Shown: positions 1 through 64,000, counted from the stretch's first letter. The stretch is DNA of 64,000 bases from Candidatus Nanohaloarchaea archaeon (GCA_042217575.1 JBDGSK010000014.1:10930-74929); one strand, 5' to 3'. Made by a program: numbers and translations. The notes: a model not told the origin generated them from the letters alone.

Positions 1-34
1 CGCGGACATCCTATTTATTTTTACTTGCTGATGA

Positions 35-397
35 TTACACATCTAGCTCGGCTTCAAGCTGGTCAAGAACGCCTTCCTGAATCCCGATGAAGCGTTTTTC
101 CTGCCTGGTTCTTCGAAACTCGTCGGTCTCTATCTCGCGTCCCGACTCTCTCTTCCCTGTCTCTATCTCTTTCTTGACGACCTCAATGACCCCCTTTTCC
201 TCCAGCGACTCCACAACCGATTCCTCATCCTCTACCGGGTTCTGGTCGGCAAGTTCCTGCATTTCCTCGTTCAGCCCCTGTTCAGGCAACAGGAGAGCAG
301 AGCTCGTCAGGACATTGCGCCATTTTTCACCGTATAGTTCCCTGGTGTACCCGATGATGTTACGGAGATATCTCCTCTCTCCCGTGGAAAGGTTCAT
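35..397 (-). CDS. small acidic protein, putative winged-helix partner of 394..1122 (paralog of 35355..35678)
   Basis: This 120-aa ORF has an ATGA start/stop overlap with the upstream gene. It starts MNLS like 35355..35678. Both share ESL(E/K)xxG(V/L)(I/L) followed by a basic wing-like segment. Confidence 0.55.
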   Translation of the reverse strand: MNLSTGERRYLRNIIGYTRELYGEKWRNVLTSSALLLPEQGLNEEMQELADQNPVEDEESVVESLEEKGVIEVVKKEIETGKRESGREIETDEFRRTRQEKRFIGIQEGVLDQLEAELDV

Positions 398-1122
398 TCT
401 ATCCTCCGGAGAATTGTTTCCTCCGAGTTCTTGATAAACTCAAGGGCATTGCTGTAGGTCGAATATGAGGGGTTCATGTACTCCGATAGCTCTACATCGT
501 TCTCTTCCAGATACTGTTCGGCCGCGTCCTTGGCAAGTATTTCCTCTCTTGCCGACCGGTACCGGTCAAACCGTTCATGGAGTTCCCGGCTTTCCTCCCG
601 CGCTACAGCTCCCATCTGCTGGAAGTCCCTGTAGAGGCTCTCAAGTTCCTCGTCGAGCTCCTCTCCGGCGTACTTTTCTCTTTCACTTAAATAACGCTGT
701 TTCGCTCTGTAGAGTGCATGCAATTCCTCATTCCCTGTTTCAAGCGGTTCGACCATCCCCTCTGCAAGCCTTGCGACGAACTCGCCGTAGAGCCTTTGAT
801 TGATCGGGTTGTCCGAAGGTATCCCATCCATCCTGGCGTTAGGCTGCAACATCTGGCCGTGAACCGCCTCGTGGGCGAGCTCTGCCGGTCTGAGATCAGA
901 GGAGTAAAGCAGTTCCACTTCGCCTTCAACAACGCGTGTAGTGGCTCTCGTGTCGGAAACAGAGCCCTGATTTACTTCCTGGCCAAGTTCAGCACTTCTA
1001 GCGCTGTCAAACGAATCTCTCGCCGAGAATCCCAGGGTGTCATTAATCCGGGAAAACTCCTGCTCTCCTATACCTGAGTCCTCCAGAATTCTATCAACAT
1101 CTCCCGCAGACAACCCTCTCAT
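394..1122 (-). CDS. uncharacterized acidic protein with intact HExxH motif (copy 1 of a 4-copy paralog family)
   Basis: The track ORF is 394..1239. I trimmed it to ATG 1122 (MRGLSAGD...), where similarity to 35675..36460, 36516..37271 and 37299..38141 begins. HEAVH is encoded at 859..873. Shared blocks are LxYSxxLxxxELA, LYxEFVA and a C-terminal E/DF(I/M)xP. Confidence 0.65.
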   Translation of the reverse strand: MRGLSAGDVDRILEDSGIGEQEFSRINDTLGFSARDSFDSARSAELGQEVNQGSVSDTRATTRVVEGEVELLYSSDLRPAELAHEAVHGQMLQPNARMDGIPSDNPINQRLYGEFVARLAEGMVEPLETGNEELHALYRAKQRYLSEREKYAGEELDEELESLYRDFQQMGAVAREESRELHERFDRYRSAREEILAKDAAEQYLEENDVELSEYMNPSYSTYSNALEFIKNSEETILRRIE

Positions 1123-1184
1123 ATCTACCAGTAAGTAACAACACTTCAAAAGGTTTTTGGTTTTCCATGATGTCTGCGGCACTG

Positions 1185-1191
1185 ATTTAAG
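1185..1191 (+). promoter_or_regulatory. TATA-like box for mre11 (leaderless-type spacing)
   Basis: An ATTTAAG box lies 23-29 nt upstream of the in-frame GTG at 1214. Confidence 0.35.
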
Positions 1192-1213
1192 CTTCAGTAG
1201 CGCCAGTTTTGAC

Positions 1214-2416
1214 GTGAAAGTTTCTATAATCAGTGACACCCACTTTGGCTACAAGTGGGGCGAGGAACGCGGAGAGGATGCGTTCGAGAACGCGAAGGAG
1301 GCATTTGAAAACAGCCTTGACGCGGATCTGATAATACTGCCCGGCGACATATTCGACCGGAAGATCCCGAAGCAGGAGGTTCTTGACCGTGCCGCAGAGG
1401 TTCTTTCTGTGGCGATGGAAGGTGAAAGCGACGCTGAGCCGGATAAGGAGCTTGGGATGCACGGCAACGGGATACCTGTAGTCGCGATCCACGGGACGCA
1501 CGAGAGAAGGCCGCGCTCCTACACTAATCCGATCGAGTTGATGGACAGAACCGGCCAGCTGTACCATTTGGACAACGAAAAAGTTATCTTCGAGAAAGAT
1601 GGCGAAAAAGTTGCTGTCCACGGAATGAGCGGAGTACCTGAACGTTACGCGCCGAAGGTGCTTGAAAAGTTTGATCCGGAACCTGTTGAGGACGCTTTCA
1701 ATATTCTCGTGGTGCACCAGTCGATTGAAGGGTTCGTCTACACCAGTGATGATCACGACGTTTTATCGCTTGAAGACTTCCCTGAAGGTTTCGATCTGAT
1801 CATCGACGGCCACATCCACTGGTACAACCTGGACAGGTTCAACGACCCGGACAGAGAAGACGAGAAACCTCTCGTGCTCCCGGGGAGTACTGTAACGACG
1901 CAGATGCGAAAGGTGGAAGCGGAGAAGGACAAAGGCTTCCTGATGCTTGACACCGAAACAGAGGAACTGGACTTCCGGCCGCTTGAATCCCCGAGAGAAG
2001 TTCACTACATAGAGCTGGAAGTCGAGGGAGAGCCATGGACGGAAGTGAAGGAGCACGCGATCAATGAGTTGAAGCAGGTCGGAGGCGAGAAGCCTCTGGT
2101 CAACCTGAAGATCGACGGAGAGACTGAAGGAAGGGTGAACCCGAGAGAGCTCAAGCAGATGTTCCGCGATGAGATGTTTCTGAACGTCAACTCTTCTGTG
2201 GATCGTACAGAGATCAGCTCCGAGTCCAGTCTTGAAAGTGAGAAAGACCCGTGGACGCAGGGCAAGGAAATGCTCCGGGAGCAGGTCGAAGCCGATGACC
2301 TGGATCTGGATGAGTTCCTGCAGCTGCTTGAAAGCGGCGAGGTAGAGGGATCAATAGAAAAGCTGAAGAACACGGAATTTGAGGAGAGACAGCATGATAA
2401 CGAGGATACAGGTTGA
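1214..2416 (+). CDS. mre11: DNA double-strand break repair nuclease Mre11
   Basis: Calcineurin-like phosphoesterase motifs are present: IISDTHFG, PGDIFD, AIHGTHE, GHIHW. The track ORF starts at TTG 1157. GTG 1214 places the start just before motif I, as is usual for archaeal Mre11. The exact start is uncertain. Confidence 0.85.
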   Translation: MKVSIISDTHFGYKWGEERGEDAFENAKEAFENSLDADLIILPGDIFDRKIPKQEVLDRAAEVLSVAMEGESDAEPDKELGMHGNGIPVVAIHGTHERRPRSYTNPIELMDRTGQLYHLDNEKVIFEKDGEKVAVHGMSGVPERYAPKVLEKFDPEPVEDAFNILVVHQSIEGFVYTSDDHDVLSLEDFPEGFDLIIDGHIHWYNLDRFNDPDREDEKPLVLPGSTVTTQMRKVEAEKDKGFLMLDTETEELDFRPLESPREVHYIELEVEGEPWTEVKEHAINELKQVGGEKPLVNLKIDGETEGRVNPRELKQMFRDEMFLNVNSSVDRTEISSESSLESEKDPWTQGKEMLREQVEADDLDLDEFLQLLESGEVEGSIEKLKNTEFEERQHDNEDTG

Positions 2417-4658
2417 GAACTGGAAGTCGCACCACGAGACCGAGCTTGAGTTCGAGAGCGGTGTCAACGCCCTGATAGGGACGATGGGTAGCGGGAAGTC
2501 TTCCATTCTTGAAGCCATTGTATTCGGGTTTTTCGGGACGCTGCCCGACCTGAAGTCGCGGGAGATCCAGCTGGACGATCTTATACGTAGAACGCCTTCG
2601 AAAGCAGATGAGGCGGAAATCGAGCTGGAGTTCGAGGTTGAGGGAAAGTCTTACAGCGTCTCGAGAGAGCTTGAACGCGGCAAGGGAACGAAGAGAAGCG
2701 AGCTCCGAAAGGACGGAGAGCTTGTCGAAGCGCCCTCTACTACAGAGGTGACGGAGCAGGTAGAAAAAGTTCTCGGCCTGGACTACGAGTCTTTCGTTCG
2801 CGCAGTATACGCCGAACAGAACGAGCTTGACGTATTCCTCGACATGCGGCCCGGCCAGAGAAAGCAGCGGATCGACGAACTGCTGAAGATAGACAGGTTT
2901 GAGGAGGCGAGGAAGACGACAGTAAAGACCGAGAACAAGCTGGAGGACGAGCTTGAACAGCTCCAGGAGCAACTCGAAGAGCTTGAAGACGAGGTTGACG
3001 AGGAGGAGGTCGAAGAACTTGAAAATGATATAGAGGAAAGAAAGACAGAGTCGAAGAAAAAGAAAAAGGAAGTCGAACAGGCCAGGGAAGAGCTGAAGCA
3101 GAAAAAAGAGCAGCTCAAGCAGCTGAAGAAGGATAAGAAGGAAGCAGAAAAACTGCAGAAAAAGAAGACCAAGCTTGAGACCCGCAGAGAGTCCCTGGAA
3201 GAGAAGAGGGAAGAGTTAAGCGAGAAACTGGAAGGGATCGAGAACCCTGAGGAAGAACTTGAAAAGGCGGAAGAACAGCTCGAGGGACTGGAGGAAAGGA
3301 GGGAAAAACTGAATGAGCTTGAGAACGATCTGAAGTACCTGGAGAAGGATTCGGAAAAGCTCGGACAGGAGGTCGAAGAACTTGAGGAACAGGCGGAGAA
3401 GTACGAGAACCTGGAAAAAGTAGAGCAAAAGCTGGAGAAAGCCGATGAAAAAGAGGAGAAGCTGGGAAAGAAGATCAGCCAGGCGGAGGCCGAAGTTGAA
3501 AGGCTGGAGGAGAGCGTGGAGAAGCTTGAAGGAGCAGAAGGCAAGTGCCCTACCTGCGGAGGGGAACTGGACGAGGAGCACCGGGAGAAGATACTGGAAG
3601 AGCGGGAGGAAAGAATCCAGAAGCTGGAGCAGAAACAGGAGCAGTGGCGTGAGAAACAGGAAACGCTCGAAGAGAAGATAGAAAGGCTGAACGAGAAGAA
3701 GGAGGAACTCCTGGAGTACCGTTCAGCCGAGGAAAAACTGGAGAAGAAGCAGGAAAAACTTGGGGAAGTAGATGAGAAGATCGACCAGAAGAAGGAGAAG
3801 ATCGAGGAACTCGACGAAGAGTTCGACGAAGACGAGATCGACCGTCTCAAGGAAAGGATTGAGCGGCTTGAGTCCTACGAGCAGCTCGAAGAAGTAGAGG
3901 AAAAGCTGGAACACATAAAAGAGAACTTGGATGAAGTGAAGCAGCGGCGAGAAGAGATTGAGTTCGACGAGGAAAAGCTGGAGGTGCTGCGAGAGAAACT
4001 TAGCGACCTGAAGGAATCGAAATCGGTCCTGGAAAAGGAGGTCGAGTCCATCAGGGAGATCGTCGAGGAGAAGCAGAAGAGGCTCAAGCAGATGAAGAAA
4101 CAGGCGGATAAACGTGATGAACTGGCGGAAAAGGTCGAAGACCTGGACAGGACTCTCGACTTCGTACACGAGTTCAAGACCGGGCTGGCGAACACTCAGG
4201 TCTCCCTCCGCGAAATATTTGTAGAAAGATTGAACGAACTGATGGACGACATCTGGGGCCAGCTGTACCCTTACGACGATTACTACTCTATCCGGTTGAA
4301 TGCCGAGGAAGATTACGCTCTCGAACTTCTGGACTCGGAGAACAACTGGATCTCCGCGACCGGCGAGGTCTCAGGCGGCGAAAGACATTCCGCAGCGCTG
4401 GTGATGCGCCTCGGTCTGACGTTCGCGCTGTCGCCAAGGATACAGGTGTTGATGCTGGACGAGCCGACGCACAACATGGACTCCAGCGCAGTAGAGGAGC
4501 TTGCCGAAACACTTCGGGAGAACACTTCAAAGCTGATCGACCAGCTTTTCGTTGTCACACACGACCCTGCGCTGGAATCAGCCGCCACCGGCAGCCTTTA
4601 CCAGTTCGACAAGAAAGGTACGGACACAGGCCTGTCAGAAGTCGAAGAAGTGAAGTAG
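2394..4658 (+). CDS. rad50: DNA double-strand break repair ATPase Rad50
   Basis: It has Walker A GTMGSGKSS, a long E/K-rich coiled coil with a CPTC zinc hook (EGKCPTCGGEL), the signature SGGERHSAAL and Walker B VLMLDEPT. ATG 2394 (MITRIQVENWKSH) overlaps the mre11 end by 23 nt. Confidence 0.9.
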   Translation: MITRIQVENWKSHHETELEFESGVNALIGTMGSGKSSILEAIVFGFFGTLPDLKSREIQLDDLIRRTPSKADEAEIELEFEVEGKSYSVSRELERGKGTKRSELRKDGELVEAPSTTEVTEQVEKVLGLDYESFVRAVYAEQNELDVFLDMRPGQRKQRIDELLKIDRFEEARKTTVKTENKLEDELEQLQEQLEELEDEVDEEEVEELENDIEERKTESKKKKKEVEQAREELKQKKEQLKQLKKDKKEAEKLQKKKTKLETRRESLEEKREELSEKLEGIENPEEELEKAEEQLEGLEERREKLNELENDLKYLEKDSEKLGQEVEELEEQAEKYENLEKVEQKLEKADEKEEKLGKKISQAEAEVERLEESVEKLEGAEGKCPTCGGELDEEHREKILEEREERIQKLEQKQEQWREKQETLEEKIERLNEKKEELLEYRSAEEKLEKKQEKLGEVDEKIDQKKEKIEELDEEFDEDEIDRLKERIERLESYEQLEEVEEKLEHIKENLDEVKQRREEIEFDEEKLEVLREKLSDLKESKSVLEKEVESIREIVEEKQKRLKQMKKQADKRDELAEKVEDLDRTLDFVHEFKTGLANTQVSLREIFVERLNELMDDIWGQLYPYDDYYSIRLNAEEDYALELLDSENNWISATGEVSGGERHSAALVMRLGLTFALSPRIQVLMLDEPTHNMDSSAVEELAETLRENTSKLIDQLFVVTHDPALESAATGSLYQFDKKGTDTGLSEVEEVK

Positions 4659-4823
4659 TCAGAGATAAAAATATTTTAGAGCAATTAACCTTTGAGGTGA
4701 GAAATTAGTGCTCGATAAGATAGATGATTTTGTACAGGAAGTGAAGGATGAGATAGAGGAGAAGAGGAAGGAAAGAAAGAGGGAAGATAGAGGTACCTGG
4801 GCTTGATGCAGGTTAAATAGATT

Positions 4824-6293
4824 CTACATGAACGACTCGGCGTCTTCGTCGAGCTGTTCTTCCTCCTCTCGCCACTTATCGAGCGCTGCTTCGAGGCCTT
4901 CTCCGGTCGACGGCTCTTTCGAGCGTCTTTCACGGACGTCGATGAAAGTCGGGTGATTGACCGCTTCTCCGATCGCTATCGCCTCTCCCGTCTTCAGCCC
5001 CGGTATCTGCTGACTGACCTCGCTCGTGATGCCTTCGCTGGACTTTGCGATGTGTTCCAGGTCGTTCGGGTTCGTAACCCTGAGAATGAACTGGGTGTTG
5101 CACTGCGAGAGCGCGGTGGTTGAAAGCTTGACAGGTCGCTGTGAGACCAGTCCGAGAGAGGCATGAAACTTTCTGCCCTCGCGTGCGATCTTCTCTATTA
5201 TAGTCCGGGAAGGCGAAGGCTCTGAATCCCTTGCGAAGTTGTGCGCTTCTTCGAACAGCATCAGTACCGGCGGGATTCTTCCCTTTCTCCTTTTCTTGAA
5301 GAAGTGCCGGCTGAAGAACGCCGCTATTATCTGTTTCTTCTCGTGGTCTATGGACTCGCTGAGGTCGATAACGTTCAGTTTTCCAGGCTTTATGTCTCCG
5401 GCGCTCGGAGTGTTAGACTTTCCAAAAATGTTCATTCCCTGCAGCTTTCTCAGTTTCCGGATCAGGGCGTACCGCGTCTTGTCGTTCATCTCTTTTCGCT
5501 CGACACGACTCACCACATCATCCAGATCGTAGTCGCTGGTCTCTCCCTTGTTCAGAGCGTTGATGACCTCGTTGAGTTCCTGCCGCTGTGCGCCACTCAT
5601 GCCGTTGAAGAACCCGGCTATCTGTTCGGCACTAAGGTCTTTGACCGCTATCTGAACGTTTTTCTCGGTGAAAACCTTCACGTCGCCCATGTAGTTCTCA
5701 TCTTCCGCGAAAGAAGTGTAGTCGCCGTGCGGATCGACCGCGAGCATGCCGGGGGCGTGATCGTTTTCAAGCAGTTCTTCGAGCATGACGGAGACGGTAT
5801 AAGACTTCCCGGCCCCGGACTGTGCCAGTACCGCGAAATGTTTCTGGAGAGTGTCTGTGACGCCGAGCGTGGCAGGTATCCCCTGTTGCTGCACCTGGCC
5901 GATCGTTATTCCATCGTCCTTCAGGCCGAGAAGCTGCTTCACAACCTGTTTCTCCGCGACCTCGAGCGGTTTTCCGGGCTCCGGCGAGTCCTTGACCCTT
6001 TTCTGCATCCCGTCCTCGAACTTGCCGACGATCTCTGCTTTCCCGATAGAGACCTGCCACTCATCCACAGGAAGCCTGGTCTCCTCGCCGCCTGAAAGCG
6101 ACTCGGCCACGCTCTCAGCGTTTTCAAAGTATTCGTTCGCCTTGTAGACCTCTGCGACCCTCGCCACAACAGTCCCTTTCTTTTCGTACTGGATGTAGCT
6201 TCCCTTGCCTACCTGGCCGGTACCGGGGTCGTACACGAAGAAGAACTCGCGGGAGTTCGGCGTGTCGTCTCTCTGTACTATCGCGGCTTCCAT
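4824..6293 (-). CDS. herA: HerA-type hexameric DNA helicase/translocase (DUF87 ATPase)
   Basis: It has Walker A AQSGAGKSY and Walker B-like PVLMLFEEAH, with an N-terminal barrel-like region and a C-terminal acidic tail. It is convergent with rad50. Confidence 0.8.
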   Translation of the reverse strand: MEAAIVQRDDTPNSREFFFVYDPGTGQVGKGSYIQYEKKGTVVARVAEVYKANEYFENAESVAESLSGGEETRLPVDEWQVSIGKAEIVGKFEDGMQKRVKDSPEPGKPLEVAEKQVVKQLLGLKDDGITIGQVQQQGIPATLGVTDTLQKHFAVLAQSGAGKSYTVSVMLEELLENDHAPGMLAVDPHGDYTSFAEDENYMGDVKVFTEKNVQIAVKDLSAEQIAGFFNGMSGAQRQELNEVINALNKGETSDYDLDDVVSRVERKEMNDKTRYALIRKLRKLQGMNIFGKSNTPSAGDIKPGKLNVIDLSESIDHEKKQIIAAFFSRHFFKKRRKGRIPPVLMLFEEAHNFARDSEPSPSRTIIEKIAREGRKFHASLGLVSQRPVKLSTTALSQCNTQFILRVTNPNDLEHIAKSSEGITSEVSQQIPGLKTGEAIAIGEAVNHPTFIDVRERRSKEPSTGEGLEAALDKWREEEEQLDEDAESFM

Positions 6294-6318
6294 AGTATTT
6301 TCCTCTACCTCAACGGAT

Positions 6319-8442
6319 TTAACTCTGCAGGAAGAACGCGGCGGATGCTATCATCATCAGGATCACGAGCTGGAACGGCCCTACACCGGGAACGCTTTTC
6401 GGTCGCTGACGCCTGACAGTCCCCTCTACAGCCGTGCTGTTGATGACATCGACGGTCAGGTTGTCTTCTCCATACATCTCCGTGTTAACCGCGTCCGCCC
6501 GGACGACCAGTCTGTTATCCGAAGGCGGTGACAGTTCACCGATCCTGAGGTCGCCTCCGCTTATCTGGACGTAGAACCTCTTCGAGGAGTCCGGCATGAC
6601 TGTAGTGTTGAAGCTGTCACCGTTCTTGTCCCTGAAGCCTGCGAAAGTGTATACCGCGGAGCCTGGTTCAAGACTTACCTCGAAGGTTCTCGGTGAATCC
6701 CGGACGTTGATTATCTGGAACGCTACGTTTTCAGTGTTGCCAAGCGACACGTTCACGCTTTCCTGACTGAACACTACAGGGAACTTCTGGTACCATGCGT
6801 TGTCGAAACATGTCAGCTTCCTGAGTTCCCGGCCATCGTTTCCGGGATCGAGCGTGATCGTTTCTCCTGGCTGGTAGATCGAGCGATTCTCCACGTCTAT
6901 ACCGATGCTGTTCTGAACTACCGGGTACTTGGCGTCGTCGCCGTCGAAGATACATCCCTGCGGGTTCCCAGTTACGCCTATCACATCTCTCTTCGTGTTA
7001 CACAGCCCTGTGTTGCACTGCTGCGTGACCACGTATTCCGCTCTGTCATCTCCGCCGCAGAAACCTACAGTGGCGATCGACTTGTTGTCGCTGCCTGTAG
7101 GAACGGGCGAGAGATCGTTGTTCCACGCTGTGCTGCCCCAGCTGCGTCTCCCGGGCCTGGAGACGTTGGCGTCGAAAGGCTCGTATTTCAGCCATTTGTT
7201 CCAGTCGTCATCGATCCCTCCTATCACAGAGTAAGGATGCTCCTGGATGTACGCCCTGTCGAACCAGCGCCGGGCCGCCGAACCGTAGAGCTGGTTGACG
7301 TTACACGTGTCCTGTGTTCCATCCCGGTCGATGTCTCCCCAGTCCTGGTCGAACCACGAAGCTGTCGGATCCTGGGGTCTCTGCGCGCATACCTCTCTAT
7401 CATCCTTCAATCTTCCAGTATTCTCGTATGGCTCCCCTGCCTGCTTGTACTCTCCCCGGGGAACAATTCTCGGGTTCTCGCCAAGATGGACGCAGACGTC
7501 TCTTCTTGAAGCACAAGCGTATCTCCCGTCTTTCTTTGCGGCGTTGACACTCTCGCCTTTTTCCTCAAGCAGGAACTCTGCCTGGTCATCTCCACACATC
7601 GGCGGGTTCAGGGTCGGAACTTTTTCACCGACTGTTGCAGGATCGTTCTCTCCCTCATCGGTGACGCCGTCGCCATCATTGTCGTTGTTGTCCTTCTCTC
7701 CCTCGAAGTAGATGTCGCCGTGGACGGCTTTCCCGCCCTGTCGGAGCGTTAGATCGGCGTTGTCTCCCACGTTGAAGCCGAGCCCTGAGTCGGGGCCGGT
7801 AATGTCGATGTTGAATACTACTTTTTCCTGCCACGAACCCTTCAGTTTCGGATCAAGTCTCTTGATATCGTCAGGGTCTATCCAGACGCCATCGTTTTCC
7901 GCCACCGTGTCGCCTTTCTCGTCTTCTCCGAACCCTGCCTCTGCGACTGCTGCAAACGAGTTGGCGAACGCTTTCGCGGTCTTTGGCACTCCCCCATCTT
8001 CTACACTGGTTCTTATCGTGCCAGACCAGTCAGGGTGGTAGTATGTCCCCCTGGCACCTTCGGTGCCGTACTGACCGTACTCCTGTATCTGGTAGTTATC
8101 TATCCTTGAGTCTCCGGCAGGGCCTGGAGGAAACGGCACTCCACGGTTCGATATGACCCACTGAGTTGACTCGGTGATCGCCCACTGATCCGCATCGTCT
8201 TTAGAACCGTCAGAGTTGTTCCACATCTGATCTGAAGGATCGTAGTACTCGTCGTCGTCCTGCATCTGGTCAGATACAGATTCAAGCTTGTTCATGTACC
8301 CGTCAAACTTGTAGCTGCTCGATCTGTCGTTCCCTGTCGCGTTGAAGTCCTCATCTCTCCGCACCTGGTCGAACCCGGATGCCAGAGAGGTCAGGATCAG
8401 CACAGAGAGAGCGGCGAGAGCCAGTTTCTTTCTAGTTTCCAT
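6319..8442 (-). CDS. large secreted Cys-rich acidic surface protein with extreme C-terminal hydrophobic anchor
   Basis: ATG 8442 gives the signal-peptide-like METRKKLALAALSVLILTSLASG. The protein is 707 aa and rich in D/G/C. It ends in VPGVGPFQLVILMMIASAAFFLQS. CGDDxxE and DREVC motifs are shared with 8432..10831. Confidence 0.7.
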   Translation of the reverse strand: METRKKLALAALSVLILTSLASGFDQVRRDEDFNATGNDRSSSYKFDGYMNKLESVSDQMQDDDEYYDPSDQMWNNSDGSKDDADQWAITESTQWVISNRGVPFPPGPAGDSRIDNYQIQEYGQYGTEGARGTYYHPDWSGTIRTSVEDGGVPKTAKAFANSFAAVAEAGFGEDEKGDTVAENDGVWIDPDDIKRLDPKLKGSWQEKVVFNIDITGPDSGLGFNVGDNADLTLRQGGKAVHGDIYFEGEKDNNDNDGDGVTDEGENDPATVGEKVPTLNPPMCGDDQAEFLLEEKGESVNAAKKDGRYACASRRDVCVHLGENPRIVPRGEYKQAGEPYENTGRLKDDREVCAQRPQDPTASWFDQDWGDIDRDGTQDTCNVNQLYGSAARRWFDRAYIQEHPYSVIGGIDDDWNKWLKYEPFDANVSRPGRRSWGSTAWNNDLSPVPTGSDNKSIATVGFCGGDDRAEYVVTQQCNTGLCNTKRDVIGVTGNPQGCIFDGDDAKYPVVQNSIGIDVENRSIYQPGETITLDPGNDGRELRKLTCFDNAWYQKFPVVFSQESVNVSLGNTENVAFQIINVRDSPRTFEVSLEPGSAVYTFAGFRDKNGDSFNTTVMPDSSKRFYVQISGGDLRIGELSPPSDNRLVVRADAVNTEMYGEDNLTVDVINSTAVEGTVRRQRPKSVPGVGPFQLVILMMIASAAFFLQS

Positions 8443-10831
8443 CCTGTCCAAGCCTCGCAAGTCTTGAGAAGAAGCTGTAGAAAAGCCCCTCCTCCTCGTT
8501 GATTTTGCCGCCTACCCGGGCGTCTGTGTCGTCACAGTTGACGCCAGGGCCGCAGTCGTCTTCAAGAGCTATGCCCTCCTCCCCTCCTGTAGGGTTGTAC
8601 TCCGAGTGGTAAGGATTGGGGTTTTCGCCCCAGAAGTAGGCGATATCCTTTGCGTTTCCTGAATCGCCGCCGGTTATCAGATCGTATCCTTCATCGTTGA
8701 GGTAGTCGTTAAGCATCTCATTGTCAAGGTCGTACCATTCGCCTCCGTAGTCTTGCCCGTTTACATCGTTGCCAGTGTTGTCCCATGACTGGTATTCGCC
8801 GTCATCATCTGAAAGATCGTTTCTCATGTTGGTTCCTGTTCCATCAGGGTCGACGCAGACCTCGCGATCCGGGGACCGGTCACCTTTCTCGTAGCGATCC
8901 GCGTTCGGCGATTTGATGTTTATCACGGTTCCCTCTGCGTATGCTCTGCCCCTGTACAGGCATGCGTTCCCGTCAAGCCCTTCATTGAGGAAGCCCCTGT
9001 CCTCCTTCCAGTCAACGCATTTCTGGGCGTGCTGAAGCCGTGTCTTGACGTTCTGGTACTCTACTTCATAGCCTTCCATAACGAGAAGATGCTCCTGTGG
9101 TTCATCGCCACAGGCCTCTGAAAGCGGCGACACATCCTCGCTGCCGTCGCTTCCTCTTTCAAAGTCGCAGTCGACGACTTCTGAGTTATCGGCGTCTCCA
9201 TCGTTTTCCTCGATGTAGTTAACCATCTTGCACGCCGAGTAAGATCTGCCCAGCGAGAACGTTTCCACGTCCGCCTCTACTGCGTCGTCCATGTTGTTGC
9301 TGCTCCAGTCTGTATCGCCACCCCATGCCGGGCTTCCACGGCTTCCATCGCCCTCCTCCGTGTAGAAATCAGCGTAAGCGATACAGACATTCTTCTCCCC
9401 GGGACACGAGGCCGCGGCTTCAATCTTGTACGTGTAGTCCCTGTATTCACTGCTGTCGCCGTTGTTCAGCGTCTCCTCACGGAACCAGACACGTTCCCCG
9501 ACGCGCTGTGAACCGTCCGGACTCATCTTTCCGGTGACCTGTCCATTTTCAATTATCACGAATCCGTCTCCGTAACCTCGTGGGCCGTCAGCGTCAACTG
9601 TTCTCGTCTTGTGCGCCTGGCACCATACCTCGTTTCTCGTGTTATCCCCGAACGCCCTGTAGTCCGTCCAGGTTCCAGCAGGATCGTTGTCGGCCATCGA
9701 GTCAGTGCTCCTGCCCTCGGAGTCGCCTCCTCCATCGACAAGGTTCTCGTTGTCGCAGTTGTACTCATCGTCCGGCTCACCGTTCTTGTCCCAGGCCCGT
9801 GTCTCTGCGCTGCAGGTGTAACTAACGCTTGAACAGTAGTAACAGGTCGTCGTACATTTCTTCCCGCAGCTGCAGGTGTATGACCCCTCCTGCTGGTCGC
9901 TGCACGAAGTAGAGGTCGAACCGCCGCCCTCGCAGCTGTCCTGGTCGTAGTCCTCAGTGTTGCCGTCAGCGTTTACAAGCCAGTAGTAGTTGCTCTCATC
10001 GCTGCTGTAATCAGTTTCTCCGCAGCCGCCGATCTCGCAGCCAGCGTTTGAAGTGTATCCCTCGGTGGTGCAGTAAGGTTTGTCGTCCCTGCACTGCAGC
10101 GAGTCCTCCATGTAAGGGCTTTCAACGGCTTGTTCATCGTGAAGCCTTCCGTAGTCTTTTCTACAGTTTATGCTTGTCGAGCTATCATACGCGTCGATGC
10201 TGAAGCTTCCGAGAGTGTCCTCTCCCTCGTTGGTCTTTCCGTCGCCGCAGGTGACGCTTCCGTCAGGGTTAGGCGGGTCGACCACCCGGCCGGTCTTTTC
10301 CACCGTACCCGATGGAAAACCGCTCAGCGTCTTCTTCGCGAACTTGCCGAAGCCGAAACGATCCGTGGCCTCCGAGCCGCGATCCTTGATGTAGTACTCC
10401 GTCACTTCAGGCGTCGAGGTAGAAGTATCGGCGACCGTTATGCTGTTGTCGTCGTTTCCCTGGTGTAGCGTCGCCTGGAAGAAGACTGACTCGGTATTCC
10501 CGACCGCTGGCGTGTTGCCGCCTGCTGTCAGGCTTGTCAGGTCGGCGTCCCAGATGTTTCCTTCAATCCAGTCGTAGCTGTAAGGCTTGACACAGCCTAA
10601 GTCTGTATCATCCAGTCCGTCTTTCGACTGGTCGGTATCGTTGTCACCGCTATCGGTGCACATCGGGGTGGAAACAGTCGAGGGACAGGAAATGTCAGGA
10701 TCCAGGGTACACGGCGCCGAATTTACGGTTCCGTCACAGCTGCCGATACATCCCGTGTCGGTGATTGAGAAAGCTGGAGCCGCTAGGAATGCTAATGTAA
10801 CGACTATGATTGCGGCTCCGTGCGCGCGCAT
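8432..10831 (-). CDS. large secreted Cys-rich, extremely acidic protein
   Basis: ATG 10831 gives MRAHGAAIIVVTLAFLAAPAFS. The protein is 799 aa with many Cys and D/E/G/T/S-rich stretches and no C-terminal TM segment. It overlaps the downstream gene start by 11 nt. Confidence 0.7.
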   Translation of the reverse strand: MRAHGAAIIVVTLAFLAAPAFSITDTGCIGSCDGTVNSAPCTLDPDISCPSTVSTPMCTDSGDNDTDQSKDGLDDTDLGCVKPYSYDWIEGNIWDADLTSLTAGGNTPAVGNTESVFFQATLHQGNDDNSITVADTSTSTPEVTEYYIKDRGSEATDRFGFGKFAKKTLSGFPSGTVEKTGRVVDPPNPDGSVTCGDGKTNEGEDTLGSFSIDAYDSSTSINCRKDYGRLHDEQAVESPYMEDSLQCRDDKPYCTTEGYTSNAGCEIGGCGETDYSSDESNYYWLVNADGNTEDYDQDSCEGGGSTSTSCSDQQEGSYTCSCGKKCTTTCYYCSSVSYTCSAETRAWDKNGEPDDEYNCDNENLVDGGGDSEGRSTDSMADNDPAGTWTDYRAFGDNTRNEVWCQAHKTRTVDADGPRGYGDGFVIIENGQVTGKMSPDGSQRVGERVWFREETLNNGDSSEYRDYTYKIEAAASCPGEKNVCIAYADFYTEEGDGSRGSPAWGGDTDWSSNNMDDAVEADVETFSLGRSYSACKMVNYIEENDGDADNSEVVDCDFERGSDGSEDVSPLSEACGDEPQEHLLVMEGYEVEYQNVKTRLQHAQKCVDWKEDRGFLNEGLDGNACLYRGRAYAEGTVINIKSPNADRYEKGDRSPDREVCVDPDGTGTNMRNDLSDDDGEYQSWDNTGNDVNGQDYGGEWYDLDNEMLNDYLNDEGYDLITGGDSGNAKDIAYFWGENPNPYHSEYNPTGGEEGIALEDDCGPGVNCDDTDARVGGKINEEEGLFYSFFSRLARLGQDGN

Positions 10832-10872
10832 GTAGACGTTTGGAACATGTCTCAATAAAAATCCCGCGGCCT

Positions 10873-13581
10873 TCAGTTCAGGATTTCATCTCGCCTGAAG
10901 AAGTCGGAGCTTACTTTTGACTTGATCTCGGTAATGTTCTTGAGCGCGTAGTAATCAGGCACTATGAGTTTCTTGACGATCTCTGGCCACTTGCCGCTTT
11001 CCACGTTGCTCTCAACGTTGTTTACTATCTCCTGGGCGGAGTTCTGCTCTGAGAACCAGTTGTATTTCTGGAACAGTTTCCCGCCCTCGTATACTGTTCC
11101 CTTGGTGTCAGTAAGGTTCCAGGCACAGGTGAACTCTCCGGGACTGTCGGTCGGCACACCTGTTACATTCACGTTGAAGCTGTCGCCAACCTTTGCCAGT
11201 GTTTGCTGGAGCGTGGGTTCGGCGATGTCATTGTATTTCGGGGCGCTCCCGAACCTGGCAGCGCTGTCTGAAGACGCTATATTGCTCGGCCGATCGCTCG
11301 GCTGTCCTCTCCAGCACGCTCCCTCTATGCTGTCAAGCTGGTTCCCGGTCGCCCATCTGAACTTGATGAAAGACGCCGGTATAAGCTTGAAGCCTACCGT
11401 ATCGGTCGGGTTTTCCTCGACATCCGGCATCACATAGTCGAAGTAGGTCTTGTAATTTTCAGGGCGGCAACGCCACACGTAGTTAGTCTCGCCGGAGCTA
11501 TCATTGTAGTAGCCCCAGCGATTGCTTTCAGGACACTTCCCGGCGTAGCCTCCCTTGAAAAGCTCGACTCCCAGCATAACGTTGTTTTCCGTGTAGACAG
11601 GGTTTACAGACCTGATGCGCGGATTCTCCGGTGCAAGAATGTTCCCGACCGTCCAGGCGTTTGAGAGCTGGTCGGTCTGCTCTGGATCCTTGTAAGGATC
11701 CGCGTAACTCTCGGGTATCCCTTTGTCGACGTAGGACTGGTAGCGGTGAGGGCTATCCGAGTCTATCTCCTCTTCGGCGCGGGCAAGTAGCTCATATGCG
11801 AACGGATAGTAACCGGCTTCTATCGCGAACGTCTTTCCGTAGGGGATGTAGGACTCGTTCAGCTTGATCTGTGCCACAGGCATCCTGTCATCATGCTTTG
11901 AAGGTATTCTACCGGCTATAGCGTCGCAGACCTGGTTGGCCTGGTACTGCATCTTTTTCTCCACCTCGCCAGCTGAAAGGCTTGACTTCTTGATATCAGA
12001 GGTAGATACCAGCGGATGCTGGACAATGTTGCCGCTGTTGTCGCAGACGAACTCGGTCTTGTTCTTCGCCATCGCAGGGATCTCCGCCTGGAAACTGCCG
12101 TAGGTTTTTCCCGTTAGTTGGTCGGTATACTTGCTTCCCGCACCGTAGAATGCAACTTTTCGGTCTTCCAATCCTCTGTTGTTCTTAACCGTCTTTTTTA
12201 CTAGACCCACTCTTGGCTCCTTCTTACTTGACCCGATCTTCTCTGAGTGATCTCCAAGGCCGGAGCAACCACCGTCTTCTGGAAGTCCTCCAGAACCATA
12301 TACAGGTTCTGTGCCCCTGAGATCTGCGGTCCCATCCCCATCATTGTCTACGCCGTCATTGCACACAGTTACTCTTTTCCAGTTACCTGTAGCGCTGTTA
12401 CAGACAAATCTGTCCTTGCTTTTGCCTGACGGAGAATAGACGGGATTCGAACCCTTGAGCCTGAATTCTCCACACATATGGAACTTTGGAGGGTTGTAAA
12501 CACTATTGACACTCTCCACGTTCTCATTATCGCCGTATCGCCATCCTACAACTATCTCGTAAAGATTAGTGTAGGCAACATCTCTCTTCGAGGAAAAGTC
12601 CTTATTTGCAGCCTTGAAATGGCCAAGAGGACACTTTGTGCCGCAATTCTCAGTATTGACCGCATCGTCCTTATAGGTGAACGTCGTCTTGACAACTCCG
12701 CAGGGAGTGTCCTCTGAAGAAACGCAGGTCGCTTTATCACCACTTACGCTGCTCCAGTTGACATACTTGTACAGTCCATCTGCATTCGGTTCGAACACAA
12801 CCCCCATCTTGGGCGTATAATACTTTGTGCTTCCTCCGCTAATCGACAGGTCAGTCTCTGTTACCTCGATCAGGCCCGCGTTTGTATCTACACTCTTTTG
12901 GAGGACAGTAGAATTGTCGCCGGTGTCTGACTCCAAGCGAATTATCTGGAGTTCAGGAGGAGGGTTTCCCAAGATAGCTGGCGGGTTCTTCTCCATCTGT
13001 ACCTTGAGGTTTTCAGCCGTTGCCTTCGGTCTAACTATAAGCCTCTTGGTGTTAGCATCATAGGAAAAAGCGAGAGATGCTCTGTCCCAATCCGTATCCG
13101 AATCTTCCGTAAAACGTGTGAAAAGCGGACCGTAGGAGTACTTTCCTGGCTTCAAGTTGAGGTAGTTGCCGGGTATATTTGGCGCTGTGGGATAGCTGTC
13201 CCCTGCAGGACCATACCTGTTATAGTAATAATCTTTGGAACCATCGCCTGTCCAGACAACGGAATCTGTGCCGCTACTCAGGGTCACGTTAAACTTTCCC
13301 GCAACCTGAATCTTACCTCCTTGACAGGTATACCTATCCTGGTCACAGAAGGCGCCCCAGTACCCGATCTCTTCGCCCGGCCAGCTTGGCTTGTAGTCGG
13401 AAGAAGGTTTACTGCCATAGGGGTGTATGTAAAACGAGAGATATGACAGATGATGACTGCCTGTGAGCACACCTGTACCATATATACTTGTTTCCACACC
13501 CCTGTCCGGCTGTTTGGCTGCGGCAGGAATTATCAGTGCAAGCAGAAGTAGAGTTGCCGCGGCGGTTTTGACAGCGTCCAT
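10873..13581 (-). CDS. large secreted Cys-rich protein with CNDGVDNDGDG calcium/metal-binding-like motif (paralog of 13654..16503)
   Basis: The signal peptide is MDAVKTAAATLLLLALIIPAAA and the protein is 902 aa. Collinear blocks shared with the 949-aa neighbour are PPKFHMCGE, VYSPSGKSKDRFVC, CNDGVDNDGDG (12331..12363), GGYAGKCPESNRWGYY and ACWRGQPSD. Confidence 0.75.
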   Translation of the reverse strand: MDAVKTAAATLLLLALIIPAAAKQPDRGVETSIYGTGVLTGSHHLSYLSFYIHPYGSKPSSDYKPSWPGEEIGYWGAFCDQDRYTCQGGKIQVAGKFNVTLSSGTDSVVWTGDGSKDYYYNRYGPAGDSYPTAPNIPGNYLNLKPGKYSYGPLFTRFTEDSDTDWDRASLAFSYDANTKRLIVRPKATAENLKVQMEKNPPAILGNPPPELQIIRLESDTGDNSTVLQKSVDTNAGLIEVTETDLSISGGSTKYYTPKMGVVFEPNADGLYKYVNWSSVSGDKATCVSSEDTPCGVVKTTFTYKDDAVNTENCGTKCPLGHFKAANKDFSSKRDVAYTNLYEIVVGWRYGDNENVESVNSVYNPPKFHMCGEFRLKGSNPVYSPSGKSKDRFVCNSATGNWKRVTVCNDGVDNDGDGTADLRGTEPVYGSGGLPEDGGCSGLGDHSEKIGSSKKEPRVGLVKKTVKNNRGLEDRKVAFYGAGSKYTDQLTGKTYGSFQAEIPAMAKNKTEFVCDNSGNIVQHPLVSTSDIKKSSLSAGEVEKKMQYQANQVCDAIAGRIPSKHDDRMPVAQIKLNESYIPYGKTFAIEAGYYPFAYELLARAEEEIDSDSPHRYQSYVDKGIPESYADPYKDPEQTDQLSNAWTVGNILAPENPRIRSVNPVYTENNVMLGVELFKGGYAGKCPESNRWGYYNDSSGETNYVWRCRPENYKTYFDYVMPDVEENPTDTVGFKLIPASFIKFRWATGNQLDSIEGACWRGQPSDRPSNIASSDSAARFGSAPKYNDIAEPTLQQTLAKVGDSFNVNVTGVPTDSPGEFTCAWNLTDTKGTVYEGGKLFQKYNWFSEQNSAQEIVNNVESNVESGKWPEIVKKLIVPDYYALKNITEIKSKVSSDFFRRDEILN

Positions 13582-13653
13582 AGCCCTATCTTTATTCCGC
13601 TTCTTTTAATTTCATGTCATGGCTTGCCGTACATGGCAGGTATCGGACCTGTG

Positions 13654-16503
13654 TCACTGCAGCAGGTTGGTTGAGTCCTGGAATATCTTGTTAAATGTCT
13701 TGCTTTCGGCTTTTTCCTCGGAAGGTACCAGGCTTTCTTTCTGGAAGAAGTTGCTTCCTACTGTCTCCCCGAGAGTACTCATGTTTGTGAATGTGTCGCA
13801 TGGGACGTCGAAGACCCGGTAGCAGCTCCTGTAGCTCAGGTCGTTTCTCTGGGCGATGTCTTTGACGGCTTTTGATATCCTGTCCATCGCGTCTTTCTTC
13901 CGCCACCAGTTGATCCAGAGAGACCGGTCCTGGGCGACTTTCCTGCCATCTTCTGTGGTCACGGTAAAGTTGCAGGTGTAGGTGCCGCTGGTGCTGGTGT
14001 CGACCCCGCTTACCGGAAGGGTTACAAACCATCCGACCGTGTTGCCGATCGGTTGGTCGACTTTCCTGCTTCCTGAAAGGGTTGCAGGTTTGTTCGAGGG
14101 GTTGCCCTTCCAGCACGCTGTTTTTATCTTGTCGATATTGGCGTTGTAGTTGTCCTGGAGGCTTTGAAGCGTGCTTCCGGGTATCTTGACACCCACGTTT
14201 TCCGTGCCTTTCTCAATATCGGGCAGGATGTAGATATAGTTAGGCTCTCCCGAGCACCGCCATTCGCCTTTGTAGTAGCCCCAGCTTTTTCCGGGAGGGC
14301 ATTTGCCTGCGAAGCCTCCGGTGAACCTGACAGGGTTTTCAGCCGGGAGTCCTGCGAAAGTCTGGATGCTGACGCCGTTGATGCGGTCGTTGAACACCGC
14401 CAGATAGTTTCCGACCGTCCACGAGTCTTGGAGGCTGTCCTTCTGTTTCGGAGCCTCGTAGGGTTGCGAGACGGTAGCGTTCATCCCTTTGTCCTTCAGA
14501 TCCGAGGCTGTCGGGTTCCCGGTGCCGAACACTTTCTGCTCGAACTCCTGGAGTGACTGGGTTGAAATCGGCTTAAAGCCGTTTGGCGTGGCGTATTCTT
14601 TTCCGAAGGGAAGCAGGGACTGGGGTATCTGTATCTGGGCTACCGCGAGTTCTTTGCCGTGGCCGGTTACCGTTGCCGAGTTCAGGCATTTCCGCTGTGC
14701 GTAGTAGGCCACTTTGTCTCGGATATTGTTCTTTGAAAGAGAGCTCTCCCGGATAGTGCTCGAAACCGATACGTGCGGATGTGAGGCGATCTCTCCTTTA
14801 TCGGTGTTGCACATGTAAGTGTAGGCGAGCTGGTCTTCCTTGCCCTGGTTGATCACCTGGCTGATGTCAAGCGTTGAACCGTCTACCTGGAACCTGTAGT
14901 CTTTCTGGATGTTCTTGTAGCGGCAGCCTGTTATCTGATCCCTGTACTTCCCTGTCTCTGACTGAGTGTAGAGCGCTACTTTCCGGTCATTTTCTCCTAT
15001 GTTCAGGGCCTGTGCCAGGCTTATCCTTGCGACCGTGGCTTCAGGGCAGGTGTTGGTTCCCTCATTCTTTACGGAGGTGCTTCCGCATTTGGGGTCAGAT
15101 GGCATGTTCCCGATTTCCTTCTGGTACCACGAGTTAGGGGCGTCGATCTTCCCGTTTCCGTCATTGTCAACGCCGTCGTTGCACTCGGTTACGGGTATCC
15201 AGCGGCCTTTTTGGGGGCTGCAGCGGAACTGATCCTTCTTGCCTGCGCTCGGCGAATACACGACTTTTCCTTCGAGAAGTGTCAGGCCATCGCCGCATAT
15301 ATGGAACTTCGGTTTGTTATCCTTCAGGTAGAGTCCCGGGCCTCCTGCCATAGGTGTTTCAGTGTACTTGTTGCAGTTGAGACCGGTTTCGTAGCCGCTG
15401 GGGCACATATCCTTCCCGTTTCTCGGGTACTCCCAGCCGTAGATAACATCAGAGGTTGGGGCGAACAGTTTTTCAGACTCCGTCGCAGTGTAACTGCCGG
15501 AGCAGTAGGTTTCCTGGGCGTGGGCCAGCGAGCATTTGGGTCCGCAGGCAACTCCCACGTAAGGCTCTGGGAGACACACGTTCAGCGCGGTTTCGAACGT
15601 TCTCATCGCTGTGTTGCATGGCTCGTCATCGTTCTTGGTGCAGTCAACTCCGTACTTGAAAGGATCCTGGAACACGCTGTTGAAGCTTTCCGTGTCAGAG
15701 TTTAATCGGGCGCCTTTCTCCACCTTCTTGGCTATGTAGTCAACACTGAGGCTTGAGGAAAGCGGGTTCCAGTCTCCCTGCAGGACTGAGAGGCTGAACA
15801 TGTCCAGTAGATTGTCGACAGGGTTCATGTCCTGAACGACGACGTCGCCAGTCGAAACTTCTGAGGGATCGGCGTCCGGCGGCACGTCCGGGCTCATCCT
15901 GAAAGCATAAAGTTGTGGAGGCTTGTCTATCATCGGGAGAGCGTTCTGGATCGGCTCTTTCTCAGTCAAGACCTGGATGTACTTTCCTTCAGGGTGTGGG
16001 TAAAGCGTTATAGTGCCTCCTTTATCCGCCAGTTTGTACTGGCTGCCGTCCCAGTAGTAGAACTCCATCGGCCCTATCTTTCCCGGAGGACAGCTTATCG
16101 ACTTGCTGTTGCTGCCCGGGCCGTTTATTATGGGTAGGCCGCTGGGATAGCTGTTGAGGCTGAGGCTTTTCGGTTCGTAGAGGTAGTCAACGCCGTTGAC
16201 CGGGGAAGGTTTCCGCACCACTTTGACTCTCTTGCCGCAGAGTTCTATCCTCTGCCCTACTGTGTCCCACGGATCGACAAAGCTGTCAGGGTTGTCAGGA
16301 CAGTTGCCGTTACAGGGAATCGAGAAGTCGAAGTAGGTTCTGTACATCCGGTCTACGTGGCCGCCGGGCAACCTGTAGGCTCCCTGAGAGGTGTCGAGGT
16401 ACAGGAAGTCATCCATGTCTATGTTCGGAGCGGACGGGGCCGCGGCCGCGCCGGTGAAAAGGAGTAGCAGAGATGCTATTACTACTTTGCCTCGACTACT
16501 CAT
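13654..16503 (-). CDS. large secreted Cys-rich protein with CNDGVDNDGNG motif (paralog of 10873..13581)
   Basis: The track ORF runs to 16653. ATG 16503 gives the signal peptide MSSRGKVVIASLLLLFTGAAAA and avoids overlap with 16547..17809. Shared blocks are KPKFHICGD, VYSPSAGKKDQFRC, CNDGVDNDGNG (15151..15183), GGFAGKCPPGKSWGYY and ACWKGNPSN. Confidence 0.75.
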   Translation of the reverse strand: MSSRGKVVIASLLLLFTGAAAAPSAPNIDMDDFLYLDTSQGAYRLPGGHVDRMYRTYFDFSIPCNGNCPDNPDSFVDPWDTVGQRIELCGKRVKVVRKPSPVNGVDYLYEPKSLSLNSYPSGLPIINGPGSNSKSISCPPGKIGPMEFYYWDGSQYKLADKGGTITLYPHPEGKYIQVLTEKEPIQNALPMIDKPPQLYAFRMSPDVPPDADPSEVSTGDVVVQDMNPVDNLLDMFSLSVLQGDWNPLSSSLSVDYIAKKVEKGARLNSDTESFNSVFQDPFKYGVDCTKNDDEPCNTAMRTFETALNVCLPEPYVGVACGPKCSLAHAQETYCSGSYTATESEKLFAPTSDVIYGWEYPRNGKDMCPSGYETGLNCNKYTETPMAGGPGLYLKDNKPKFHICGDGLTLLEGKVVYSPSAGKKDQFRCSPQKGRWIPVTECNDGVDNDGNGKIDAPNSWYQKEIGNMPSDPKCGSTSVKNEGTNTCPEATVARISLAQALNIGENDRKVALYTQSETGKYRDQITGCRYKNIQKDYRFQVDGSTLDISQVINQGKEDQLAYTYMCNTDKGEIASHPHVSVSSTIRESSLSKNNIRDKVAYYAQRKCLNSATVTGHGKELAVAQIQIPQSLLPFGKEYATPNGFKPISTQSLQEFEQKVFGTGNPTASDLKDKGMNATVSQPYEAPKQKDSLQDSWTVGNYLAVFNDRINGVSIQTFAGLPAENPVRFTGGFAGKCPPGKSWGYYKGEWRCSGEPNYIYILPDIEKGTENVGVKIPGSTLQSLQDNYNANIDKIKTACWKGNPSNKPATLSGSRKVDQPIGNTVGWFVTLPVSGVDTSTSGTYTCNFTVTTEDGRKVAQDRSLWINWWRKKDAMDRISKAVKDIAQRNDLSYRSCYRVFDVPCDTFTNMSTLGETVGSNFFQKESLVPSEEKAESKTFNKIFQDSTNLLQ

Positions 16504-16546
16504 GTACTTAAGTACAGGTTCGCTTGTTTTTAAACCATAGAGATGC

Positions 16547-17809
16547 TCATCGAGGGATCTTCCAGAGCAGCGAGTTCTTGACCGATTCAAGTTCCGAGCT
16601 GTCTCCTCCTGGCATCGCCCCGAGAAGCCCCATGTAGGAGACTTCTTCCTCATCCTGTTCTTCGTACTCTTTCCAGTACTTTCTCAGCTTTGAGTGGACT
16701 CCCGATACCTCTTCGCGAGTGTTGCCTATACCGCAGGTGTTCCCGACGCCGACTACTGCTACTTCGCCGTCGAACTGCTCCACCAGTTCCTTGACCTTTG
16801 AGACCGCAGGTTTGTAGGCGTTGTAAATCTCCTTCTTCATCGGCTTTGAGGCTTCAGGCGCTGACTGTTTCACTATGACGCCTTCGAGCGGCAGGTCGTG
16901 TTCTGTGGCCGCTTCCTCTATCTTGGATTTTTCCACGCCCGGCCCTCCCATCATTACGCCTACGCCTTCAGAGATTGCTCCGGTATCCTCGCCTTCAAAC
17001 TTCGCTCCGGCATCGACAGTGATGACTGCTTCAAGGTCGTTCTCGTCGGCTAACTCGTCTATAGCGTTGCCGTACTTGCCGAGTCGGGCGCCGGGGCCTT
17101 CGCTCTTGAGAACGTGTACGGTATTGCCTTCTATCTCTTCCTCCGAGTGGAGGATATCCTCCGCCGCCTCCTCGGGTTCATTCTCTATCAGCTTTGCAGC
17201 CACTAGAGGCCCTATAGCATCGCCTATCGGTGCGTTGTCAAGGAATGCTCTTGTGGCCTCTTTCTGTGATTCCGCGATCTCCAGGTATATCGGCACCATC
17301 ATCTGGACAAGACCGACAAGCTGGAAGTTCCTGGTCTTCTTGATCAGCTGTCGGAAGTGGCGCATCACCTTGTAGATCTGGTGCGTACCCATCACTCCCT
17401 TGAAGGCCATGGATAGATCGGCCAGTTCTTCCTCATCTTCAGTGTCCGCGTTTTTCTCGACGAACCTTCTGAACTTGTGTTCCGAGGTGTCAAGTACGTG
17501 TTCCAGTTTGCCTACGAGACCGGAGGGATCGATACCGGTCGGTGCGGAGAACTTGAAGTCTCTTATGGTCTCGAACTTTTCTCTCAGGCCTCTGTCAACC
17601 GAGGAAGTGAGGTTGTCAAGGAACATCTTTTCAGAGGCGGCCCGGTACTCCTCAAGGTCGGCGAGCGCGCCCTTCATCTTCCTGTCGGTCTGCCATATCA
17701 TTATCCTCGGGAAGAAGAATATCAGCCCGAAGAAAAGCAGGGAGATGACTGTTTGGATTATCATGAAGATATTGCTTTCTCCGCCCATCGGTAAAAGTGG
17801 AAGTACCAT
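16547..17809 (-). CDS. DUF1512-family archaeal membrane-associated protein
   Basis: An N-terminal TM segment (IFMIIQTVISLLFFGLIFFFP) is followed by a soluble domain. The layout and N-terminal sequence resemble haloarchaeal DUF1512 proteins from memory. The start is either ATG 17809 or GTG 17830. Confidence 0.5.
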   Translation of the reverse strand: MVLPLLPMGGESNIFMIIQTVISLLFFGLIFFFPRIMIWQTDRKMKGALADLEEYRAASEKMFLDNLTSSVDRGLREKFETIRDFKFSAPTGIDPSGLVGKLEHVLDTSEHKFRRFVEKNADTEDEEELADLSMAFKGVMGTHQIYKVMRHFRQLIKKTRNFQLVGLVQMMVPIYLEIAESQKEATRAFLDNAPIGDAIGPLVAAKLIENEPEEAAEDILHSEEEIEGNTVHVLKSEGPGARLGKYGNAIDELADENDLEAVITVDAGAKFEGEDTGAISEGVGVMMGGPGVEKSKIEEAATEHDLPLEGVIVKQSAPEASKPMKKEIYNAYKPAVSKVKELVEQFDGEVAVVGVGNTCGIGNTREEVSGVHSKLRKYWKEYEEQDEEEVSYMGLLGAMPGGDSSELESVKNSLLWKIPR

Positions 17810-17862
17810 GTACTCGAAAGCGGTCTTCACTTTTTTAACGTGTAGCGTCGAGGCTTTTCCTG

Positions 17863-18417
17863 TTACTTCAGTTCTCCAAGAATCCGGTTTATCTCAGACT
17901 GTGACGGGTTAGAGGCGATTATGGCTTCGGCGGCTTTCTCTCCTGTAAGCTGCTCCAGCTTCTTCTTGGCGCCCCTGGAGATTCCCTCTCCCTGGCTTCT
18001 GCGGCTCATCGAGTGGAATATTATGGCTGCGGCGTGGCTCAGGTTCAGGGATGGATAGCTGCCTGTCTCTATATGGACAATGGCGTCGCACATTTCAAGT
18101 TCGGAGTTGGAAAGCCCTGAGCTTTCCCGGCCAAGCATTACAGAAGTCTGTTTCCGCGGCTTAAACCTTTCCAGCTGCTGTCCTCGTCCCGGCTTGGTTC
18201 CCACCACATAGTCAAGATCCTGGATCGCTTCTTTAGTTTCTTCAAATATCTCCGCCTCTCGCAGCTTCTGCTGGGCGTTCTTGGCTGTTTCTCTGGCCTC
18301 GGCCAGATTGAATCCAGGGTTGACTATTCTGAGATGGAAGTCGAAGTTGTGGGCCAGTCTTGCTATGAAACCTGTGTTTTCCGGTATCTCTGGCTCAACA
18401 AGGACTGCCTTCTTCAT
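17863..18417 (-). CDS. SpoU/TrmH-class RNA 2'-O-methyltransferase (TrmJ-like)
   Basis: SPOUT motifs are present: VEPEIPENTGFIARLAHNF, VMLGRESSGLSNSELEMCD, SLNLSHAAAIIFH. Confidence 0.7.
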   Translation of the reverse strand: MKKAVLVEPEIPENTGFIARLAHNFDFHLRIVNPGFNLAEARETAKNAQQKLREAEIFEETKEAIQDLDYVVGTKPGRGQQLERFKPRKQTSVMLGRESSGLSNSELEMCDAIVHIETGSYPSLNLSHAAAIIFHSMSRRSQGEGISRGAKKKLEQLTGEKAAEAIIASNPSQSEINRILGELK

Positions 18418-18453
18418 GTGGTTTTATATCCGGCTCAAGTTATAGAAGTCTTT

Positions 18454-19143
18454 ATGCTGGACGCGAAAATCCTTGTAGCAGTCCTTATCACACTGGCAGC
18501 CATTTCGACAGGTATGAATGGGGCGTCGGTGAAGGGCGACACTATCGCGCAGAAGGCAAAAAATATTGACACCAGTGGAAACCTTGATCTCAAGGGCATG
18601 CTTAAAAACCCTGTTTCCGGACTGAAGAAGATATTCAAGACACGCCCGGAGCCGACAAACACTGTTGAAGCGACGCTGGAGGTGGAAGACCTGAAGACTG
18701 CGAACATTTACGTGGACGGTGCAAGATTCACGGCAAGCAACTTCACATCCTTCAGCATAGACTCCAAGAAAGTCCATTCTAATGAAGAAGTGATGATATA
18801 CGGTTTCTCAGGCAGCGTCAAGCCAGGCGAGGTCAGCGAGATACAGGGAAGTGCTGACGGCTTTGTTACCAGCGGTGTAAACGTTTCCGGGGTCATGGCG
18901 ATAACTGAGGAGATCGATTCTTCAAGGATGGTGTTTGAAAGCGTTGAACGTTCGTCTCTCGCGTTTTCCTCAGTGACCGGCAAGATAAGTTCTGACAATG
19001 TTTCAACAGAGTTCGGATCGGAGAGACCTCTTGAGATAAACTCGTTCTCAGGCCGCATGGTATTGATCCCTGCGAACGACACCCTGAAGCTGGATGGGAA
19101 GGTTGACCGGCTGGAAGCTGGCAAGTTTAGTTACGGCGGTTAA
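18454..19143 (+). CDS. hypothetical secreted/membrane-anchored protein
   Basis: ATG 18454 gives the N-terminal hydrophobic segment MLDAKILVAVLITLAAISTG. The upstream part of the track ORF is antisense to the methyltransferase gene. Confidence 0.5.
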   Translation: MLDAKILVAVLITLAAISTGMNGASVKGDTIAQKAKNIDTSGNLDLKGMLKNPVSGLKKIFKTRPEPTNTVEATLEVEDLKTANIYVDGARFTASNFTSFSIDSKKVHSNEEVMIYGFSGSVKPGEVSEIQGSADGFVTSGVNVSGVMAITEEIDSSRMVFESVERSSLAFSSVTGKISSDNVSTEFGSERPLEINSFSGRMVLIPANDTLKLDGKVDRLEAGKFSYGG

Positions 19144-19601
19144 TCCTCTTCCTCGTTGACCTTGTTCAGGACTACTTCTTTTGTGCTTCCAGGATCTTCC
19201 GAGTCCTCGTCCTCACTCCCGTGGTCGATCTCGATCTGTCGCAGTTCTTGCAGCAGAGATTCGACGCCGTTGATGAAAGGTCTGAGTATGAAGACCAGTA
19301 GCCTGTACGGTATCTCGACAAGTCTGGCGGCGATCCCGTAGGCTGAGACAAGGAAGCTGTAACCCATGTAGAGAGCTGCTCCTGCGAACGAGTAGAATAT
19401 GAGTGTGTCAAGCGAGAAGCTGTAGTTGAAAAGGTAGACAAGTGATACGTAGAAACCTCCGGAGAGTATTGAGACTATCACCGTTTGCATGACCATCTCC
19501 ATCACCTTGAAGGCGATGACGAACGCTGCCACGAGCAGCCCCACGAGAACGAGCGTGGAGACCGGCTGCGGAAGCTGTGAGATAAACGGTACAGATATCA
19601 T
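19140..19601 (-). CDS. hypothetical multi-pass membrane protein with acidic C-terminal tail
   Basis: This 153-aa ORF has about 4 hydrophobic segments. It has an ATGA overlap with the 909-aa surface protein gene. Confidence 0.55.
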   Translation of the reverse strand: MISVPFISQLPQPVSTLVLVGLLVAAFVIAFKVMEMVMQTVIVSILSGGFYVSLVYLFNYSFSLDTLIFYSFAGAALYMGYSFLVSAYGIAARLVEIPYRLLVFILRPFINGVESLLQELRQIEIDHGSEDEDSEDPGSTKEVVLNKVNEEED

Positions 19602-22327
19602 CTTCCGAGCACATCGTAGAGCGGGTCGCCCTCTTCAGGTATCAGACTTGAGTAAAGTACGAAGCCGAGCAACAGCAGGATGACAACTATCACCGCTATA
19701 AGCAGGAAGGGAGTTCCTCCCGTGTCCTTATTCTGGTTGTCCTGCTGGTTGCCCTGCTGGAGCTGCGCCGCTCTCTGTCTTATCGAGTTTATAGTGGTTC
19801 TTGCCTCGCTGTAAAGGCTCTGCGCTCTCTGGTAGTTGCCTTTCCTGTACGCGGCTTTTACACTGGAGATCTTCTGCTGAACATTGTTAAGCTGTGTCTG
19901 GAGCCGCGAGTCCTGCGGTATCTTGGCATCAAGTGTAGGCATCTCGGATTCAAGCTGGGTTGCTTTCTGGACGTAGTTCGGAACAACATTTCCTGAAACA
20001 GATATCGTTCTTGAAACAGATCCGGCTGTCGTCGATGCGGTTACTGTGATCTGGCCGGATCCGGACTCCACAGATGTAAGCGTCAGCTCGACCTTTGTTC
20101 CTTCTCCCGGTGTCAGCGAAACAGAGTCAGCTTCAACGCTGTAAGTAGCCGAGGAGAAGTCAAGACTTTCAACGGTCGCCGTCCCGGTATTGTTGATAGA
20201 TACCTCGCGGGAGACATCTGAGCCTGACCGGATGTAACCGAAGTTGATGGAGTCAGTTACCTGTATCGAGACATCTCTCGGCTGAACAGTGGAATTGAGT
20301 TCCAGCTCCAGCTTCCCTGTCTCGCCGCCGGCTGAAAGAGTCAGGTTCCCTGTGAAGTATCCGGGGGTGACGACAGAATAGTTCAGCTCTACGGTTTCAG
20401 CGTCCTCAGTAGCGTTCATCAGCACTTTCGAAGGTTCGACATCAACGTACTGGGATATATTGCCTTCGACAGAGGATGTCAGGTTGACCGCCTCATCCGT
20501 TCTGCCTATGAAAAGGGTTTCAACTGTTTCGACGCGATGACCGACTTTGTCTTCATCGATCTCGGGAACAGTTCCCTGGACACATACAGGGCCGATCTTC
20601 TGGACACATACAGGGCCGTCGATCCTGACCTGGACAGTTTCGTTGTATGAGGAATCGACATCCTGTAGCTCTATCTTACTGTCGTAGCTCTGCACGTCCG
20701 TGATGTTAAGTTCCACGGTGAAGTTCGAAACTGCTCCCGCGGAAAGCGTCAGGTTGTTCCCGCTGTTGACAGTAGTGAATCCTTCTATCGCATCTCCCAC
20801 GACCGGTTTAAGTTCGAGCTGCTGCTCGGAGAGCAGGTTCCTGACCTGTAGATCGAACTCCTGGATTCCTCGTTTATCCACGGTTCTCGCCAGTTTGTCC
20901 TCGGCCCGGAAAGTTCTTGTCACGTTCGTAAGCCTGAAAGTGAACTGGCTCTGCTTGCTTTCCCCGTAGATGTTCGTGGCGTTGACCTTGACCGTCCATA
21001 TGCCCTCTTCAGCGTCGTATGGGATGTCAAGGTTCTTCGTGAACCATCCTTCCACCTGGTCGTAGACCATCTCGCTCAGCGAGTAAGTCGCGTACTGGTC
21101 TCCCGTCGGCTTCACGACTTTTACAGTGGCCGACATCCTGCTGGTGTTCAGGGGCGTAGGTGTGAAGTACTTCCTGAACTCTACGTTAAGGTAGTAGTCG
21201 CCGGCCGAGGTCACCGAGGGGCTTCGGTAGAATGTACGGAAGCTCCTGTAGTTGATGTTGTAGTAGCCGATGTCGGTTCTCTTCGGGCTTGTGGCATTGT
21301 ACTTGAACCTGAGTTCTTTCTGGTAGATTGAAGTGTCAAGATCCGGAATTGTGAAGCTTGCATGGTATGTTCCCCCGGATTTCTGCATTCTCTTGGTGGT
21401 AAGATTTTCCCAGCCTCCGGACTCGTTTATTGCCTGGAGCGTCATGTTGACGTTTTCCGCGTAAGACTTGGTTATGTTGAGCCCTACCGAGATGTTTGCT
21501 CCGCGCTCGCAGGCCCTGAAGAAGGAGTTGTTGTTGCATCCGGCGCCTGTCGACATCTCTGTGAACTCTGCCTGGATCTTGGGCAGCGTGTTTATCTCGA
21601 TCGAGGTGGAGCCGTAAGGATCGCTGTAGGAAGCTCCAGGGTATGACGCGTTTACCTGCATGACGTATCTTGCATCAGCATTATCAGGTATCTCGACCTC
21701 CGAGTTGAAGTAGTAGTCCTCGGCGTCATTGTAGTTGTCTATCTTGTAGACCTGTGACGTCCAGCTGCCGTTGGTGAACCAGAGGGTTACGTCAGCGTTC
21801 GGCTCGTGCTCGTTGTTCCAGAGGTCAGTAGCGTTTATCTTCGCCTTGAACTGCTCCCCGAACTTCATGTTGTCGTGAAGCTCATCCTTACTGTTGACGA
21901 TCTGGACCGAGAGGTTGCCGATGTCGAGTCGCCGGGTAGTATTTGTTACGATGTTGCCGGTGTCCTCCTCTCTTATCTCGTAGGTTATGCTGTTACCTGT
22001 AGAAGTGTTTACGCTGACGTTGGCGTAGTAGTAGCCGGAGTAGAGGTGGTTAAGCTCTGTCCTTGTGCCGCCAGTGGTGTTGTAGATAAAGTTGAGAGTC
22101 CTGTTGGCCTTGGTGAACTGTGAGGGGGGAACCAGGTCAACGGCCGTATCGCTATCGAAATCGCCGGTCACCGAGACTACCCTCATCGCAGTATCGGTGT
22201 CGGAGACGTTTTCCGGGTTTTGAGGCTGCGCCAGCGGGTTTATAGACCAGGCTGCGCCTGCAAGGCTGGCGGACGCGAAGAAAATGGCTATAAGAACGAT
22301 AGACTTTGCCGCAGCAGTTTCTCTCAT
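19598..22327 (-). CDS. S-layer-like surface glycoprotein candidate
   Basis: The 909-aa protein starts with the signal peptide MRETAAAKSIVLIAIFFASASLAGAAWS. I counted about 30 N-x-S/T sequons by hand. A Q-rich coiled stalk precedes a single C-terminal TM segment (PFLLIAVIVVILLLLGFVLY) and a short tail. Confidence 0.65.
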   Translation of the reverse strand: MRETAAAKSIVLIAIFFASASLAGAAWSINPLAQPQNPENVSDTDTAMRVVSVTGDFDSDTAVDLVPPSQFTKANRTLNFIYNTTGGTRTELNHLYSGYYYANVSVNTSTGNSITYEIREEDTGNIVTNTTRRLDIGNLSVQIVNSKDELHDNMKFGEQFKAKINATDLWNNEHEPNADVTLWFTNGSWTSQVYKIDNYNDAEDYYFNSEVEIPDNADARYVMQVNASYPGASYSDPYGSTSIEINTLPKIQAEFTEMSTGAGCNNNSFFRACERGANISVGLNITKSYAENVNMTLQAINESGGWENLTTKRMQKSGGTYHASFTIPDLDTSIYQKELRFKYNATSPKRTDIGYYNINYRSFRTFYRSPSVTSAGDYYLNVEFRKYFTPTPLNTSRMSATVKVVKPTGDQYATYSLSEMVYDQVEGWFTKNLDIPYDAEEGIWTVKVNATNIYGESKQSQFTFRLTNVTRTFRAEDKLARTVDKRGIQEFDLQVRNLLSEQQLELKPVVGDAIEGFTTVNSGNNLTLSAGAVSNFTVELNITDVQSYDSKIELQDVDSSYNETVQVRIDGPVCVQKIGPVCVQGTVPEIDEDKVGHRVETVETLFIGRTDEAVNLTSSVEGNISQYVDVEPSKVLMNATEDAETVELNYSVVTPGYFTGNLTLSAGGETGKLELELNSTVQPRDVSIQVTDSINFGYIRSGSDVSREVSINNTGTATVESLDFSSATYSVEADSVSLTPGEGTKVELTLTSVESGSGQITVTASTTAGSVSRTISVSGNVVPNYVQKATQLESEMPTLDAKIPQDSRLQTQLNNVQQKISSVKAAYRKGNYQRAQSLYSEARTTINSIRQRAAQLQQGNQQDNQNKDTGGTPFLLIAVIVVILLLLGFVLYSSLIPEEGDPLYDVLGR

Positions 22328-22359
22328 ACTATCGAATTTATACTGAGGGGTTAAAAAAT

Positions 22360-22875
22360 CTATTCGCCGCGCACGAGGTAGAGCGTCTCAAACCAGAGAT
22401 TTTCAGATTCAACAACTTCGTGCTTCCGGAGCAGCTCCCTGTGGTCGGATAGCGAACTTAGCAGGAAGAGAGCCTTTCCGCCCTCTTTAAGGTGTTTTCC
22501 ATAGTCCTGCAGGAACCGCTCCGTTACCTCGACCCCTCTGTCGCCACCCCTCCATTTCTCGTCGCCTTCCAGCTCTCTACCCGGCAGGTAGGGAGGGTTG
22601 AAGACGATAAGGTCGAACTTGTCTTCGACTTCTCTAAAAAGATCCGAACGAAATACATCGACTTCTACACCCGCCTCCTCAGCGGCTTCTCGCGTCGCCT
22701 CGACCGCTTCGGGATTGATGTCGACAGCCGTTACCTCCGCTCCTTTCCCCGCCATCGCCACGGAGAGAATTCCGGAGCCACAGCCGACTTCGAGCACTTC
22801 CATTCCTTCAAGTTCCAGTGATTCAAGATAGTTCTTCAGGAAGTAGGTGTCCTCTCTGGGCGGGTAGACGCTCAC
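22360..22875 (-). CDS. HemK/Mtq2-family SAM-dependent (glutamine-N5) methyltransferase
   Basis: It has SAM motif I (VLEVGCGSGILS) and the catalytic NPPY motif (VFNPPYLP). The GTG start forms a GTGA overlap with the pyrG stop. Confidence 0.65.
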   Translation of the reverse strand: MSVYPPREDTYFLKNYLESLELEGMEVLEVGCGSGILSVAMAGKGAEVTAVDINPEAVEATREAAEEAGVEVDVFRSDLFREVEDKFDLIVFNPPYLPGRELEGDEKWRGGDRGVEVTERFLQDYGKHLKEGGKALFLLSSLSDHRELLRKHEVVESENLWFETLYLVRGE

Positions 22876-24440
22876 TGGGCCGACCTCAGGAATTCAAGGT
22901 ATAGCGGGTTCGGTTCCAGGAGCGATGTGTTGAACTCGGGATGCGCCTGCGTCCCGATAAAGAAGTTCTTCTCCGGCAGGTTGACGTATTCCGCCAGTTC
23001 GCCGCCTTTCGTGGTTCCCTCCACTTCCAGCCCGTTCATCTCAAGTTCTTCATGGTAACCCGGGTCGACCTCGTAGCGGTGCCTGTGACGCTCTGTAGCG
23101 GTTTCCGCGCCGTAGATTTCCGCGATGTCTCCTTTGATATTCGCGGTGTAGCTTCCCAGCCGCATCGTACCGCCCATCGCTTCCACGTCTTTCTGCTCCG
23201 GCATCTCCGCGACCACGAGATGTTCCTCGCCCTGCTCGAACTCTTCCGAGGAGGCTTCAAGCCCGAGTACGTTGCGAGAGAACTCGATGACCATGAGCTG
23301 GAGGCCGTAGCAGAGACCCAGCAGCGGGATACCCTCTTCACGGCAGTATTCTATGGCATCAATCTTGCCCTCCACGCCGCGCGAGCCGAAGCCGCCCGGG
23401 ATTATAACGCCGTCGTATTCTTCAAGTTTTTCAGGCTCCAGCTCCTCGGTGTCATGGTAAGTTATCTTTATGGAGCCTCCGAGTTCTGCAGCCGCATTCT
23501 TGAGCGCTTCCTCCACCGAGGCGTATGAGTCGTCCATCTCCGTGTACTTGCCGCAGATGGCGATTTCTGCGACAGGTTCCGAGCGCAGCGCCTCGACTCT
23601 TTCCCTCCATTCTTCTAGACTGCCGCCGCGCGGCGGCAGCTCCATTTTTTCGGCTATTATCCTGTCAACGTCCTGCCGGTCGAATATGAGCGGGAGGGCG
23701 TAGATGCAGTCAGTGTTCGGGTCGGAGATGACTTCGCGTTCCTCCACGTCGCAGAAAAGGGCTATCTTCTCGACAGCGCTCCCCTCCAGTTCTTCCTGGC
23801 TCCGCCCGACAATCATGTCCGGCTCCAGGCCGGCTTCCCTCAGCTCTTTCACCGAGTGCTGCGTCGGCTTGGTCTTCTGCTCGCCCGTGGTTTCAAGGTA
23901 AGGGACGAGCGTGGTGTGGACAAGATAGGTCTCTTCCTCAGGAAGTTCTCCGCGCATCTGCCGGGCTGCTTCAAGGTAGAGCATGTTTTCGATATCGCCG
24001 ACAGTGCCGCCGATTTCGATTATTACAACGTCCGCGTCTTCCGTCTCTGCGACTGTTTTCCAGTCCTGCTTGATTTCGTCGGTGACGTGCGGCACCATCT
24101 GGACGGTCTGTCCGAGGTATTCCCCTTCGCGCTCCTTCTCGATGACGTTCTGGAAGACTTTTCCCGAGGTCAGGTTCCAGTCGCCTTTGCCCGAGACGCC
24201 GAGAAACCGCTCGTAGTGGCCGAAGTCCATGTCGACCTCTGTCCCGTCTTCGAGCACGTAGACCTCGCCGTGTTCGTGCGGGTTCATGGTTCCGGGGTCA
24301 AAGTTGAGATAGCCGTCGCACTTGACAGGAACTACGTCAAGGTCGCGCTGCTGGAGAAGTTTTGAGATGCTTGCTGAAACGAGTCCTTTGCCGAGACCGG
24401 AAAGAACTCCCCCTGTAACGAATATCCACTTCGTCGGCAT
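22872..24440 (-). CDS. pyrG: CTP synthase
   Basis: ATG 24440 gives MPTKWIFVTGGVLSGLGKG. The C-terminal glutamine amidotransferase domain has GLCYGLQ and HPEF. Confidence 0.95.
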   Translation of the reverse strand: MPTKWIFVTGGVLSGLGKGLVSASISKLLQQRDLDVVPVKCDGYLNFDPGTMNPHEHGEVYVLEDGTEVDMDFGHYERFLGVSGKGDWNLTSGKVFQNVIEKEREGEYLGQTVQMVPHVTDEIKQDWKTVAETEDADVVIIEIGGTVGDIENMLYLEAARQMRGELPEEETYLVHTTLVPYLETTGEQKTKPTQHSVKELREAGLEPDMIVGRSQEELEGSAVEKIALFCDVEEREVISDPNTDCIYALPLIFDRQDVDRIIAEKMELPPRGGSLEEWRERVEALRSEPVAEIAICGKYTEMDDSYASVEEALKNAAAELGGSIKITYHDTEELEPEKLEEYDGVIIPGGFGSRGVEGKIDAIEYCREEGIPLLGLCYGLQLMVIEFSRNVLGLEASSEEFEQGEEHLVVAEMPEQKDVEAMGGTMRLGSYTANIKGDIAEIYGAETATERHRHRYEVDPGYHEELEMNGLEVEGTTKGGELAEYVNLPEKNFFIGTQAHPEFNTSLLEPNPLYLEFLRSAQ

Positions 24441-24467
24441 AATCAAATCGAGAAGGCCTCGAATAAA

Positions 24468-25265
24468 TTAGTTCAGGTCGCGGAACTTCTCCGTGACTTC
24501 TGACAGCTTCTTCACGTCCAGGTCGACGACGCGCTCCTCGCTGTGCGGCAGTTCGTCCCTGACCTCTTTTGCCTCGTCTTTGTCGATTTCAAGCATGTGG
24601 CGGGCGTCGACGAACGCGTTCCTCACCTTTTTCCTGTCGTGAGTGAACAGCGCCTTCACGACCTCAAAGAAAAGCTGCTCGTCTTCCACGCCGTGCCGCT
24701 GCTTGTTGGGGTAGAGCTTCAGTATCGAGGTTTCGACCTCTGGACGGGGGTGGTAGCTGCGCCTGGAGACATCGCGGAGCTTGACCGGTACAAAGTAGTA
24801 GTTGGCGACAACGGTGCGGTATCCGTATTTCTTTGAGCCCGGCTCCGCGACTATCTTCTCAGCAAAATCTTTCTGGACTATCAGGCTTGACTGTACCTGT
24901 TTCTCGCCGAGGAACTCCAGGACGTCCGAGGAGAGCTGGAACGGAAGGTTGGAAACACACCGCGTGTAACCCGGTATCTCTTCTTCGAGGGCGTCTCCCT
25001 CGATGACTTCAACATTTCCTGCCTCCGAGAACTTGTCCTTCAGATGTTTGAATAGCTGCCGATCTTTTTCAACCGCGTAGACCTTCTCAGCTTTTTCCGC
25101 GAGCTTCTGTGTTATGGCTCCTGTGCCCGCGCCGATTTCAAGAACCTTTTCGTGTTCTACCTCTCCGGATTCGACAAGAGCGTCTATAACCGGCTCCGAT
25201 GTGAGAAAGTGCTGGCCCTTCACGGGCTTGAGGCCTAACTGTCTTAGCTCGTTGCGGACATTCAT
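24468..25265 (-). CDS. rsmA: 16S rRNA (adenine1518/1519-N6)-dimethyltransferase KsgA/Dim1
   Basis: It has the SAM motif VLEIGAGTGAIT and the NLPFQLSS motif. It lies in the conserved archaeal context L21e-RpoF-DUF655-KsgA. Confidence 0.9.
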   Translation of the reverse strand: MNVRNELRQLGLKPVKGQHFLTSEPVIDALVESGEVEHEKVLEIGAGTGAITQKLAEKAEKVYAVEKDRQLFKHLKDKFSEAGNVEVIEGDALEEEIPGYTRCVSNLPFQLSSDVLEFLGEKQVQSSLIVQKDFAEKIVAEPGSKKYGYRTVVANYYFVPVKLRDVSRRSYHPRPEVETSILKLYPNKQRHGVEDEQLFFEVVKALFTHDRKKVRNAFVDARHMLEIDKDEAKEVRDELPHSEERVVDLDVKKLSEVTEKFRDLN

Positions 25266-25801
25266 CAGGCTGTGAAAAGCTTTTTCTTGGTCTCGCCCTC
25301 GAGTTCCTGAATTATCCGTTCACGGACGAGCTTCTTAGGTTCGGGCAGGCTTGAGATCCTTTGCTTGATGTCCTCGAAGCTCTCGAAGTCTCCTTTTTCA
25401 CGTTCGTCAAGCAGTTTCTGCATGTGCTTGCTGCCGATTCCTGGAAGAAGTTCGAACGCGTGTCTTCTCGGTGTTACAGGGGTAGCCTCGTTGAAGAACT
25501 CGACGAACTGTTCCTCCTGTTCGTCGATAACTGCGTCGAGAACATACTTGAGTTCGTTTCTCGCTGTCGCTGTAAGGTCGTCGTGGTCAAGCCTTCCTTT
25601 GATGTACTTGACTTTTTCACGGTCTCCCTCGCCTATGTAGAGTTCCTCGCCACCCTTCGGGTGTTCCCCATCCCTCATTACGACCTCTAACAGGTTGAAG
25701 TTCTCAGTTCCTATTCCTTGAGCCGTGGGTTCGTCTTTCTCCCCGGAGCGTCCGTGTTCGAGGAAGTCGAGAACCTTGATGTATTCGTCTTTGTCTGACA
25801 T
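25265..25801 (-). CDS. DUF655-family putative RNA-binding protein
   Basis: It has an N-terminal YIKVLDFLEHG OB-like segment and a C-terminal helix-hairpin-helix-like LPGIGSKHMQKLL. Its position between rpoF and ksgA is conserved, and it has an ATGA overlap with ksgA. Confidence 0.65.
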   Translation of the reverse strand: MSDKDEYIKVLDFLEHGRSGEKDEPTAQGIGTENFNLLEVVMRDGEHPKGGEELYIGEGDREKVKYIKGRLDHDDLTATARNELKYVLDAVIDEQEEQFVEFFNEATPVTPRRHAFELLPGIGSKHMQKLLDEREKGDFESFEDIKQRISSLPEPKKLVRERIIQELEGETKKKLFTA

Positions 25802-25866
25802 AGCGCTGCACCTCGGCGAGGGTAGTAGATAATAGCGGCTCTATAAGTTAAAAGCCTGTCGACCGG

Positions 25867-26199
25867 TTACTCGGTCTCGATACTCTGGCAGATGTCGAGA
25901 ATTTGCCGGATTTCGGAGTCGTCAAGTTTGACGCGTTCCTTGGAGAAGATCGATCGTACCGTCGATTCATGCTGCGGAACGACGTCCAAGAGCTTGTAGA
26001 TGTGCTTGTTCTTCAGGGATTCAACCTCTGAGAATTCTTCCCTAAGCTCTTCAAGCGTGTCCAGATCCCGTATCTTCGTGTGCCGGGAGAGGTTTTCTAG
26101 CGCGATTTTCTGCTCGTGTGTCAGTTCTTCCTCGTCTTTTTCCTCAAGCATTTCGAGGGCCTGGACAGCATGTACGTATTCTTCGTCTTTGATCTCCAT
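25867..26199 (-). CDS. rpoF: DNA-directed RNA polymerase subunit F (Rpo4/Rpb4-like)
   Basis: The 110-aa acidic helical protein lies directly downstream of rpl21e, as in most archaea. An Rpb4-like C-terminal segment is present (KLLDVVPQHESTVRSIFSKER). Confidence 0.65.
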   Translation of the reverse strand: MEIKDEEYVHAVQALEMLEEKDEEELTHEQKIALENLSRHTKIRDLDTLEELREEFSEVESLKNKHIYKLLDVVPQHESTVRSIFSKERVKLDDSEIRQILDICQSIETE

Positions 26200-26203
26200 C
26201 TTT

Positions 26204-26494
26204 TTACTCCTCCATCGACTCCAGGTGTATGGGTTTGAGAAAGAGTTCTTTCACTTTTCCGCCGTCCTTTACTTCGATTTTGTAGGCGTCTCCCCGTGTT
26301 CCTGTTACTTCTGCTGCCATACCCTGGTAACGCTGGTGAACCCTGCCTTCCTGTACGGAAGGGTTCATCTGGATACGTACTTTTTCTCCTTCCTCAAACT
26401 CTTTCAGGTGTTCGTTGATGGTCGTCCGCTCTCGGGGTCCGCGCGAGAACTTGTGACGGGTTCCGTGCCGGGAGCCGTGAGATTTCTGCGCCAT
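26204..26494 (-). CDS. rpl21e: 50S ribosomal protein L21e
   Basis: It has a basic N-terminus, MAQKSHGSRHGTRHKFSRGPRERTT, and an SH3-like core. The size is 96 aa. Confidence 0.85.
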   Translation of the reverse strand: MAQKSHGSRHGTRHKFSRGPRERTTINEHLKEFEEGEKVRIQMNPSVQEGRVHQRYQGMAAEVTGTRGDAYKIEVKDGGKVKELFLKPIHLESMEE

Positions 26495-26555
26495 TGTTTT
26501 TTAGCCTCTTACAAACATATCCACGGGTGAAATCTTTTTAATCCCTCGTGCCTCG

Positions 26556-27788
26556 CTACTTCTCGATGTCGATAACATCCAGCTCAACGCACTCCGCGCT
26601 TGTTCCCAGAAGCCCTGATACAGAAGGTTCTGTGTTTCCTTCGTCGCCCGAAATCATCTCCTTGATGTATGTTCCGGCTTCTGCCTCGACTTCAAGCTCG
26701 ATTTTCATGGCTTCAAGCTTCTCGTACTCGACACTGTAGACTTCGCGCTCCCTTGTTTTCTCAGCGCGGCGGTGCTGTACCCGGTTCGGCGTGAACTGCT
26801 CGACGGTTCCTACAAGCTCTTCAAGCACTTCAAGCTCTTCCTCATCAACGTCTTCACCGAGCTCGATTTCTGCCCTGTAAGTCTTGTCGGCGTGCTTCTG
26901 CTTGATTTCCGCGATTTCATCCTTCTCTGCGAGGCGGACGTTGAAGATTTCAACTTTTTCGGACTCGTTGACCTCTTCCCTGAGTTCTTCAAGGTCGAGG
27001 TCGCGGTTCAGCGGCTCCACAAGCTCCAGGACGAACTCTCGTTTTCCTAGACAGCGGGCGTCGACGTCTTCGCGGCCGCCTCCGTGGAACTTGGCCTCTA
27101 TAGCCTTTGTCTCACGCATGAACGGCTCCTGTATGATTTCCTGGACGCTCTCCTGGTACTGTTTGCCGGTCCAGTCGCATTCCTCGCATCCACTGCCTCT
27201 GCAGTTCCTGCAGTGCCATTCTGTCTGCGGAATCTCGCGCGAGTACTTGTTGTACTGGCCGTATATCAGCAGCGAGTTGACCTGTAGCTCGACGCGCTCT
27301 TTTCCTTCCCGCATGTCGACGACTGCGTTGATATCTGCGCGTTCAAAGTCTACCTTGATGTCCATGTCTTCCTCGATGCGCTTGCCGATGAGCCGGGACA
27401 GCTCCGTCTTGATGGGTTCAGTCCACTCGATGCCGTGCTCCTCCCACAGCTCTTCTTCCTTCTCGATTACCTCGGCTGGCGGCCTTATCCCTATGAGGAA
27501 TGTCGAAAGCTCGTACCTATCAAACGAATCCTCCACCATTTCGACCCAGCGGTCGAGTTCTTCGAATACGCCGCCGCAGTAGTCGCACTCGCTTCCTGAT
27601 TCAGCTTCTTCAGGAACGTTTTCCTCGACAAAAGATTCTTCATCGATTTCCTCGACTTCCCGGCAGATTGCGCCGCGCTCGTAGTTTTCGAGTCCGTGGC
27701 CGAGCTTGGCGAACTGTCTTCCGAGGCAGTGGTCGCAGAGCTCCTCTTCCTCGACCAGGGCGTCGCGCTTCTCCTTTACCGTTCTCAT
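26556..27788 (-). CDS. pus10: tRNA pseudouridine(54/55) synthase Pus10
   Basis: It has the N-terminal CDHCLGRQF, further CxxC clusters (CDYCGG, CRNCRGSGCEEC) and the catalytic-Asp segment GGGREDVDARCLG. The size is 410 aa. Confidence 0.8.
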   Translation of the reverse strand: MRTVKEKRDALVEEEELCDHCLGRQFAKLGHGLENYERGAICREVEEIDEESFVEENVPEEAESGSECDYCGGVFEELDRWVEMVEDSFDRYELSTFLIGIRPPAEVIEKEEELWEEHGIEWTEPIKTELSRLIGKRIEEDMDIKVDFERADINAVVDMREGKERVELQVNSLLIYGQYNKYSREIPQTEWHCRNCRGSGCEECDWTGKQYQESVQEIIQEPFMRETKAIEAKFHGGGREDVDARCLGKREFVLELVEPLNRDLDLEELREEVNESEKVEIFNVRLAEKDEIAEIKQKHADKTYRAEIELGEDVDEEELEVLEELVGTVEQFTPNRVQHRRAEKTREREVYSVEYEKLEAMKIELEVEAEAGTYIKEMISGDEGNTEPSVSGLLGTSAECVELDVIDIEK

Positions 27789-28327
27789 ACCAGTTCCAGC
27801 CTCTCTGTCCCGGTTTCAAGTTTCATGTCTTCGTCCAGAGTATGTTTCTTCACCAGCAGTTCATCTTCTTCAACTTCGAGAGTCATCATCTTGGGTTGTC
27901 CGCCGTGGTAGCTTCCGCCGCCTACGCCTGTGCAGGTTCCCGGGTTGAGCAAGATGACTTCTCCCTGGCTGTAGGCCTCCTGCTGGTGGGTGTGTCCTGT
28001 CAGAAGTACGTCAACTTCGAGCTTGTTTTGCGCGATGTCGACCAGTGTCTCGTGGTCGCCGCGTGGCGTGATTCCTGTGCCGTGATAGACGCCGAACTTA
28101 ACGCCTTCGCGTTCAAATGTTTCCGAGTTGGGAAGGTCGAAGAAGTCGCAGTTGCCTTTTACTGCGTGAAGTTCTTCTGCCTGTTCCTCCAGATCTTCGT
28201 AGACTTCTTCAGTCGCGAAGTCTCCACAGTGAACCGCCACGTCCGCCTCTCTCAACTTCTCAATGAATTCTTCTGCTATCCCTGGCGAGCGGTTGGGAAC
28301 GTGCGAGTCTGAGAGCACTGCGAGCAT
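27785..28327 (-). CDS. MJ0936/YfcE-family metallophosphoesterase
   Basis: Motifs LSDSHVP, HCGDF, KGNCD and TGHTH are present. It has an ATGA overlap with pus10. Confidence 0.8.
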   Translation of the reverse strand: MLAVLSDSHVPNRSPGIAEEFIEKLREADVAVHCGDFATEEVYEDLEEQAEELHAVKGNCDFFDLPNSETFEREGVKFGVYHGTGITPRGDHETLVDIAQNKLEVDVLLTGHTHQQEAYSQGEVILLNPGTCTGVGGGSYHGGQPKMMTLEVEEDELLVKKHTLDEDMKLETGTERLELV

Positions 28328-28350
28328 AGGTTTGAAAGCTGCTCTAACAT

Positions 28351-28358
28351 TTATATAT
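28351..28358 (-). promoter_or_regulatory. TATA box in divergent intergenic region
   Basis: TTATATAT lies 24-31 nt upstream of ATG 28327 on the minus strand, in the 87-nt gap between divergent genes. Confidence 0.4.
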
Positions 28359-28414
28359 GAGGTTCTGAGAACTTTACCTGAGGGGCTCAGAGGGGGAGTA
28401 ACGCGAGACCCGAG

Positions 28415-28714
28415 ATGCGGAAAACAAGGATAAAGAAGGTGGCTTACCAGAACACTCTTTTGGCCCTCTTAGGCGTTACCAGAGCCTTTGCGAAGGCTGA
28501 TGTCCATATACCTACGAAGTGGCTTGCCTTTCTTGACAGTCTGAGAGCGTCTTCTGAGATGCTGCACATGAAGCTTTCCGCGATAGATGAAGATGTCGAG
28601 GACGAATTCATATGGAGGGAGGAGATGATTGAGAAACGTCTGGGCGTGGAGCCTTTCTACAGCGAGGAAGAGCTCGAAGAGCTCAAGGAGAACCGGGAAA
28701 GGATCAAGGTCTGA
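28415..28714 (+). CDS. hypothetical protein
   Basis: This 99-aa ORF has an ATG start and an acidic C-terminal half. I recognise no motif. Confidence 0.45.
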   Translation: MRKTRIKKVAYQNTLLALLGVTRAFAKADVHIPTKWLAFLDSLRASSEMLHMKLSAIDEDVEDEFIWREEMIEKRLGVEPFYSEEELEELKENRERIKV

Positions 28715-28717
28715 GAT

Positions 28718-30010
28718 TTACAGTCCCATGCCCCGGAGCATCTCCTGCATGTTGCCGCGCTTCATCGACTTCTCGTCGAACTTGTCAACCATGTTCTTCG
28801 TCTGTCGATAATGCTTTATCAGGTCACGAACCTCGCTGCGGGTTGTTCCGGATCCTTCAGCGATTCTTCCTGCACGAGACTTTCCTATGATCGAGGGGTC
28901 CTGGCGCTCCTCGACAGTCATCGAGTCCATTATGACCGAGTACTTTTCGACTTTTTCTTCTGTCATCTGCGAGAGATTGTCGGGAACCTTATTGCCGCCG
29001 AACGGCAGCTGATCCATAAGGTCTTCCATCATTCCTGAACCGGTTACTGACTCTATCTGGTTCCTGAAGTCTTCCAGTGTGAAGTCTCCTTCCAGGATCT
29101 CTTCCGGGTCGGTTTCCATCTCCTCGACTTTTTCCAGCAGCGATTCAAGGTCTTTCTGGCCCAGCATCTCTCCAACGAAGTCGACCGGGTCGTAGAGTTC
29201 CAGGTCGTCCATCTTTTCGCCGGTTCCAATGAACTTGATGCGGGCGCCGGAACGCTGGCATGCGACCAGGGCTCCGCCTCCCTTCGCTGACGAGTCCATC
29301 TTGGTGACTACTACACCAGTTATACCGACAGCTTCATCGAACTTTTCCGCCTGTTCCGAGGCGCTCTGTCCGATGTCTGCCGGCATCACGAGATATTTTT
29401 CCTCCGGTTCGAACACCCGGTCGATCTCCGCGAGTTCTTCCTGAAGTTCGTCGTCCAGCGAGTCTCTGCCCGCAGAGTCAACTATAGTTACATCGGCGTC
29501 AATCTTCTCCATGCCGTTCTTTACGACCCTGGCAGGATCTTCCGCGTCTTTCTCGCCGTAGAACTCAGCCTCGACATCTTCTGCAACCTGTTCCAGCTGG
29601 TCGTAAGCCGCGGGCCTGTCGGTGTCGGCGCAGATCACGCCTACCTTCATCCCGCGCTTTCTGTAGTAGTCGGCAATTTTTCCGGCTGTAGTCGTTTTAC
29701 CTGCACCGTAGAGTCCGCACAGAAGTACGTTCTTCGGTTCGACTTCTTCCTCGGCGGCTTCGCCGAGCAGTTCTTCAAGTTTCTCGTATACTATCTGGAG
29801 AACGTGTTCCTTCCGTGTGACGCCGCTGGGTTTATCATCTTTCAGCGCTTCCTCCCTGATCTCGTCGCTGAGTTCGGAGACTAACGCCACGTCTACGTCG
29901 GCGCGGATAAGGTCGCGCTGGATGTCGTTGACAAGCTGTTCTACTGCCTCTTCATCCGCGACGCTCTTCGAGGAGAACTTCTGCACTGACTCCCTGATTT
30001 TGTCGAACAT
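28718..30010 (-). CDS. srp54: signal recognition particle protein SRP54
   Basis: It has an N domain, G-domain motifs GLYGAGKTT, DTDRPAA and DSAGR, and a Met-rich M domain. Confidence 0.95.
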   Translation of the reverse strand: MFDKIRESVQKFSSKSVADEEAVEQLVNDIQRDLIRADVDVALVSELSDEIREEALKDDKPSGVTRKEHVLQIVYEKLEELLGEAAEEEVEPKNVLLCGLYGAGKTTTAGKIADYYRKRGMKVGVICADTDRPAAYDQLEQVAEDVEAEFYGEKDAEDPARVVKNGMEKIDADVTIVDSAGRDSLDDELQEELAEIDRVFEPEEKYLVMPADIGQSASEQAEKFDEAVGITGVVVTKMDSSAKGGGALVACQRSGARIKFIGTGEKMDDLELYDPVDFVGEMLGQKDLESLLEKVEEMETDPEEILEGDFTLEDFRNQIESVTGSGMMEDLMDQLPFGGNKVPDNLSQMTEEKVEKYSVIMDSMTVEERQDPSIIGKSRAGRIAEGSGTTRSEVRDLIKHYRQTKNMVDKFDEKSMKRGNMQEMLRGMGL

Positions 30011-30050
30011 ACTCTGTCTTTCACCTCGAACGGTTAAAACGGCTTTGGAA

Positions 30051-30380
30051 TCAGAACCTCCAGTAAGCGTTGAACGTCAGTCCCGCGGCAACACCTAATA
30101 ACAGCCCTCCTCCCGCGAAAACTCCTGAGCTGTAGAAGTCAAGTCCGAGCAACGCTCCGAGCACGAACCCGACGGCTGCGAACTGTACTCCGGCTGCGAA
30201 CGGGTTTTTCAGGAGGGATAAGCTTTTCCACAGTCTTTCGCCGTCCATCGCGTAGTAGGAAATCCCGAGCGTCAAAGCAGTAGCGGCTGCCGCGGTTACA
30301 GCCCCGGAAGCAGTGTAGCTTCTCGCCGCGACGATTAAGGTTGCGACGGAGACCATGGTTTTAGTCTTTCTGTCGTCCAT
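30051..30380 (-). CDS. hypothetical small membrane protein
   Basis: The 109-aa protein is Gly/Ala-rich with about 4 hydrophobic segments. Confidence 0.5.
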   Translation of the reverse strand: MDDRKTKTMVSVATLIVAARSYTASGAVTAAAATALTLGISYYAMDGERLWKSLSLLKNPFAAGVQFAAVGFVLGALLGLDFYSSGVFAGGGLLLGVAAGLTFNAYWRF

Positions 30381-30436
30381 GGAACCGGTTGAAGGGTCAA
30401 AGGGATAAAAGAGTTTCAGTTCCTTTCTCTGTTTGT

Positions 30437-31291
30437 ATGGAGTTCTCCCTGCGAAGAGTCGGAGAGGAAAATATCTACTACTATGACTCGGGGCGTGAGT
30501 CGTCGCTCCAGCTTGTCTTCCTCCCCGGCAGTCTCAACCCGGGGCTCTGGAAGCACCAGCTCCGGTATTTTTCGAAGAAGTACCGGACTATCAGCTTCAG
30601 GCCGACGGAAAGCAGCAGGGACTTCGCAGGCGAAAAAGAAGCACTTGAAAACGTTCTATCGCAGAAGGATGTGGATAACGTGGTGCTTGTCTCCAACGTT
30701 TTCGGGAATCCTCTTGCACAGGAGTTCGAGTCGCACGAAAAAGTCATGTCGACAGTGCTGACCGGAGCACTCCGCGGCGATACGATGCTTGTCTCAAAAA
30801 GCTTCTACCGGGTTTTCAGAGGCGTCATAGTTAAGAAGCCCAAGCTGCTGAAAAAGCTTCTTTTCTCGGACTCGACCGATTACAGGATTGTCAAGGAGTT
30901 CGCGCAGGAGCTTGAAGCCCCGGATTTCAGCGATCTCATGAGTTTTGCGGAGCGTTACAGTGTCAGCCCGCCTTCCAAGAACTCGATGATAGTGTACTCG
31001 GAAAACGACCCTCTCTCATCTATCCCGTTCTCAGCGAAGACGGACAAGACCTCGCTCAGTTACATCAAGCGAGCAGGAACTTTCAGCTTCTACGAGAAGC
31101 CGCAGGAGTACAACAAGGCGTTGCACGATTTCCTCACGCGGCTGGAAGGCCTGGTCGAGGAAGAGGAGATCGAGAAGGCAAGAAAGAGGAACCGTTCCCT
31201 GCTGGAGTTTGAAGAAGAGGATAAGTCCTCCACGGACTCCGGGCAGAAAATGTTATCGGAAAAAGATAGGGAAAAGGTGAAGATCAGATGA
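30437..31291 (+). CDS. alpha/beta-hydrolase-fold protein
   Basis: ATG 30437 (MEFSLRR...) replaces the track start at TTG 30389. An LVFLPGSLNPGLW oxyanion-loop-like segment is typical of abhydrolases. There is no clear GxSxG nucleophile elbow (VSNVFGN at the expected place), so catalytic status is unclear. Confidence 0.55.
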   Translation: MEFSLRRVGEENIYYYDSGRESSLQLVFLPGSLNPGLWKHQLRYFSKKYRTISFRPTESSRDFAGEKEALENVLSQKDVDNVVLVSNVFGNPLAQEFESHEKVMSTVLTGALRGDTMLVSKSFYRVFRGVIVKKPKLLKKLLFSDSTDYRIVKEFAQELEAPDFSDLMSFAERYSVSPPSKNSMIVYSENDPLSSIPFSAKTDKTSLSYIKRAGTFSFYEKPQEYNKALHDFLTRLEGLVEEEEIEKARKRNRSLLEFEEEDKSSTDSGQKMLSEKDREKVKIR

Positions 31292-31818
31292 TAGCAGGCC
31301 TGGTACTCAGCGATTCCGAAGAGGTCGAATCAGCCCTGGCCTTCTTCGGCGAAGACAGCGTGGAAACCTTTTCGGTACTTGAAACAGAGAAGATCGTAGA
31401 CGAAATCTGTGAGCGGGAGCCGGACGTTCTCGCGGTCGATACCGGTGCAGAGGTCCGGAAAGACCTGACGGAGAACGAGGAGGAACTGAAGGAGGAAGGT
31501 TTCATGTTTACACCGTCTTCCATGGAGAAAAAGAAGGTGAAGCGTTTCCAGGCAATCCAGAGGACTGTAAATCACAGGACAGGAACCGGCGTGGAGTTTA
31601 TCCGTTTCGACCCGCATATTTCCTCGGAGGAACTTGCCGCAGACACAGAGGATGCACTGGAGTCGTACGGGGTCGACACGTCAACTCTTGACTCCTCACG
31701 GGAGTTCGATGCACTTCTTGGCGCGGTCACCGCGCGGTTCTACCAGCAGGGAGACGTCCGCGACTTCGGCATTATAGTCCCCGGAGAGACCGGTGAGGAC
31801 GACACCAAAAAAGCTTAA
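31288..31818 (+). CDS. hypothetical acidic protein
   Basis: This 176-aa ORF has an ATGA overlap with the upstream gene. It shows a faint resemblance to DUF429/COG2410 RNase-H-fold proteins (PDVLAVDTGAE), which I could not verify. Confidence 0.5.
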   Translation: MIAGLVLSDSEEVESALAFFGEDSVETFSVLETEKIVDEICEREPDVLAVDTGAEVRKDLTENEEELKEEGFMFTPSSMEKKKVKRFQAIQRTVNHRTGTGVEFIRFDPHISSEELAADTEDALESYGVDTSTLDSSREFDALLGAVTARFYQQGDVRDFGIIVPGETGEDDTKKA

Positions 31819-31857
31819 AAGAGTTTTACGAGCAATTGGTGAATACAGGTTCTGGAA

Positions 31858-32199
31858 ATGGGCATGGAAAAATTCTACAGGACGGTACGGAAGACCTTCG
31901 GGATCGAAAAAGAGCAGATGAAGGAAGAGGTAAAAGAGGAAGTCACGGAAGAACTGCAGGAAGAGTTCGCCGAGGAGATCTCGTACATCGAGGCCCAGAT
32001 GAAGGAGTACGAGCAGTTCGTCGCCGAGATCAATCACATGTTGTCCAAGATGCGGAAGGAACGCATCAAGTCGACAAACACTTCAGGACAGGTCAAGATG
32101 GATCAGTTTGACGACGATCTCGCCCCGCTGAAGTCCAAGCTGAAAGAGCTTGAAGAGTCCATGGAGAAGAGACTCGAAGAGCAGAAAGCCTACAGCTGA
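31858..32199 (+). CDS. hypothetical coiled-coil protein
   Basis: The 113-aa protein is E/K-rich with heptad-like composition. Confidence 0.45.
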   Translation: MGMEKFYRTVRKTFGIEKEQMKEEVKEEVTEELQEEFAEEISYIEAQMKEYEQFVAEINHMLSKMRKERIKSTNTSGQVKMDQFDDDLAPLKSKLKELEESMEKRLEEQKAYS

Positions 32200-32202
32200 A
32201 GG

Positions 32203-33093
32203 TCAATCCAGGAGCTGGGCGACAAACTTTTCCGCGTCAAACTCTTTCAGGTCGCTGTAGTCCTGCCCGGTTCCGAGGTAGGCGACAGGCTTCCCAGACT
32301 TTTTTGCTATCGAGACAGTGGCACCGCCTTTTTCATCCACGTCAGTCTTGGCGACTATAACCGCGTCAAACATGCCTTCATAAGCCTCTGCCTGTTCTAC
32401 AACATCGTTGCCGGCAAGTGCGTCGACAACGAGAAACGTAACATCAGGTTCGTTGACACGTATCATCTTTTCCAGCTCGTCCATCAGGTTGGTATCGCTG
32501 TGTGAACGTCCAGCGGTGTCAACGACAGCGGTTTTTCCCTCATTCCCGGCGTGTTCCACCGCGTCGTACGCGACCGCTGCAGGGTCGCTCTCGTATTCGT
32601 GGGCTATGACCTCTACGTCAAGTGCTTCGCCGTGTTCCTGTAACTGTTCGATCGATGCGGCCCGGAACGTATCTCCTGCACCGAGAACAGTTTCACGGCC
32701 GTTTTCTTCGAGCTTCCTGGCAAGTTTGGCGGCCGTCGTAGTCTTTCCGCTGCCGTTGAAACCTATCAGGAACACGACCGGCGGCTCTTCAGCGGCTTCA
32801 AGCTCTTCTTCAAGCTTAAAGCTGTCGTCGAGTATGTCGAGTAGAACCTGTTCGACCGCCTCATCTACAGCTTGCTCGACGCGGCCTCTCCGTACTTTCT
32901 CCCCTGCCAGTCTTTCAGTAACCTGTTCCTCTATCTGTTCCGCGGCTTCAAGCGAGACGTTGCTCTTCAGAAGTTTTAGCCTTAATTTTTCGGTCAGTGG
33001 CGCCAGAGTTTCCTCGTCAAGCTCTTTCTCTGCTACGGTCGACTTTACGTCTTCAGAAAAATCTTTTACAGCGTCCCTGAAGCTGTCGAACAT
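32203..33093 (-). CDS. ftsY: signal recognition particle receptor FtsY
   Basis: G-domain motifs GFNGSGKTTTAAKLA, GDTFRAASIEQL and DTAGR are present. Confidence 0.9.
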   Translation of the reverse strand: MFDSFRDAVKDFSEDVKSTVAEKELDEETLAPLTEKLRLKLLKSNVSLEAAEQIEEQVTERLAGEKVRRGRVEQAVDEAVEQVLLDILDDSFKLEEELEAAEEPPVVFLIGFNGSGKTTTAAKLARKLEENGRETVLGAGDTFRAASIEQLQEHGEALDVEVIAHEYESDPAAVAYDAVEHAGNEGKTAVVDTAGRSHSDTNLMDELEKMIRVNEPDVTFLVVDALAGNDVVEQAEAYEGMFDAVIVAKTDVDEKGGATVSIAKKSGKPVAYLGTGQDYSDLKEFDAEKFVAQLLD

Positions 33094-33096
33094 CTG

Positions 33097-33504
33097 TCAA
33101 CCCTGACGGGCCTGCTGGAGTTTTTGCTGCAGTTCCTGCATTTCGCCCTGAAGATCCTGGATCGTGTCCTGCAGCTGGTCGCGAGTATCCTCCATATCTT
33201 CCTTCCTCTCTCCGAGAACTCGTTCCGCTTCTTCGAGCGTCTTCTTCTCGTAGGATTCCGCGCCTATGTTGGTGACGACTTTCTCGTTTTCCTTGAGCTC
33301 CGCCACCGCGAAAACTCCTGAGCCGATCGGAACCAGTGTTTCGCTGCCGACTTCCTGATCCTCTAGGTCTCCTACAGCGCCTTTCGTCTCCTCGAGTTCT
33401 TCTATATTGTCCTGGACGCGCTGAATGTACTCCTGCACCTGTTCCATCTGCTGCTGGATCTGCTGGTATTTCTGCATTGCTTCGCGCTGTTCCTGCTCGT
33501 CCAT
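33097..33504 (-). CDS. pfdA: prefoldin alpha subunit
   Basis: The layout is coiled coil, beta hairpins, coiled coil. Its position between rplX and ftsY is conserved. Confidence 0.8.
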   Translation of the reverse strand: MDEQEQREAMQKYQQIQQQMEQVQEYIQRVQDNIEELEETKGAVGDLEDQEVGSETLVPIGSGVFAVAELKENEKVVTNIGAESYEKKTLEEAERVLGERKEDMEDTRDQLQDTIQDLQGEMQELQQKLQQARQG

Positions 33505-33680
33505 CAGACTTCACCGCTTTCCTCTATCTCGACTCTGCTCCTGTTTACAGAATGTTCGCTGCAGAGCTGAGAGTAGAGCTTGTCTTCCGCGTGTTTCTCG
33601 GATTCGGCCTCGATCTCTCTTTCGAAAGGCTGTACGCCTTTCCCGAGGCTGATTTTGCCGGCGAAACTGTATGTTGTCAT
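33504..33680 (-). CDS. rplX: 50S ribosomal protein LX (L18Ae/L20A family)
   Basis: ATG 33680 gives the 58-aa MTTYSFAGKISLGKGVQPFEREIEAESEKHAEDKLYSQLCSEHSVNRSRVEIEE, which matches the LX pattern. It has an ATGA overlap with pfdA and lies downstream of eif6. Confidence 0.65.
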   Translation of the reverse strand: MTTYSFAGKISLGKGVQPFEREIEAESEKHAEDKLYSQLCSEHSVNRSRVEIEESGEV

Positions 33681-33720
33681 AGGTTTACCGGCGCGGTTGA
33701 AGCTTTTAAACCCAACGAAT

Positions 33721-34362
33721 TCAGTGGTCGACCAGTACACGGTCTATGCGGCCGAGTTCTGGGCCTGTAGTGTCGCCTCCCATGAGAATCGTGGAGTTGT
33801 TGCCGACTATCCCGGTGCCGATGTAGGGCGAACCCATGTTGACTGTTCCGATATCAGCTTTTTCCACATCGAGCGCGTTCCTGATCGTCTCCGCCTCTTC
33901 CCCGGCGGCATCTCTGTGGAGGAGAACGCCGCTGGAGTTCGCGAAACCGCATGCGCCCGGGTTCGTTATACCTGCAACAGAAGCGATCTTGACCGGTACT
34001 TCGAGGGCCTCGCTGATCTCCTCCCTCTTTCCGGAAAGTTTCTCGCTGACGATGGCGCCGTTCTCGTTGGCAAGGATCAGGTTTCCAAGCGCGTTCTCAC
34101 GGGCTTCAATAATGTGGTATTCGACACCAGCGTCCCCAAGTTTTTCGAGTTCACGTTCCTTGGCGGAGTCAGGCACAAGAAGGCAGTTAGAATTTCCGGC
34201 GGTGAAAAGTCCTACGAGGCGCGTGCCAGCGATCCTGGTCTCGACCTGTTCAACCTCTGTCTCTGCCTTGAAGTCTATCGGCACAGCAGCGTAGGAGTCG
34301 GTGAGTGTGGCGTAGAGACCTATATTGATGTCTCCACGGTAGTTGTATCGTTCTACGTTCAT
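33721..34362 (-). CDS. eif6: translation initiation factor 6 (aIF6)
   Basis: The 213-aa protein has a pentein-like repeat and GSPYIGTGIVGNNSTILMG. It lies in the conserved r-protein neighbourhood. Confidence 0.9.
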   Translation of the reverse strand: MNVERYNYRGDINIGLYATLTDSYAAVPIDFKAETEVEQVETRIAGTRLVGLFTAGNSNCLLVPDSAKERELEKLGDAGVEYHIIEARENALGNLILANENGAIVSEKLSGKREEISEALEVPVKIASVAGITNPGACGFANSSGVLLHRDAAGEEAETIRNALDVEKADIGTVNMGSPYIGTGIVGNNSTILMGGDTTGPELGRIDRVLVDH

Positions 34363-34384
34363 CTTATCGAGAAGGAGGAAATAG

Positions 34385-34558
34385 TTACTCGTCCGTATCG
34401 TTGCGTCTCCAGTGCCTGCTCTTCCGCGGCTTTATCGACTTCTTGCGTGCCTTGTCGATTCCGTAGGCCTTGATCGATACCCATCTTGGCGCGGATTTCG
34501 CGGTCTTGTTGGCCTTTGCAAGCCTCTTCTTCTTTCCCTTGGACTTGTTCGAACTCAT
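34385..34558 (-). CDS. rpl39e: 50S ribosomal protein L39e
   Basis: This gene is not in the ORF track because it is under 60 aa. My manual translation gives MSSNKSKGKKKRLAKANKTAKSAPRWVSIKAYGIDKARKKSIKPRKSRHWRRNDTDE (57 aa). That is an L39e-like basic protein in the expected position. Confidence 0.8.
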   Translation of the reverse strand: MSSNKSKGKKKRLAKANKTAKSAPRWVSIKAYGIDKARKKSIKPRKSRHWRRNDTDE

Positions 34559-34567
34559 GTTTCCTTC

Positions 34568-34894
34568 TCACCTCCTGAACTTTATATCGGGTTCGCTTCC
34601 TTTCTGATCCTGAACCGATTTCAGTATGCTTTTCATCTGTTCCTCATCAACTTTTTCGATCCGACCGGATTTTCCAAGCGTTGCTATCTGGCGTGCGACC
34701 GCGAGCGCCAGTCTCTCGTTCGCCGCTTTTACGTTTGCGAGCCGCGACTTTGCGTCCGGTGACATATACTGCTTGGCCTGGCTCCAGACCTGGTTTTTTC
34801 TCTCCTCCGCCCGGGTCTCCTGATCCTCTTCGCCTTCCTGTATCTCGCGGAGTTTTTCCTCTTTCAGCTTCTCTATCTCGTCTTCGTCAGGCAT
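34568..34894 (-). CDS. PDCD5/TFAR19-like double-stranded DNA-binding protein
   Basis: It has an acidic N-terminus followed by RLANVKAANERLALAVARQIATL. Its position between rps19e and rpl39e is conserved. Confidence 0.75.
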   Translation of the reverse strand: MPDEDEIEKLKEEKLREIQEGEEDQETRAEERKNQVWSQAKQYMSPDAKSRLANVKAANERLALAVARQIATLGKSGRIEKVDEEQMKSILKSVQDQKGSEPDIKFRR

Positions 34895-34900
34895 GAGTCT

Positions 34901-35311
34901 TTAAGCGAGGACGTCTTCGGCTTTTTGGTCAAGGAAGCTCTTTCCTTCTTCCGTAACCGTTCTGCCTTCGCCTTCCTCCAGCTCAAGGTATCCTGCCTCT
35001 TCGAGCTTCTGGAGCGCTGTTCTGATGACTTTGCCTGAAGCATCTTGATGATGTTCAGGGCCGTGGCCATTGTTCTTCCTGCCCCCGTATATTGTTCTGA
35101 GGCGGGATACTCCGAGCGGGCCGTCAATGTAGACCTTGCGGAGTACTGCGGCGCAACGGATGAAGTACCAGTCTTCCTGTTCAGGTGGTCGCTCCTTGTG
35201 CGAGCCAGTCTTTACGAAGTCAGTCCATTCAGGTTCCTCAATCTCATCTTTCAGTTCTTCTGCGACTTCCTTGATCAGCGGCTCGGCTTTTACGTCGTAT
35301 ACCGTTGTCAT
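34901..35311 (-). CDS. rps19e: 30S ribosomal protein S19e
   Basis: ATG 35311 gives [21 protein letters not shown]... It also has [30 protein letters not shown]. Confidence 0.9.
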
Positions 35312-35354
35312 ACACACTGAAAGTAGGTCAAAAACTTTTAAATGAACTTGAGGG

Positions 35355-35678
35355 TTACCGGTTTCGCATCCAGTCCAGAAGCTCCCTGCTGAACCTCAGG
35401 TATCTGACCTTTTCCTTGCGGAAGCCGTAAGAGTTTTCATCAGTCACTGTCCTTTTCTCAGTCCGTTCTTCCTCGTCCAGAAGCCCGCGCTGCTTCAGGG
35501 ACTCAAGTTCGGTTTCGACCGCCAGTCCCGACCTCTGCTTCACCGTATCCATCGCCTCCTCGGGGAAACCTTCCTCTTCCAGCATCTCTACAGGGTCAGA
35601 ATCGTCGATCCGGGCGAGCTCCTCCGCGTATTCAAGCATCGCTTCCAGCAGGTCTTCTTCTCTACCGGACAGGTTCAT
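35355..35678 (-). CDS. small acidic protein, putative winged-helix partner (paralog of 35..397)
   Basis: This 107-aa ORF starts MNLS and has an ATGA overlap with 35675..36460. [11 protein letters not shown] followed by a basic segment resembles a wHTH recognition helix plus wing. Confidence 0.55.
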
Positions 35679-36460
35679 CTTTTCTCAAACTTTGCTTCTT
35701 CGACGTCGTTGATGAACTGCATGGTTTCGCCGTACTTTATGACGCCGGGCAGCATGAAATCGCTTATAGGCGCTCCAGGGTAAAGTTCGTTAAACCTCTT
35801 CGCGGCTATCTTCGACAGGGTCTTTTCCCGCTGCTCCTGGTAGCGGTTCAGCGCGGAGATGTAGTTCTGTTTGAGACCAGGTTTCACCGGTTTTTCCGAG
35901 GCCACTTCTCTTTTCGTGAGAAGCCGTCTCCGGCCAGGATAGCTTGGAAGACTTTCCTCGATTTCCTTCTCGAATGCTTCCTCCATGTCCTGGTAATCGC
36001 GCCAGGCGTTCGCGAACTGGGCTTTTTCCTGTCCCGAGATGTCGATGCCGTCAATCTTCTCCCGCGGCAGTTGCAGCGCGAACTGTTTGTAGGTCTTGCG
36101 TTCAAAACCGTCGTCGTTAGGCAGAACACCTCCCATCTCCTGCTGGAGTTTCAGCATCTTCCCATGCATCAGCAGTGAGGCCAGTTCTCCGGCTGTCATG
36201 CCCTCTGAGTAGGCAAGCACCACAGGTTCTTTGCCTGGATCCGTGATCCCTGCTTCCCGGAAAACCCGGTTCGCGGGCTGGTCATCGATCTCTGCTCTTC
36301 TTATCTTGTCCGCGCTATTCTCCAGGCCGGTGCCGAGAACGCGTTCGATCCCTTCAACATCCATCGACGTCAGATCGAATTCTTCCTCGAGAATTTTCTT
36401 CGACTCAGCATTCCAGCCTTTTCCGCGTTCAGAATCGTGGAGGACGGGCGCGTCTTCCAT
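35675..36460 (-). CDS. uncharacterized acidic protein, paralog family copy 2 (HExxH position degenerate)
   Basis: The 261-aa protein aligns with the other copies at WNAESKKILEEEFDLTS, VVLAYSEGMTAGELASLLMHGKM, TYKQFALQL and SDFMLPGVIKYGETMQFI. Confidence 0.65.
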   Translation of the reverse strand: MEDAPVLHDSERGKGWNAESKKILEEEFDLTSMDVEGIERVLGTGLENSADKIRRAEIDDQPANRVFREAGITDPGKEPVVLAYSEGMTAGELASLLMHGKMLKLQQEMGGVLPNDDGFERKTYKQFALQLPREKIDGIDISGQEKAQFANAWRDYQDMEEAFEKEIEESLPSYPGRRRLLTKREVASEKPVKPGLKQNYISALNRYQEQREKTLSKIAAKRFNELYPGAPISDFMLPGVIKYGETMQFINDVEEAKFEKR

Positions 36461-36515
36461 GTCGTTACATCCGGCTCGTAAAAATAAATAGGTTGTGGAG
36501 GAGAATAGAGTTTTT

Positions 36516-37271
36516 TCAGCGCCTGTCCTGGTTTCTCAGCGAGAACTTGAGGTCTTCGAAGCCCTTCATGTAGTAGAGCGCGTCCTTCGTGTCGTCTTCC
36601 TCCGGTACTATGAAGTCTGCGGCGCGGTAGCCCGGGAAGACTTCAAGGTTTCGGGCCGCTTTCCGCGTCAGTGTTTCGCGTCGGGCGCGGTGCTTGTCGA
36701 GTATCCTGTTTCGAAGCTTTTCCCGCGCCTCATCCTTTACTATGCGGGAGTTTTCTTCGTCAGTCTCCACGAACTCCTGGTAGAGGTTGTCAAAGCTTCG
36801 CGGGAAGCCATAGGTATGTGCTTTCTGCTTCGCGCCTTCGTACTTTGAAATGGCGTTGACTATGCGTTTTCGATGCGATGAGTTGAACTCTACGTCCTCG
36901 ACAGTGTCTCGAGCGACGAAGCCGACAAAGTCAAGGTAGAGCTGTGTGTCCCAGGGGTTCATGCCTGCGAGGAACGTTCCTACGCGGCCGTTCATCGAGT
37001 AGTTCATCGACTTGGCGATCGCTGCCTGGTGGGCGAGGTCGCCCTCCGAAAGTTCTCCGGAATAGGTCAGCGTAATCCTTCCATCGGAGCCGAGTTCCGT
37101 CCTTGCGGTAGTATAGTCTTTCTCCGTATCCTCGTTTATCGCGCCGAAAGTACCGTGCATCGACGTGCCTAACTCCTCTTCTATGTGTGATACCTGCTCC
37201 TCGGAGAAGTTGAGTGTATCGATAATCATCTGGCGAGAGTTCTCGTTCCACCCAAAGTCATCGGCAGCCAT
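36516..37271 (-). CDS. uncharacterized acidic protein, paralog family copy 3 (HExxH position degenerate)
   Basis: The 251-aa protein has GWNENSRQMIIDTLNFSEEQV, ITLTYSGELSEGDLAHQAAIAKSM, LYLDFVGFVA and ADFIVPEEDDTKDALYYM. Confidence 0.65.
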   Translation of the reverse strand: MAADDFGWNENSRQMIIDTLNFSEEQVSHIEEELGTSMHGTFGAINEDTEKDYTTARTELGSDGRITLTYSGELSEGDLAHQAAIAKSMNYSMNGRVGTFLAGMNPWDTQLYLDFVGFVARDTVEDVEFNSSHRKRIVNAISKYEGAKQKAHTYGFPRSFDNLYQEFVETDEENSRIVKDEAREKLRNRILDKHRARRETLTRKAARNLEVFPGYRAADFIVPEEDDTKDALYYMKGFEDLKFSLRNQDRR

Positions 37272-37298
37272 GTTGTTACTTCAAGCTCACAAGATTAT

Positions 37299-38141
37299 TT
37301 AACTGTTTCGGCTCCTGTTGAGCTGCCGCTTGTTCTCAAAGTCAGCGATTACTGAGTCCATGTAGTCGATTGTGTCGTGGAACAGCTGTTCGCTCGGGAC
37401 TATGAACTCGGAGATCTCGTAGTCTTCCTCGATGTGGTGGTACTTCTTCGCAGCTATCGGTGCTGCGCAGCCCTCAATCGCGTTGAGATAGTTCTTGATT
37501 GAGCTCTGGAACTCCCTGAGAACTTCTTTGTCAACTACTGTTTCCTTGGATATATCATATTCAAGCCAGAGTTGACTTCCCTGGTACTCCCCCGAGTTCT
37601 TCAGCTCGAGAATATCGTTTGAAGGCATTCCGTGGTCGGCTGCTTCTTTCCGCTTCTCCATGTACTCGTCGCGGGCGTCAAGTAAGTCGTAGCGAGCCCC
37701 CGCTGAAAGGAACGAGTTGGCGCTTATCTTGTCTTTTTCTTCTTCCGCGAAGTAGTTGTTAACATCGAAACGTGCAAGGTTGGCGACAAACTCCGTGTAA
37801 AGCCGTTTCGAAAAGCGGTCAGGGACAGGAAACATCTTCCCGAAGTCACGGAAATCAAAACGTTTAATCTGGCCTTTAACAGCAAGATAGGCCAAGTCCG
37901 ACGGAGAAAGCTCATCCGAGTACTGTAGAACCATCTTGTCGTCGCTGGACAGCCAGCCCATCTGGTTTACAACTCTTCCCGGTACTTCTTCATCCTCAAC
38001 TTTTACAGCGTCGTCAAACACTTCGACGCTCATGCCGAGAACTTCTTCGACTTGTGAAACTGTGGTCTCTGAGAAGTCCAAAGTATCCTTTATGACCTCA
38101 GTAGAGTCCTCATCCCAGGAACCTTGTCCAGTTGCCGCCAT
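37299..38141 (-). CDS. uncharacterized acidic protein, paralog family copy 4 (HExxH position degenerate)
   Basis: The 280-aa protein has SWDEDSTEVIKDTLDFSETTV, MVLQYSDELSPSDLAYLAVKGQI, LYTEFVANLA and SEFIVPSEQLFHDTIDYM. Confidence 0.65.
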   Translation of the reverse strand: MAATGQGSWDEDSTEVIKDTLDFSETTVSQVEEVLGMSVEVFDDAVKVEDEEVPGRVVNQMGWLSSDDKMVLQYSDELSPSDLAYLAVKGQIKRFDFRDFGKMFPVPDRFSKRLYTEFVANLARFDVNNYFAEEEKDKISANSFLSAGARYDLLDARDEYMEKRKEAADHGMPSNDILELKNSGEYQGSQLWLEYDISKETVVDKEVLREFQSSIKNYLNAIEGCAAPIAAKKYHHIEEDYEISEFIVPSEQLFHDTIDYMDSVIADFENKRQLNRSRNS

Positions 38142-38196
38142 GTCACTACATTAAGATGACGAAAGGCTAAAAGTTTTGCGGCCTTAGAGATGCCAG

Positions 38197-38205
38197 ATTT
38201 TTAAG
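38197..38205 (+). promoter_or_regulatory. TATA-like box upstream of the 49-aa ORF
   Basis: ATTTTTAAG lies 23-31 nt upstream of ATG 38228. Confidence 0.35.
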
Positions 38206-38227
38206 TGAACAGTCTAATCGAAGATAC

Positions 38228-38377
38228 ATGGGCAAAGACGACGGATCCTACGAGCACCAGCAACCTGGAAGAGTCAAATCCTCTGGAAAGTACAACTCTA
38301 CTGTCGAGAACGTCAAGCAGTACGTCAGGGAGAACCCGTCCTCCGTCATCAACAGAGTGAAGAACAAGCTCAAGTGA
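38228..38377 (+). CDS. small basic ORF (49 aa) immediately upstream of the AsnB-like gene
   Basis: My manual translation gives MGKDDGSYEHQQPGRVKSSGKYNSTVENVKQYVRENPSSVINRVKNKLK. It has a TATA-like box at leaderless spacing, and its stop lies 12 nt before ATG 38390. There is no homology support. Confidence 0.35.
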   Translation: MGKDDGSYEHQQPGRVKSSGKYNSTVENVKQYVRENPSSVINRVKNKLK

Positions 38378-38389
38378 TAGATAACCGAG

Positions 38390-40141
38390 ATGGGCTTGGC
38401 AGGTCAGAAAGGAGACAGAGATAACTCCAGCGAACTTTTAGCAGTCTTCGAAGAGCTCACTGACAGCAGGAGCGACCCAGGCCGCCTTAACGGCGACGGT
38501 TCAGATATACTCTACACCACTTCGAGGGATATCGTCAGCGCTTTCGAAGGAGAGAAGTTTAAAGCGGTCCTCCACGGCCGCATCGACAACGAAGCCAGTC
38601 TCCGAGAAGAGTTTGGAGTTTCAGAGGAGATTTCGCGAGCAGAGCTGATAGTTGAGATTTACAGAGAGGAAGGCGAGAAGTTTCAGGAAGAACTCTTGGG
38701 CAGTTACACGTTTGTAATATACGACTTGAGGTCAGAGAAACTCCTGCTCGGGAGAGACGCCACCGGTCTTCAATCGCTCTACTACTCAGTTAAAGAGGAC
38801 CTTGTCATCTTCTCCACCGAAATCTCCGCTCTGATTGAACACGAAGACTTAAGCTGTGGAACTAACAGGGAAGCAGTCGCCAGTTATCTGAAAGGCGAGA
38901 TGGATAGAAGAGAGGAGACTTTCTACCAGGATATCAAACGTCTGCCTCCTGACTCAACACTTGTAATCGATGAAGAGGTCCGCCTTTTGGAACACTGTAG
39001 TCTGAAGGATGAGTTCAGAGGAAACAGTACAGAATCCGCTAAAAGTCTCCGTGAAGTCCTCGAGGAACCAGTCAAGGACCGCTTAGAAGACCGCAAAAAA
39101 GTCGGTGTTCTTATGAGCGGAGGCCTCGACTCTACAGCTGTAGCGAGCATAGCTTACTCCTTCGACAGAGACGTAGAAGCATTATCGATGCTCTTCGACA
39201 GGTTCGAGGAAGCCGACGAGCGGGAAAGAATCAGCGACGCTGCAGAAGAAATAGGTCTGGACGTTAGAAAGCATAGAGGCGACGAGGAAACTCCTTCAAT
39301 CAATGACGAACTTCTCGGAGATCTGATGCGGAACGGACCCTGCGTCAATCCCAACTCAAGAGCCAGCCACAAAAGCTACGTAGAAGCCTCAGAGAACGGT
39401 TTTGACATACTTCTATCCGGGGGCGGAGGCAATATCCTTGACGGCAGCCGGCTCGCGTACGCCGACATGCTCAGAAACGGAGAACTTGAAAAGTTCGTCC
39501 GCACCGCCAGAAATGACTCTCTTTCAAACCGTCAAATCATAGGCTGGTGCGGGCTAGCGCCGCTTTTCCCGCGGTTAGCAAGTCTTATAGTCTCAGAAAA
39601 GAGCGAAGTACATCAAGAACTACTCGCCGAAGAGTACCTGGATAGAGAGGTTGAAGACATAGGAGCAGAAGTCAAAAGACTGGAGGCCGAACAGATGCTT
39701 GGAAGTATTCTCTCACCTGAAGTCGATATACAGATGGACATAGGCCGTAAACTGGCCCTGAAAGAAGGCATCGAGCTTAGATACCCCTACATGGATGAAA
39801 GGGTTCTAAGATTTGTAGCCCACACCGAAACCGGCACGCTCTTCGGAGAAAACGGGCATAAAACCGCTTTCCGCCAGGCATTCAGTGAAGACCTACCTGA
39901 ATCCATAATAGATTACGACGGAAACGAGACGCTTGAACCATTAATAAGACACTCGCTCTGTGAAGCCGAGTCAGATGAAATAAAGTCAGAACTGGACTCC
40001 TCTATTTTAGAGAAAAAAGGGATTGTCAAGAAGGGCGCATCAAAAACCCTCTACAAGAGATACAGAAAGGGAGAGGTATCTACCTCAGTCTTCTGGAGAT
40101 ACCTCTCCACTGAAATCTGGCTATCCAACCGGTTTAACTGA
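38390..40141 (+). CDS. asparagine synthetase B-like ATP-dependent amidotransferase/amide synthetase lacking the N-terminal Cys nucleophile
   Basis: The PP-loop [10 protein letters not shown] is present, with an Ntn/GATase-II-like N-domain ([32 protein letters not shown]). The protein begins MGLAG instead of MCG. The NGE position reads HGR. Confidence 0.8.
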
Positions 40142-42059
40142 GGAAGTCCGGCTCCAAACGCTTCTCTTCGACCTCTTCTTCGAGGTGTTCGCGGAACTCC
40201 TCGACAGAGAAGCCGCGGTCTTCGCGTTCTTCGCGGTCACGCACTGAAACCGTCCCCTCCGCCTCTTCGTCATCGCCGAGGATGAGCATGTAGGGAACGT
40301 TATCATCGTGCGCGGCCTGGATCTTCTTGCCGACCGTCCACGAGCGATCCTCGATTTCGACCCGGAAGTCGCCGAGCTCCTGCTTCACTTCACGAGCGTA
40401 CTCAAGGCTGTCGTCGCTGACCGGAAGGATCCTGACCTGTTCCGGTGCCAGCCACGTCGGGAACTCGCCCTCGTACTGCTCGATGAGCACCATGAACATA
40501 CGCTCATAGCTGCCGTAGAGGGCTCGGTGAATCATGACAGGGCGCTGTTCCTCGTTTTTCTCGTCCGTGTAGGTCAGGTCGAACCGCTTCGGCATGTTGA
40601 AGTCGACCTGAACCGTCGGTCCGTCCTGCTCTCTTCCAAGCGCGTCCTCGAACGTGATGTCTATCTTCGGACCGTAGAAGGCTCCCTCGCCTTCTTCTAT
40701 ACCGAAGTCAAGGTCTTTCTCCTCGAGAACCTCTCTAAGCGCTTTCTCCGACTTCTCCCAGATTTCGTCACTTCCTATCGCCTTCTCAGGTTTTGTGGCG
40801 AGCATGTAGTTGGCGTCAAGTCCAAGCGTGTCTATGACTTCCTCTATCATGCCGAGAACGCTCTCAATCTCCTGCTTCACCTGATCGGGGCGACAGAACA
40901 GGTGGCCGTCATCGATGGTGAAGCCCCAGACGCGTGAAAGTCCTGAGAGCTCTCCTCGCTGCTCTTTCCTGTAGACCTTACCGTTCTCGTAGTACCGCAC
41001 CGGGAGGTCACGATAACTCCAGTTGCCGCTCTTCTTGAAGATCTGGGCGTGTCCCGGACAGTTCATCGCCTTTAGACCGTACTCCTCATCGTCGATATCA
41101 AAGAGGAACATGTCGTCCTTGTAGGCCTCGTAGTGTCCGGATTCCTTCCAGAGCTCCGCCCTGAATACGTGAGGGGTCTCAACACGCTCGTAGCCGTTGC
41201 TCAGCGTGACGCTGTCCACATAGTCGCGGAGGTTCTCAAGCACCGTCTTTCCCGCTGGATGATAGAGAGGTAATCCCGGCCCTGTGACTTCAGGAATCGA
41301 GAACAGGCCCATCTGCTGGCCTATCTTCCGGTGGTCTCTCTTCTCTCGTTCTCTACGCTGCTCCATGAACTCTTCGAGCTCTTCTTCGGAGGGGAAGGCG
41401 GTTCCGTAGACCCGTGTCAGCATCTCGTTCTCCTCATCGCCGCGCCAGTAAGCTCCCGCGATTTCAAGCAGCTTGAATCCGCCGACTTCACCGGTGCTGT
41501 CAACGTGAGGGCCTTTGCAGAGGTCGCTGAACTCGCCCTGCGTGTAGAACGAAACCTGGTCGCCTCCCGCGGCTTCGTCTTCGAGAATCTCTTGCTTGTA
41601 CTCGTTATCCTCGAAGAACTCCTCCGCTTCTTCGCGGGAAAGCATCTCGCGCTCGATGTCGAGGTCTTCCTCGACGATTTCCTCCATCTCTTCCTCGATC
41701 TCCTCGAAGTCCTCCTCATCGAGGTCTACTCCGTCGATATCGTAGTAGAAGCCTTCGTCGTTCCAGGGGCCGATAGTCAGTTTTACCTCGTCGCCGTAGA
41801 TACGTTTCAGTGCCTGTGCGAAGACGTGCGCCGCGGAGTGCCGCAGAACCTCGATGTATTCGTCAGAGTCCTCGGTGACAATCTCGACTTTGTCGCCGTC
41901 GCTGACCTCTTCCTCTTTAGCTACGAGGTCACCGTCGATTTTTCCGGCGACGGTGTCGTTGCCGAGTCCTTCTCCGATTTCATACGCTACGTCTTCCACT
42001 GTCGAGCCTTCCGGCACGTCAAGCTCTGAGCCGTCAGGCAGTTCTACGGTGATGCTCAT
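40134..42059 (-). CDS. thrS: threonine--tRNA ligase (bacterial/eukaryal-type with TGS and HxxxH editing domain)
   Basis: It has an N-terminal TGS domain ([13 protein letters not shown]), the second additional domain ([13 protein letters not shown]), a class II core and a C-terminal anticodon-binding domain. The size is 641 aa. Confidence 0.95.
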
Positions 42060-42083
42060 GCAGAAGACCTTCGGGCAGAATAG

Positions 42084-42089
42084 TTTAAA
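42084..42089 (-). promoter_or_regulatory. TATA-like box for thrS
   Basis: TTTAAA lies 25-30 nt upstream of ATG 42059. Confidence 0.35.
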
Positions 42090-42183
42090 CGGTTTTGAAT
42101 ACGGCTGTCACTGCCGGAGAACTTGGAAATGCATCGGGGTAAAGTGTCCACCCTTCATTGTAACGCAAGTTTCTGCAGCAGCT

Positions 42184-42190
42184 CTTAAAT
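42184..42190 (+). promoter_or_regulatory. TATA-like box for trm56
   Basis: CTTAAAT lies 24-30 nt upstream of ATG 42214. Confidence 0.35.
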
Positions 42191-42213
42191 CTCTGTTGCC
42201 CGCAGCCTTTCCC

Positions 42214-42729
42214 ATGCTGAAAGTGCTGAGGCTCGGCCACCGCGCCGGAAGAGACGACAGGATTTCCACGCACGTGGGACTGACCGCGAGGCAGTGGGGA
42301 GCCGACGAAGTAGTTTTCTCCGGCGAGAAAGACGATTCAATGCTGGAAAGTCAGCGCGACATTATTGCTCGTTGGGGTGGAGACACGAGCGTCCGTTACG
42401 AAGAGAGCTGGAAGCAGGAAATCAGGGAGTTCAACGGCGTTAAAGTCCACCTGACGATGTACGGCGAGCGTATCGACGAGAAGATGGGTGAGATAGAAGA
42501 GAAAGTAGAAGATGAGGAAAACCTCCTCGTCATCGTGGGCGCGGAGAAGGTCCCCCGCTGGGTCTACACGCACGTCGACTACAACATTTCAGTCGGGAAC
42601 CAGCCCCACTCGGAAATCGCGGCGCTCTCAGTCTTTCTCGACCGTTTGAGAGGGCTTGAGGAAGAGTTCCCCGGCGCTGACATCGAAGTCGTCCCGAGTG
42701 AGGACAGGAAGCTGACAGAGGAGAAGTAG
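42214..42729 (+). CDS. trm56: tRNA (cytidine56-2'-O)-methyltransferase aTrm56
   Basis: ATG 42214 gives MLKVLRLGHRAGRDDRISTHVGLTARQWGA, with a SPOUT C-terminal segment (NQPHSEIAALSVFLDRL). The upstream part of the track ORF is antisense to thrS. Confidence 0.75.
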   Translation: MLKVLRLGHRAGRDDRISTHVGLTARQWGADEVVFSGEKDDSMLESQRDIIARWGGDTSVRYEESWKQEIREFNGVKVHLTMYGERIDEKMGEIEEKVEDEENLLVIVGAEKVPRWVYTHVDYNISVGNQPHSEIAALSVFLDRLRGLEEEFPGADIEVVPSEDRKLTEEK

Positions 42730-43116
42730 CTACTCCAAGTCGCTCATCTTGTTGGCGACGTCGCTGGCGTAACCTCTCAGCTGTTCGGAGTAGCCGAGCA
42801 TCGTCATCTCCTGTACGTCTTCCTCGTACTCAAGTACGGTGTCGCGGGTCGCGTCGTGCTCAAGCATCTCATCGACAAGCGTCAGGCCTACCAGCTGCAT
42901 CGCCGCAGTGTTTGTCCTGTAAGTATCGGACACGGGCTCTGCGGCTTCGCCAGGGTCGAGCAGGTAGTCAAGCCATCGCTCCGGCTCGTACATGTCGTCA
43001 AACATTGCTTCTTCGCCGGGAGAGGTAAATCCTACAAGGGTTTCATCTTCATCTTCCACTATCTCAAAGTCAGGGCTCCAGGAAATATCGACTCTGTCAG
43101 GGTAATCCTCGGCCAT
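42730..43116 (-). CDS. hypothetical acidic protein
   Basis: This 128-aa ORF has an ATG start and proteome-typical acidic composition. I recognise no motif. Confidence 0.5.
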   Translation of the reverse strand: MAEDYPDRVDISWSPDFEIVEDEDETLVGFTSPGEEAMFDDMYEPERWLDYLLDPGEAAEPVSDTYRTNTAAMQLVGLTLVDEMLEHDATRDTVLEYEEDVQEMTMLGYSEQLRGYASDVANKMSDLE

Positions 43117-43143
43117 AGCTTTCCAGTTCCGAGAAAACTTTAA

Positions 43144-44052
43144 CTACTTTTCCGGGCGAGGGGGGTCGATTTCGAACTTCTTGCCGTCTTCTCCCATATA
43201 AGTCTCCTCGAACACTTCGCGCGCCTCATCCAGAAGCTTCTGCTCTTCGTTCCTGAACCGGCGCGAGATGTGTGTTAACACAAGCTGTTCTACATCGGCT
43301 TTCCCGGCGATTTCCGCGGCCTGACGTGCCGAGGTATGACCTTTCCGGTCTTCAATCATGTCGTGCGTTACAGTTGCCTCGTGAATCAGGAGGTCGGCGT
43401 TCTTCGCGTTCTCGATCATCGCTTTACATTTCGCGGTGTCGCCGGAGTATACCATCTTCCTGCCGGGAACTTCTTCGACTATATCCTCCGGCTCAATCGT
43501 CTTCCCGTTATGCTCGACTGTCTCTCCTTCCTTCAGCTTTCCCACCTTGGGCGAGGAGCCTATCCCGAGCTCCTCCATCTTCTGCTTGTTCGCCTTCTTC
43601 TGGTCGTCCTCCTCGAAAACGTAGCCGAAAGCGTTGACGCCGTGATCGACCTCGAAAGGCCGTACCTCGTAGCCTTCGCCTACTATCGCGTCGCCTTCTA
43701 CGATGTCCTCGGCGTAGATGTCGTAGCTTCTGTTGAAGTAGCCGGTGTCAAGTATGCGCTCTGTGAACTCTTCAGTCCTCGGCGGGCCGTAGATGTAGAG
43801 CGGGTGCTCCCTGCCCTCCATCTCCAGCGTCTGGATAAGTCCGAGCAGCCCTGAGAAGTGGTCGGCGTGCCAGTGAGAGATGAATACCCGGTTAATCTTC
43901 ATCAGGCCGAGCTTGTCCATCATCAGCCTTCTCTGGGTTCCCTCGCCGCAGTCGAAAAGGATGCGCTCGCCGTTGAAGTTCACAAGATTTGCTGCAAGAC
44001 CTCTCTCGCGCGTGGGTACTGCGCTGGAAGTCCCGACCGTCCAGACGTCCAT
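43144..44052 (-). CDS. rnz: ribonuclease Z (tRNA 3' endonuclease)
   Basis: It has the metallo-beta-lactamase HxHxDH motif (ISHWHADHFSG) and is 302 aa, with a typical RNase Z N-terminus (GTSSAVPTRERGL). Confidence 0.9.
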   Translation of the reverse strand: MDVWTVGTSSAVPTRERGLAANLVNFNGERILFDCGEGTQRRLMMDKLGLMKINRVFISHWHADHFSGLLGLIQTLEMEGREHPLYIYGPPRTEEFTERILDTGYFNRSYDIYAEDIVEGDAIVGEGYEVRPFEVDHGVNAFGYVFEEDDQKKANKQKMEELGIGSSPKVGKLKEGETVEHNGKTIEPEDIVEEVPGRKMVYSGDTAKCKAMIENAKNADLLIHEATVTHDMIEDRKGHTSARQAAEIAGKADVEQLVLTHISRRFRNEEQKLLDEAREVFEETYMGEDGKKFEIDPPRPEK

Positions 44053-44128
44053 GGCGAATGATTGACGCGTGAGCTTTTAACTTGTTGAGACGGTCGAGGT
44101 TAAAACAGTTGCCAGCCAAGAATCACCC

Positions 44129-44668
44129 ATGACAGACGAAAACGTTCCCAGCAGCGGCTACGGAGACGTGTACGATGCGATGGGGGTCGAAAGCCCTTTC
44201 CACGCACTGGATGAAGAACCCGCGGACTCTGAAAGCTACGCCGGCGAAATAGCTGCGTACCGGGAGCGCCAGGACTACGAGGCTGCGGAACAGCTCTGCC
44301 GGGACCTTGAGGACATCTTCGAGGCGACGGATTACTTCCCGATTCTGATGGTGGACGGCGAAGGCGTTATGCCGGTGGCACTCGGCCGTTATGAAGAGTC
44401 CTCGCAGGTGCATCCGGACTTCTACCTCGACGCGACGGAGACCAACTTGGACGCGGTTGACCTTGTCTTCGAGGAGTCGGACTACAGGGGTGAGATGATG
44501 GACCTCTTCGAGGAAACCGTTGAAGAAGTCCCTGACCTGACGCTTGAGCACAGGAAGCCGTTCAGCGACACCGGAATCTTACAGGGAGCGTGGCTGGCGC
44601 CCGGGATAGAACACCTCTACAACCTGGAAGAGATAGAGGAGGAAAGAGCTGAGACAGGCTTCTTCTGA
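44129..44668 (+). CDS. hypothetical acidic protein
   Basis: This 179-aa ORF has an ATG start and a TATA-like GTTAAAAC about 25-30 nt upstream. Confidence 0.5.
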   Translation: MTDENVPSSGYGDVYDAMGVESPFHALDEEPADSESYAGEIAAYRERQDYEAAEQLCRDLEDIFEATDYFPILMVDGEGVMPVALGRYEESSQVHPDFYLDATETNLDAVDLVFEESDYRGEMMDLFEETVEEVPDLTLEHRKPFSDTGILQGAWLAPGIEHLYNLEEIEEERAETGFF

Positions 44669-44671
44669 AGT

Positions 44672-45577
44672 TCAGAGCCTGTAAATGTAGCGTGTCAGGT
44701 TCTTGTGGACGTATACCTCGAACTCCGGCTCTCCCAAATCTTCAGAGTTGGACATGAAAACAACGGTTTCCGCGAGCTCTCCCGCCTTCTCTACGAATTC
44801 CTCGACAGCCTCGTTCTCCTTCTTTGAGGCGCGTCCGTACGGTAAATCGGTCACGACCGCGTCGAAATCGATGTCCTCGAAAGTTTCGCCGAGTTCCGAG
44901 AACTCTGCCTCGCGGATGTCATGCCGGATGACTCCGTACTCCTCCAGGTTCTTCCTCGCGCCTTCAACCATCTCCTGCTGCATGTCCGCGCCGTAGACGT
45001 CGACACCGCAGAGGCCGGCCTCGATCAGTATTCCGCCGGTGCCGCAGAACGGGTCGAGCAGTTTCTCTCCCGGTTTGACGCCGGAAAGATTGACCAGGAC
45101 GCGGGCCAGCACCGGGTCAAGCGAGACCGGGGAAGAGAACGGCCGTTCCTGGTTCTTCCGCTGGTTGAACAGGCTGCGGTCGATATCCTCCACGAGCCTT
45201 CCAACTATGTGTTCGTCTTCGAGCGCGTAGACCCGGATTACCTCTTCCGGGTTCTCAAGGTCCACCTCGTTTTCCTCAGTTGAAAGCTGTTCTCCAAGCT
45301 GTTTTTCGATTCCAGAGACTTCTGCGCCGAGGTCTTCGGCACGGACAGCGTAAGAGCCTTCCGGCCGATAACTAGTTTCAAGCTCGCCGCGGGCCAGGAC
45401 CTCAACGACTTCATGGGTCAGCCCGAGGCGCCTCAGCTGGGACGGTTCCGCGTCCGTTAAGGCGACACGCTCCAACTGTTCCGGATCCTCCTTGATTCCA
45501 TGCGACCGGAGGAATCCTTCCAGGTCAGCTTCCGCAAGTTCAAGGTCTTCTCCCGCGAACAGGTAAGCGTAGCTCAC
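44672..45577 (-). CDS. THUMP-domain tRNA (guanine-N2)-methyltransferase (aTrm11/Trm-G10-like)
   Basis: The C-terminal Rossmann MTase has LDPFCGTGGILIEAG and the DLPYG motif. There is an N-terminal THUMP-like region. The start is GTG. Confidence 0.65.
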   Translation of the reverse strand: MSYAYLFAGEDLELAEADLEGFLRSHGIKEDPEQLERVALTDAEPSQLRRLGLTHEVVEVLARGELETSYRPEGSYAVRAEDLGAEVSGIEKQLGEQLSTEENEVDLENPEEVIRVYALEDEHIVGRLVEDIDRSLFNQRKNQERPFSSPVSLDPVLARVLVNLSGVKPGEKLLDPFCGTGGILIEAGLCGVDVYGADMQQEMVEGARKNLEEYGVIRHDIREAEFSELGETFEDIDFDAVVTDLPYGRASKKENEAVEEFVEKAGELAETVVFMSNSEDLGEPEFEVYVHKNLTRYIYRL

Positions 45578-46575
45578 ATCAGGTCACCGTTTCCAAGGGA
45601 GTTGAGGGCGGCGTAGCCGATGATTATCCCCGGCCAGTAGGTCGTCAGCCGGAACAGGATAGCGGCTATGAGACCTACAGCGAACGTCACCGGGAAGAAG
45701 ATGTTGGCGACACCTGCCATGACCGCTTCAAACGTTCCGGAGCCGCCGGGTGTCGGTGAAAAGTTGGCCAGCCCCGAGATTACGACTACGAAGTATATCG
45801 GTGTGAAGTCGACGTTGTAACCGAGCGACAGCATTATGAAGTATAGGCAGCCGACCTGGAACAGGAAGCCGATATGAGCAACTATCGCGGTCTCAAACAG
45901 GTAGCGCGGGTGTTCTCCGATGTCGCGGAACGCCTCTTCCACGTCTTCAAGCCGTTCTTCGAGACCCTCCAGCTTGTCCCTGAACAGTCCTGTAGCATTC
46001 ACAAACTTTTCCGCTGCCCCGAGAATCGCTCCTTCTATCGTACCTGACTCGAACCAGAGCAGGTAGACCAGGATCCCTCCTATCGCGGTGGCAAGGAAGG
46101 CGGCGTAGACGGCCTGGAGAACTACATCTTTCAGTGCGCCGAAAATCAGCAGGTAGATCGCGCCGCCGAGCACGAATGTGACCATAGGTATCCCGTTAAT
46201 TATGTCCGCTGAGAAAACACTGGAGATACTCTTTTCGTAGTTTGCGTCCGAGTTTTTCGACACAAGGTACGCCATCACCGGCTCTCCTCCGAACTGTCCT
46301 ATCGGCGTTATCGAGTTCATGAATGTTCCTGCCATGAAGATGCGGAGCGACTTCATGTAGTCCATGTATATCCCGGCCTTGCTGAAGACACGGTACCAGG
46401 TATAGGCCCAGGCCGGGAACACAGCCAGGCCGAAGAAGAAGGCTGGAGCCAGAAGCAGCAGATCCGCGGTTCGGAGGGCTTCCAGAAACTTGTCAAGATC
46501 AGCAAGGTATACCAGCGAAGATATTATGGCGGTTGAGACGCCGAACCACAGGAACCTTTTAGTTCTTGAATCCAT
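45574..46575 (-). CDS. multi-pass membrane protein, flippase-like / UPF0104 (LPG-synthase TM-region-like)
   Basis: The 333-aa protein has about 8 TM segments. A central amphipathic loop and a GGSG-like PTPGGSGTFE segment are typical of this family. This call is from memory and unverified. Confidence 0.45.
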   Translation of the reverse strand: MDSRTKRFLWFGVSTAIISSLVYLADLDKFLEALRTADLLLLAPAFFFGLAVFPAWAYTWYRVFSKAGIYMDYMKSLRIFMAGTFMNSITPIGQFGGEPVMAYLVSKNSDANYEKSISSVFSADIINGIPMVTFVLGGAIYLLIFGALKDVVLQAVYAAFLATAIGGILVYLLWFESGTIEGAILGAAEKFVNATGLFRDKLEGLEERLEDVEEAFRDIGEHPRYLFETAIVAHIGFLFQVGCLYFIMLSLGYNVDFTPIYFVVVISGLANFSPTPGGSGTFEAVMAGVANIFFPVTFAVGLIAAILFRLTTYWPGIIIGYAALNSLGNGDLM

Positions 46576-46855
46576 GTCTTTCTACCTCTCCGCAGTCCTC
46601 ACAAAGGTAATTGACAGTCGCGTTTTTTGAATCAATCCTTACAGTGCAGTTCTCGCCGGGAACCAGGAACGCTCCGCAGCTGGAACAGAACCGGTGCCTG
46701 AACTCGCGTGGAATCGAAACCTGGTGCCGCATCCCTGTCCGGCGTGCCAGTTCGACATAGCGGTCGGCAAGCTCTTTCCTGCCTTCAGAGAACTTTTCCT
46801 CCGCCAGATCGAACAGTCGACGGATTCTTTCCTCTGCGATTTCCCGCGGCTTCAT
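46559..46855 (-). CDS. rnp4: RNase P protein component 4 (Rpp21/Rpr2)
   Basis: It has an N-terminal helical AEERIRRLFDLAEE and a zinc ribbon, CSSCGAFLVPG...CEDCG. Confidence 0.75.
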   Translation of the reverse strand: MKPREIAEERIRRLFDLAEEKFSEGRKELADRYVELARRTGMRHQVSIPREFRHRFCSSCGAFLVPGENCTVRIDSKNATVNYLCEDCGEVERHGFKN

Positions 46856-46890
46856 GTTTCATAAGAGTACGAACAGGTTTTTTAGTTACC

Positions 46891-47892
46891 GTGCGAGTCA
46901 GCCACTACTTCGAATGGGAGGATTCAATCACAGGAGGCCACAGCCAGTCCGTGAAGAACCAGAGGAAGATTATGGACAGGCGCGGCATCGACTACACGAC
47001 CGAACCGGATCTCAGCGCAGATATACTCCACCTCAACAATATGGGGCCTAAATCGCTCTACTACGCACGGAAGGCAAAGGAACGCGGTGTTCCAGTGGTC
47101 ATACATACCCACCAGACCGCGGAGGATTTCAGGAACAGTTTCGCGTTCTCGAACATAATCGCAAAGCCGATGAAGCCCTACCTGAAATACGCTTACTCGC
47201 TCGCAGACCGGCTTATCTGCCCTTCAGAGTATAACCGGGAAACGCTGGAGGACTACACCGGCGTCGAAAAAACTGTTATCAGCAACGGGTTCGACCCGGA
47301 GAAGCTGGAGGGCCGTGAAGAGCTGAGGGGCGAGTACCTCGACCGCTACGATTTAGAGCCGCCGGTCGTTTTCAACGTCGGCCATGTCATCAAGAGGAAA
47401 GGCCTGGAAACCTTCGTCGAGACCGCGAGAGAGATGCCGGAGCTGGACTTTGTATGGTTCGGCTACCTGAATCCTATGGGAAGCGGGAGCACTGTCGACA
47501 GGCTTCTAAAGAGCCGGGAGACTAGAAAACTGGTTGAGAACTCCCCCGATAACTGCACCTTCACCGGCTACATCGAGGACGTGAGAGGAGCATTCGCAGC
47601 AGGAGACATCTTCTTCTTCCCGACGAGAAACGAGAACGAGGGTATCGCGCTGCTTGAAGCCATGGGATGCGGCAAACCGCCAGTTGTGCGCGACATCGAA
47701 ACGTTCGAATGGCTGGAAAACGGGAGGAACTGCCTGAAGGCCGGGGACGACTTCACGGCGGCGCTTGAAGAGATGAAGGACAGGGAACGCAGAAATGAGA
47801 TCGGGCAGGCTGCGAAAGAAAGCAGCGAAGATTTCACGCTTGAAGCGGTCGGCGACGAGCTCGTGGAACTCTACCGAGAACTTGTCGATTAA
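46891..47892 (+). CDS. glycosyltransferase family 4
   Basis: A GTG 46891 start gives VRVSHYFEWEDSITGGHSQSV, a typical GT4 N-terminus. The C-terminal segment is FFFPTRNENEGIALLEAMGCGKP. The upstream part of the track ORF is antisense to rnp4. Confidence 0.7.
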   Translation: MRVSHYFEWEDSITGGHSQSVKNQRKIMDRRGIDYTTEPDLSADILHLNNMGPKSLYYARKAKERGVPVVIHTHQTAEDFRNSFAFSNIIAKPMKPYLKYAYSLADRLICPSEYNRETLEDYTGVEKTVISNGFDPEKLEGREELRGEYLDRYDLEPPVVFNVGHVIKRKGLETFVETAREMPELDFVWFGYLNPMGSGSTVDRLLKSRETRKLVENSPDNCTFTGYIEDVRGAFAAGDIFFFPTRNENEGIALLEAMGCGKPPVVRDIETFEWLENGRNCLKAGDDFTAALEEMKDRERRNEIGQAAKESSEDFTLEAVGDELVELYRELVD

Positions 47893-47973
47893 AGGCCTTA
47901 GAGGACTCTTGAGTGACAATAAGCACTGGAAGACCGGCTGTTTAAAAGATTGTCGCGTCAATGAATTCCTAGG

Positions 47974-49020
47974 ATGAGAATCGGGTTCTTCTCGGACAGC
48001 TACTTCCCGGAGATAGACGGTGTGACGTACACATTGAAGCTCTGGAAGGAACGGCTGGAGGAGCGGGGTCATGAGGTTTACATAGTATATCCTGAAAGTA
48101 GCGACTACGAGCCCGGGGATATGGAGATACCTGTGAGATCTCTTCCAAACCCCTTCTACAGCGGCTACAGGATACCTGTTCCGGTCTCGCTTGACTTCCC
48201 TGAACTTGACATAGTCCACTGTCACAGCCCCGCCTTTATCGGGAGAGCGGGAAGGTTTTACGCCTCAAGGAATGATATTCCTTCCGTCTATACACATCAC
48301 ACGCCTTTAGAGGAGTACTTCCCACAGGCAGTTCACAGCGAGACACTGGGAAACCTCCTCGGAAAACTCTACGTTCCACTGGAGCAGCGTTTCCTGCGGA
48401 AGTTCGATGTCGTGACCTCGAACACAGATAGCGGGAGAAGAGATGTTGACCTGGAGGAGCTTCCTGTAGGTCTTGACCTGGAGTTCTTCGACCGTAGAGA
48501 GGAAAAACCAGGAGGGTTCGGAGAAAACCTTGAAGAACCTTTAGCAGGTTACAGCGGCAGGATAAGCGATGAAAAGAACGTTGAACAGCTTGTAGAGATG
48601 GCAGAGGACTTCGACGGCACGCTCTTGATCGTGGGAGAGGGTCCGCGGAAGAAGAAAGTTCAGCGCCAGGCCGGCGAGAACGTGGTTTTCCGGGACTTCC
48701 TAGACCGGGAGGAGCTGCCGAATTTTTACTCAATGCTCGACGTCTTCATCACAGCGTCCACGGGCGACACCCTCGGTCTTTCTACACTGGAGGCTAACGC
48801 ATGCGGCACACCGGTGGTCGCGCCGGACGTTCATCCTTTCAACTCGACGATTGAGAGCGGCAACGGCATGCGATACCCGGCAGGTGACGTGAATGCTCTC
48901 AGAGAGAGAACCGTGGAAGCTGCAGCCCAGGATCTCGACACGAGAAAAGCTGTCGAGAAGTATTCGCTGGAGAAAGCTGTTGACCGTGTGGAAGAGATCT
49001 ACTCGAGGTTAGAGAGATGA
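47974..49020 (+). CDS. glycosyltransferase family 4
   Basis: It has the MRIGFFSDSYFPEIDGV N-terminus and ITASTGDTLGLSTLEANACGTPVV (EX7E-type region). Confidence 0.8.
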   Translation: MRIGFFSDSYFPEIDGVTYTLKLWKERLEERGHEVYIVYPESSDYEPGDMEIPVRSLPNPFYSGYRIPVPVSLDFPELDIVHCHSPAFIGRAGRFYASRNDIPSVYTHHTPLEEYFPQAVHSETLGNLLGKLYVPLEQRFLRKFDVVTSNTDSGRRDVDLEELPVGLDLEFFDRREEKPGGFGENLEEPLAGYSGRISDEKNVEQLVEMAEDFDGTLLIVGEGPRKKKVQRQAGENVVFRDFLDREELPNFYSMLDVFITASTGDTLGLSTLEANACGTPVVAPDVHPFNSTIESGNGMRYPAGDVNALRERTVEAAAQDLDTRKAVEKYSLEKAVDRVEEIYSRLER

Positions 49021-50666
49021 CAGATAACGTGGATATCTTCAAAAAGATAGTGTTCTCGCTTCCCGGCTTCAGAAATACCTTTTCAGCCGTGATAGTTCTC
49101 GGGTTCCTCTACAGTTTCCTGACCTATCTCTCCATCCAGACGTTCACCTTCCTTGATCTCTCCCCTATCTCCATGTTCTTCCTTGCCCTGCTGGGCTTTA
49201 TCCTTCCGGCAGCGGTCTCGGGGGAACTCCTCTACAGGTTTCTCCCTGACTATCCCCGGAGATGGGGCTACTTCCTTGCGCTTTCCAACGAGACCATACT
49301 TTTTGTGTACGGATTGATCCTTTCAGGGGCGGACAGCTTCAGCAACGCCTGGCACGTGTTCTGGATAGCGCTTATCACAGTATGCCTGGCCAACTTCTTC
49401 GTCCTGCTGCTCACCATCGGCTACGACTACGTAGGCAAGATATCCACACTGAGCGCCGTCCAGCCGTTGCTGGTTCTCTGCAGCTTCCACCTCTTCATCG
49501 GCAGCTACCTGCATATCCCGCTGTACGACTACATAATCAATCTTGGGATACTCTTCGTGGCCGGCGCCGTCCTGCTTGCGGCCTTCACCATCACCGAGTA
49601 CCTTATCAGGGCCAACCTCGACAACGTCTCGGTTCTACAGCTGACTTCGGGATTGCTGCAGAAGAAACAGGAGGCGCTTGAACTCGGTTACCCTACGAAT
49701 CCGGATGTCCAGACCCTTGCGGTCTCCAACAGGGACGGCAGTGCCACCCTCGTGGTTCCGTGGATTCATCCCGGGCCGCTGGAAGGATTCGGGGGCGGAA
49801 GGATAACCTCCAACATAATCCGGGAGCTTAACGAGGAGGGCACAGGCTTTTTCCTGCACGTTCCCTCGACGCACAAATCGGATCCTACCGATCCTGAGGA
49901 CTACCGGAAGATCATGGAAGCTATCGAAGAACCGGAAAAAGTGGGAGATGCCTCCAGGCTGGTCAGGGAAAGTTACGGTTCCACCACGTTCTACGGACGG
50001 AAAGTAAACGGGAGGAAAATAGTCTTCATGGAGGCTGACGAATACGACGACTACGAACTTCCAATATTCAGGGAGTCGATCGATCCTGAAAAGACGTTGA
50101 TAGTTGACCTTCACAACCAGGACAGGGAAGAAGATAACAGGAAGGAGGCTTGGTACAATACCAAGAGTTCACGGGAGCTGAGAGAGAACTTCTCGGACTT
50201 CCTTGAGGAACTCGAGGGACAGGAAAAAGAGGATTATAGCGCCGGTTTCGCAGCCGAACCTGGAAGCACTCCTGTCTACGCGATGGTGGAAGAAGTGGAC
50301 GGTCAGAGAACCCTGCTGTTCGGGATAGAGGGCAACGGTTCCTCGGGAAAGCTGCGGGATCTAAGAGAAGAGTACCTGGAACAGTTCGACGAAGTGATGC
50401 TTTTCTCCACAGACACCCACAGGAGCATACACCAGCTCTCCTCGAAGGAAGTGGTCGACACGGACAGAGTGAGAGAGACCGTCCAGAGAGCGGTTGAAGA
50501 TGTTTCGCCGGCAAGTATCGGCTTCACGAACTCGACTGCAGCGACCATGGATCTTCTCCAGGAAGACTACTCCGGGCTTATATTCAGTATAAACATCCTC
50601 ATAAGGCTGATACTTCTTACGTTCGCGATCCTCTACCTTGTCCTTGTGGCATGGATCTGGTTCTGA
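49017..50666 (+). CDS. large archaeal membrane protein (DUF2070-like architecture)
   Basis: The 549-aa protein has about 6 N-terminal TM segments, a roughly 300-aa soluble acidic domain and a C-terminal TM segment. It has an ATGA overlap with the GT4 gene. The family assignment is from memory only. Confidence 0.45.
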   Translation: MTDNVDIFKKIVFSLPGFRNTFSAVIVLGFLYSFLTYLSIQTFTFLDLSPISMFFLALLGFILPAAVSGELLYRFLPDYPRRWGYFLALSNETILFVYGLILSGADSFSNAWHVFWIALITVCLANFFVLLLTIGYDYVGKISTLSAVQPLLVLCSFHLFIGSYLHIPLYDYIINLGILFVAGAVLLAAFTITEYLIRANLDNVSVLQLTSGLLQKKQEALELGYPTNPDVQTLAVSNRDGSATLVVPWIHPGPLEGFGGGRITSNIIRELNEEGTGFFLHVPSTHKSDPTDPEDYRKIMEAIEEPEKVGDASRLVRESYGSTTFYGRKVNGRKIVFMEADEYDDYELPIFRESIDPEKTLIVDLHNQDREEDNRKEAWYNTKSSRELRENFSDFLEELEGQEKEDYSAGFAAEPGSTPVYAMVEEVDGQRTLLFGIEGNGSSGKLRDLREEYLEQFDEVMLFSTDTHRSIHQLSSKEVVDTDRVRETVQRAVEDVSPASIGFTNSTAATMDLLQEDYSGLIFSINILIRLILLTFAILYLVLVAWIWF

Positions 50667-50700
50667 AAGCTTGAAATAAGTTGGTCGCAAACTTCTCTCT

Positions 50701-51018
50701 ATGGTTTCAGAGGAGGACGTCCGGGAACAGCTCAGGAACGTTATGGATCCTGAGCTCAACATCAACATTGTCGACCTCGGCCTGATCTATGAAGTAGAGG
50801 TAGATGAAGAAGATGATGTATACGTTCTGATGACCCTTACCACTCCGGGATGTCCTCTCCACGGCGTTTTCGACGAGATGGTCAGGAAAGAGGTCTCCAA
50901 GCTCGAAGTAGGTGATGTAGAGGTAGAACTGACTTTTGAGCCTCGCTGGAGCCCTGAAGACATGAGTGACGAGGCGCGTGACGAACTGGGAGACGTTCCC
51001 GGGATGCAGCTTTTCTAG
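50701..51018 (+). CDS. DUF59/MIP18-family Fe-S cluster assembly protein (SufT/PaaD-like)
   Basis: It has VMDPELNINIVDLGLIY and TLTTPGCPL motifs. Confidence 0.8.
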   Translation: MVSEEDVREQLRNVMDPELNINIVDLGLIYEVEVDEEDDVYVLMTLTTPGCPLHGVFDEMVRKEVSKLEVGDVEVELTFEPRWSPEDMSDEARDELGDVPGMQLF

Positions 51019-51476
51019 TCTTCAGGTCGGGAAAGATCGAGCCTTCCGTTCTCTTCGGGAGAGTCAAGCGCCACTTTTGTCTCGGTCTCGCTGATACCGT
51101 CCTTCTTCTGAAGCTGCTTCAGGAACGAGTACATCTCTTCGCGGCCAGGGAACTTGCAGATAAGAACCATGTCGGTGTCGCCGGTCACAACGTATTCAGA
51201 GATAACGCCATCCATGCCAGCGAGCTCCGGGAAGACCTTTTCCTTCATACCGGCCTCGACTCTTACATCGACAACAGCAGTAAGTTTGAATCCGATCTTC
51301 TCGTGATCCAGCACCGGCCGGAAACCTTTCACCACACCCTCTTTCTTCAGGCGGTGGAACCTGTTGCTGACAGTTGAGGGCGAGAGGTCAAGGTCCGAGG
51401 CTATCTCCCTCAGCGAGGCCCTCCCGTCCTCTTCAAGCCGTTCGATTATCTGAATATCGCGGTCATCAAGGGACAT
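51015..51476 (-). CDS. Lrp/AsnC-family transcriptional regulator
   Basis: It has an N-terminal HTH (ASLREIASDLDLSPSTVSNRFHRL) and a C-terminal RAM-like domain. Confidence 0.85.
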   Translation of the reverse strand: MSLDDRDIQIIERLEEDGRASLREIASDLDLSPSTVSNRFHRLKKEGVVKGFRPVLDHEKIGFKLTAVVDVRVEAGMKEKVFPELAGMDGVISEYVVTGDTDMVLICKFPGREEMYSFLKQLQKKDGISETETKVALDSPEENGRLDLSRPED

Positions 51477-51494
51477 GTCTACACCATACCGCTG

Positions 51495-51506
51495 AAAATA
51501 TTTAAA
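51495..51506 (-). promoter_or_regulatory. TATA box for the Lrp/AsnC gene
   Basis: TTTAAATATTTT on the minus strand is centred about 25 nt upstream of ATG 51476. Confidence 0.4.
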
Positions 51507-51706
51507 CTCGTCGAATGACTGTCCAGAAGCCAGGTATTTAAGTTAAATAATCGATCTTTCTGCCAGGTAAAAGACCTTCAATCGTTGATCGACTATGTGC
51601 GCCAACCACCGTGACTTCGAGGCGGAGTTCAACGCCGTCAGCCAGTAGAGGACTGGGATCGAACTTTTTCCGTCGAGGGATAACTGCGCCGCTCCGAAAC
51701 GTTGTT

Positions 51707-52084
51707 CTACTCTACAGGTTCCGAAAGCCTTGAGCGACCCCACTCCTTCATGGCATCGATGACTGGCTCAAGCGATTTCCCTTCATCGGTCAGGCTGTAA
51801 CGCACTCTTACCGGTTTCTCATTGACGATCTCCCGGTCGACAAGACCGTTCTCCTGGAGGTTCTCAAGGCTCTCCGACAGGACTTTGCTGGATATGCCGT
51901 CGACCTCCTCCTTGAGAGAGTTGAAGCCGAGAGAACCTTCCCTCAGCAGCCTGTCAATTATCACAGGATGCCATTTCTTTCCGATGAGCTGGGCGGTAGC
52001 GGTTATCGGGCACCAGTCTTTGCCGGCGCACCATATCTCCATCGTTTCGTCTCCAGACATGTCACCGGATTCACACCCGACCAT
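51707..52084 (-). CDS. HxlR-family winged-helix transcriptional regulator
   Basis: The CPITATAQLIGKKWHPVIIDRLL signature is present, and the wing has VRVRYSLTDEG. Confidence 0.75.
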   Translation of the reverse strand: MVGCESGDMSGDETMEIWCAGKDWCPITATAQLIGKKWHPVIIDRLLREGSLGFNSLKEEVDGISSKVLSESLENLQENGLVDREIVNEKPVRVRYSLTDEGKSLEPVIDAMKEWGRSRLSEPVE

Positions 52085-52169
52085 TAAAAAGTAACCTGTC
52101 GAAACCCAGTAACTAAAAGAAACCTGGTAACCGTAGCTTGTTTAACCGAGGCCTCAAAACGTTGAAGAC

Positions 52170-52844
52170 GTGAAAGCAGTAAAAGCTGAGAACGTGGAGA
52201 AGGCCTTCGGCGATGTTGAAGCGCTCGGAGGAGTGGACATCGAGATCGAGGAAGGCGAGATAGTAGGTGTTCTCGGCCCCAACGGAGCCGGAAAGTCAAC
52301 TCTTGTGGAGATACTTACAGGACAGCTGGAGCGCGATGCCGGCGATGTAGAAGTCCTGGGCCTTGATCCAGGCGAGAAGCCGCTGGAACTCAGGGCGCGA
52401 ACCGGAGTCCTTCCGGAACGCGAGGATCCTCCAAGTTTTTTGACAGGCGACGAATACCTCGAGTTTGTGTCAGAGATCCGTGGAGAGCCGATCAACAGCG
52501 AGGAATGGGTTAGACGGTTGAAACTGGAGGGTAAGATGGATTCGCTTACCCGCGATCTTTCAAAAGGCGAGCGACAGAAACTCATGCTTGTACAGGCGTT
52601 TTTCCACGAACCGGATCTCGTATTTATCGACGAACCTCTCATCAACCTTGACCCGATCGTACAGGAAGAGGCCAAGGAAATGTTCCAAGAGTTCAGTAAG
52701 GACTCCACAATCCTGCTGTGTACGCACGTCGTTTCACTGGCCGAGGAACTCTGTGACCGCGTATTCTTTTTGAAGGATGGAGAGGTCGTTGACGTGGTCG
52801 AAGAAGTTGAAAACTTGAAACAAAAATTCCTGGAAGAAGAATGA
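52170..52844 (+). CDS. ABC transporter ATP-binding protein
   Basis: It has Walker A GPNGAGKST, the signature LSKGERQKL and Walker B VFIDEP. The start is GTG. Confidence 0.85.
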   Translation: MKAVKAENVEKAFGDVEALGGVDIEIEEGEIVGVLGPNGAGKSTLVEILTGQLERDAGDVEVLGLDPGEKPLELRARTGVLPEREDPPSFLTGDEYLEFVSEIRGEPINSEEWVRRLKLEGKMDSLTRDLSKGERQKLMLVQAFFHEPDLVFIDEPLINLDPIVQEEAKEMFQEFSKDSTILLCTHVVSLAEELCDRVFFLKDGEVVDVVEEVENLKQKFLEEE

Positions 52845-53974
52845 TCCGTCGAATGCTGAAGGAGGAGTGGAGGATGCACTCCACCCTGTACCGCGGCCGC
52901 TCTTTCGCCACGTTTCCCCTGGTAGTGTTCGGTCTCGCGTTTGCCTCGACATTTCTCACAGTAAAGTACTCTACGCTTGAAGTTTCCGCTATCGGTTCGG
53001 CGCTTGAAGGGCTTGGACTCTTCCTCGGCCTGACTGTAGGATCCATAGGTTTTTCCTCAAGGGACGCGATGAAGAACGTGCTTGGACCGATGAATCTTCT
53101 CGTGTACTCTTCGAGGACGCTACCGGTCTCAGAGAGAAGACTGCTGCTTGACTTCATCGTAAAAGATGTTCTCTACTACACCTTTCTGTTCATCGCACCG
53201 GTAACGCTCGGGGTCGTAATCCCTACAGGAACCGCCCTGATCTCAAGCGCATTGGCAACCCCTTTCTTTTTCATCACAGGACTGGCTATCAGCCTTGCAG
53301 CCGCCCGTAGCTCTCTAAGAATTCCATCCAGACAGTCGCTCAGTTTCGAGAAGCTGCGCTCTCTCGGCCCCCTGACCTCCAAGTCAGTGCTTGACCTCTC
53401 ACGCTCCAGTGGCGGCCTTGTAAAGGTGCTCTTCTCCTTCACAGTTCTTTTCGGGTTTTACTGGTTCGCTGTGCTCTACTTCCCGGTCACAGGTCTATTC
53501 CTCACCAACCCTCTGCTCTCGTTCAGCGTTATCGTCGGAGTGCTCAATCTCAGTGTCTACAATTGGGTCAACCGTTTCGACGCGCCCTCAGACTACAGTT
53601 ACCTGCCCATAGATGCAGGCTCGCTTCTCGAGGCGAAGAAAAAAGCATACCTGGCCATATCGCTTCCTCTCGGAACAGCCTTCATCGGCGCCTCCTACAT
53701 TTTCTACCCTGGAAGCCTTCTGCTTTCAGCGGTGACAGGAGCGGTCACTAGCCTCTACACTCTTGCCCTCGCCTCCCGGTTGACCGGGCTGGCCCCGAAC
53801 GAGAAGCTTTTCAGCTCGAAAGTGTTCTCAAAGTACCTGCTGGCGAACTCTTTGGTGACCATACCCCTGCTTATCCTCTCTATCAACCACAGAGGCGGCT
53901 GGATCTTCCCCGCAGCCCTGGTAACGGTCTTCAGTGCCGCGCTGTGGATAATCCGCGGCGGAACTGCCAAATAG
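52841..53974 (+). CDS. ABC transporter permease-like multi-pass membrane protein
   Basis: The 377-aa protein has many TM segments. It has an ATGA overlap with the ATPase gene. Confidence 0.6.
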   Translation: MIRRMLKEEWRMHSTLYRGRSFATFPLVVFGLAFASTFLTVKYSTLEVSAIGSALEGLGLFLGLTVGSIGFSSRDAMKNVLGPMNLLVYSSRTLPVSERRLLLDFIVKDVLYYTFLFIAPVTLGVVIPTGTALISSALATPFFFITGLAISLAAARSSLRIPSRQSLSFEKLRSLGPLTSKSVLDLSRSSGGLVKVLFSFTVLFGFYWFAVLYFPVTGLFLTNPLLSFSVIVGVLNLSVYNWVNRFDAPSDYSYLPIDAGSLLEAKKKAYLAISLPLGTAFIGASYIFYPGSLLLSAVTGAVTSLYTLALASRLTGLAPNEKLFSSKVFSKYLLANSLVTIPLLILSINHRGGWIFPAALVTVFSAALWIIRGGTAK

Positions 53975-53995
53975 CTTGCGGAGGAAAGCCTCGAT

Positions 53996-54433
53996 ATGGA
54001 CGACCTTGAGACATTCATGCAACTGGAGAAAGGCGACAGGATACTCTTCAATGATCGAAAGGTGCCTCTCAAGGTCTCGGAAGTGAACGAACGGGTACAC
54101 GTCAAGGGCCCGCAGGGCGGCGAATACATCCTTTTCAGGGCTGAGAACCAGGAAAAGCTTCTGGTCGCGACGAAGGGCAGGAGGGAGTACGCCTCGTACC
54201 TCGAAAACCTCAGGGAAGTAGGTCGATGGGTGCGTGAAGGCGACTCCTGGAGGCATTCGAAGACGGGGGAGACTGTCAGGCTGGAGAGAAACGAGATCGG
54301 CAGGTGGACGGTTAATACCTCCCTGGACGCTGATTTTGCGGCGCCGAAGTATGGCTACTCGAACAGGGAGGCAGCCCTGGAAGACGCGGAGAAGCTAGTC
54401 GATCAGCATCCGGAAGGCAAAGCTAACCGTTAA
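53996..54433 (+). CDS. hypothetical protein
   Basis: This 145-aa ORF has an ATG start. I recognise no motif. Confidence 0.5.
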   Translation: MDDLETFMQLEKGDRILFNDRKVPLKVSEVNERVHVKGPQGGEYILFRAENQEKLLVATKGRREYASYLENLREVGRWVREGDSWRHSKTGETVRLERNEIGRWTVNTSLDADFAAPKYGYSNREAALEDAEKLVDQHPEGKANR

Positions 54434-54469
54434 ATTCCGGCCCGCAAATCTTTATCTTAAGGTGATAAC

Positions 54470-55201
54470 ATGGAACTCGACGAAAAAGTTGCTATCGTAA
54501 CAGGAGCATCATCAGGTATCGGAAAAGCTATAGCAGAAAGACTCGCCTGGGAAGGAGCGGATGTAGTGATCGCAGACGTGGACGCTGAGAAGGGTAGAGA
54601 AGTAGCCGAAGAAACTGGCTGCGACTTCATGGAGTGCGATGTCTCCGAGTACAGCGAAGTAGAGAAAGTGGTGGAGGATACAGTAGAAAAGTACGGCCGG
54701 CTCGATGTCATGGTGAACAACGCAGGTATAGGATCTCAGTCAACCATCGAAGAGATGGATCTCGAAGAGTGGAGACAGATACTCGGGGTCGACCTCGACG
54801 GCGTCATGCACGGCTGCAAGGCCGCAACACCCCATCTAAAAGAGACAGAGGGCACGATCATCAACATAGCCTCGATCTACGGCCTGGTGGGTGATGTAGG
54901 CGCGACAGCCTACAACGCCGCAAAGGGAGGAGTGGTGAACCTGACCCGGTCAGTAGCTGACGATCTCGCACAGTATAACGTCCGGGTCAACTCTATCTGC
55001 CCCGGCTTCGTGGACACGCCTATGACCGAGGAAGCGCTCGAAGACGAAGAGTTCAGAGAACACGTTATAGGCGAAACACCGCTCGGCAGAGTCGCACAAC
55101 CTGAAGAAATCGCGGGCGCTGCAGCTTTCCTGGCCTCGGAAGACGCAAGCTACATAACAGGCGTCAACCTTCCTGTAGACGGCGGCTGGACCTCGCACTG
55201 A
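54470..55201 (+). CDS. short-chain dehydrogenase/reductase (FabG/glucose-1-dehydrogenase-like)
   Basis: It has TGASSGIGKA, NNAG and a catalytic YNAAK. Confidence 0.9.
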   Translation: MELDEKVAIVTGASSGIGKAIAERLAWEGADVVIADVDAEKGREVAEETGCDFMECDVSEYSEVEKVVEDTVEKYGRLDVMVNNAGIGSQSTIEEMDLEEWRQILGVDLDGVMHGCKAATPHLKETEGTIINIASIYGLVGDVGATAYNAAKGGVVNLTRSVADDLAQYNVRVNSICPGFVDTPMTEEALEDEEFREHVIGETPLGRVAQPEEIAGAAAFLASEDASYITGVNLPVDGGWTSH

Positions 55202-55226
55202 GTTGAGAAGAAATATGTAAGTTACA

Positions 55227-55258
55227 GGGCCCCTCTCAGGGCCCCGGTTTTATCTTTT
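55227..55258 (+). terminator. GC hairpin followed by T-rich tract downstream of the SDR gene
   Basis: GGGCCC-ctctca-GGGCCC is followed by cggTTTTaTCTTTT, 26 nt after the stop codon. Confidence 0.35.
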
Positions 55259-55579
55259 GAGTGTAGGTTTGCGGGTATCACCTCTTGTCCGGCATCAAGC
55301 GGTTTTGTAGCGTGACCGTCCAGAAAGGACGGGACGAAGATGAGTTGAGTGTTTTCGACCGGGCCCGTTTCTCGCCCCCTGAGTTGAGGAACGAGGTCGG
55401 TTCCCAGCCTACTCATCCTGTATCAGTTATACAGGATAAACAGGTTGGAGAAATAGGTAGAGATATTCCTCACACTCACCGATGCAGCCTTGCGAAGTCG
55501 GGTCGTGTGAGTCATACTGCGTTATTGCGAGAGCAGCTTTTTAAAAATTTGGCTCGAATAAGTTTTCTCCACCAGTTTC

Positions 55580-56188
55580 CTACTCTGTGTCGCGCCACCT
55601 GTAAGCGACTTCATCTCGCTCCGTCGGCGGCGCCCTCTGTTTTCCGTCAACGTACGTCGTGATATGTCCATCGGTCGAGCTCAGCGTCTTGGCGTAGACC
55701 ACGTCCGGCACAACAGATATTCTGGCGGCGTTGATATGTTTTGTTCCCATGCCCGAGATTGTCTCGGCCTCGTCTCTCGTAAACTCCGGCGGCTCCAGCA
55801 TGACGTTTGTGGGAAGTATCCGGCCGTTTCCGGTGACTATGACAGCGCCGTCCTGGTACGCTGCTTCCTCGAACATCTCGTAGACCTCGTCGATATCATC
55901 GTCTATATACGGGAAGTCGTCCTCTTCATCCCAGGGATTCGGATCCATGGCAAATGCGTACTCCTCGACCCCGTCGTCAGCCACCTGTACAGCGAGAAGG
56001 CCGGGGCCGTTCTCGTGCGATTCCCGCTCGCCTTCGTAGCTGTGAGAAGAGCTGAGAGTCTCCATAACGAAATCAAGCCTGTCCTCCCAATCCTGGACTC
56101 TCTCATCTTCCAGGTAGTCGAAGCTCAGCTCCGGAGACTCCTTCATGCGTTCTAATTCTTCCCGGAAAGATTTATTCTTTTCCCTCAT
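55580..56188 (-). CDS. diadenylate cyclase (DAC/DisA_N)-like domain protein with atypical RHR motif
   Basis: The C-terminal half aligns by eye with CdaA-type DAC domains. QDGAVIVTGNGRI matches HDGAVI, and GMGTKHINAARIS matches GTRHRAA. The N-terminal half is acidic. Confidence 0.5.
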   Translation of the reverse strand: MREKNKSFREELERMKESPELSFDYLEDERVQDWEDRLDFVMETLSSSHSYEGERESHENGPGLLAVQVADDGVEEYAFAMDPNPWDEEDDFPYIDDDIDEVYEMFEEAAYQDGAVIVTGNGRILPTNVMLEPPEFTRDEAETISGMGTKHINAARISVVPDVVYAKTLSSTDGHITTYVDGKQRAPPTERDEVAYRWRDTE

Positions 56189-56561
56189 CGAATTTTAGGG
56201 CGATGGAGTTGATGCAGTACCTTTTGCCTGTCGGTTCCGGGCCATCATCGAAGACATGTCCGAGATGTGAGTCGCAGTCAGCGCAGACTACTTCAGTTCT
56301 CTCCATGCCGGCGGAGCGGTCTTCTTTAAACTTCACCGCGTCTTTCCTGACGTCTTTGAATGAAGGCCAGCCGGATCCCGACTTGAACTTCTCCTTGGAG
56401 TCGAAAAGAACGTTTCCGCAGGCGGAGCAGCTGTAAAATCCTTCTTCATCTCGGTCGACGTGTTCTCCGGAGAAGCGCGGCTCTGTGCCTTTTTCCCGCA
56501 TCACCCGGTACTGCTCTTCCGTGAGTTTTTCTCTCATCTCTTCTTCGGAGACATCTGTCAT
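56172..56561 (-). CDS. msrB: peptide-methionine (R)-S-oxide reductase MsrB
   Basis: ATG 56561 gives MTDVSEEEMREKLTEEQYRVMREKGTE. It has the zinc CxxC pairs CSACGN and CADCDSHLGHVF, and the catalytic RYCINS. Confidence 0.9.
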   Translation of the reverse strand: MTDVSEEEMREKLTEEQYRVMREKGTEPRFSGEHVDRDEEGFYSCSACGNVLFDSKEKFKSGSGWPSFKDVRKDAVKFKEDRSAGMERTEVVCADCDSHLGHVFDDGPEPTGKRYCINSIALKFDEGKE

Positions 56562-56613
56562 GTCGCCTCTTTGCGCTCCAATCTTTAAATCAAGAGGTTG
56601 CACAGCTGTGGAT

Positions 56614-56919
56614 ATGTCCCTCGTAGAAGAATTTTTTGAATTCCTGAAGGAGTACAGCGTCATCGGCCTGGCGGTGGCGTTCGTGATAGGAGTCTCGGCG
56701 AAAGACCTGGTGAACGCCGTGGTCGATGACGTGGTAATGCCGGTGATAGAACTCTTCCTCCTGGGAGGGGAATGGCAGAAGTTTACCTACAGGTTCTTCG
56801 GCGCGGAACTGAAGCTCGGCCATCTCGCCGCAGCACTACTCGACTTCCTGATCATCGCCGCACTCGTGTTCCTTGTCGCGAAGTACGTGATGAAGAAGGA
56901 AGAAGTAGGAAAGCTCTGA
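56614..56919 (+). CDS. mscL: large-conductance mechanosensitive channel MscL
   Basis: ATG 56614 gives MSLVEEFFEFLKEYSVIGLAVAFVIGVSAKDLVNAVVDDVVMPVI... followed by LLDFLIIAALVFLVAKY. Confidence 0.8.
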   Translation: MSLVEEFFEFLKEYSVIGLAVAFVIGVSAKDLVNAVVDDVVMPVIELFLLGGEWQKFTYRFFGAELKLGHLAAALLDFLIIAALVFLVAKYVMKKEEVGKL

Positions 56920-56980
56920 TGCCGGAAGTAGCGGAAGACTGCTCGAACCTTTTTAACGTACTGAGAGAGGAACTTTCCGC

Positions 56981-57652
56981 ATGGCTTACAAGCTTTCACC
57001 TTCACGCATGAACCTGTTCTTCGAATGCAAGCGGTGCTTCCATCTGCGCGTCAACAAGAAGATCAAAAGGCCCAGCGGGCCCTTTCCCAGCCTCCCTGGC
57101 GGTGTCGACGACGCGGTGAAGCAGCACTTTGACTCGTTCCGGGAAAAAGGTGACGTTCCGCCCGAAATCGAGGAAAGCGACCGGAACCTGACGCTTTTCG
57201 AGGATCAGGACTTCCTGGAGAACGCTCGTTCATGGCGTACAGAGCCGAAATGGCGCGACCCGGAGACAGGCGCACTTCTGCGCGGAGGAGTCGACGACCT
57301 TCTCAGAAACGAAGACGGGGAAATCGTGGTACTGGACTACAAAACGCGGGGTTACCCGCCGAAAGAGGAGAACGGAGCCCCGGACTACTACGCGCGACAG
57401 GTCAATCTCTACAATCTCATCCTGCGGGAGAACGGTTATAGGACTGCGGACTACGGGCTTATACTCTACTTCTATCCTGACGGCTTCAAGCAGAGCGGAG
57501 AGTTCGTGTTCGAGACAGAGGTAAGGAAAGTAGACGTTGACATCGCGGAAGCAAAGCAGATGGTCAGAGACGCGGTAGAGGCACTGGAGGACGGAATACC
57601 TGAGCACGATGATGACTGTGACTACTCGGACTGGAGGCCTCAGACCGGCTGA
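56981..57652 (+). CDS. PD-(D/E)XK nuclease, Cas4/RecB-like
   Basis: It has GGVDDLL...GEIVVLDYKT (D...DxK) and a QxxxY-type YYARQVNLY. There is an N-terminal CxxC (ECKRCFH) and a single C-terminal Cys. Confidence 0.6.
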   Translation: MAYKLSPSRMNLFFECKRCFHLRVNKKIKRPSGPFPSLPGGVDDAVKQHFDSFREKGDVPPEIEESDRNLTLFEDQDFLENARSWRTEPKWRDPETGALLRGGVDDLLRNEDGEIVVLDYKTRGYPPKEENGAPDYYARQVNLYNLILRENGYRTADYGLILYFYPDGFKQSGEFVFETEVRKVDVDIAEAKQMVRDAVEALEDGIPEHDDDCDYSDWRPQTG

Positions 57653-57692
57653 GAAAGAGTTTTTAACTCGGGAACTGTAAACTGAACCTGTC

Positions 57693-57932
57693 ATGGAACT
57701 AGAGGTTATGGAAAGCCCTCGGAGGGCTGCGGTGGTCGCCGCAGTCTCGCTCTGGGTTGTGATGTACACGCTCGGCTTTCTGCACCAGGCCGGAGGCATC
57801 TATGTCCTTTTCGGCGGCGAAGCACCGGGAAGCCCCCTGCTTCACGCCACGAACGACTGGCTTTTCGGGCTTGTGCCGTTCGCAGTCACAACCGCTTTAG
57901 CCGAGGGAGTCCTGCGTTTCCGATCCAGGTAG
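57693..57932 (+). CDS. hypothetical small membrane protein
   Basis: The 79-aa protein has 2-3 hydrophobic segments. Confidence 0.4.
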   Translation: MELEVMESPRRAAVVAAVSLWVVMYTLGFLHQAGGIYVLFGGEAPGSPLLHATNDWLFGLVPFAVTTALAEGVLRFRSR

Positions 57933-58013
57933 CGAAAACCTGAGGAAGTAACCCATTAAACCTTCTTTCTTCACCGCCTGAAATTTTAAGTAGCAATTAC
58001 CGCAATCCTTTGT

Positions 58014-58397
58014 GTGAATTCCGCATTCCTCGCCGAGTTCCTCGGTTTTTACATCCTGGTGGTTTCGGCAGTCTTCCTGCTGAAGTACGAGTCTTTCGCA
58101 GAGTACGCCCGTGAGTTTGCGGAGGACAGTTCGCTGCGTTACACGGTTGCGTTCATCGAGCTGGCCGGAGGACTCGCGATAGTACTTACTCACAACGTCT
58201 GGAAGCTCGGCTATCGAGGAGTCGTAACTGTGATAGGGTGGATGATGCTGGTCGAAGCTGTCTTCCATTTCGTCGCTTCAGATGAGCAGGAGTCAAGGGT
58301 CGTGGAGGCTTTAGACAGCGAGTTCTACTTCCTCGGTTTCGGGATACTCTCTGTGCTGCTCGGCGTCTACCTCATCACGCACGGCTTTGGGATGTAA
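58014..58397 (+). CDS. hypothetical membrane protein
   Basis: The 127-aa protein has about 4 TM segments. The start is GTG. Confidence 0.5.
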   Translation: MNSAFLAEFLGFYILVVSAVFLLKYESFAEYAREFAEDSSLRYTVAFIELAGGLAIVLTHNVWKLGYRGVVTVIGWMMLVEAVFHFVASDEQESRVVEALDSEFYFLGFGILSVLLGVYLITHGFGM

Positions 58398-58399
58398 AC

Positions 58400-59155
58400 T
58401 CAGTCCCTGACCGCGCTGGAAAGCTCTTCAGCCAGTTCTTCAACGGCTTCAATCCCGCCCTCCCTGTAGGCGTCGATCAGTGCGCTGCCGACGATGACGC
58501 CGTCAGCGCCTTCCCTGATCGCTGTGGAGGCTAACTCTCCGCTGGATATTCCGAAGCCTATGCAGCGAGGCACGTCAAGCGACTCCGTCGATCCGAGGAT
58601 ATCCGCTATCTGGTCGCTGAAGCTGTCTCTCGCGCCGGTGGTTCCCTTGACTGACACAAGATATGCGAAGCCTTCAGTTTTCTCGCCGATCTTTTCCACG
58701 CGTTCCCGGGGCGTGTTCTGGGTGACGAGGAAGATGCTGTCAAGCGAGGTGTCGATATGCCCGAGTTCTTCTTCGAACTCCTCGGGGGGCATGTCCGGCA
58801 CGATCAAGCCGTTTACCCCTGCTTTTTCCGCGTCCCTCAGGAACTCTTCGTAGCCGTAGGCGTGGAGCGTGTTGGCGTACGCCATCAAAACTACCGGTGT
58901 GTCGCGGAAACGGGAGGCGAGCTCTATTGCGTCAGCCGGTTCGAAATCGTTTTCAAGCGCGTCTACATCGGCCTCCTTGATGGTGGGGCCGTCAGCCATC
59001 GGGTCGCTGAACGGCACTCCAAGCTCTATGACATCAGCGCCAGCGTTGACAAGCGTCCGGATTATCTCCTCCGAGGTCTCAAGATCAGGAAAGCCTGCCA
59101 CGGTGAACGGCATGAAAGCGTTTCCATCCTCGAACGCTTCCTCAAGTGAACTCAA
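58400..59155 (-). CDS. trpA: tryptophan synthase alpha chain
   Basis: It has [16 protein letters not shown] and GFGIS motifs. The TTG start overlaps the trpB end by 14 nt. Confidence 0.9.
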
Positions 59156-60308
59156 CTTGTTCCACCTCCGCGATAGTCTCCATGTCTTTGTCTCCTCTTC
59201 CCGAGAGGTTCACGATTATCTTGTCGTGGCTTTCCGACAGCTTCTCCGCGAGAGCTACTGCGTGGGCTGACTCCAGGGCAGGGATCACTCCCTCGGTCTC
59301 GGAAAGGTCGGTGAAGGCTTTTAACGCCTCTTCATCGGAGACAGGAGTGTACTCCGCCCTTCCCAGTTCCTCCATCCTTGAGTGGGCGGGGCCTACCGCC
59401 GGGTAGTCAAGCCCTGCGGAGACAGACTCTGTCTCCTCGACATTTCCGTGCTCGTCCTGGAGAAGGTGGGCCTTGAAGCCCTGGAAAATCCCTGGTTCGC
59501 CGTTGGAGATCGCGGCAGCGCCGTCTTCCTGTCCGCCGGCTTCTGCGCCGTGGAATTCTACATCGTCGTCCATGAAGGCATGGAAAAGCCCGATCGCGTT
59601 GCTTCCTCCTCCGACGCACGCCACGAGTGCGTCCGGTGTTCCTCCTTCGGCTTCCATGTACTGTCTTCTTGCCTCTTCGCCTATAGTTGAGTGGAAGTAG
59701 CGCACCATCTCCGGGAAAGGTTCGGGGCCGACCACAGATCCTATCAGGTAGTGCGTGCTATCGGAGCTGGAGACGTAATCCTGTAGAGCGGCTGTGACCG
59801 CGTCTTTCAGGGTTTCCGAACCGTCAGTCACAGGATTGACCTCGGCCCCGCATTTTTTCATTCGCAGAGCGTTCATCCTCTGGCGTTCCACGTCCTTTCT
59901 TCCCATGTATATCTCGACATCCATATCGAAGTAGGCGCCAGCCATTGCTGTCGCGATGCCGTGCTGTCCGGCTCCTGTTTCGGCTATCAGGCGTTCCTTA
60001 CCCATCTTCTTGGCAAGGAGTGCCTGGCCCAGCGTGTTGTTTATCTTGTGGGCGCCTCCATGCAGAAGATCCTCTCGTTTGAGGTAGATATCGGCACCGT
60101 AGCGTTCCGAAAGGTTTTCGGCGTAGTAGAGGTTTGTCGGGCGTCCGGCGAAGTTCTCGAGGTGTTCCCGGAACTCTCTGTTGAACTTCTCGCTGTCCCT
60201 TGCCTCTTCGAACTCCTGTCTGAGCTCTTCAAGCACAGGGACTAGCAATTCCGGCACGTACCTGCCGCCGAACTCTGTCCTTTCTGACTCCATAGTATCA
60301 TTAGACAT
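59142..60308 (-). CDS. trpB: tryptophan synthase beta chain
   Basis: ATG 60308 gives [20 protein letters not shown]. It has the PLP-lysine motif HGGAHKINN and GGGSNAIG. Confidence 0.95.
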
Positions 60309-61623
60309 CTTCAAGCGCCTCCTCCAGCTTTCTGTAACGCTGGTAAGCCGTCTCATAACTGTTCTCATCCTCCGGCTGGAAAGTCTCCTTCACTGAGGTC
60401 ATCTCTGCGATAGCCTCTGTAAGGTTTTCATGTACGCCTTCTGCAGCCGAGGCGATCATAGCTGCGCCCAGCGCGGACGTGTCATCAGTTTCCAGTCGTT
60501 TAAATTCTTCTCCGACCACATCAGCTCTTATCCGGTTTCGTACATGACTCTTGGCTCCCCCGCCGCTTATCCGTACTTCCTTGATCTCGAATTCTTCGAA
60601 TTCTTCCCGGAGGAAGTATGCCTCTGCTTCTATGACGGAACGTGCGATCTCGGCGATCGACGTGCCGTTTTCTATGCCTGTTATCGTTCCGGGAAGTGAG
60701 TCCAGACGGTTGCCTTTGAAGAAGGGAAGCGTGAGCGGGCCTTCTGCAGGTTTTGTCTCCTCTATCATCGAGTCGATCTCCTCATAGGTGTAGTCCTCGG
60801 CCATGTTCTGCCGGAACCATTCATAGGCAGAACCGGCTGGCTCCGCACCAAGGTAGAATCCCTTTCCATCCACGAGGTGTGACTTGTTTGCGCGTTCATC
60901 TTCCTCGGGGAGACATACCGCAGTCACTGTTGTCGAGCCGCAGATTACCATGCCTTCGCCCTCCTGTTTTATGCCGGAGCCGAGAACACTGCATATCGCG
61001 TCCCACGGAGCCACGTATACAGGGATCTCGTCCAGCCCTGTCAACTGCCGCATCTCCCGGGACAGAGTTCCAAGCGGCGTCATCGAGTCGTTTAGTGGCG
61101 GCAAAAGCTGGTCAAACCCGAGTTCCTTCCCGGCCTCCTCTACTTCCCCGGTTACTCCGAAGTCGTTTCGGCGGAGTTCGCCTGTCAGGAGGTATCCTAT
61201 GTAGTCTCTTGCGTCGACCGCGTGTTCGACTTCGCCGAAGACATCGCCCTGGCTCTGCCTGACCCACTGCAGGTTTTCGAAAAGCTGTCTCTGACCCCAG
61301 TTAAGCCCTGGAAGCTCCGTATCGACTTCCTCCGTTCTTGAGTCCATATAGGCGAGGATAGAGTTCCTGACCGGTTTTCTATCCTTGCCGAGAAATGTTA
61401 TGCCTCTGCCGAGGCCTGTAACCGCTATCGCGTCGATGTCAGAGTCAATCGTCTGAAGCAGTTCTTTTACAGCGCCCTCCCATCTTTCAGGCATCTGCTC
61501 TGCACGGCCTCCTTCAAGAACCGCGTTTTCGTAGCTCGACGTTGCACGCTCAACTTCAGTTCCGTCAGGGTTGAAGACAATCACCTTGCAACTGCCTGTT
61601 CCGAGGTCAATCGCCGCTATCAT
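60301..61623 (-). CDS. FGGY-family carbohydrate kinase (xylulokinase/ribulokinase-like)
   Basis: It has the N-terminal IDLGTGSCK and the C-terminal ISGGGAKS. It overlaps trpC by ATGA and trpB by 8 nt. Confidence 0.85.
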
Positions 61624-62372
61624 CTTCCTGCACCTGTGAACCGTTCTACGTTTTCCTTTATATCTCCGTCCATGATCGCTGTCCCTATAAGAAGTCCGTC
61701 AGCACCTGCATCAAACATCTTTTCAGCCTCCTCTTCACCGGTTATGCCGCTTTCGGCTATAACTGTCCCACTGAAATCCTCCTGATTTACTTTTTCGAAG
61801 GTCGAGAGGTCTACTTCAAGCTTTCCGAGATCCCGGTTGTTGATCCCTATTATGTCGGCGCCGGCATCTACCGCCTCGCGGAACTCTTCCGCTGTATGTG
61901 TCTCCACGAGAACCTGGAAACCCCGGCTTCTTGCGGCTTCCAGCATCTCTTCGAGGTCGTCCAGGAAGCGAACGATCAACAGTACGAGGTCGGCTTCTAC
62001 CTCGTCAAGCTGCTCCTCTTCTATTATGAAATCTTTCCGGAGTACAGGGACTTCAACGGCTTCCCTGATCTTCCTCAGGTTCTCCTTCGAGCCCCCGAAG
62101 TGTTCCTCCTCCGTAAGCACGGAAATCGCTGAAGCGCCGCCTTCAACCATCTTCTCTGCTGCCTCGACAGGGCCCCGATCGTCTTCTCCCTCGGTAGTGG
62201 GGCTTGTAGGCTTGTACTCTGCGATGACCGGTCTGCGGCCATTAGAACGCGCTTCCTGGAAGGCTTCTTCAAGCGAACGTGGATCTACTTTCAACCTGGT
62301 GTTCTCGGTGTTCGCGCCCGCTGTTTCAAGTATAGATCTTACCTCGGGCGCCAGTTCAGATCTCTCCCGCAT
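61620..62372 (-). CDS. trpC: indole-3-glycerol-phosphate synthase
   Basis: ATG 62372 gives [11 protein letters not shown]... Motifs are [34 protein letters not shown] and IGINNRDL. Confidence 0.85.
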
Positions 62373-63243
62373 TTTCCAGATACACCTCCGAAAGCTCCTC
62401 CAGCGTCTCTTCATCGTTCGCCGCGACAAGAAACGGATAGTTCTGCTCCTCATCCTTCGGAATCTTTCCCTCATCCATCAGTACTTCGCCGCCAGCCTCC
62501 TCTATTATCAGGTTCGACGCCGCCACATCGTAATCGTTTATCGCCCCGAGAACCTGTCCCTCGCCCACTCCCTCAGCAAGGAATGCACCGTCCAGGGCCG
62601 CGGCGCCTCTGCGCCTGACCTGCACGCCCTCTCTCGACTTCAGTGCATCAACGACCGGCCTCTCGACTCCCCTGACCGTGCCGCTCCTGTCACTGACCTT
62701 GGCGTAGACCACTTCCATATCTCCCTCGCCGACCGATATCTCCCGGCCGGAGAGAAACGCTCCCTCTCCTTCAAGTGCAGTGTAGAGCTTCCTGGAGTCC
62801 TCCTCTACGTACTCCGGTGCCGCGATAGCCGCAGCACGGGTCTCACCGCCCTCAATATACGCTATCGAGAAGCAGTATTCAGGGGCTCCGACCTTGAAGT
62901 TCTGCGTCCCGTCTATAGGATCGATGAGGAAGTATCCATCCGACCCGGTTTCAGATCCAAGTTCCTCGCCCGCCACCTCGTAGCCCATGCCTTCAAGGTA
63001 CTCAGTTACTTCGCGCTCTATCGATTCGTCGATCTCGGTGACTTTCTCAGTTCCTTCGCGGACACGAGATTCAAACTCTGCGTCCTGCAGCCGGGAAAGT
63101 TCCTTTCCTGCCTCGGTCGCGACATGATCCGCCAGAAGGAACTCATTCAGGTACTCGGCTCCAGAACCTGCCAGATCGTAATCCTCGCTATGGGAGAAGT
63201 CGTAATCACTCGGGCCTTCCAGATTCATGCCAAAAACGTCCAC
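62356..63243 (-). CDS. inositol monophosphatase / FBPase-family phosphatase (SuhB-like)
   Basis: It has DPIDGTQNF and [15 protein letters not shown] motifs. The start is GTG 63243 or ATG 63228. The 3' end overlaps trpC by 17 nt. Confidence 0.85.
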
Positions 63244-63310
63244 CCTGTTCTGTCAAGCCCGGATTCATTAGCCCGTTATAGAGCTCGAATTCTTATATAG
63301 CTTGAGTTGG

Positions 63311-63946
63311 CTACCGCGACCGATAGAGATAGTAAGAGTATACCGAGGCGAATAACGCTATCGCAGCCACAGGAACAACGTAGAAATAAGTGCTGTAACG
63401 TGGCAGAAAAACCGCCAGCAGCGAGACGAAAGCAGCCAGTTTCATCAACGGGGCAGTCCTATCGTGAGTCTCCCTCCAGACTTCGTCGCTGCTCAACGTC
63501 CACGGAGTTCTTATGCCGACGAACCAGTTGCGCTCCGCCCTCTCCATAATCTTCCCAGCTAAAAAGTAGGCCGAGAAGACAACAGGAACTACCATCAGAG
63601 AAGGATTGAAGCGGAACCCTGAGTTCCAGGCCACTAACGCAGCCTGGAGGTACGTGAAGATCGCCAGCAGGAAAAGCTTCAGCAGCTCGAACAGCTCCTC
63701 AAAGCTTTCATAGTTGTCGCCCAGCGGATCTATTTTCGGCAGATAACGGAATATTATAGAAGTCAAAACAGCCAGCGAGGGAAGAGCCAGCAGACCAGGC
63801 ACCATCGCCATGTATCCATCCGGTGAACCTGCAGAGCTGAAATGAACTGCTATCCTGCCAGACAGCTCCACAAAGCCGTAGACCGTGACAGCCGCCAGAA
63901 TTGCGAAAAGAGAGGCAGAAGCATAACCGTTTCTTGAAAGCTCCAT
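63311..63946 (-). CDS. SdpI/DUF1648-family membrane protein
   Basis: It has HFSSAGSPDGY, YLPKIDP and NWFVGIRTPWTLSSDEVW motifs and about 5 TM segments. The start is ATG 63946. Confidence 0.6.
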   Translation of the reverse strand: MELSRNGYASASLFAILAAVTVYGFVELSGRIAVHFSSAGSPDGYMAMVPGLLALPSLAVLTSIIFRYLPKIDPLGDNYESFEELFELLKLFLLAIFTYLQAALVAWNSGFRFNPSLMVVPVVFSAYFLAGKIMERAERNWFVGIRTPWTLSSDEVWRETHDRTAPLMKLAAFVSLLAVFLPRYSTYFYVVPVAAIALFASVYSYYLYRSR

Positions 63947-64000
63947 AGACAAATTTGCCTCCCCCTCAGCTTAAAAACTGTCCTTCCACCGGGCCACCGA

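Follow-up and report, generated by a model that had tools for sequence, protein, structure and literature searches.

A nanohaloarchaeal family of zincin-like proteins paired with small winged-helix genes, including probable pseudo-peptidases

Among the closest described systems, two pair a metallopeptidase with a transcription factor that it cuts. The gluzincin BlaR1, encoded in the blaR1-blaI operon, cuts the winged-helix repressor BlaI directly (PMC9834060), and IrrE cleaves DdrO, a pair that controls DNA-repair genes in Deinococcus (PMC6868357, PMC12828697). Here we describe a set of genes from a Candidatus Nanohaloarchaea archaeon, found in a stretch of 64,000 nucleotides that we refer to as the window, and compare it with these systems. 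The larger genes constitute a family that had no name before and is restricted to Nanohaloarchaeota. Its members are soluble proteins of about 240 aa, and, judged by conserved residues and a modelled fold, the family looks like a zinc metallopeptidase of zincin (gluzincin-type) architecture. Because a small winged-helix gene usually follows the large one, and because a tandem triplet has lost the catalytic residues, the arrangement suggests a protease/regulator switch with non-catalytic spin-offs. We would put at about an even chance the reading that this is a peptidase/winged-helix regulatory module working by the logic of BlaR1/BlaI or IrrE/DdrO, accompanied by catalytically dead derivatives.

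The open reading frames of four large paralogs (A to D) and two partners (w1 and w2) are all present on the minus strand (Table 1), and an HMM scan of the whole 64-kb window yields exactly these four large members and two partners. A sequence-only reading of this DNA had described A, B and C as paralogs, and full-length pairwise BLASTP bears this out (A/B 6e-17, A/C 4e-16, B/C 1e-11, with A/D at 2e-12), all pairs tested lying far below an E-value of 1e-3. The same reading had placed a fourth copy with its own small partner at 35..1122, which the scan recovers as D and w2, and had noted an ATGA overlap between the last triplet copy and a 107-aa gene. The C/w1 junction (AAA AGA TGA / ATG AAC CT) confirms that overlap, the one at the D/w2 junction is also real, and both w1 and w2 begin ATGAACCT. 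Acidity, offered as a trait of the family, was rejected as a marker; it is proteome-wide, neighbouring housekeeping proteins likewise having a pI of 4.2-5.4. The triplet does adjoin the proposed string of genes for S19e, a dsDNA-binding protein, eIF6, prefoldin and FtsY, but the suggestion that it heads this string as an operon is not supported, because a separate TATA-like box lies some 25-32 nt upstream of the start codon in each of A, B, C and S19e. At the triplet locus the window has an AsnB-like gene that is absent from the related locus L001, where a CBASS system (SMODS/CD-NTase and Cap15) is inserted between B' and C'.

Table 1. Positions of the family genes, their partners and promoter features, counted from the first letter of the window.
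Feature	Position	Strand	Description
Paralog A	37299..38141	-	280 aa; zincin-like fold family; YLAVK replaces HExxH, LAR replaces LAE; without partner gene
Paralog B	36516..37271	-	251 aa; catalytic motif lost (HQAAI; VAR); without partner gene
Paralog C	35675..36460	-	261 aa; catalytic motif lost (SLLMH; LPR); 4-bp overlap with partner w1
Partner w1	35355..35678	-	107 aa; small, winged-helix-like; ATGA overlap with C
Paralog D	394..1122	-	242 aa; HEAVH intact (residues 84-88) and invariant Glu114; predicted competent gluzincin-type metallopeptidase
Partner w2	35..397	-	120 aa; winged-helix-like; ATGA overlap with D
B element	37273..37292	-	imperfect inverted repeat TTGTGA-N8-TAACAA; ends 1 nt before ATG
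B TATA-like box	37295-37303	-	GTTAAATAA
A promoter region	38143..38173	-	TATA-like CTTTTAG 38167-38173; degenerate element TCGTCA-N8-TAGTGA 38143-38162
C promoter region	36461..36490	-	TATA-like TATTTATTTTTA 36479-36490; right half-site GTAACGAC abuts ATG, 36461-36468
D promoter region	1133..1153	-	TATA-like CCTTTTG 1147-1153; half-site GTTGTTACTT 1133-1142

The family is small and confined to one lineage. An exhaustive profile search over 1.84 billion representative proteins, used in place of a word-indexed homolog search that saturated on acidic low-complexity words with 6-15 matches, returned only 29 true clusters at 50% identity. All named members come from Candidatus Nanohaloarchaea or Nanohalobium, so that the suspected lineage restriction is borne out. 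A 758-aa repeat protein (P0038) proved to be a spurious profile match and was not counted as a member. None of the six window proteins matches Pfam, NCBIfam, PHROGs or the PADLOC defence models, save for one chance-level PADLOC E-value of 0.028 for B; none of 33 family members matches Pfam even at E<=10; and sequence-profile searches of the PDB returned nothing with either a mixed or an active-only profile. The diversification that the first reading had supposed is seen as rapid divergence, D being 39% identical to its ortholog as against 84% for the adjacent Mre11. Rapid diversification, tandem paralogs and a distribution specific to an obligate ectosymbiont lineage would also suit effectors delivered to the haloarchaeal host, with paralog diversity tracking host targets. 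However, the proteins are strongly hydrophilic (GRAVY -0.6 to -0.8), and neither signal peptides nor transmembrane segments are seen in them; they are compact, consist of a single domain and carry no domain for delivery, while a coupled winged-helix partner and a common promoter element better suit an intracellular circuit; we hold the effector explanation to be extremely unlikely.

As regards sequence libraries, the statement that the large proteins belong to no named family stands, and no confident match of the whole family to a housekeeping family was found in Pfam, NCBIfam or the PDB. What the sequence-only reading missed is a zincin HExxH...E signature together with a zincin layout. Most members, D included, carry HExxH and, 26 residues beyond the second His, a Glu; the consensus of the 33-sequence alignment runs LAHExVHGxM ... 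LYxEFVAxLAE. Scored on the 20 HExxH-bearing members, H84, H88, Y112 and E114 never vary, and at least 90% keep E85; E114 is the candidate third metal ligand. The AF2 model of D (pLDDT 93.1, pTM 0.91) is a compact single domain with no extra or delivery domain, laid out as an N-terminal helical segment, a five-stranded sheet, the HExxH helix, the Glu helix and a helical C-terminal subdomain, the strands of residues 40-73 being followed by helix 79-92, which bears HExxH, and by helix 106-124, which bears E114. Onto these predicted elements map the four conserved blocks previously described: the second covers the strand that precedes the HExxH helix and the first part of the helix itself, the third is the following glutamate helix with its invariant Tyr and Phe, and the fourth contains a family-invariant Pro. 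On its predicted residues, D-w2 (35-1122) is the catalytically intact module of the window.

When the D model was compared with the PDB by Foldseek, seven of the eight top matches were gluzincins (MATCAP, IRAP, M61 peptidase, aminopeptidase N), none of them at E<=1e-3 and with TM-scores of about 0.3. Among the viral proteins of BFVD the top match was annotated 'Peptidase' (E 7e-4, probability 1.0), and a 'Lethal factor' entry reached probability 0.99; M34, polyvalent-protein, SprT and IrrE entries ranked lower, the IrrE-annotated one at rank 47 (E 1.4). It might be argued that the HExxH motif is not a peptidase centre at all and belongs to a metal-binding protein, another hydrolase or a structural protein, A, B and C doing the same non-proteolytic work without a metal. 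Characterised peptidases indeed give no significant match in sequence or in PDB structure, and over a third of the clusters in the family persist without HExxH. Nevertheless, the invariant His, His and Glu, in classic spacing on consecutive predicted helices with an edge strand before them, make up the defining zincin arrangement, and the structural neighbours are overwhelmingly metallopeptidases. We consider a non-proteolytic centre very unlikely, and zinc binding and proteolysis are the functions predicted for D.

The triplet tells a different story. Its 'central block', taken at first as a mere shared block, is in these copies a degraded remnant of the catalytic helix, and because of this degradation the triplet differs in kind from D, A, B and C being catalytically dead by residue content and D intact. 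In addition to the replacements at HExxH, the glutamate of the downstream LAE has become R in all three, and the equivalent of E114 is E in A, D in B and Q in C; across the motif table, all A-, B- and C-type proteins are without HExxH and have R or K at the LAE glutamate. This clade has lost the predicted metal ligands and the predicted general base. Each of the three types has orthologs elsewhere, and the degenerate copies form one clade in an unbootstrapped neighbour-joining tree. A and its L001 ortholog are 76% identical (pN 0.16 versus pS 0.73), and the comparison of A, B and C with L001 gives pN of 0.16-0.23 and pS of 0.73-0.81, a mark of purifying selection. Since HExxH has been lost, the copies form a single clade and selection is purifying, A, B and C are probably pseudo-peptidases. 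They would offer a natural example of pseudo-enzyme birth, in which the catalytic site was apparently lost once and the gene was then triplicated and kept over the long term. C is the only triplet member to keep a partner; any role for A and B in a protease/regulator scheme is purely conjectural, because neither has one.

The 107-aa partner had been likened to a winged helix-turn-helix protein, and modelling supports a winged helix with moderate confidence. The AF2 model of w2 (pLDDT 73.9) has helices at 5-31, 42-50 and 58-67, a strand at 35-37 and a hairpin at 71-80/97-106; the topology of the partner is H1-S1-H2-H3-hairpin wing-H4, i.e., a winged helix plus a C-terminal helix, with a long wing whose tip is disordered. 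All its top PDB matches in Foldseek are winged-helix proteins (TFE/TFIIE-alpha, ORC winged-helix domains, RTP, PadR, MarR, Lrs14-like), at E-values of 0.08 or higher and none significant. Against Pfam the partner has sub-threshold matches only (HTH_56, E 0.06; LexA_DNA_bind, E 0.13) and none to a PadR/MarR-type family, and a PDB profile search gave nothing relevant. By BLASTP w1 and w2 score E=0.33, and a profile of w2-type proteins only does not retrieve w1; it takes profile-profile comparison to show that the two types are homologous (hhalign probability 95%, E 3e-8, residues 1-71).

A small downstream ORF of 107-134 aa follows every HExxH member with readable downstream sequence, a count covering D of the window and loci L002-L005, L007, L009-L013 and L015, in which some partners (e.g., that of L013) are so divergent in sequence that they are recognised solely by position, size and pattern. 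The recurring two-gene module postulated from the window, where it is seen twice, is seen again in related genomes, and the ancestral unit is such a module: a peptidase-family gene, then one or two small winged-helix genes that start with a 4-bp overlap or a few nucleotides after it. The start of the putative recognition helix is acidic in both w1 and w2, which makes canonical DNA binding by the partner uncertain; winged helices often mediate protein-protein contacts, the top matches include TFE/TFIIE and ORC domains, and genes for translation and protein folding (S19e, eIF6, prefoldin) adjoin the triplet in two lineages. These points favour a cytoplasmic peptidase that has no regulatory task and is served by a dedicated winged-helix protein, which binds proteins as an adaptor, inhibitor or chaperone, that is, a lineage-specific proteostasis or processing enzyme whose dead paralogs would be substrate-binding scaffolds. 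Nonetheless, Nanohalobium-type partners have a basic wing and a Lys/Gln-rich helix compatible with DNA binding, divergence this fast is rare in housekeeping enzymes, and a conserved family-specific promoter element suggests dedicated transcriptional control, so that we rate this adaptor arrangement as quite unlikely.

In the family promoters that element sits downstream of the TATA box and ahead of the start codon. The exact word AGTAACAA occurs ten times in 11 loci, nine of them at family-gene starts. The 20-bp element was observed 9 times where 0.27 would be expected, each copy directly adjoining a family ATG, and it is not a feature of gene starts generally in the source genome. Its dyad symmetry is only modestly enriched, 3-4 of 300 shuffles reaching the observed value, with non-independent samples and a pattern defined post hoc. 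Upstream of D, the half-site GTTGTTACTT reverse-complements exactly to the 10 nt that adjoin the ATG of B and sits in the divergent intergenic region of about 94 bp common to D and mre11. The count of this 10-mer is not significant with one mismatch allowed; its meaning rests on position and cross-locus conservation.

Tight coupling of the gene pair, multiple copies with tandem paralogs and very fast divergence are also what a conflict or toxin-antitoxin-like module would display. Under that explanation a zincin toxin would be matched by a coupled small antitoxin or immunity protein, perhaps an autorepressor as well, and the dead tandem copies would be cassettes that decayed or were put to a new use, comparable to polymorphic toxin or COG2856-Xre loci. 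The triplet locus tolerates insertions (the L001 CBASS; the AsnB-like gene), the best BFVD matches of D are phage peptidases and polyvalent-protein entries, and earlier literature has treated COG2856 metalloprotease/HTH pairs as toxin-antitoxin systems (PMC10538038, PMC6929052). Against this, the proteins match no PADLOC or PHROG entry and lack domains for secretion or trafficking. A search with the D subgroup found one genome locus and nothing in viral and JGI metagenome contigs; tblastn of D likewise gave no match in phage and plasmid records. Synteny on the chromosome is stable across genomes, the family adjoining S19e or Mre11; no integrase or repeat hallmarks were found, nor any tRNA or Rfam element; and purifying selection on the dead copies would not be expected of decaying cassettes. 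We regard a conflict module as unlikely.

According to the protease/regulator reading, the winged-helix protein would act as a dimeric regulator on the family-specific element in the family's own promoters. Upon a signal, the active peptidase would bind and cleave this regulator, and its cleavage would derepress transcription. The dead paralogs may retain the substrate-binding scaffold and would then bind without cutting, as sequestering anti-regulators, decoys or signal adaptors. A more specific version seems to us rather a long shot: a soluble metallopeptidase/winged-helix stress switch peculiar to nanohaloarchaea, parallel in function to IrrE/DdrO or BlaR1/BlaI but built from an unrelated zincin lineage. 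D-w2 would control itself and possibly the divergent mre11-rad50 operon, and A, B and C, a conserved set, would serve that winged-helix and operator system either as anti-regulators that do not cleave or as sensors for particular signals. If true, a DPANN symbiont would have a regulatory network of its own that arose from a protease. More generally, the analysis defines a zincin-like family that no protein library now holds, and provides a predicted fold and a testable mechanism for 'hypothetical proteins' whose genes fill some 4 kb in a DPANN genome of very small size. Should the protease/regulator reading be right, the module would be among the very few specific regulatory circuits proposed for nanohaloarchaea, and one with a candidate operator. 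Family orthologs are present in Nanohalobium, a genus with cultivated members, and experiments are therefore feasible.

Set beside known systems, the family most resembles in its predicted core the gluzincins (MEROPS clan MA(E)), whose thermolysin-like core (e.g., M1 aminopeptidases, M61, MATCAP) has the same HExxH helix and next-helix Glu, the same edge strand of the beta-sheet directly before the catalytic helix and a helical C-terminal subdomain. It differs from them in having no significant sequence match to Pfam, NCBIfam or PDB peptidases, in being a small stand-alone unit of 240 aa, and in including members (A, B and C) without the motif. In losing catalytic residues while apparently keeping fold and binding surfaces, A, B and C are like protease-derived pseudo-enzymes such as the iRhoms, which belong to another protease superfamily. 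The partner is similar to PadR-like regulators in size (about 110 aa) and in joining a winged helix to a C-terminal helix, and PadR structures give its best TM-scores (4esb, TMq 0.49, TMt 0.55), but it has no Pfam PadR match, an acidic recognition-helix start and a long wing with a disordered tip. As a pair, the genes recall BlaR1/MecR1 (M56) with BlaI/MecI, which share the order of peptidase first and winged-helix gene second; BlaR1, however, is an integral membrane sensor with a penicillin-binding domain, whereas the window proteins are soluble and single-domain, and in Pfam searches the family has no sequence similarity to M56 or Penicillinase_R. ImmA/IrrE (M78, COG2856) was first considered because of its HExxH spacing and HTH partner; the IrrE residues (H82/E83/H86/E113) have a His-to-Glu spacing similar to that in the family. 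Membership was rejected, none of the 33 members matching PF06114 at E<=10 and none of the window proteins matching NCBIfam, and the system is kept as a functional analogy. The nanohaloarchaeal partner is winged-helix-like and not of the five-helix XRE type, and in the nanohaloarchaeal module the peptidase gene comes first, unlike in ImmA/IrrE. The likeness to ImmA/IrrE with ImmR/DdrO lies in a soluble HExxH...E peptidase accompanied by a small transcription-factor partner, whose cleavage is known there and would be presumed here, and it may extend to genomic setting: beside the DNA-repair link of IrrE/DdrO stands a D-w2 module divergent from mre11-rad50 in two genomes.

The six minus-strand open reading frames (ORFs) proposed in the sequence-only reading of this Candidatus Nanohaloarchaea MAG were all found: the tandem large paralogs A, B and C, the small partner w1 downstream of C, and, some 35 kb away, a fourth large copy (D) with its own small partner (w2). 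The paralogy of A-D, originally suggested for A, B and C by four shared blocks, extends over their full length in BLASTP (A/B, 6e-17; A/C, 4e-16; B/C, 1e-11; A/D, 2e-12), and the ATGA overlap noted at C/w1 is seen likewise at D/w2. An HMM scan of the 64-kb window returned these four large proteins and two partners, and no others. The N-termini of w1 and w2 both start ATGAACCT; BLASTP between the two proteins gives an E-value of only 0.33, w1 is not recovered by a profile of w2-type partners alone, and profile-profile comparison joins the two types (probability 95%, E 3e-8). Acidity, previously taken as a mark of the paralogs, does not distinguish them, since every window protein sampled, S19e (pI 4.9) and Mre11/Rad50 included, is acidic (pI 4.2-5.4), as is consistent with a salt-in halophile. 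Neither tRNA genes (ARAGORN) nor Rfam families at gathering score were found in the window.

Features of the window and of nanohaloarchaeal loci L001 (related contig) and L013 (distant lineage)
Feature	Position	Strand	Remarks
A, large paralog, 280 aa	37299-38141	-	ORF present; ABEJ98_01145
B, large paralog, 251 aa	36516-37271	-	ORF present
C, large paralog, 261 aa	35675-36460	-	ORF present; ABEJ98_01135
w1, small partner, 107 aa	35355-35678	-	ORF present
D, large paralog, 242 aa	394-1122	-	ORF present; ABEJ98_00960
w2, small partner, 120 aa	35-397	-	ORF present; ABEJ98_00955
AsnB-like gene (GATase_7 + Asn_synthase), between A and ThrRS	38390-40141	+	End overlaps ThrRS end
4-kb insertion at the B'/C' junction	L001:9624-13817		CBASS pair and several small uncharacterised ORFs
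HExxH member + small partner (distant nanohaloarchaeal lineage)	L013:1862-5016		Divergent, next to S19e, dsDNA-binding, L31e, eIF6 string

The earlier failure to place the large proteins in a named family is borne out, as neither curated protein-family libraries nor PDB sequences gave a match. When 1.84 billion cluster representatives were searched exhaustively with a profile, 30 hits came back, one of which, a repeat protein, was discarded as spurious; the family is therefore tiny. Every named member is nanohaloarchaeal, and the family was not found in viral contigs, phage records or plasmids. That its members serve as host-directed effectors seems most improbable. Alignment of representatives yields the consensus LAHExVHGxM, then LYxEFVAxLAE, in which the two His residues, Tyr112 and Glu114 (D numbering) do not vary across the 20 HExxH-bearing clusters and the motif Glu is kept in at least 90% of them. 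The AlphaFold2 model of D, built on the family alignment, is confident (pLDDT 93.1, pTM 0.91) and predicts the canonical zincin order of elements: N-terminal helices, a five-stranded sheet whose last strand spans residues 68-73, a helix with the HExxH motif (79-92), another long helix (106-124) bearing Glu114, and a helical C-terminal subdomain. Foldseek found no significant neighbour in the PDB, and seven of the best eight non-significant hits were gluzincins (MATCAP, IRAP, an M61 peptidase, aminopeptidase N). Among predicted viral proteins, the best matches were annotated 'Peptidase' (E 7e-4, probability 1.0) and 'Lethal factor' (probability 0.99), with M34, polyvalent-protein, SprT and IrrE-annotated entries ranking lower. 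Consensus, model and structural neighbours together point to a new zincin-like family, very probably, with predicted catalysis; a metal site that plays no peptidase role would be highly unlikely. At their extreme N-terminus, A (residues 7-13, GSWDEDS), B, C and several active members share a short motif of Trp and acidic residues, G-W-[ND]-E-[ND]-S or W-[ED]-[ND]-Y, which might serve for docking or autoinhibition.

D retains HEAVH and the downstream Glu residues; at the HExxH position A reads YLAVK, B HQAAI and C SLLMH, and the Glu of 'LAE' is Arg in all three. The same pattern of motif loss is found in the orthologs of A, B and C and in other degenerate members. Of the shared blocks, the "central block" thus comprises the edge strand and a degraded catalytic helix, and the "third block" corresponds to the glutamate helix. 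In a neighbour-joining tree (no bootstrap) the degenerate A, B and C types, with two others, fall into a single clade separate from the active members, and each of the three types has orthologs in other assemblies, which suggests a single ancestral catalytic loss followed by triplication. Judged by their sequences, the copies are not decaying; their ORFs are intact, and comparison with L001, a syntenic relative, gives pN of 0.16-0.23 and pS of 0.73-0.81 (saturated). They nonetheless outpace the flanking housekeeping genes (64-76% versus 75-93% amino-acid identity between the window and L001).

Wherever the DNA downstream of an HExxH member could be read, the next gene is a small ORF of 107-134 aa that overlaps the peptidase gene or begins a few nucleotides beyond it. 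This recurrence rests on D and on loci L002-L005, L007, L009-L013 and L015, some highly diverged partners being recognised by position, size and residue pattern alone; Nanohalobium-type loci carry two partner genes in tandem, and among the dead types only C retains one. The pair could also be read as a toxin-antitoxin or conflict module, a reading we consider unlikely. The suggestion that the partner is winged-helix-like gained support from a model of w2 built from 15 homologs (pLDDT 73.9, moderate), which predicts, in order, a long H1, one short strand, H2, H3, a long beta-hairpin wing whose tip is disordered, and a helix at the C-terminus. None of its Foldseek hits was significant, and the top ones were essentially all winged-helix proteins, including TFE/TFIIE-alpha, ORC winged-helix domains, RTP, PadR (TM about 0.5), MarR and an Lrs14-like protein. 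The wing is basic. In w1 and w2 the putative recognition helix opens with acidic residues; at that point Nanohalobium-type partners are richer in Lys/Gln. DNA binding by the partner is putative. A peptidase with no regulatory role, served by an adaptor that binds protein, would be a distinctly unlikely alternative to a peptidase/regulator pair.

As at other genes of this genome, a TATA-like box precedes the ATG of each family gene by about 25-35 nt, suggesting that the transcripts are leaderless or nearly so and that the transcription units are separate. Unique to the family genes is a conserved element between box and ATG, TTG(T/C)(G/C)A-N8-T(A/T)ACA(A/G), ending 1-3 nt 5' of the start codon. 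Across 11 loci, the exact word AGTAACAA was counted 10 times, nine of them at family starts; the 20-bp pattern, defined post hoc, was observed nine times against 0.27 expected and abuts a family ATG in every case. Within the window, GTAAC(A/G)AC-ATG is confined to B and C, and D has a reverse-complement half-site 10 nt farther upstream. In more distant lineages, other short inverted repeats take this position. Overall, the enrichment of dyad symmetry is only modest. That this cis element is conserved across paralogs of only 20-30% protein identity speaks for a shared transcriptional control dedicated to them, and the obvious candidate for the regulator is the winged-helix protein encoded alongside.

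S19e, a dsDNA-binding protein, eIF6, prefoldin and FtsY lie 3' of w1, and the AsnB-like gene and ThrRS lie 5' of A. In L001, where primes mark orthologs, the order is ThrRS-A'-B'-[4-kb insert]-C'-w1'-S19e, with ThrRS directly before A'. The AsnB-like gene is absent there and represents, at this margin of the paralogs, an insertion or a loss specific to one lineage. The insert encodes a SMODS/CD-NTase (298 aa) and a Cap15 effector (217 aa), a CBASS pair that is notable by itself in a DPANN symbiont; neither a tRNA nor an evident attachment repeat was found in the insert. Taken together, insert and AsnB-like gene indicate that the paralog flanks tolerate insertions. The association with the ribosomal/translation cluster recurs, in opposite orientation, in L013, where an active pair lies beside the S19e string, and this neighbourhood may therefore be ancestral for C-w1. 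Divergent from D-w2 is mre11-rad50, as again in L010; identity between the two loci is 84% for Mre11, 39% for the peptidase and 37% for the partner, and the module thus evolves far faster than its neighbour. In the D/mre11 intergenic regions (window 1123-1216; L010:1745-1850), a 22-nt block, CTGAAGCTTAAATCAGTGCCGC, is identical in both genomes and probably includes the mre11 TATA box; TGTTGTTACT is conserved upstream of the D-type gene. Nanohalobium-type loci (L002:3659-8574 and equivalents in L003, L005 and L007) share a wider order: SpoU methylase, DUF1512, a 55-aa C2H2-zinc-finger-like ORF (opposite strand), peptidase, two tandem partners, a ~250-aa protein and a ~132-aa ORF (opposite strand), the last two products lacking a Pfam match.

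The best-supported model, to which we give about an even chance, is a peptidase/winged-helix regulatory pair. The regulator, as a dimer, would occupy the conserved promoter element, overlapping the transcription start, and the active peptidase would cleave and so inactivate it on some signal. A, B and C, which would retain the scaffold and edge strand and be unable to cut, may act through binding, as anti-regulators, decoys or adaptors. Such peptidase/regulator logic is known from the cleavage of BlaI by BlaR1 (PMC9834060) and of DdrO by IrrE (PMC6868357, PMC12828697). The library of papers searched yielded none that connects nanohaloarchaea with an HExxH family. The proposed working logic resembles that of M78 (ImmA/IrrE) and M56 (BlaR1), but the family is a member of neither: checks of the profiles, of the type of partner and of a membrane architecture all came out negative. 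The most fitting description is a new zincin-like family that follows two-gene logic of a known kind, with a conserved pseudo-enzyme expansion.
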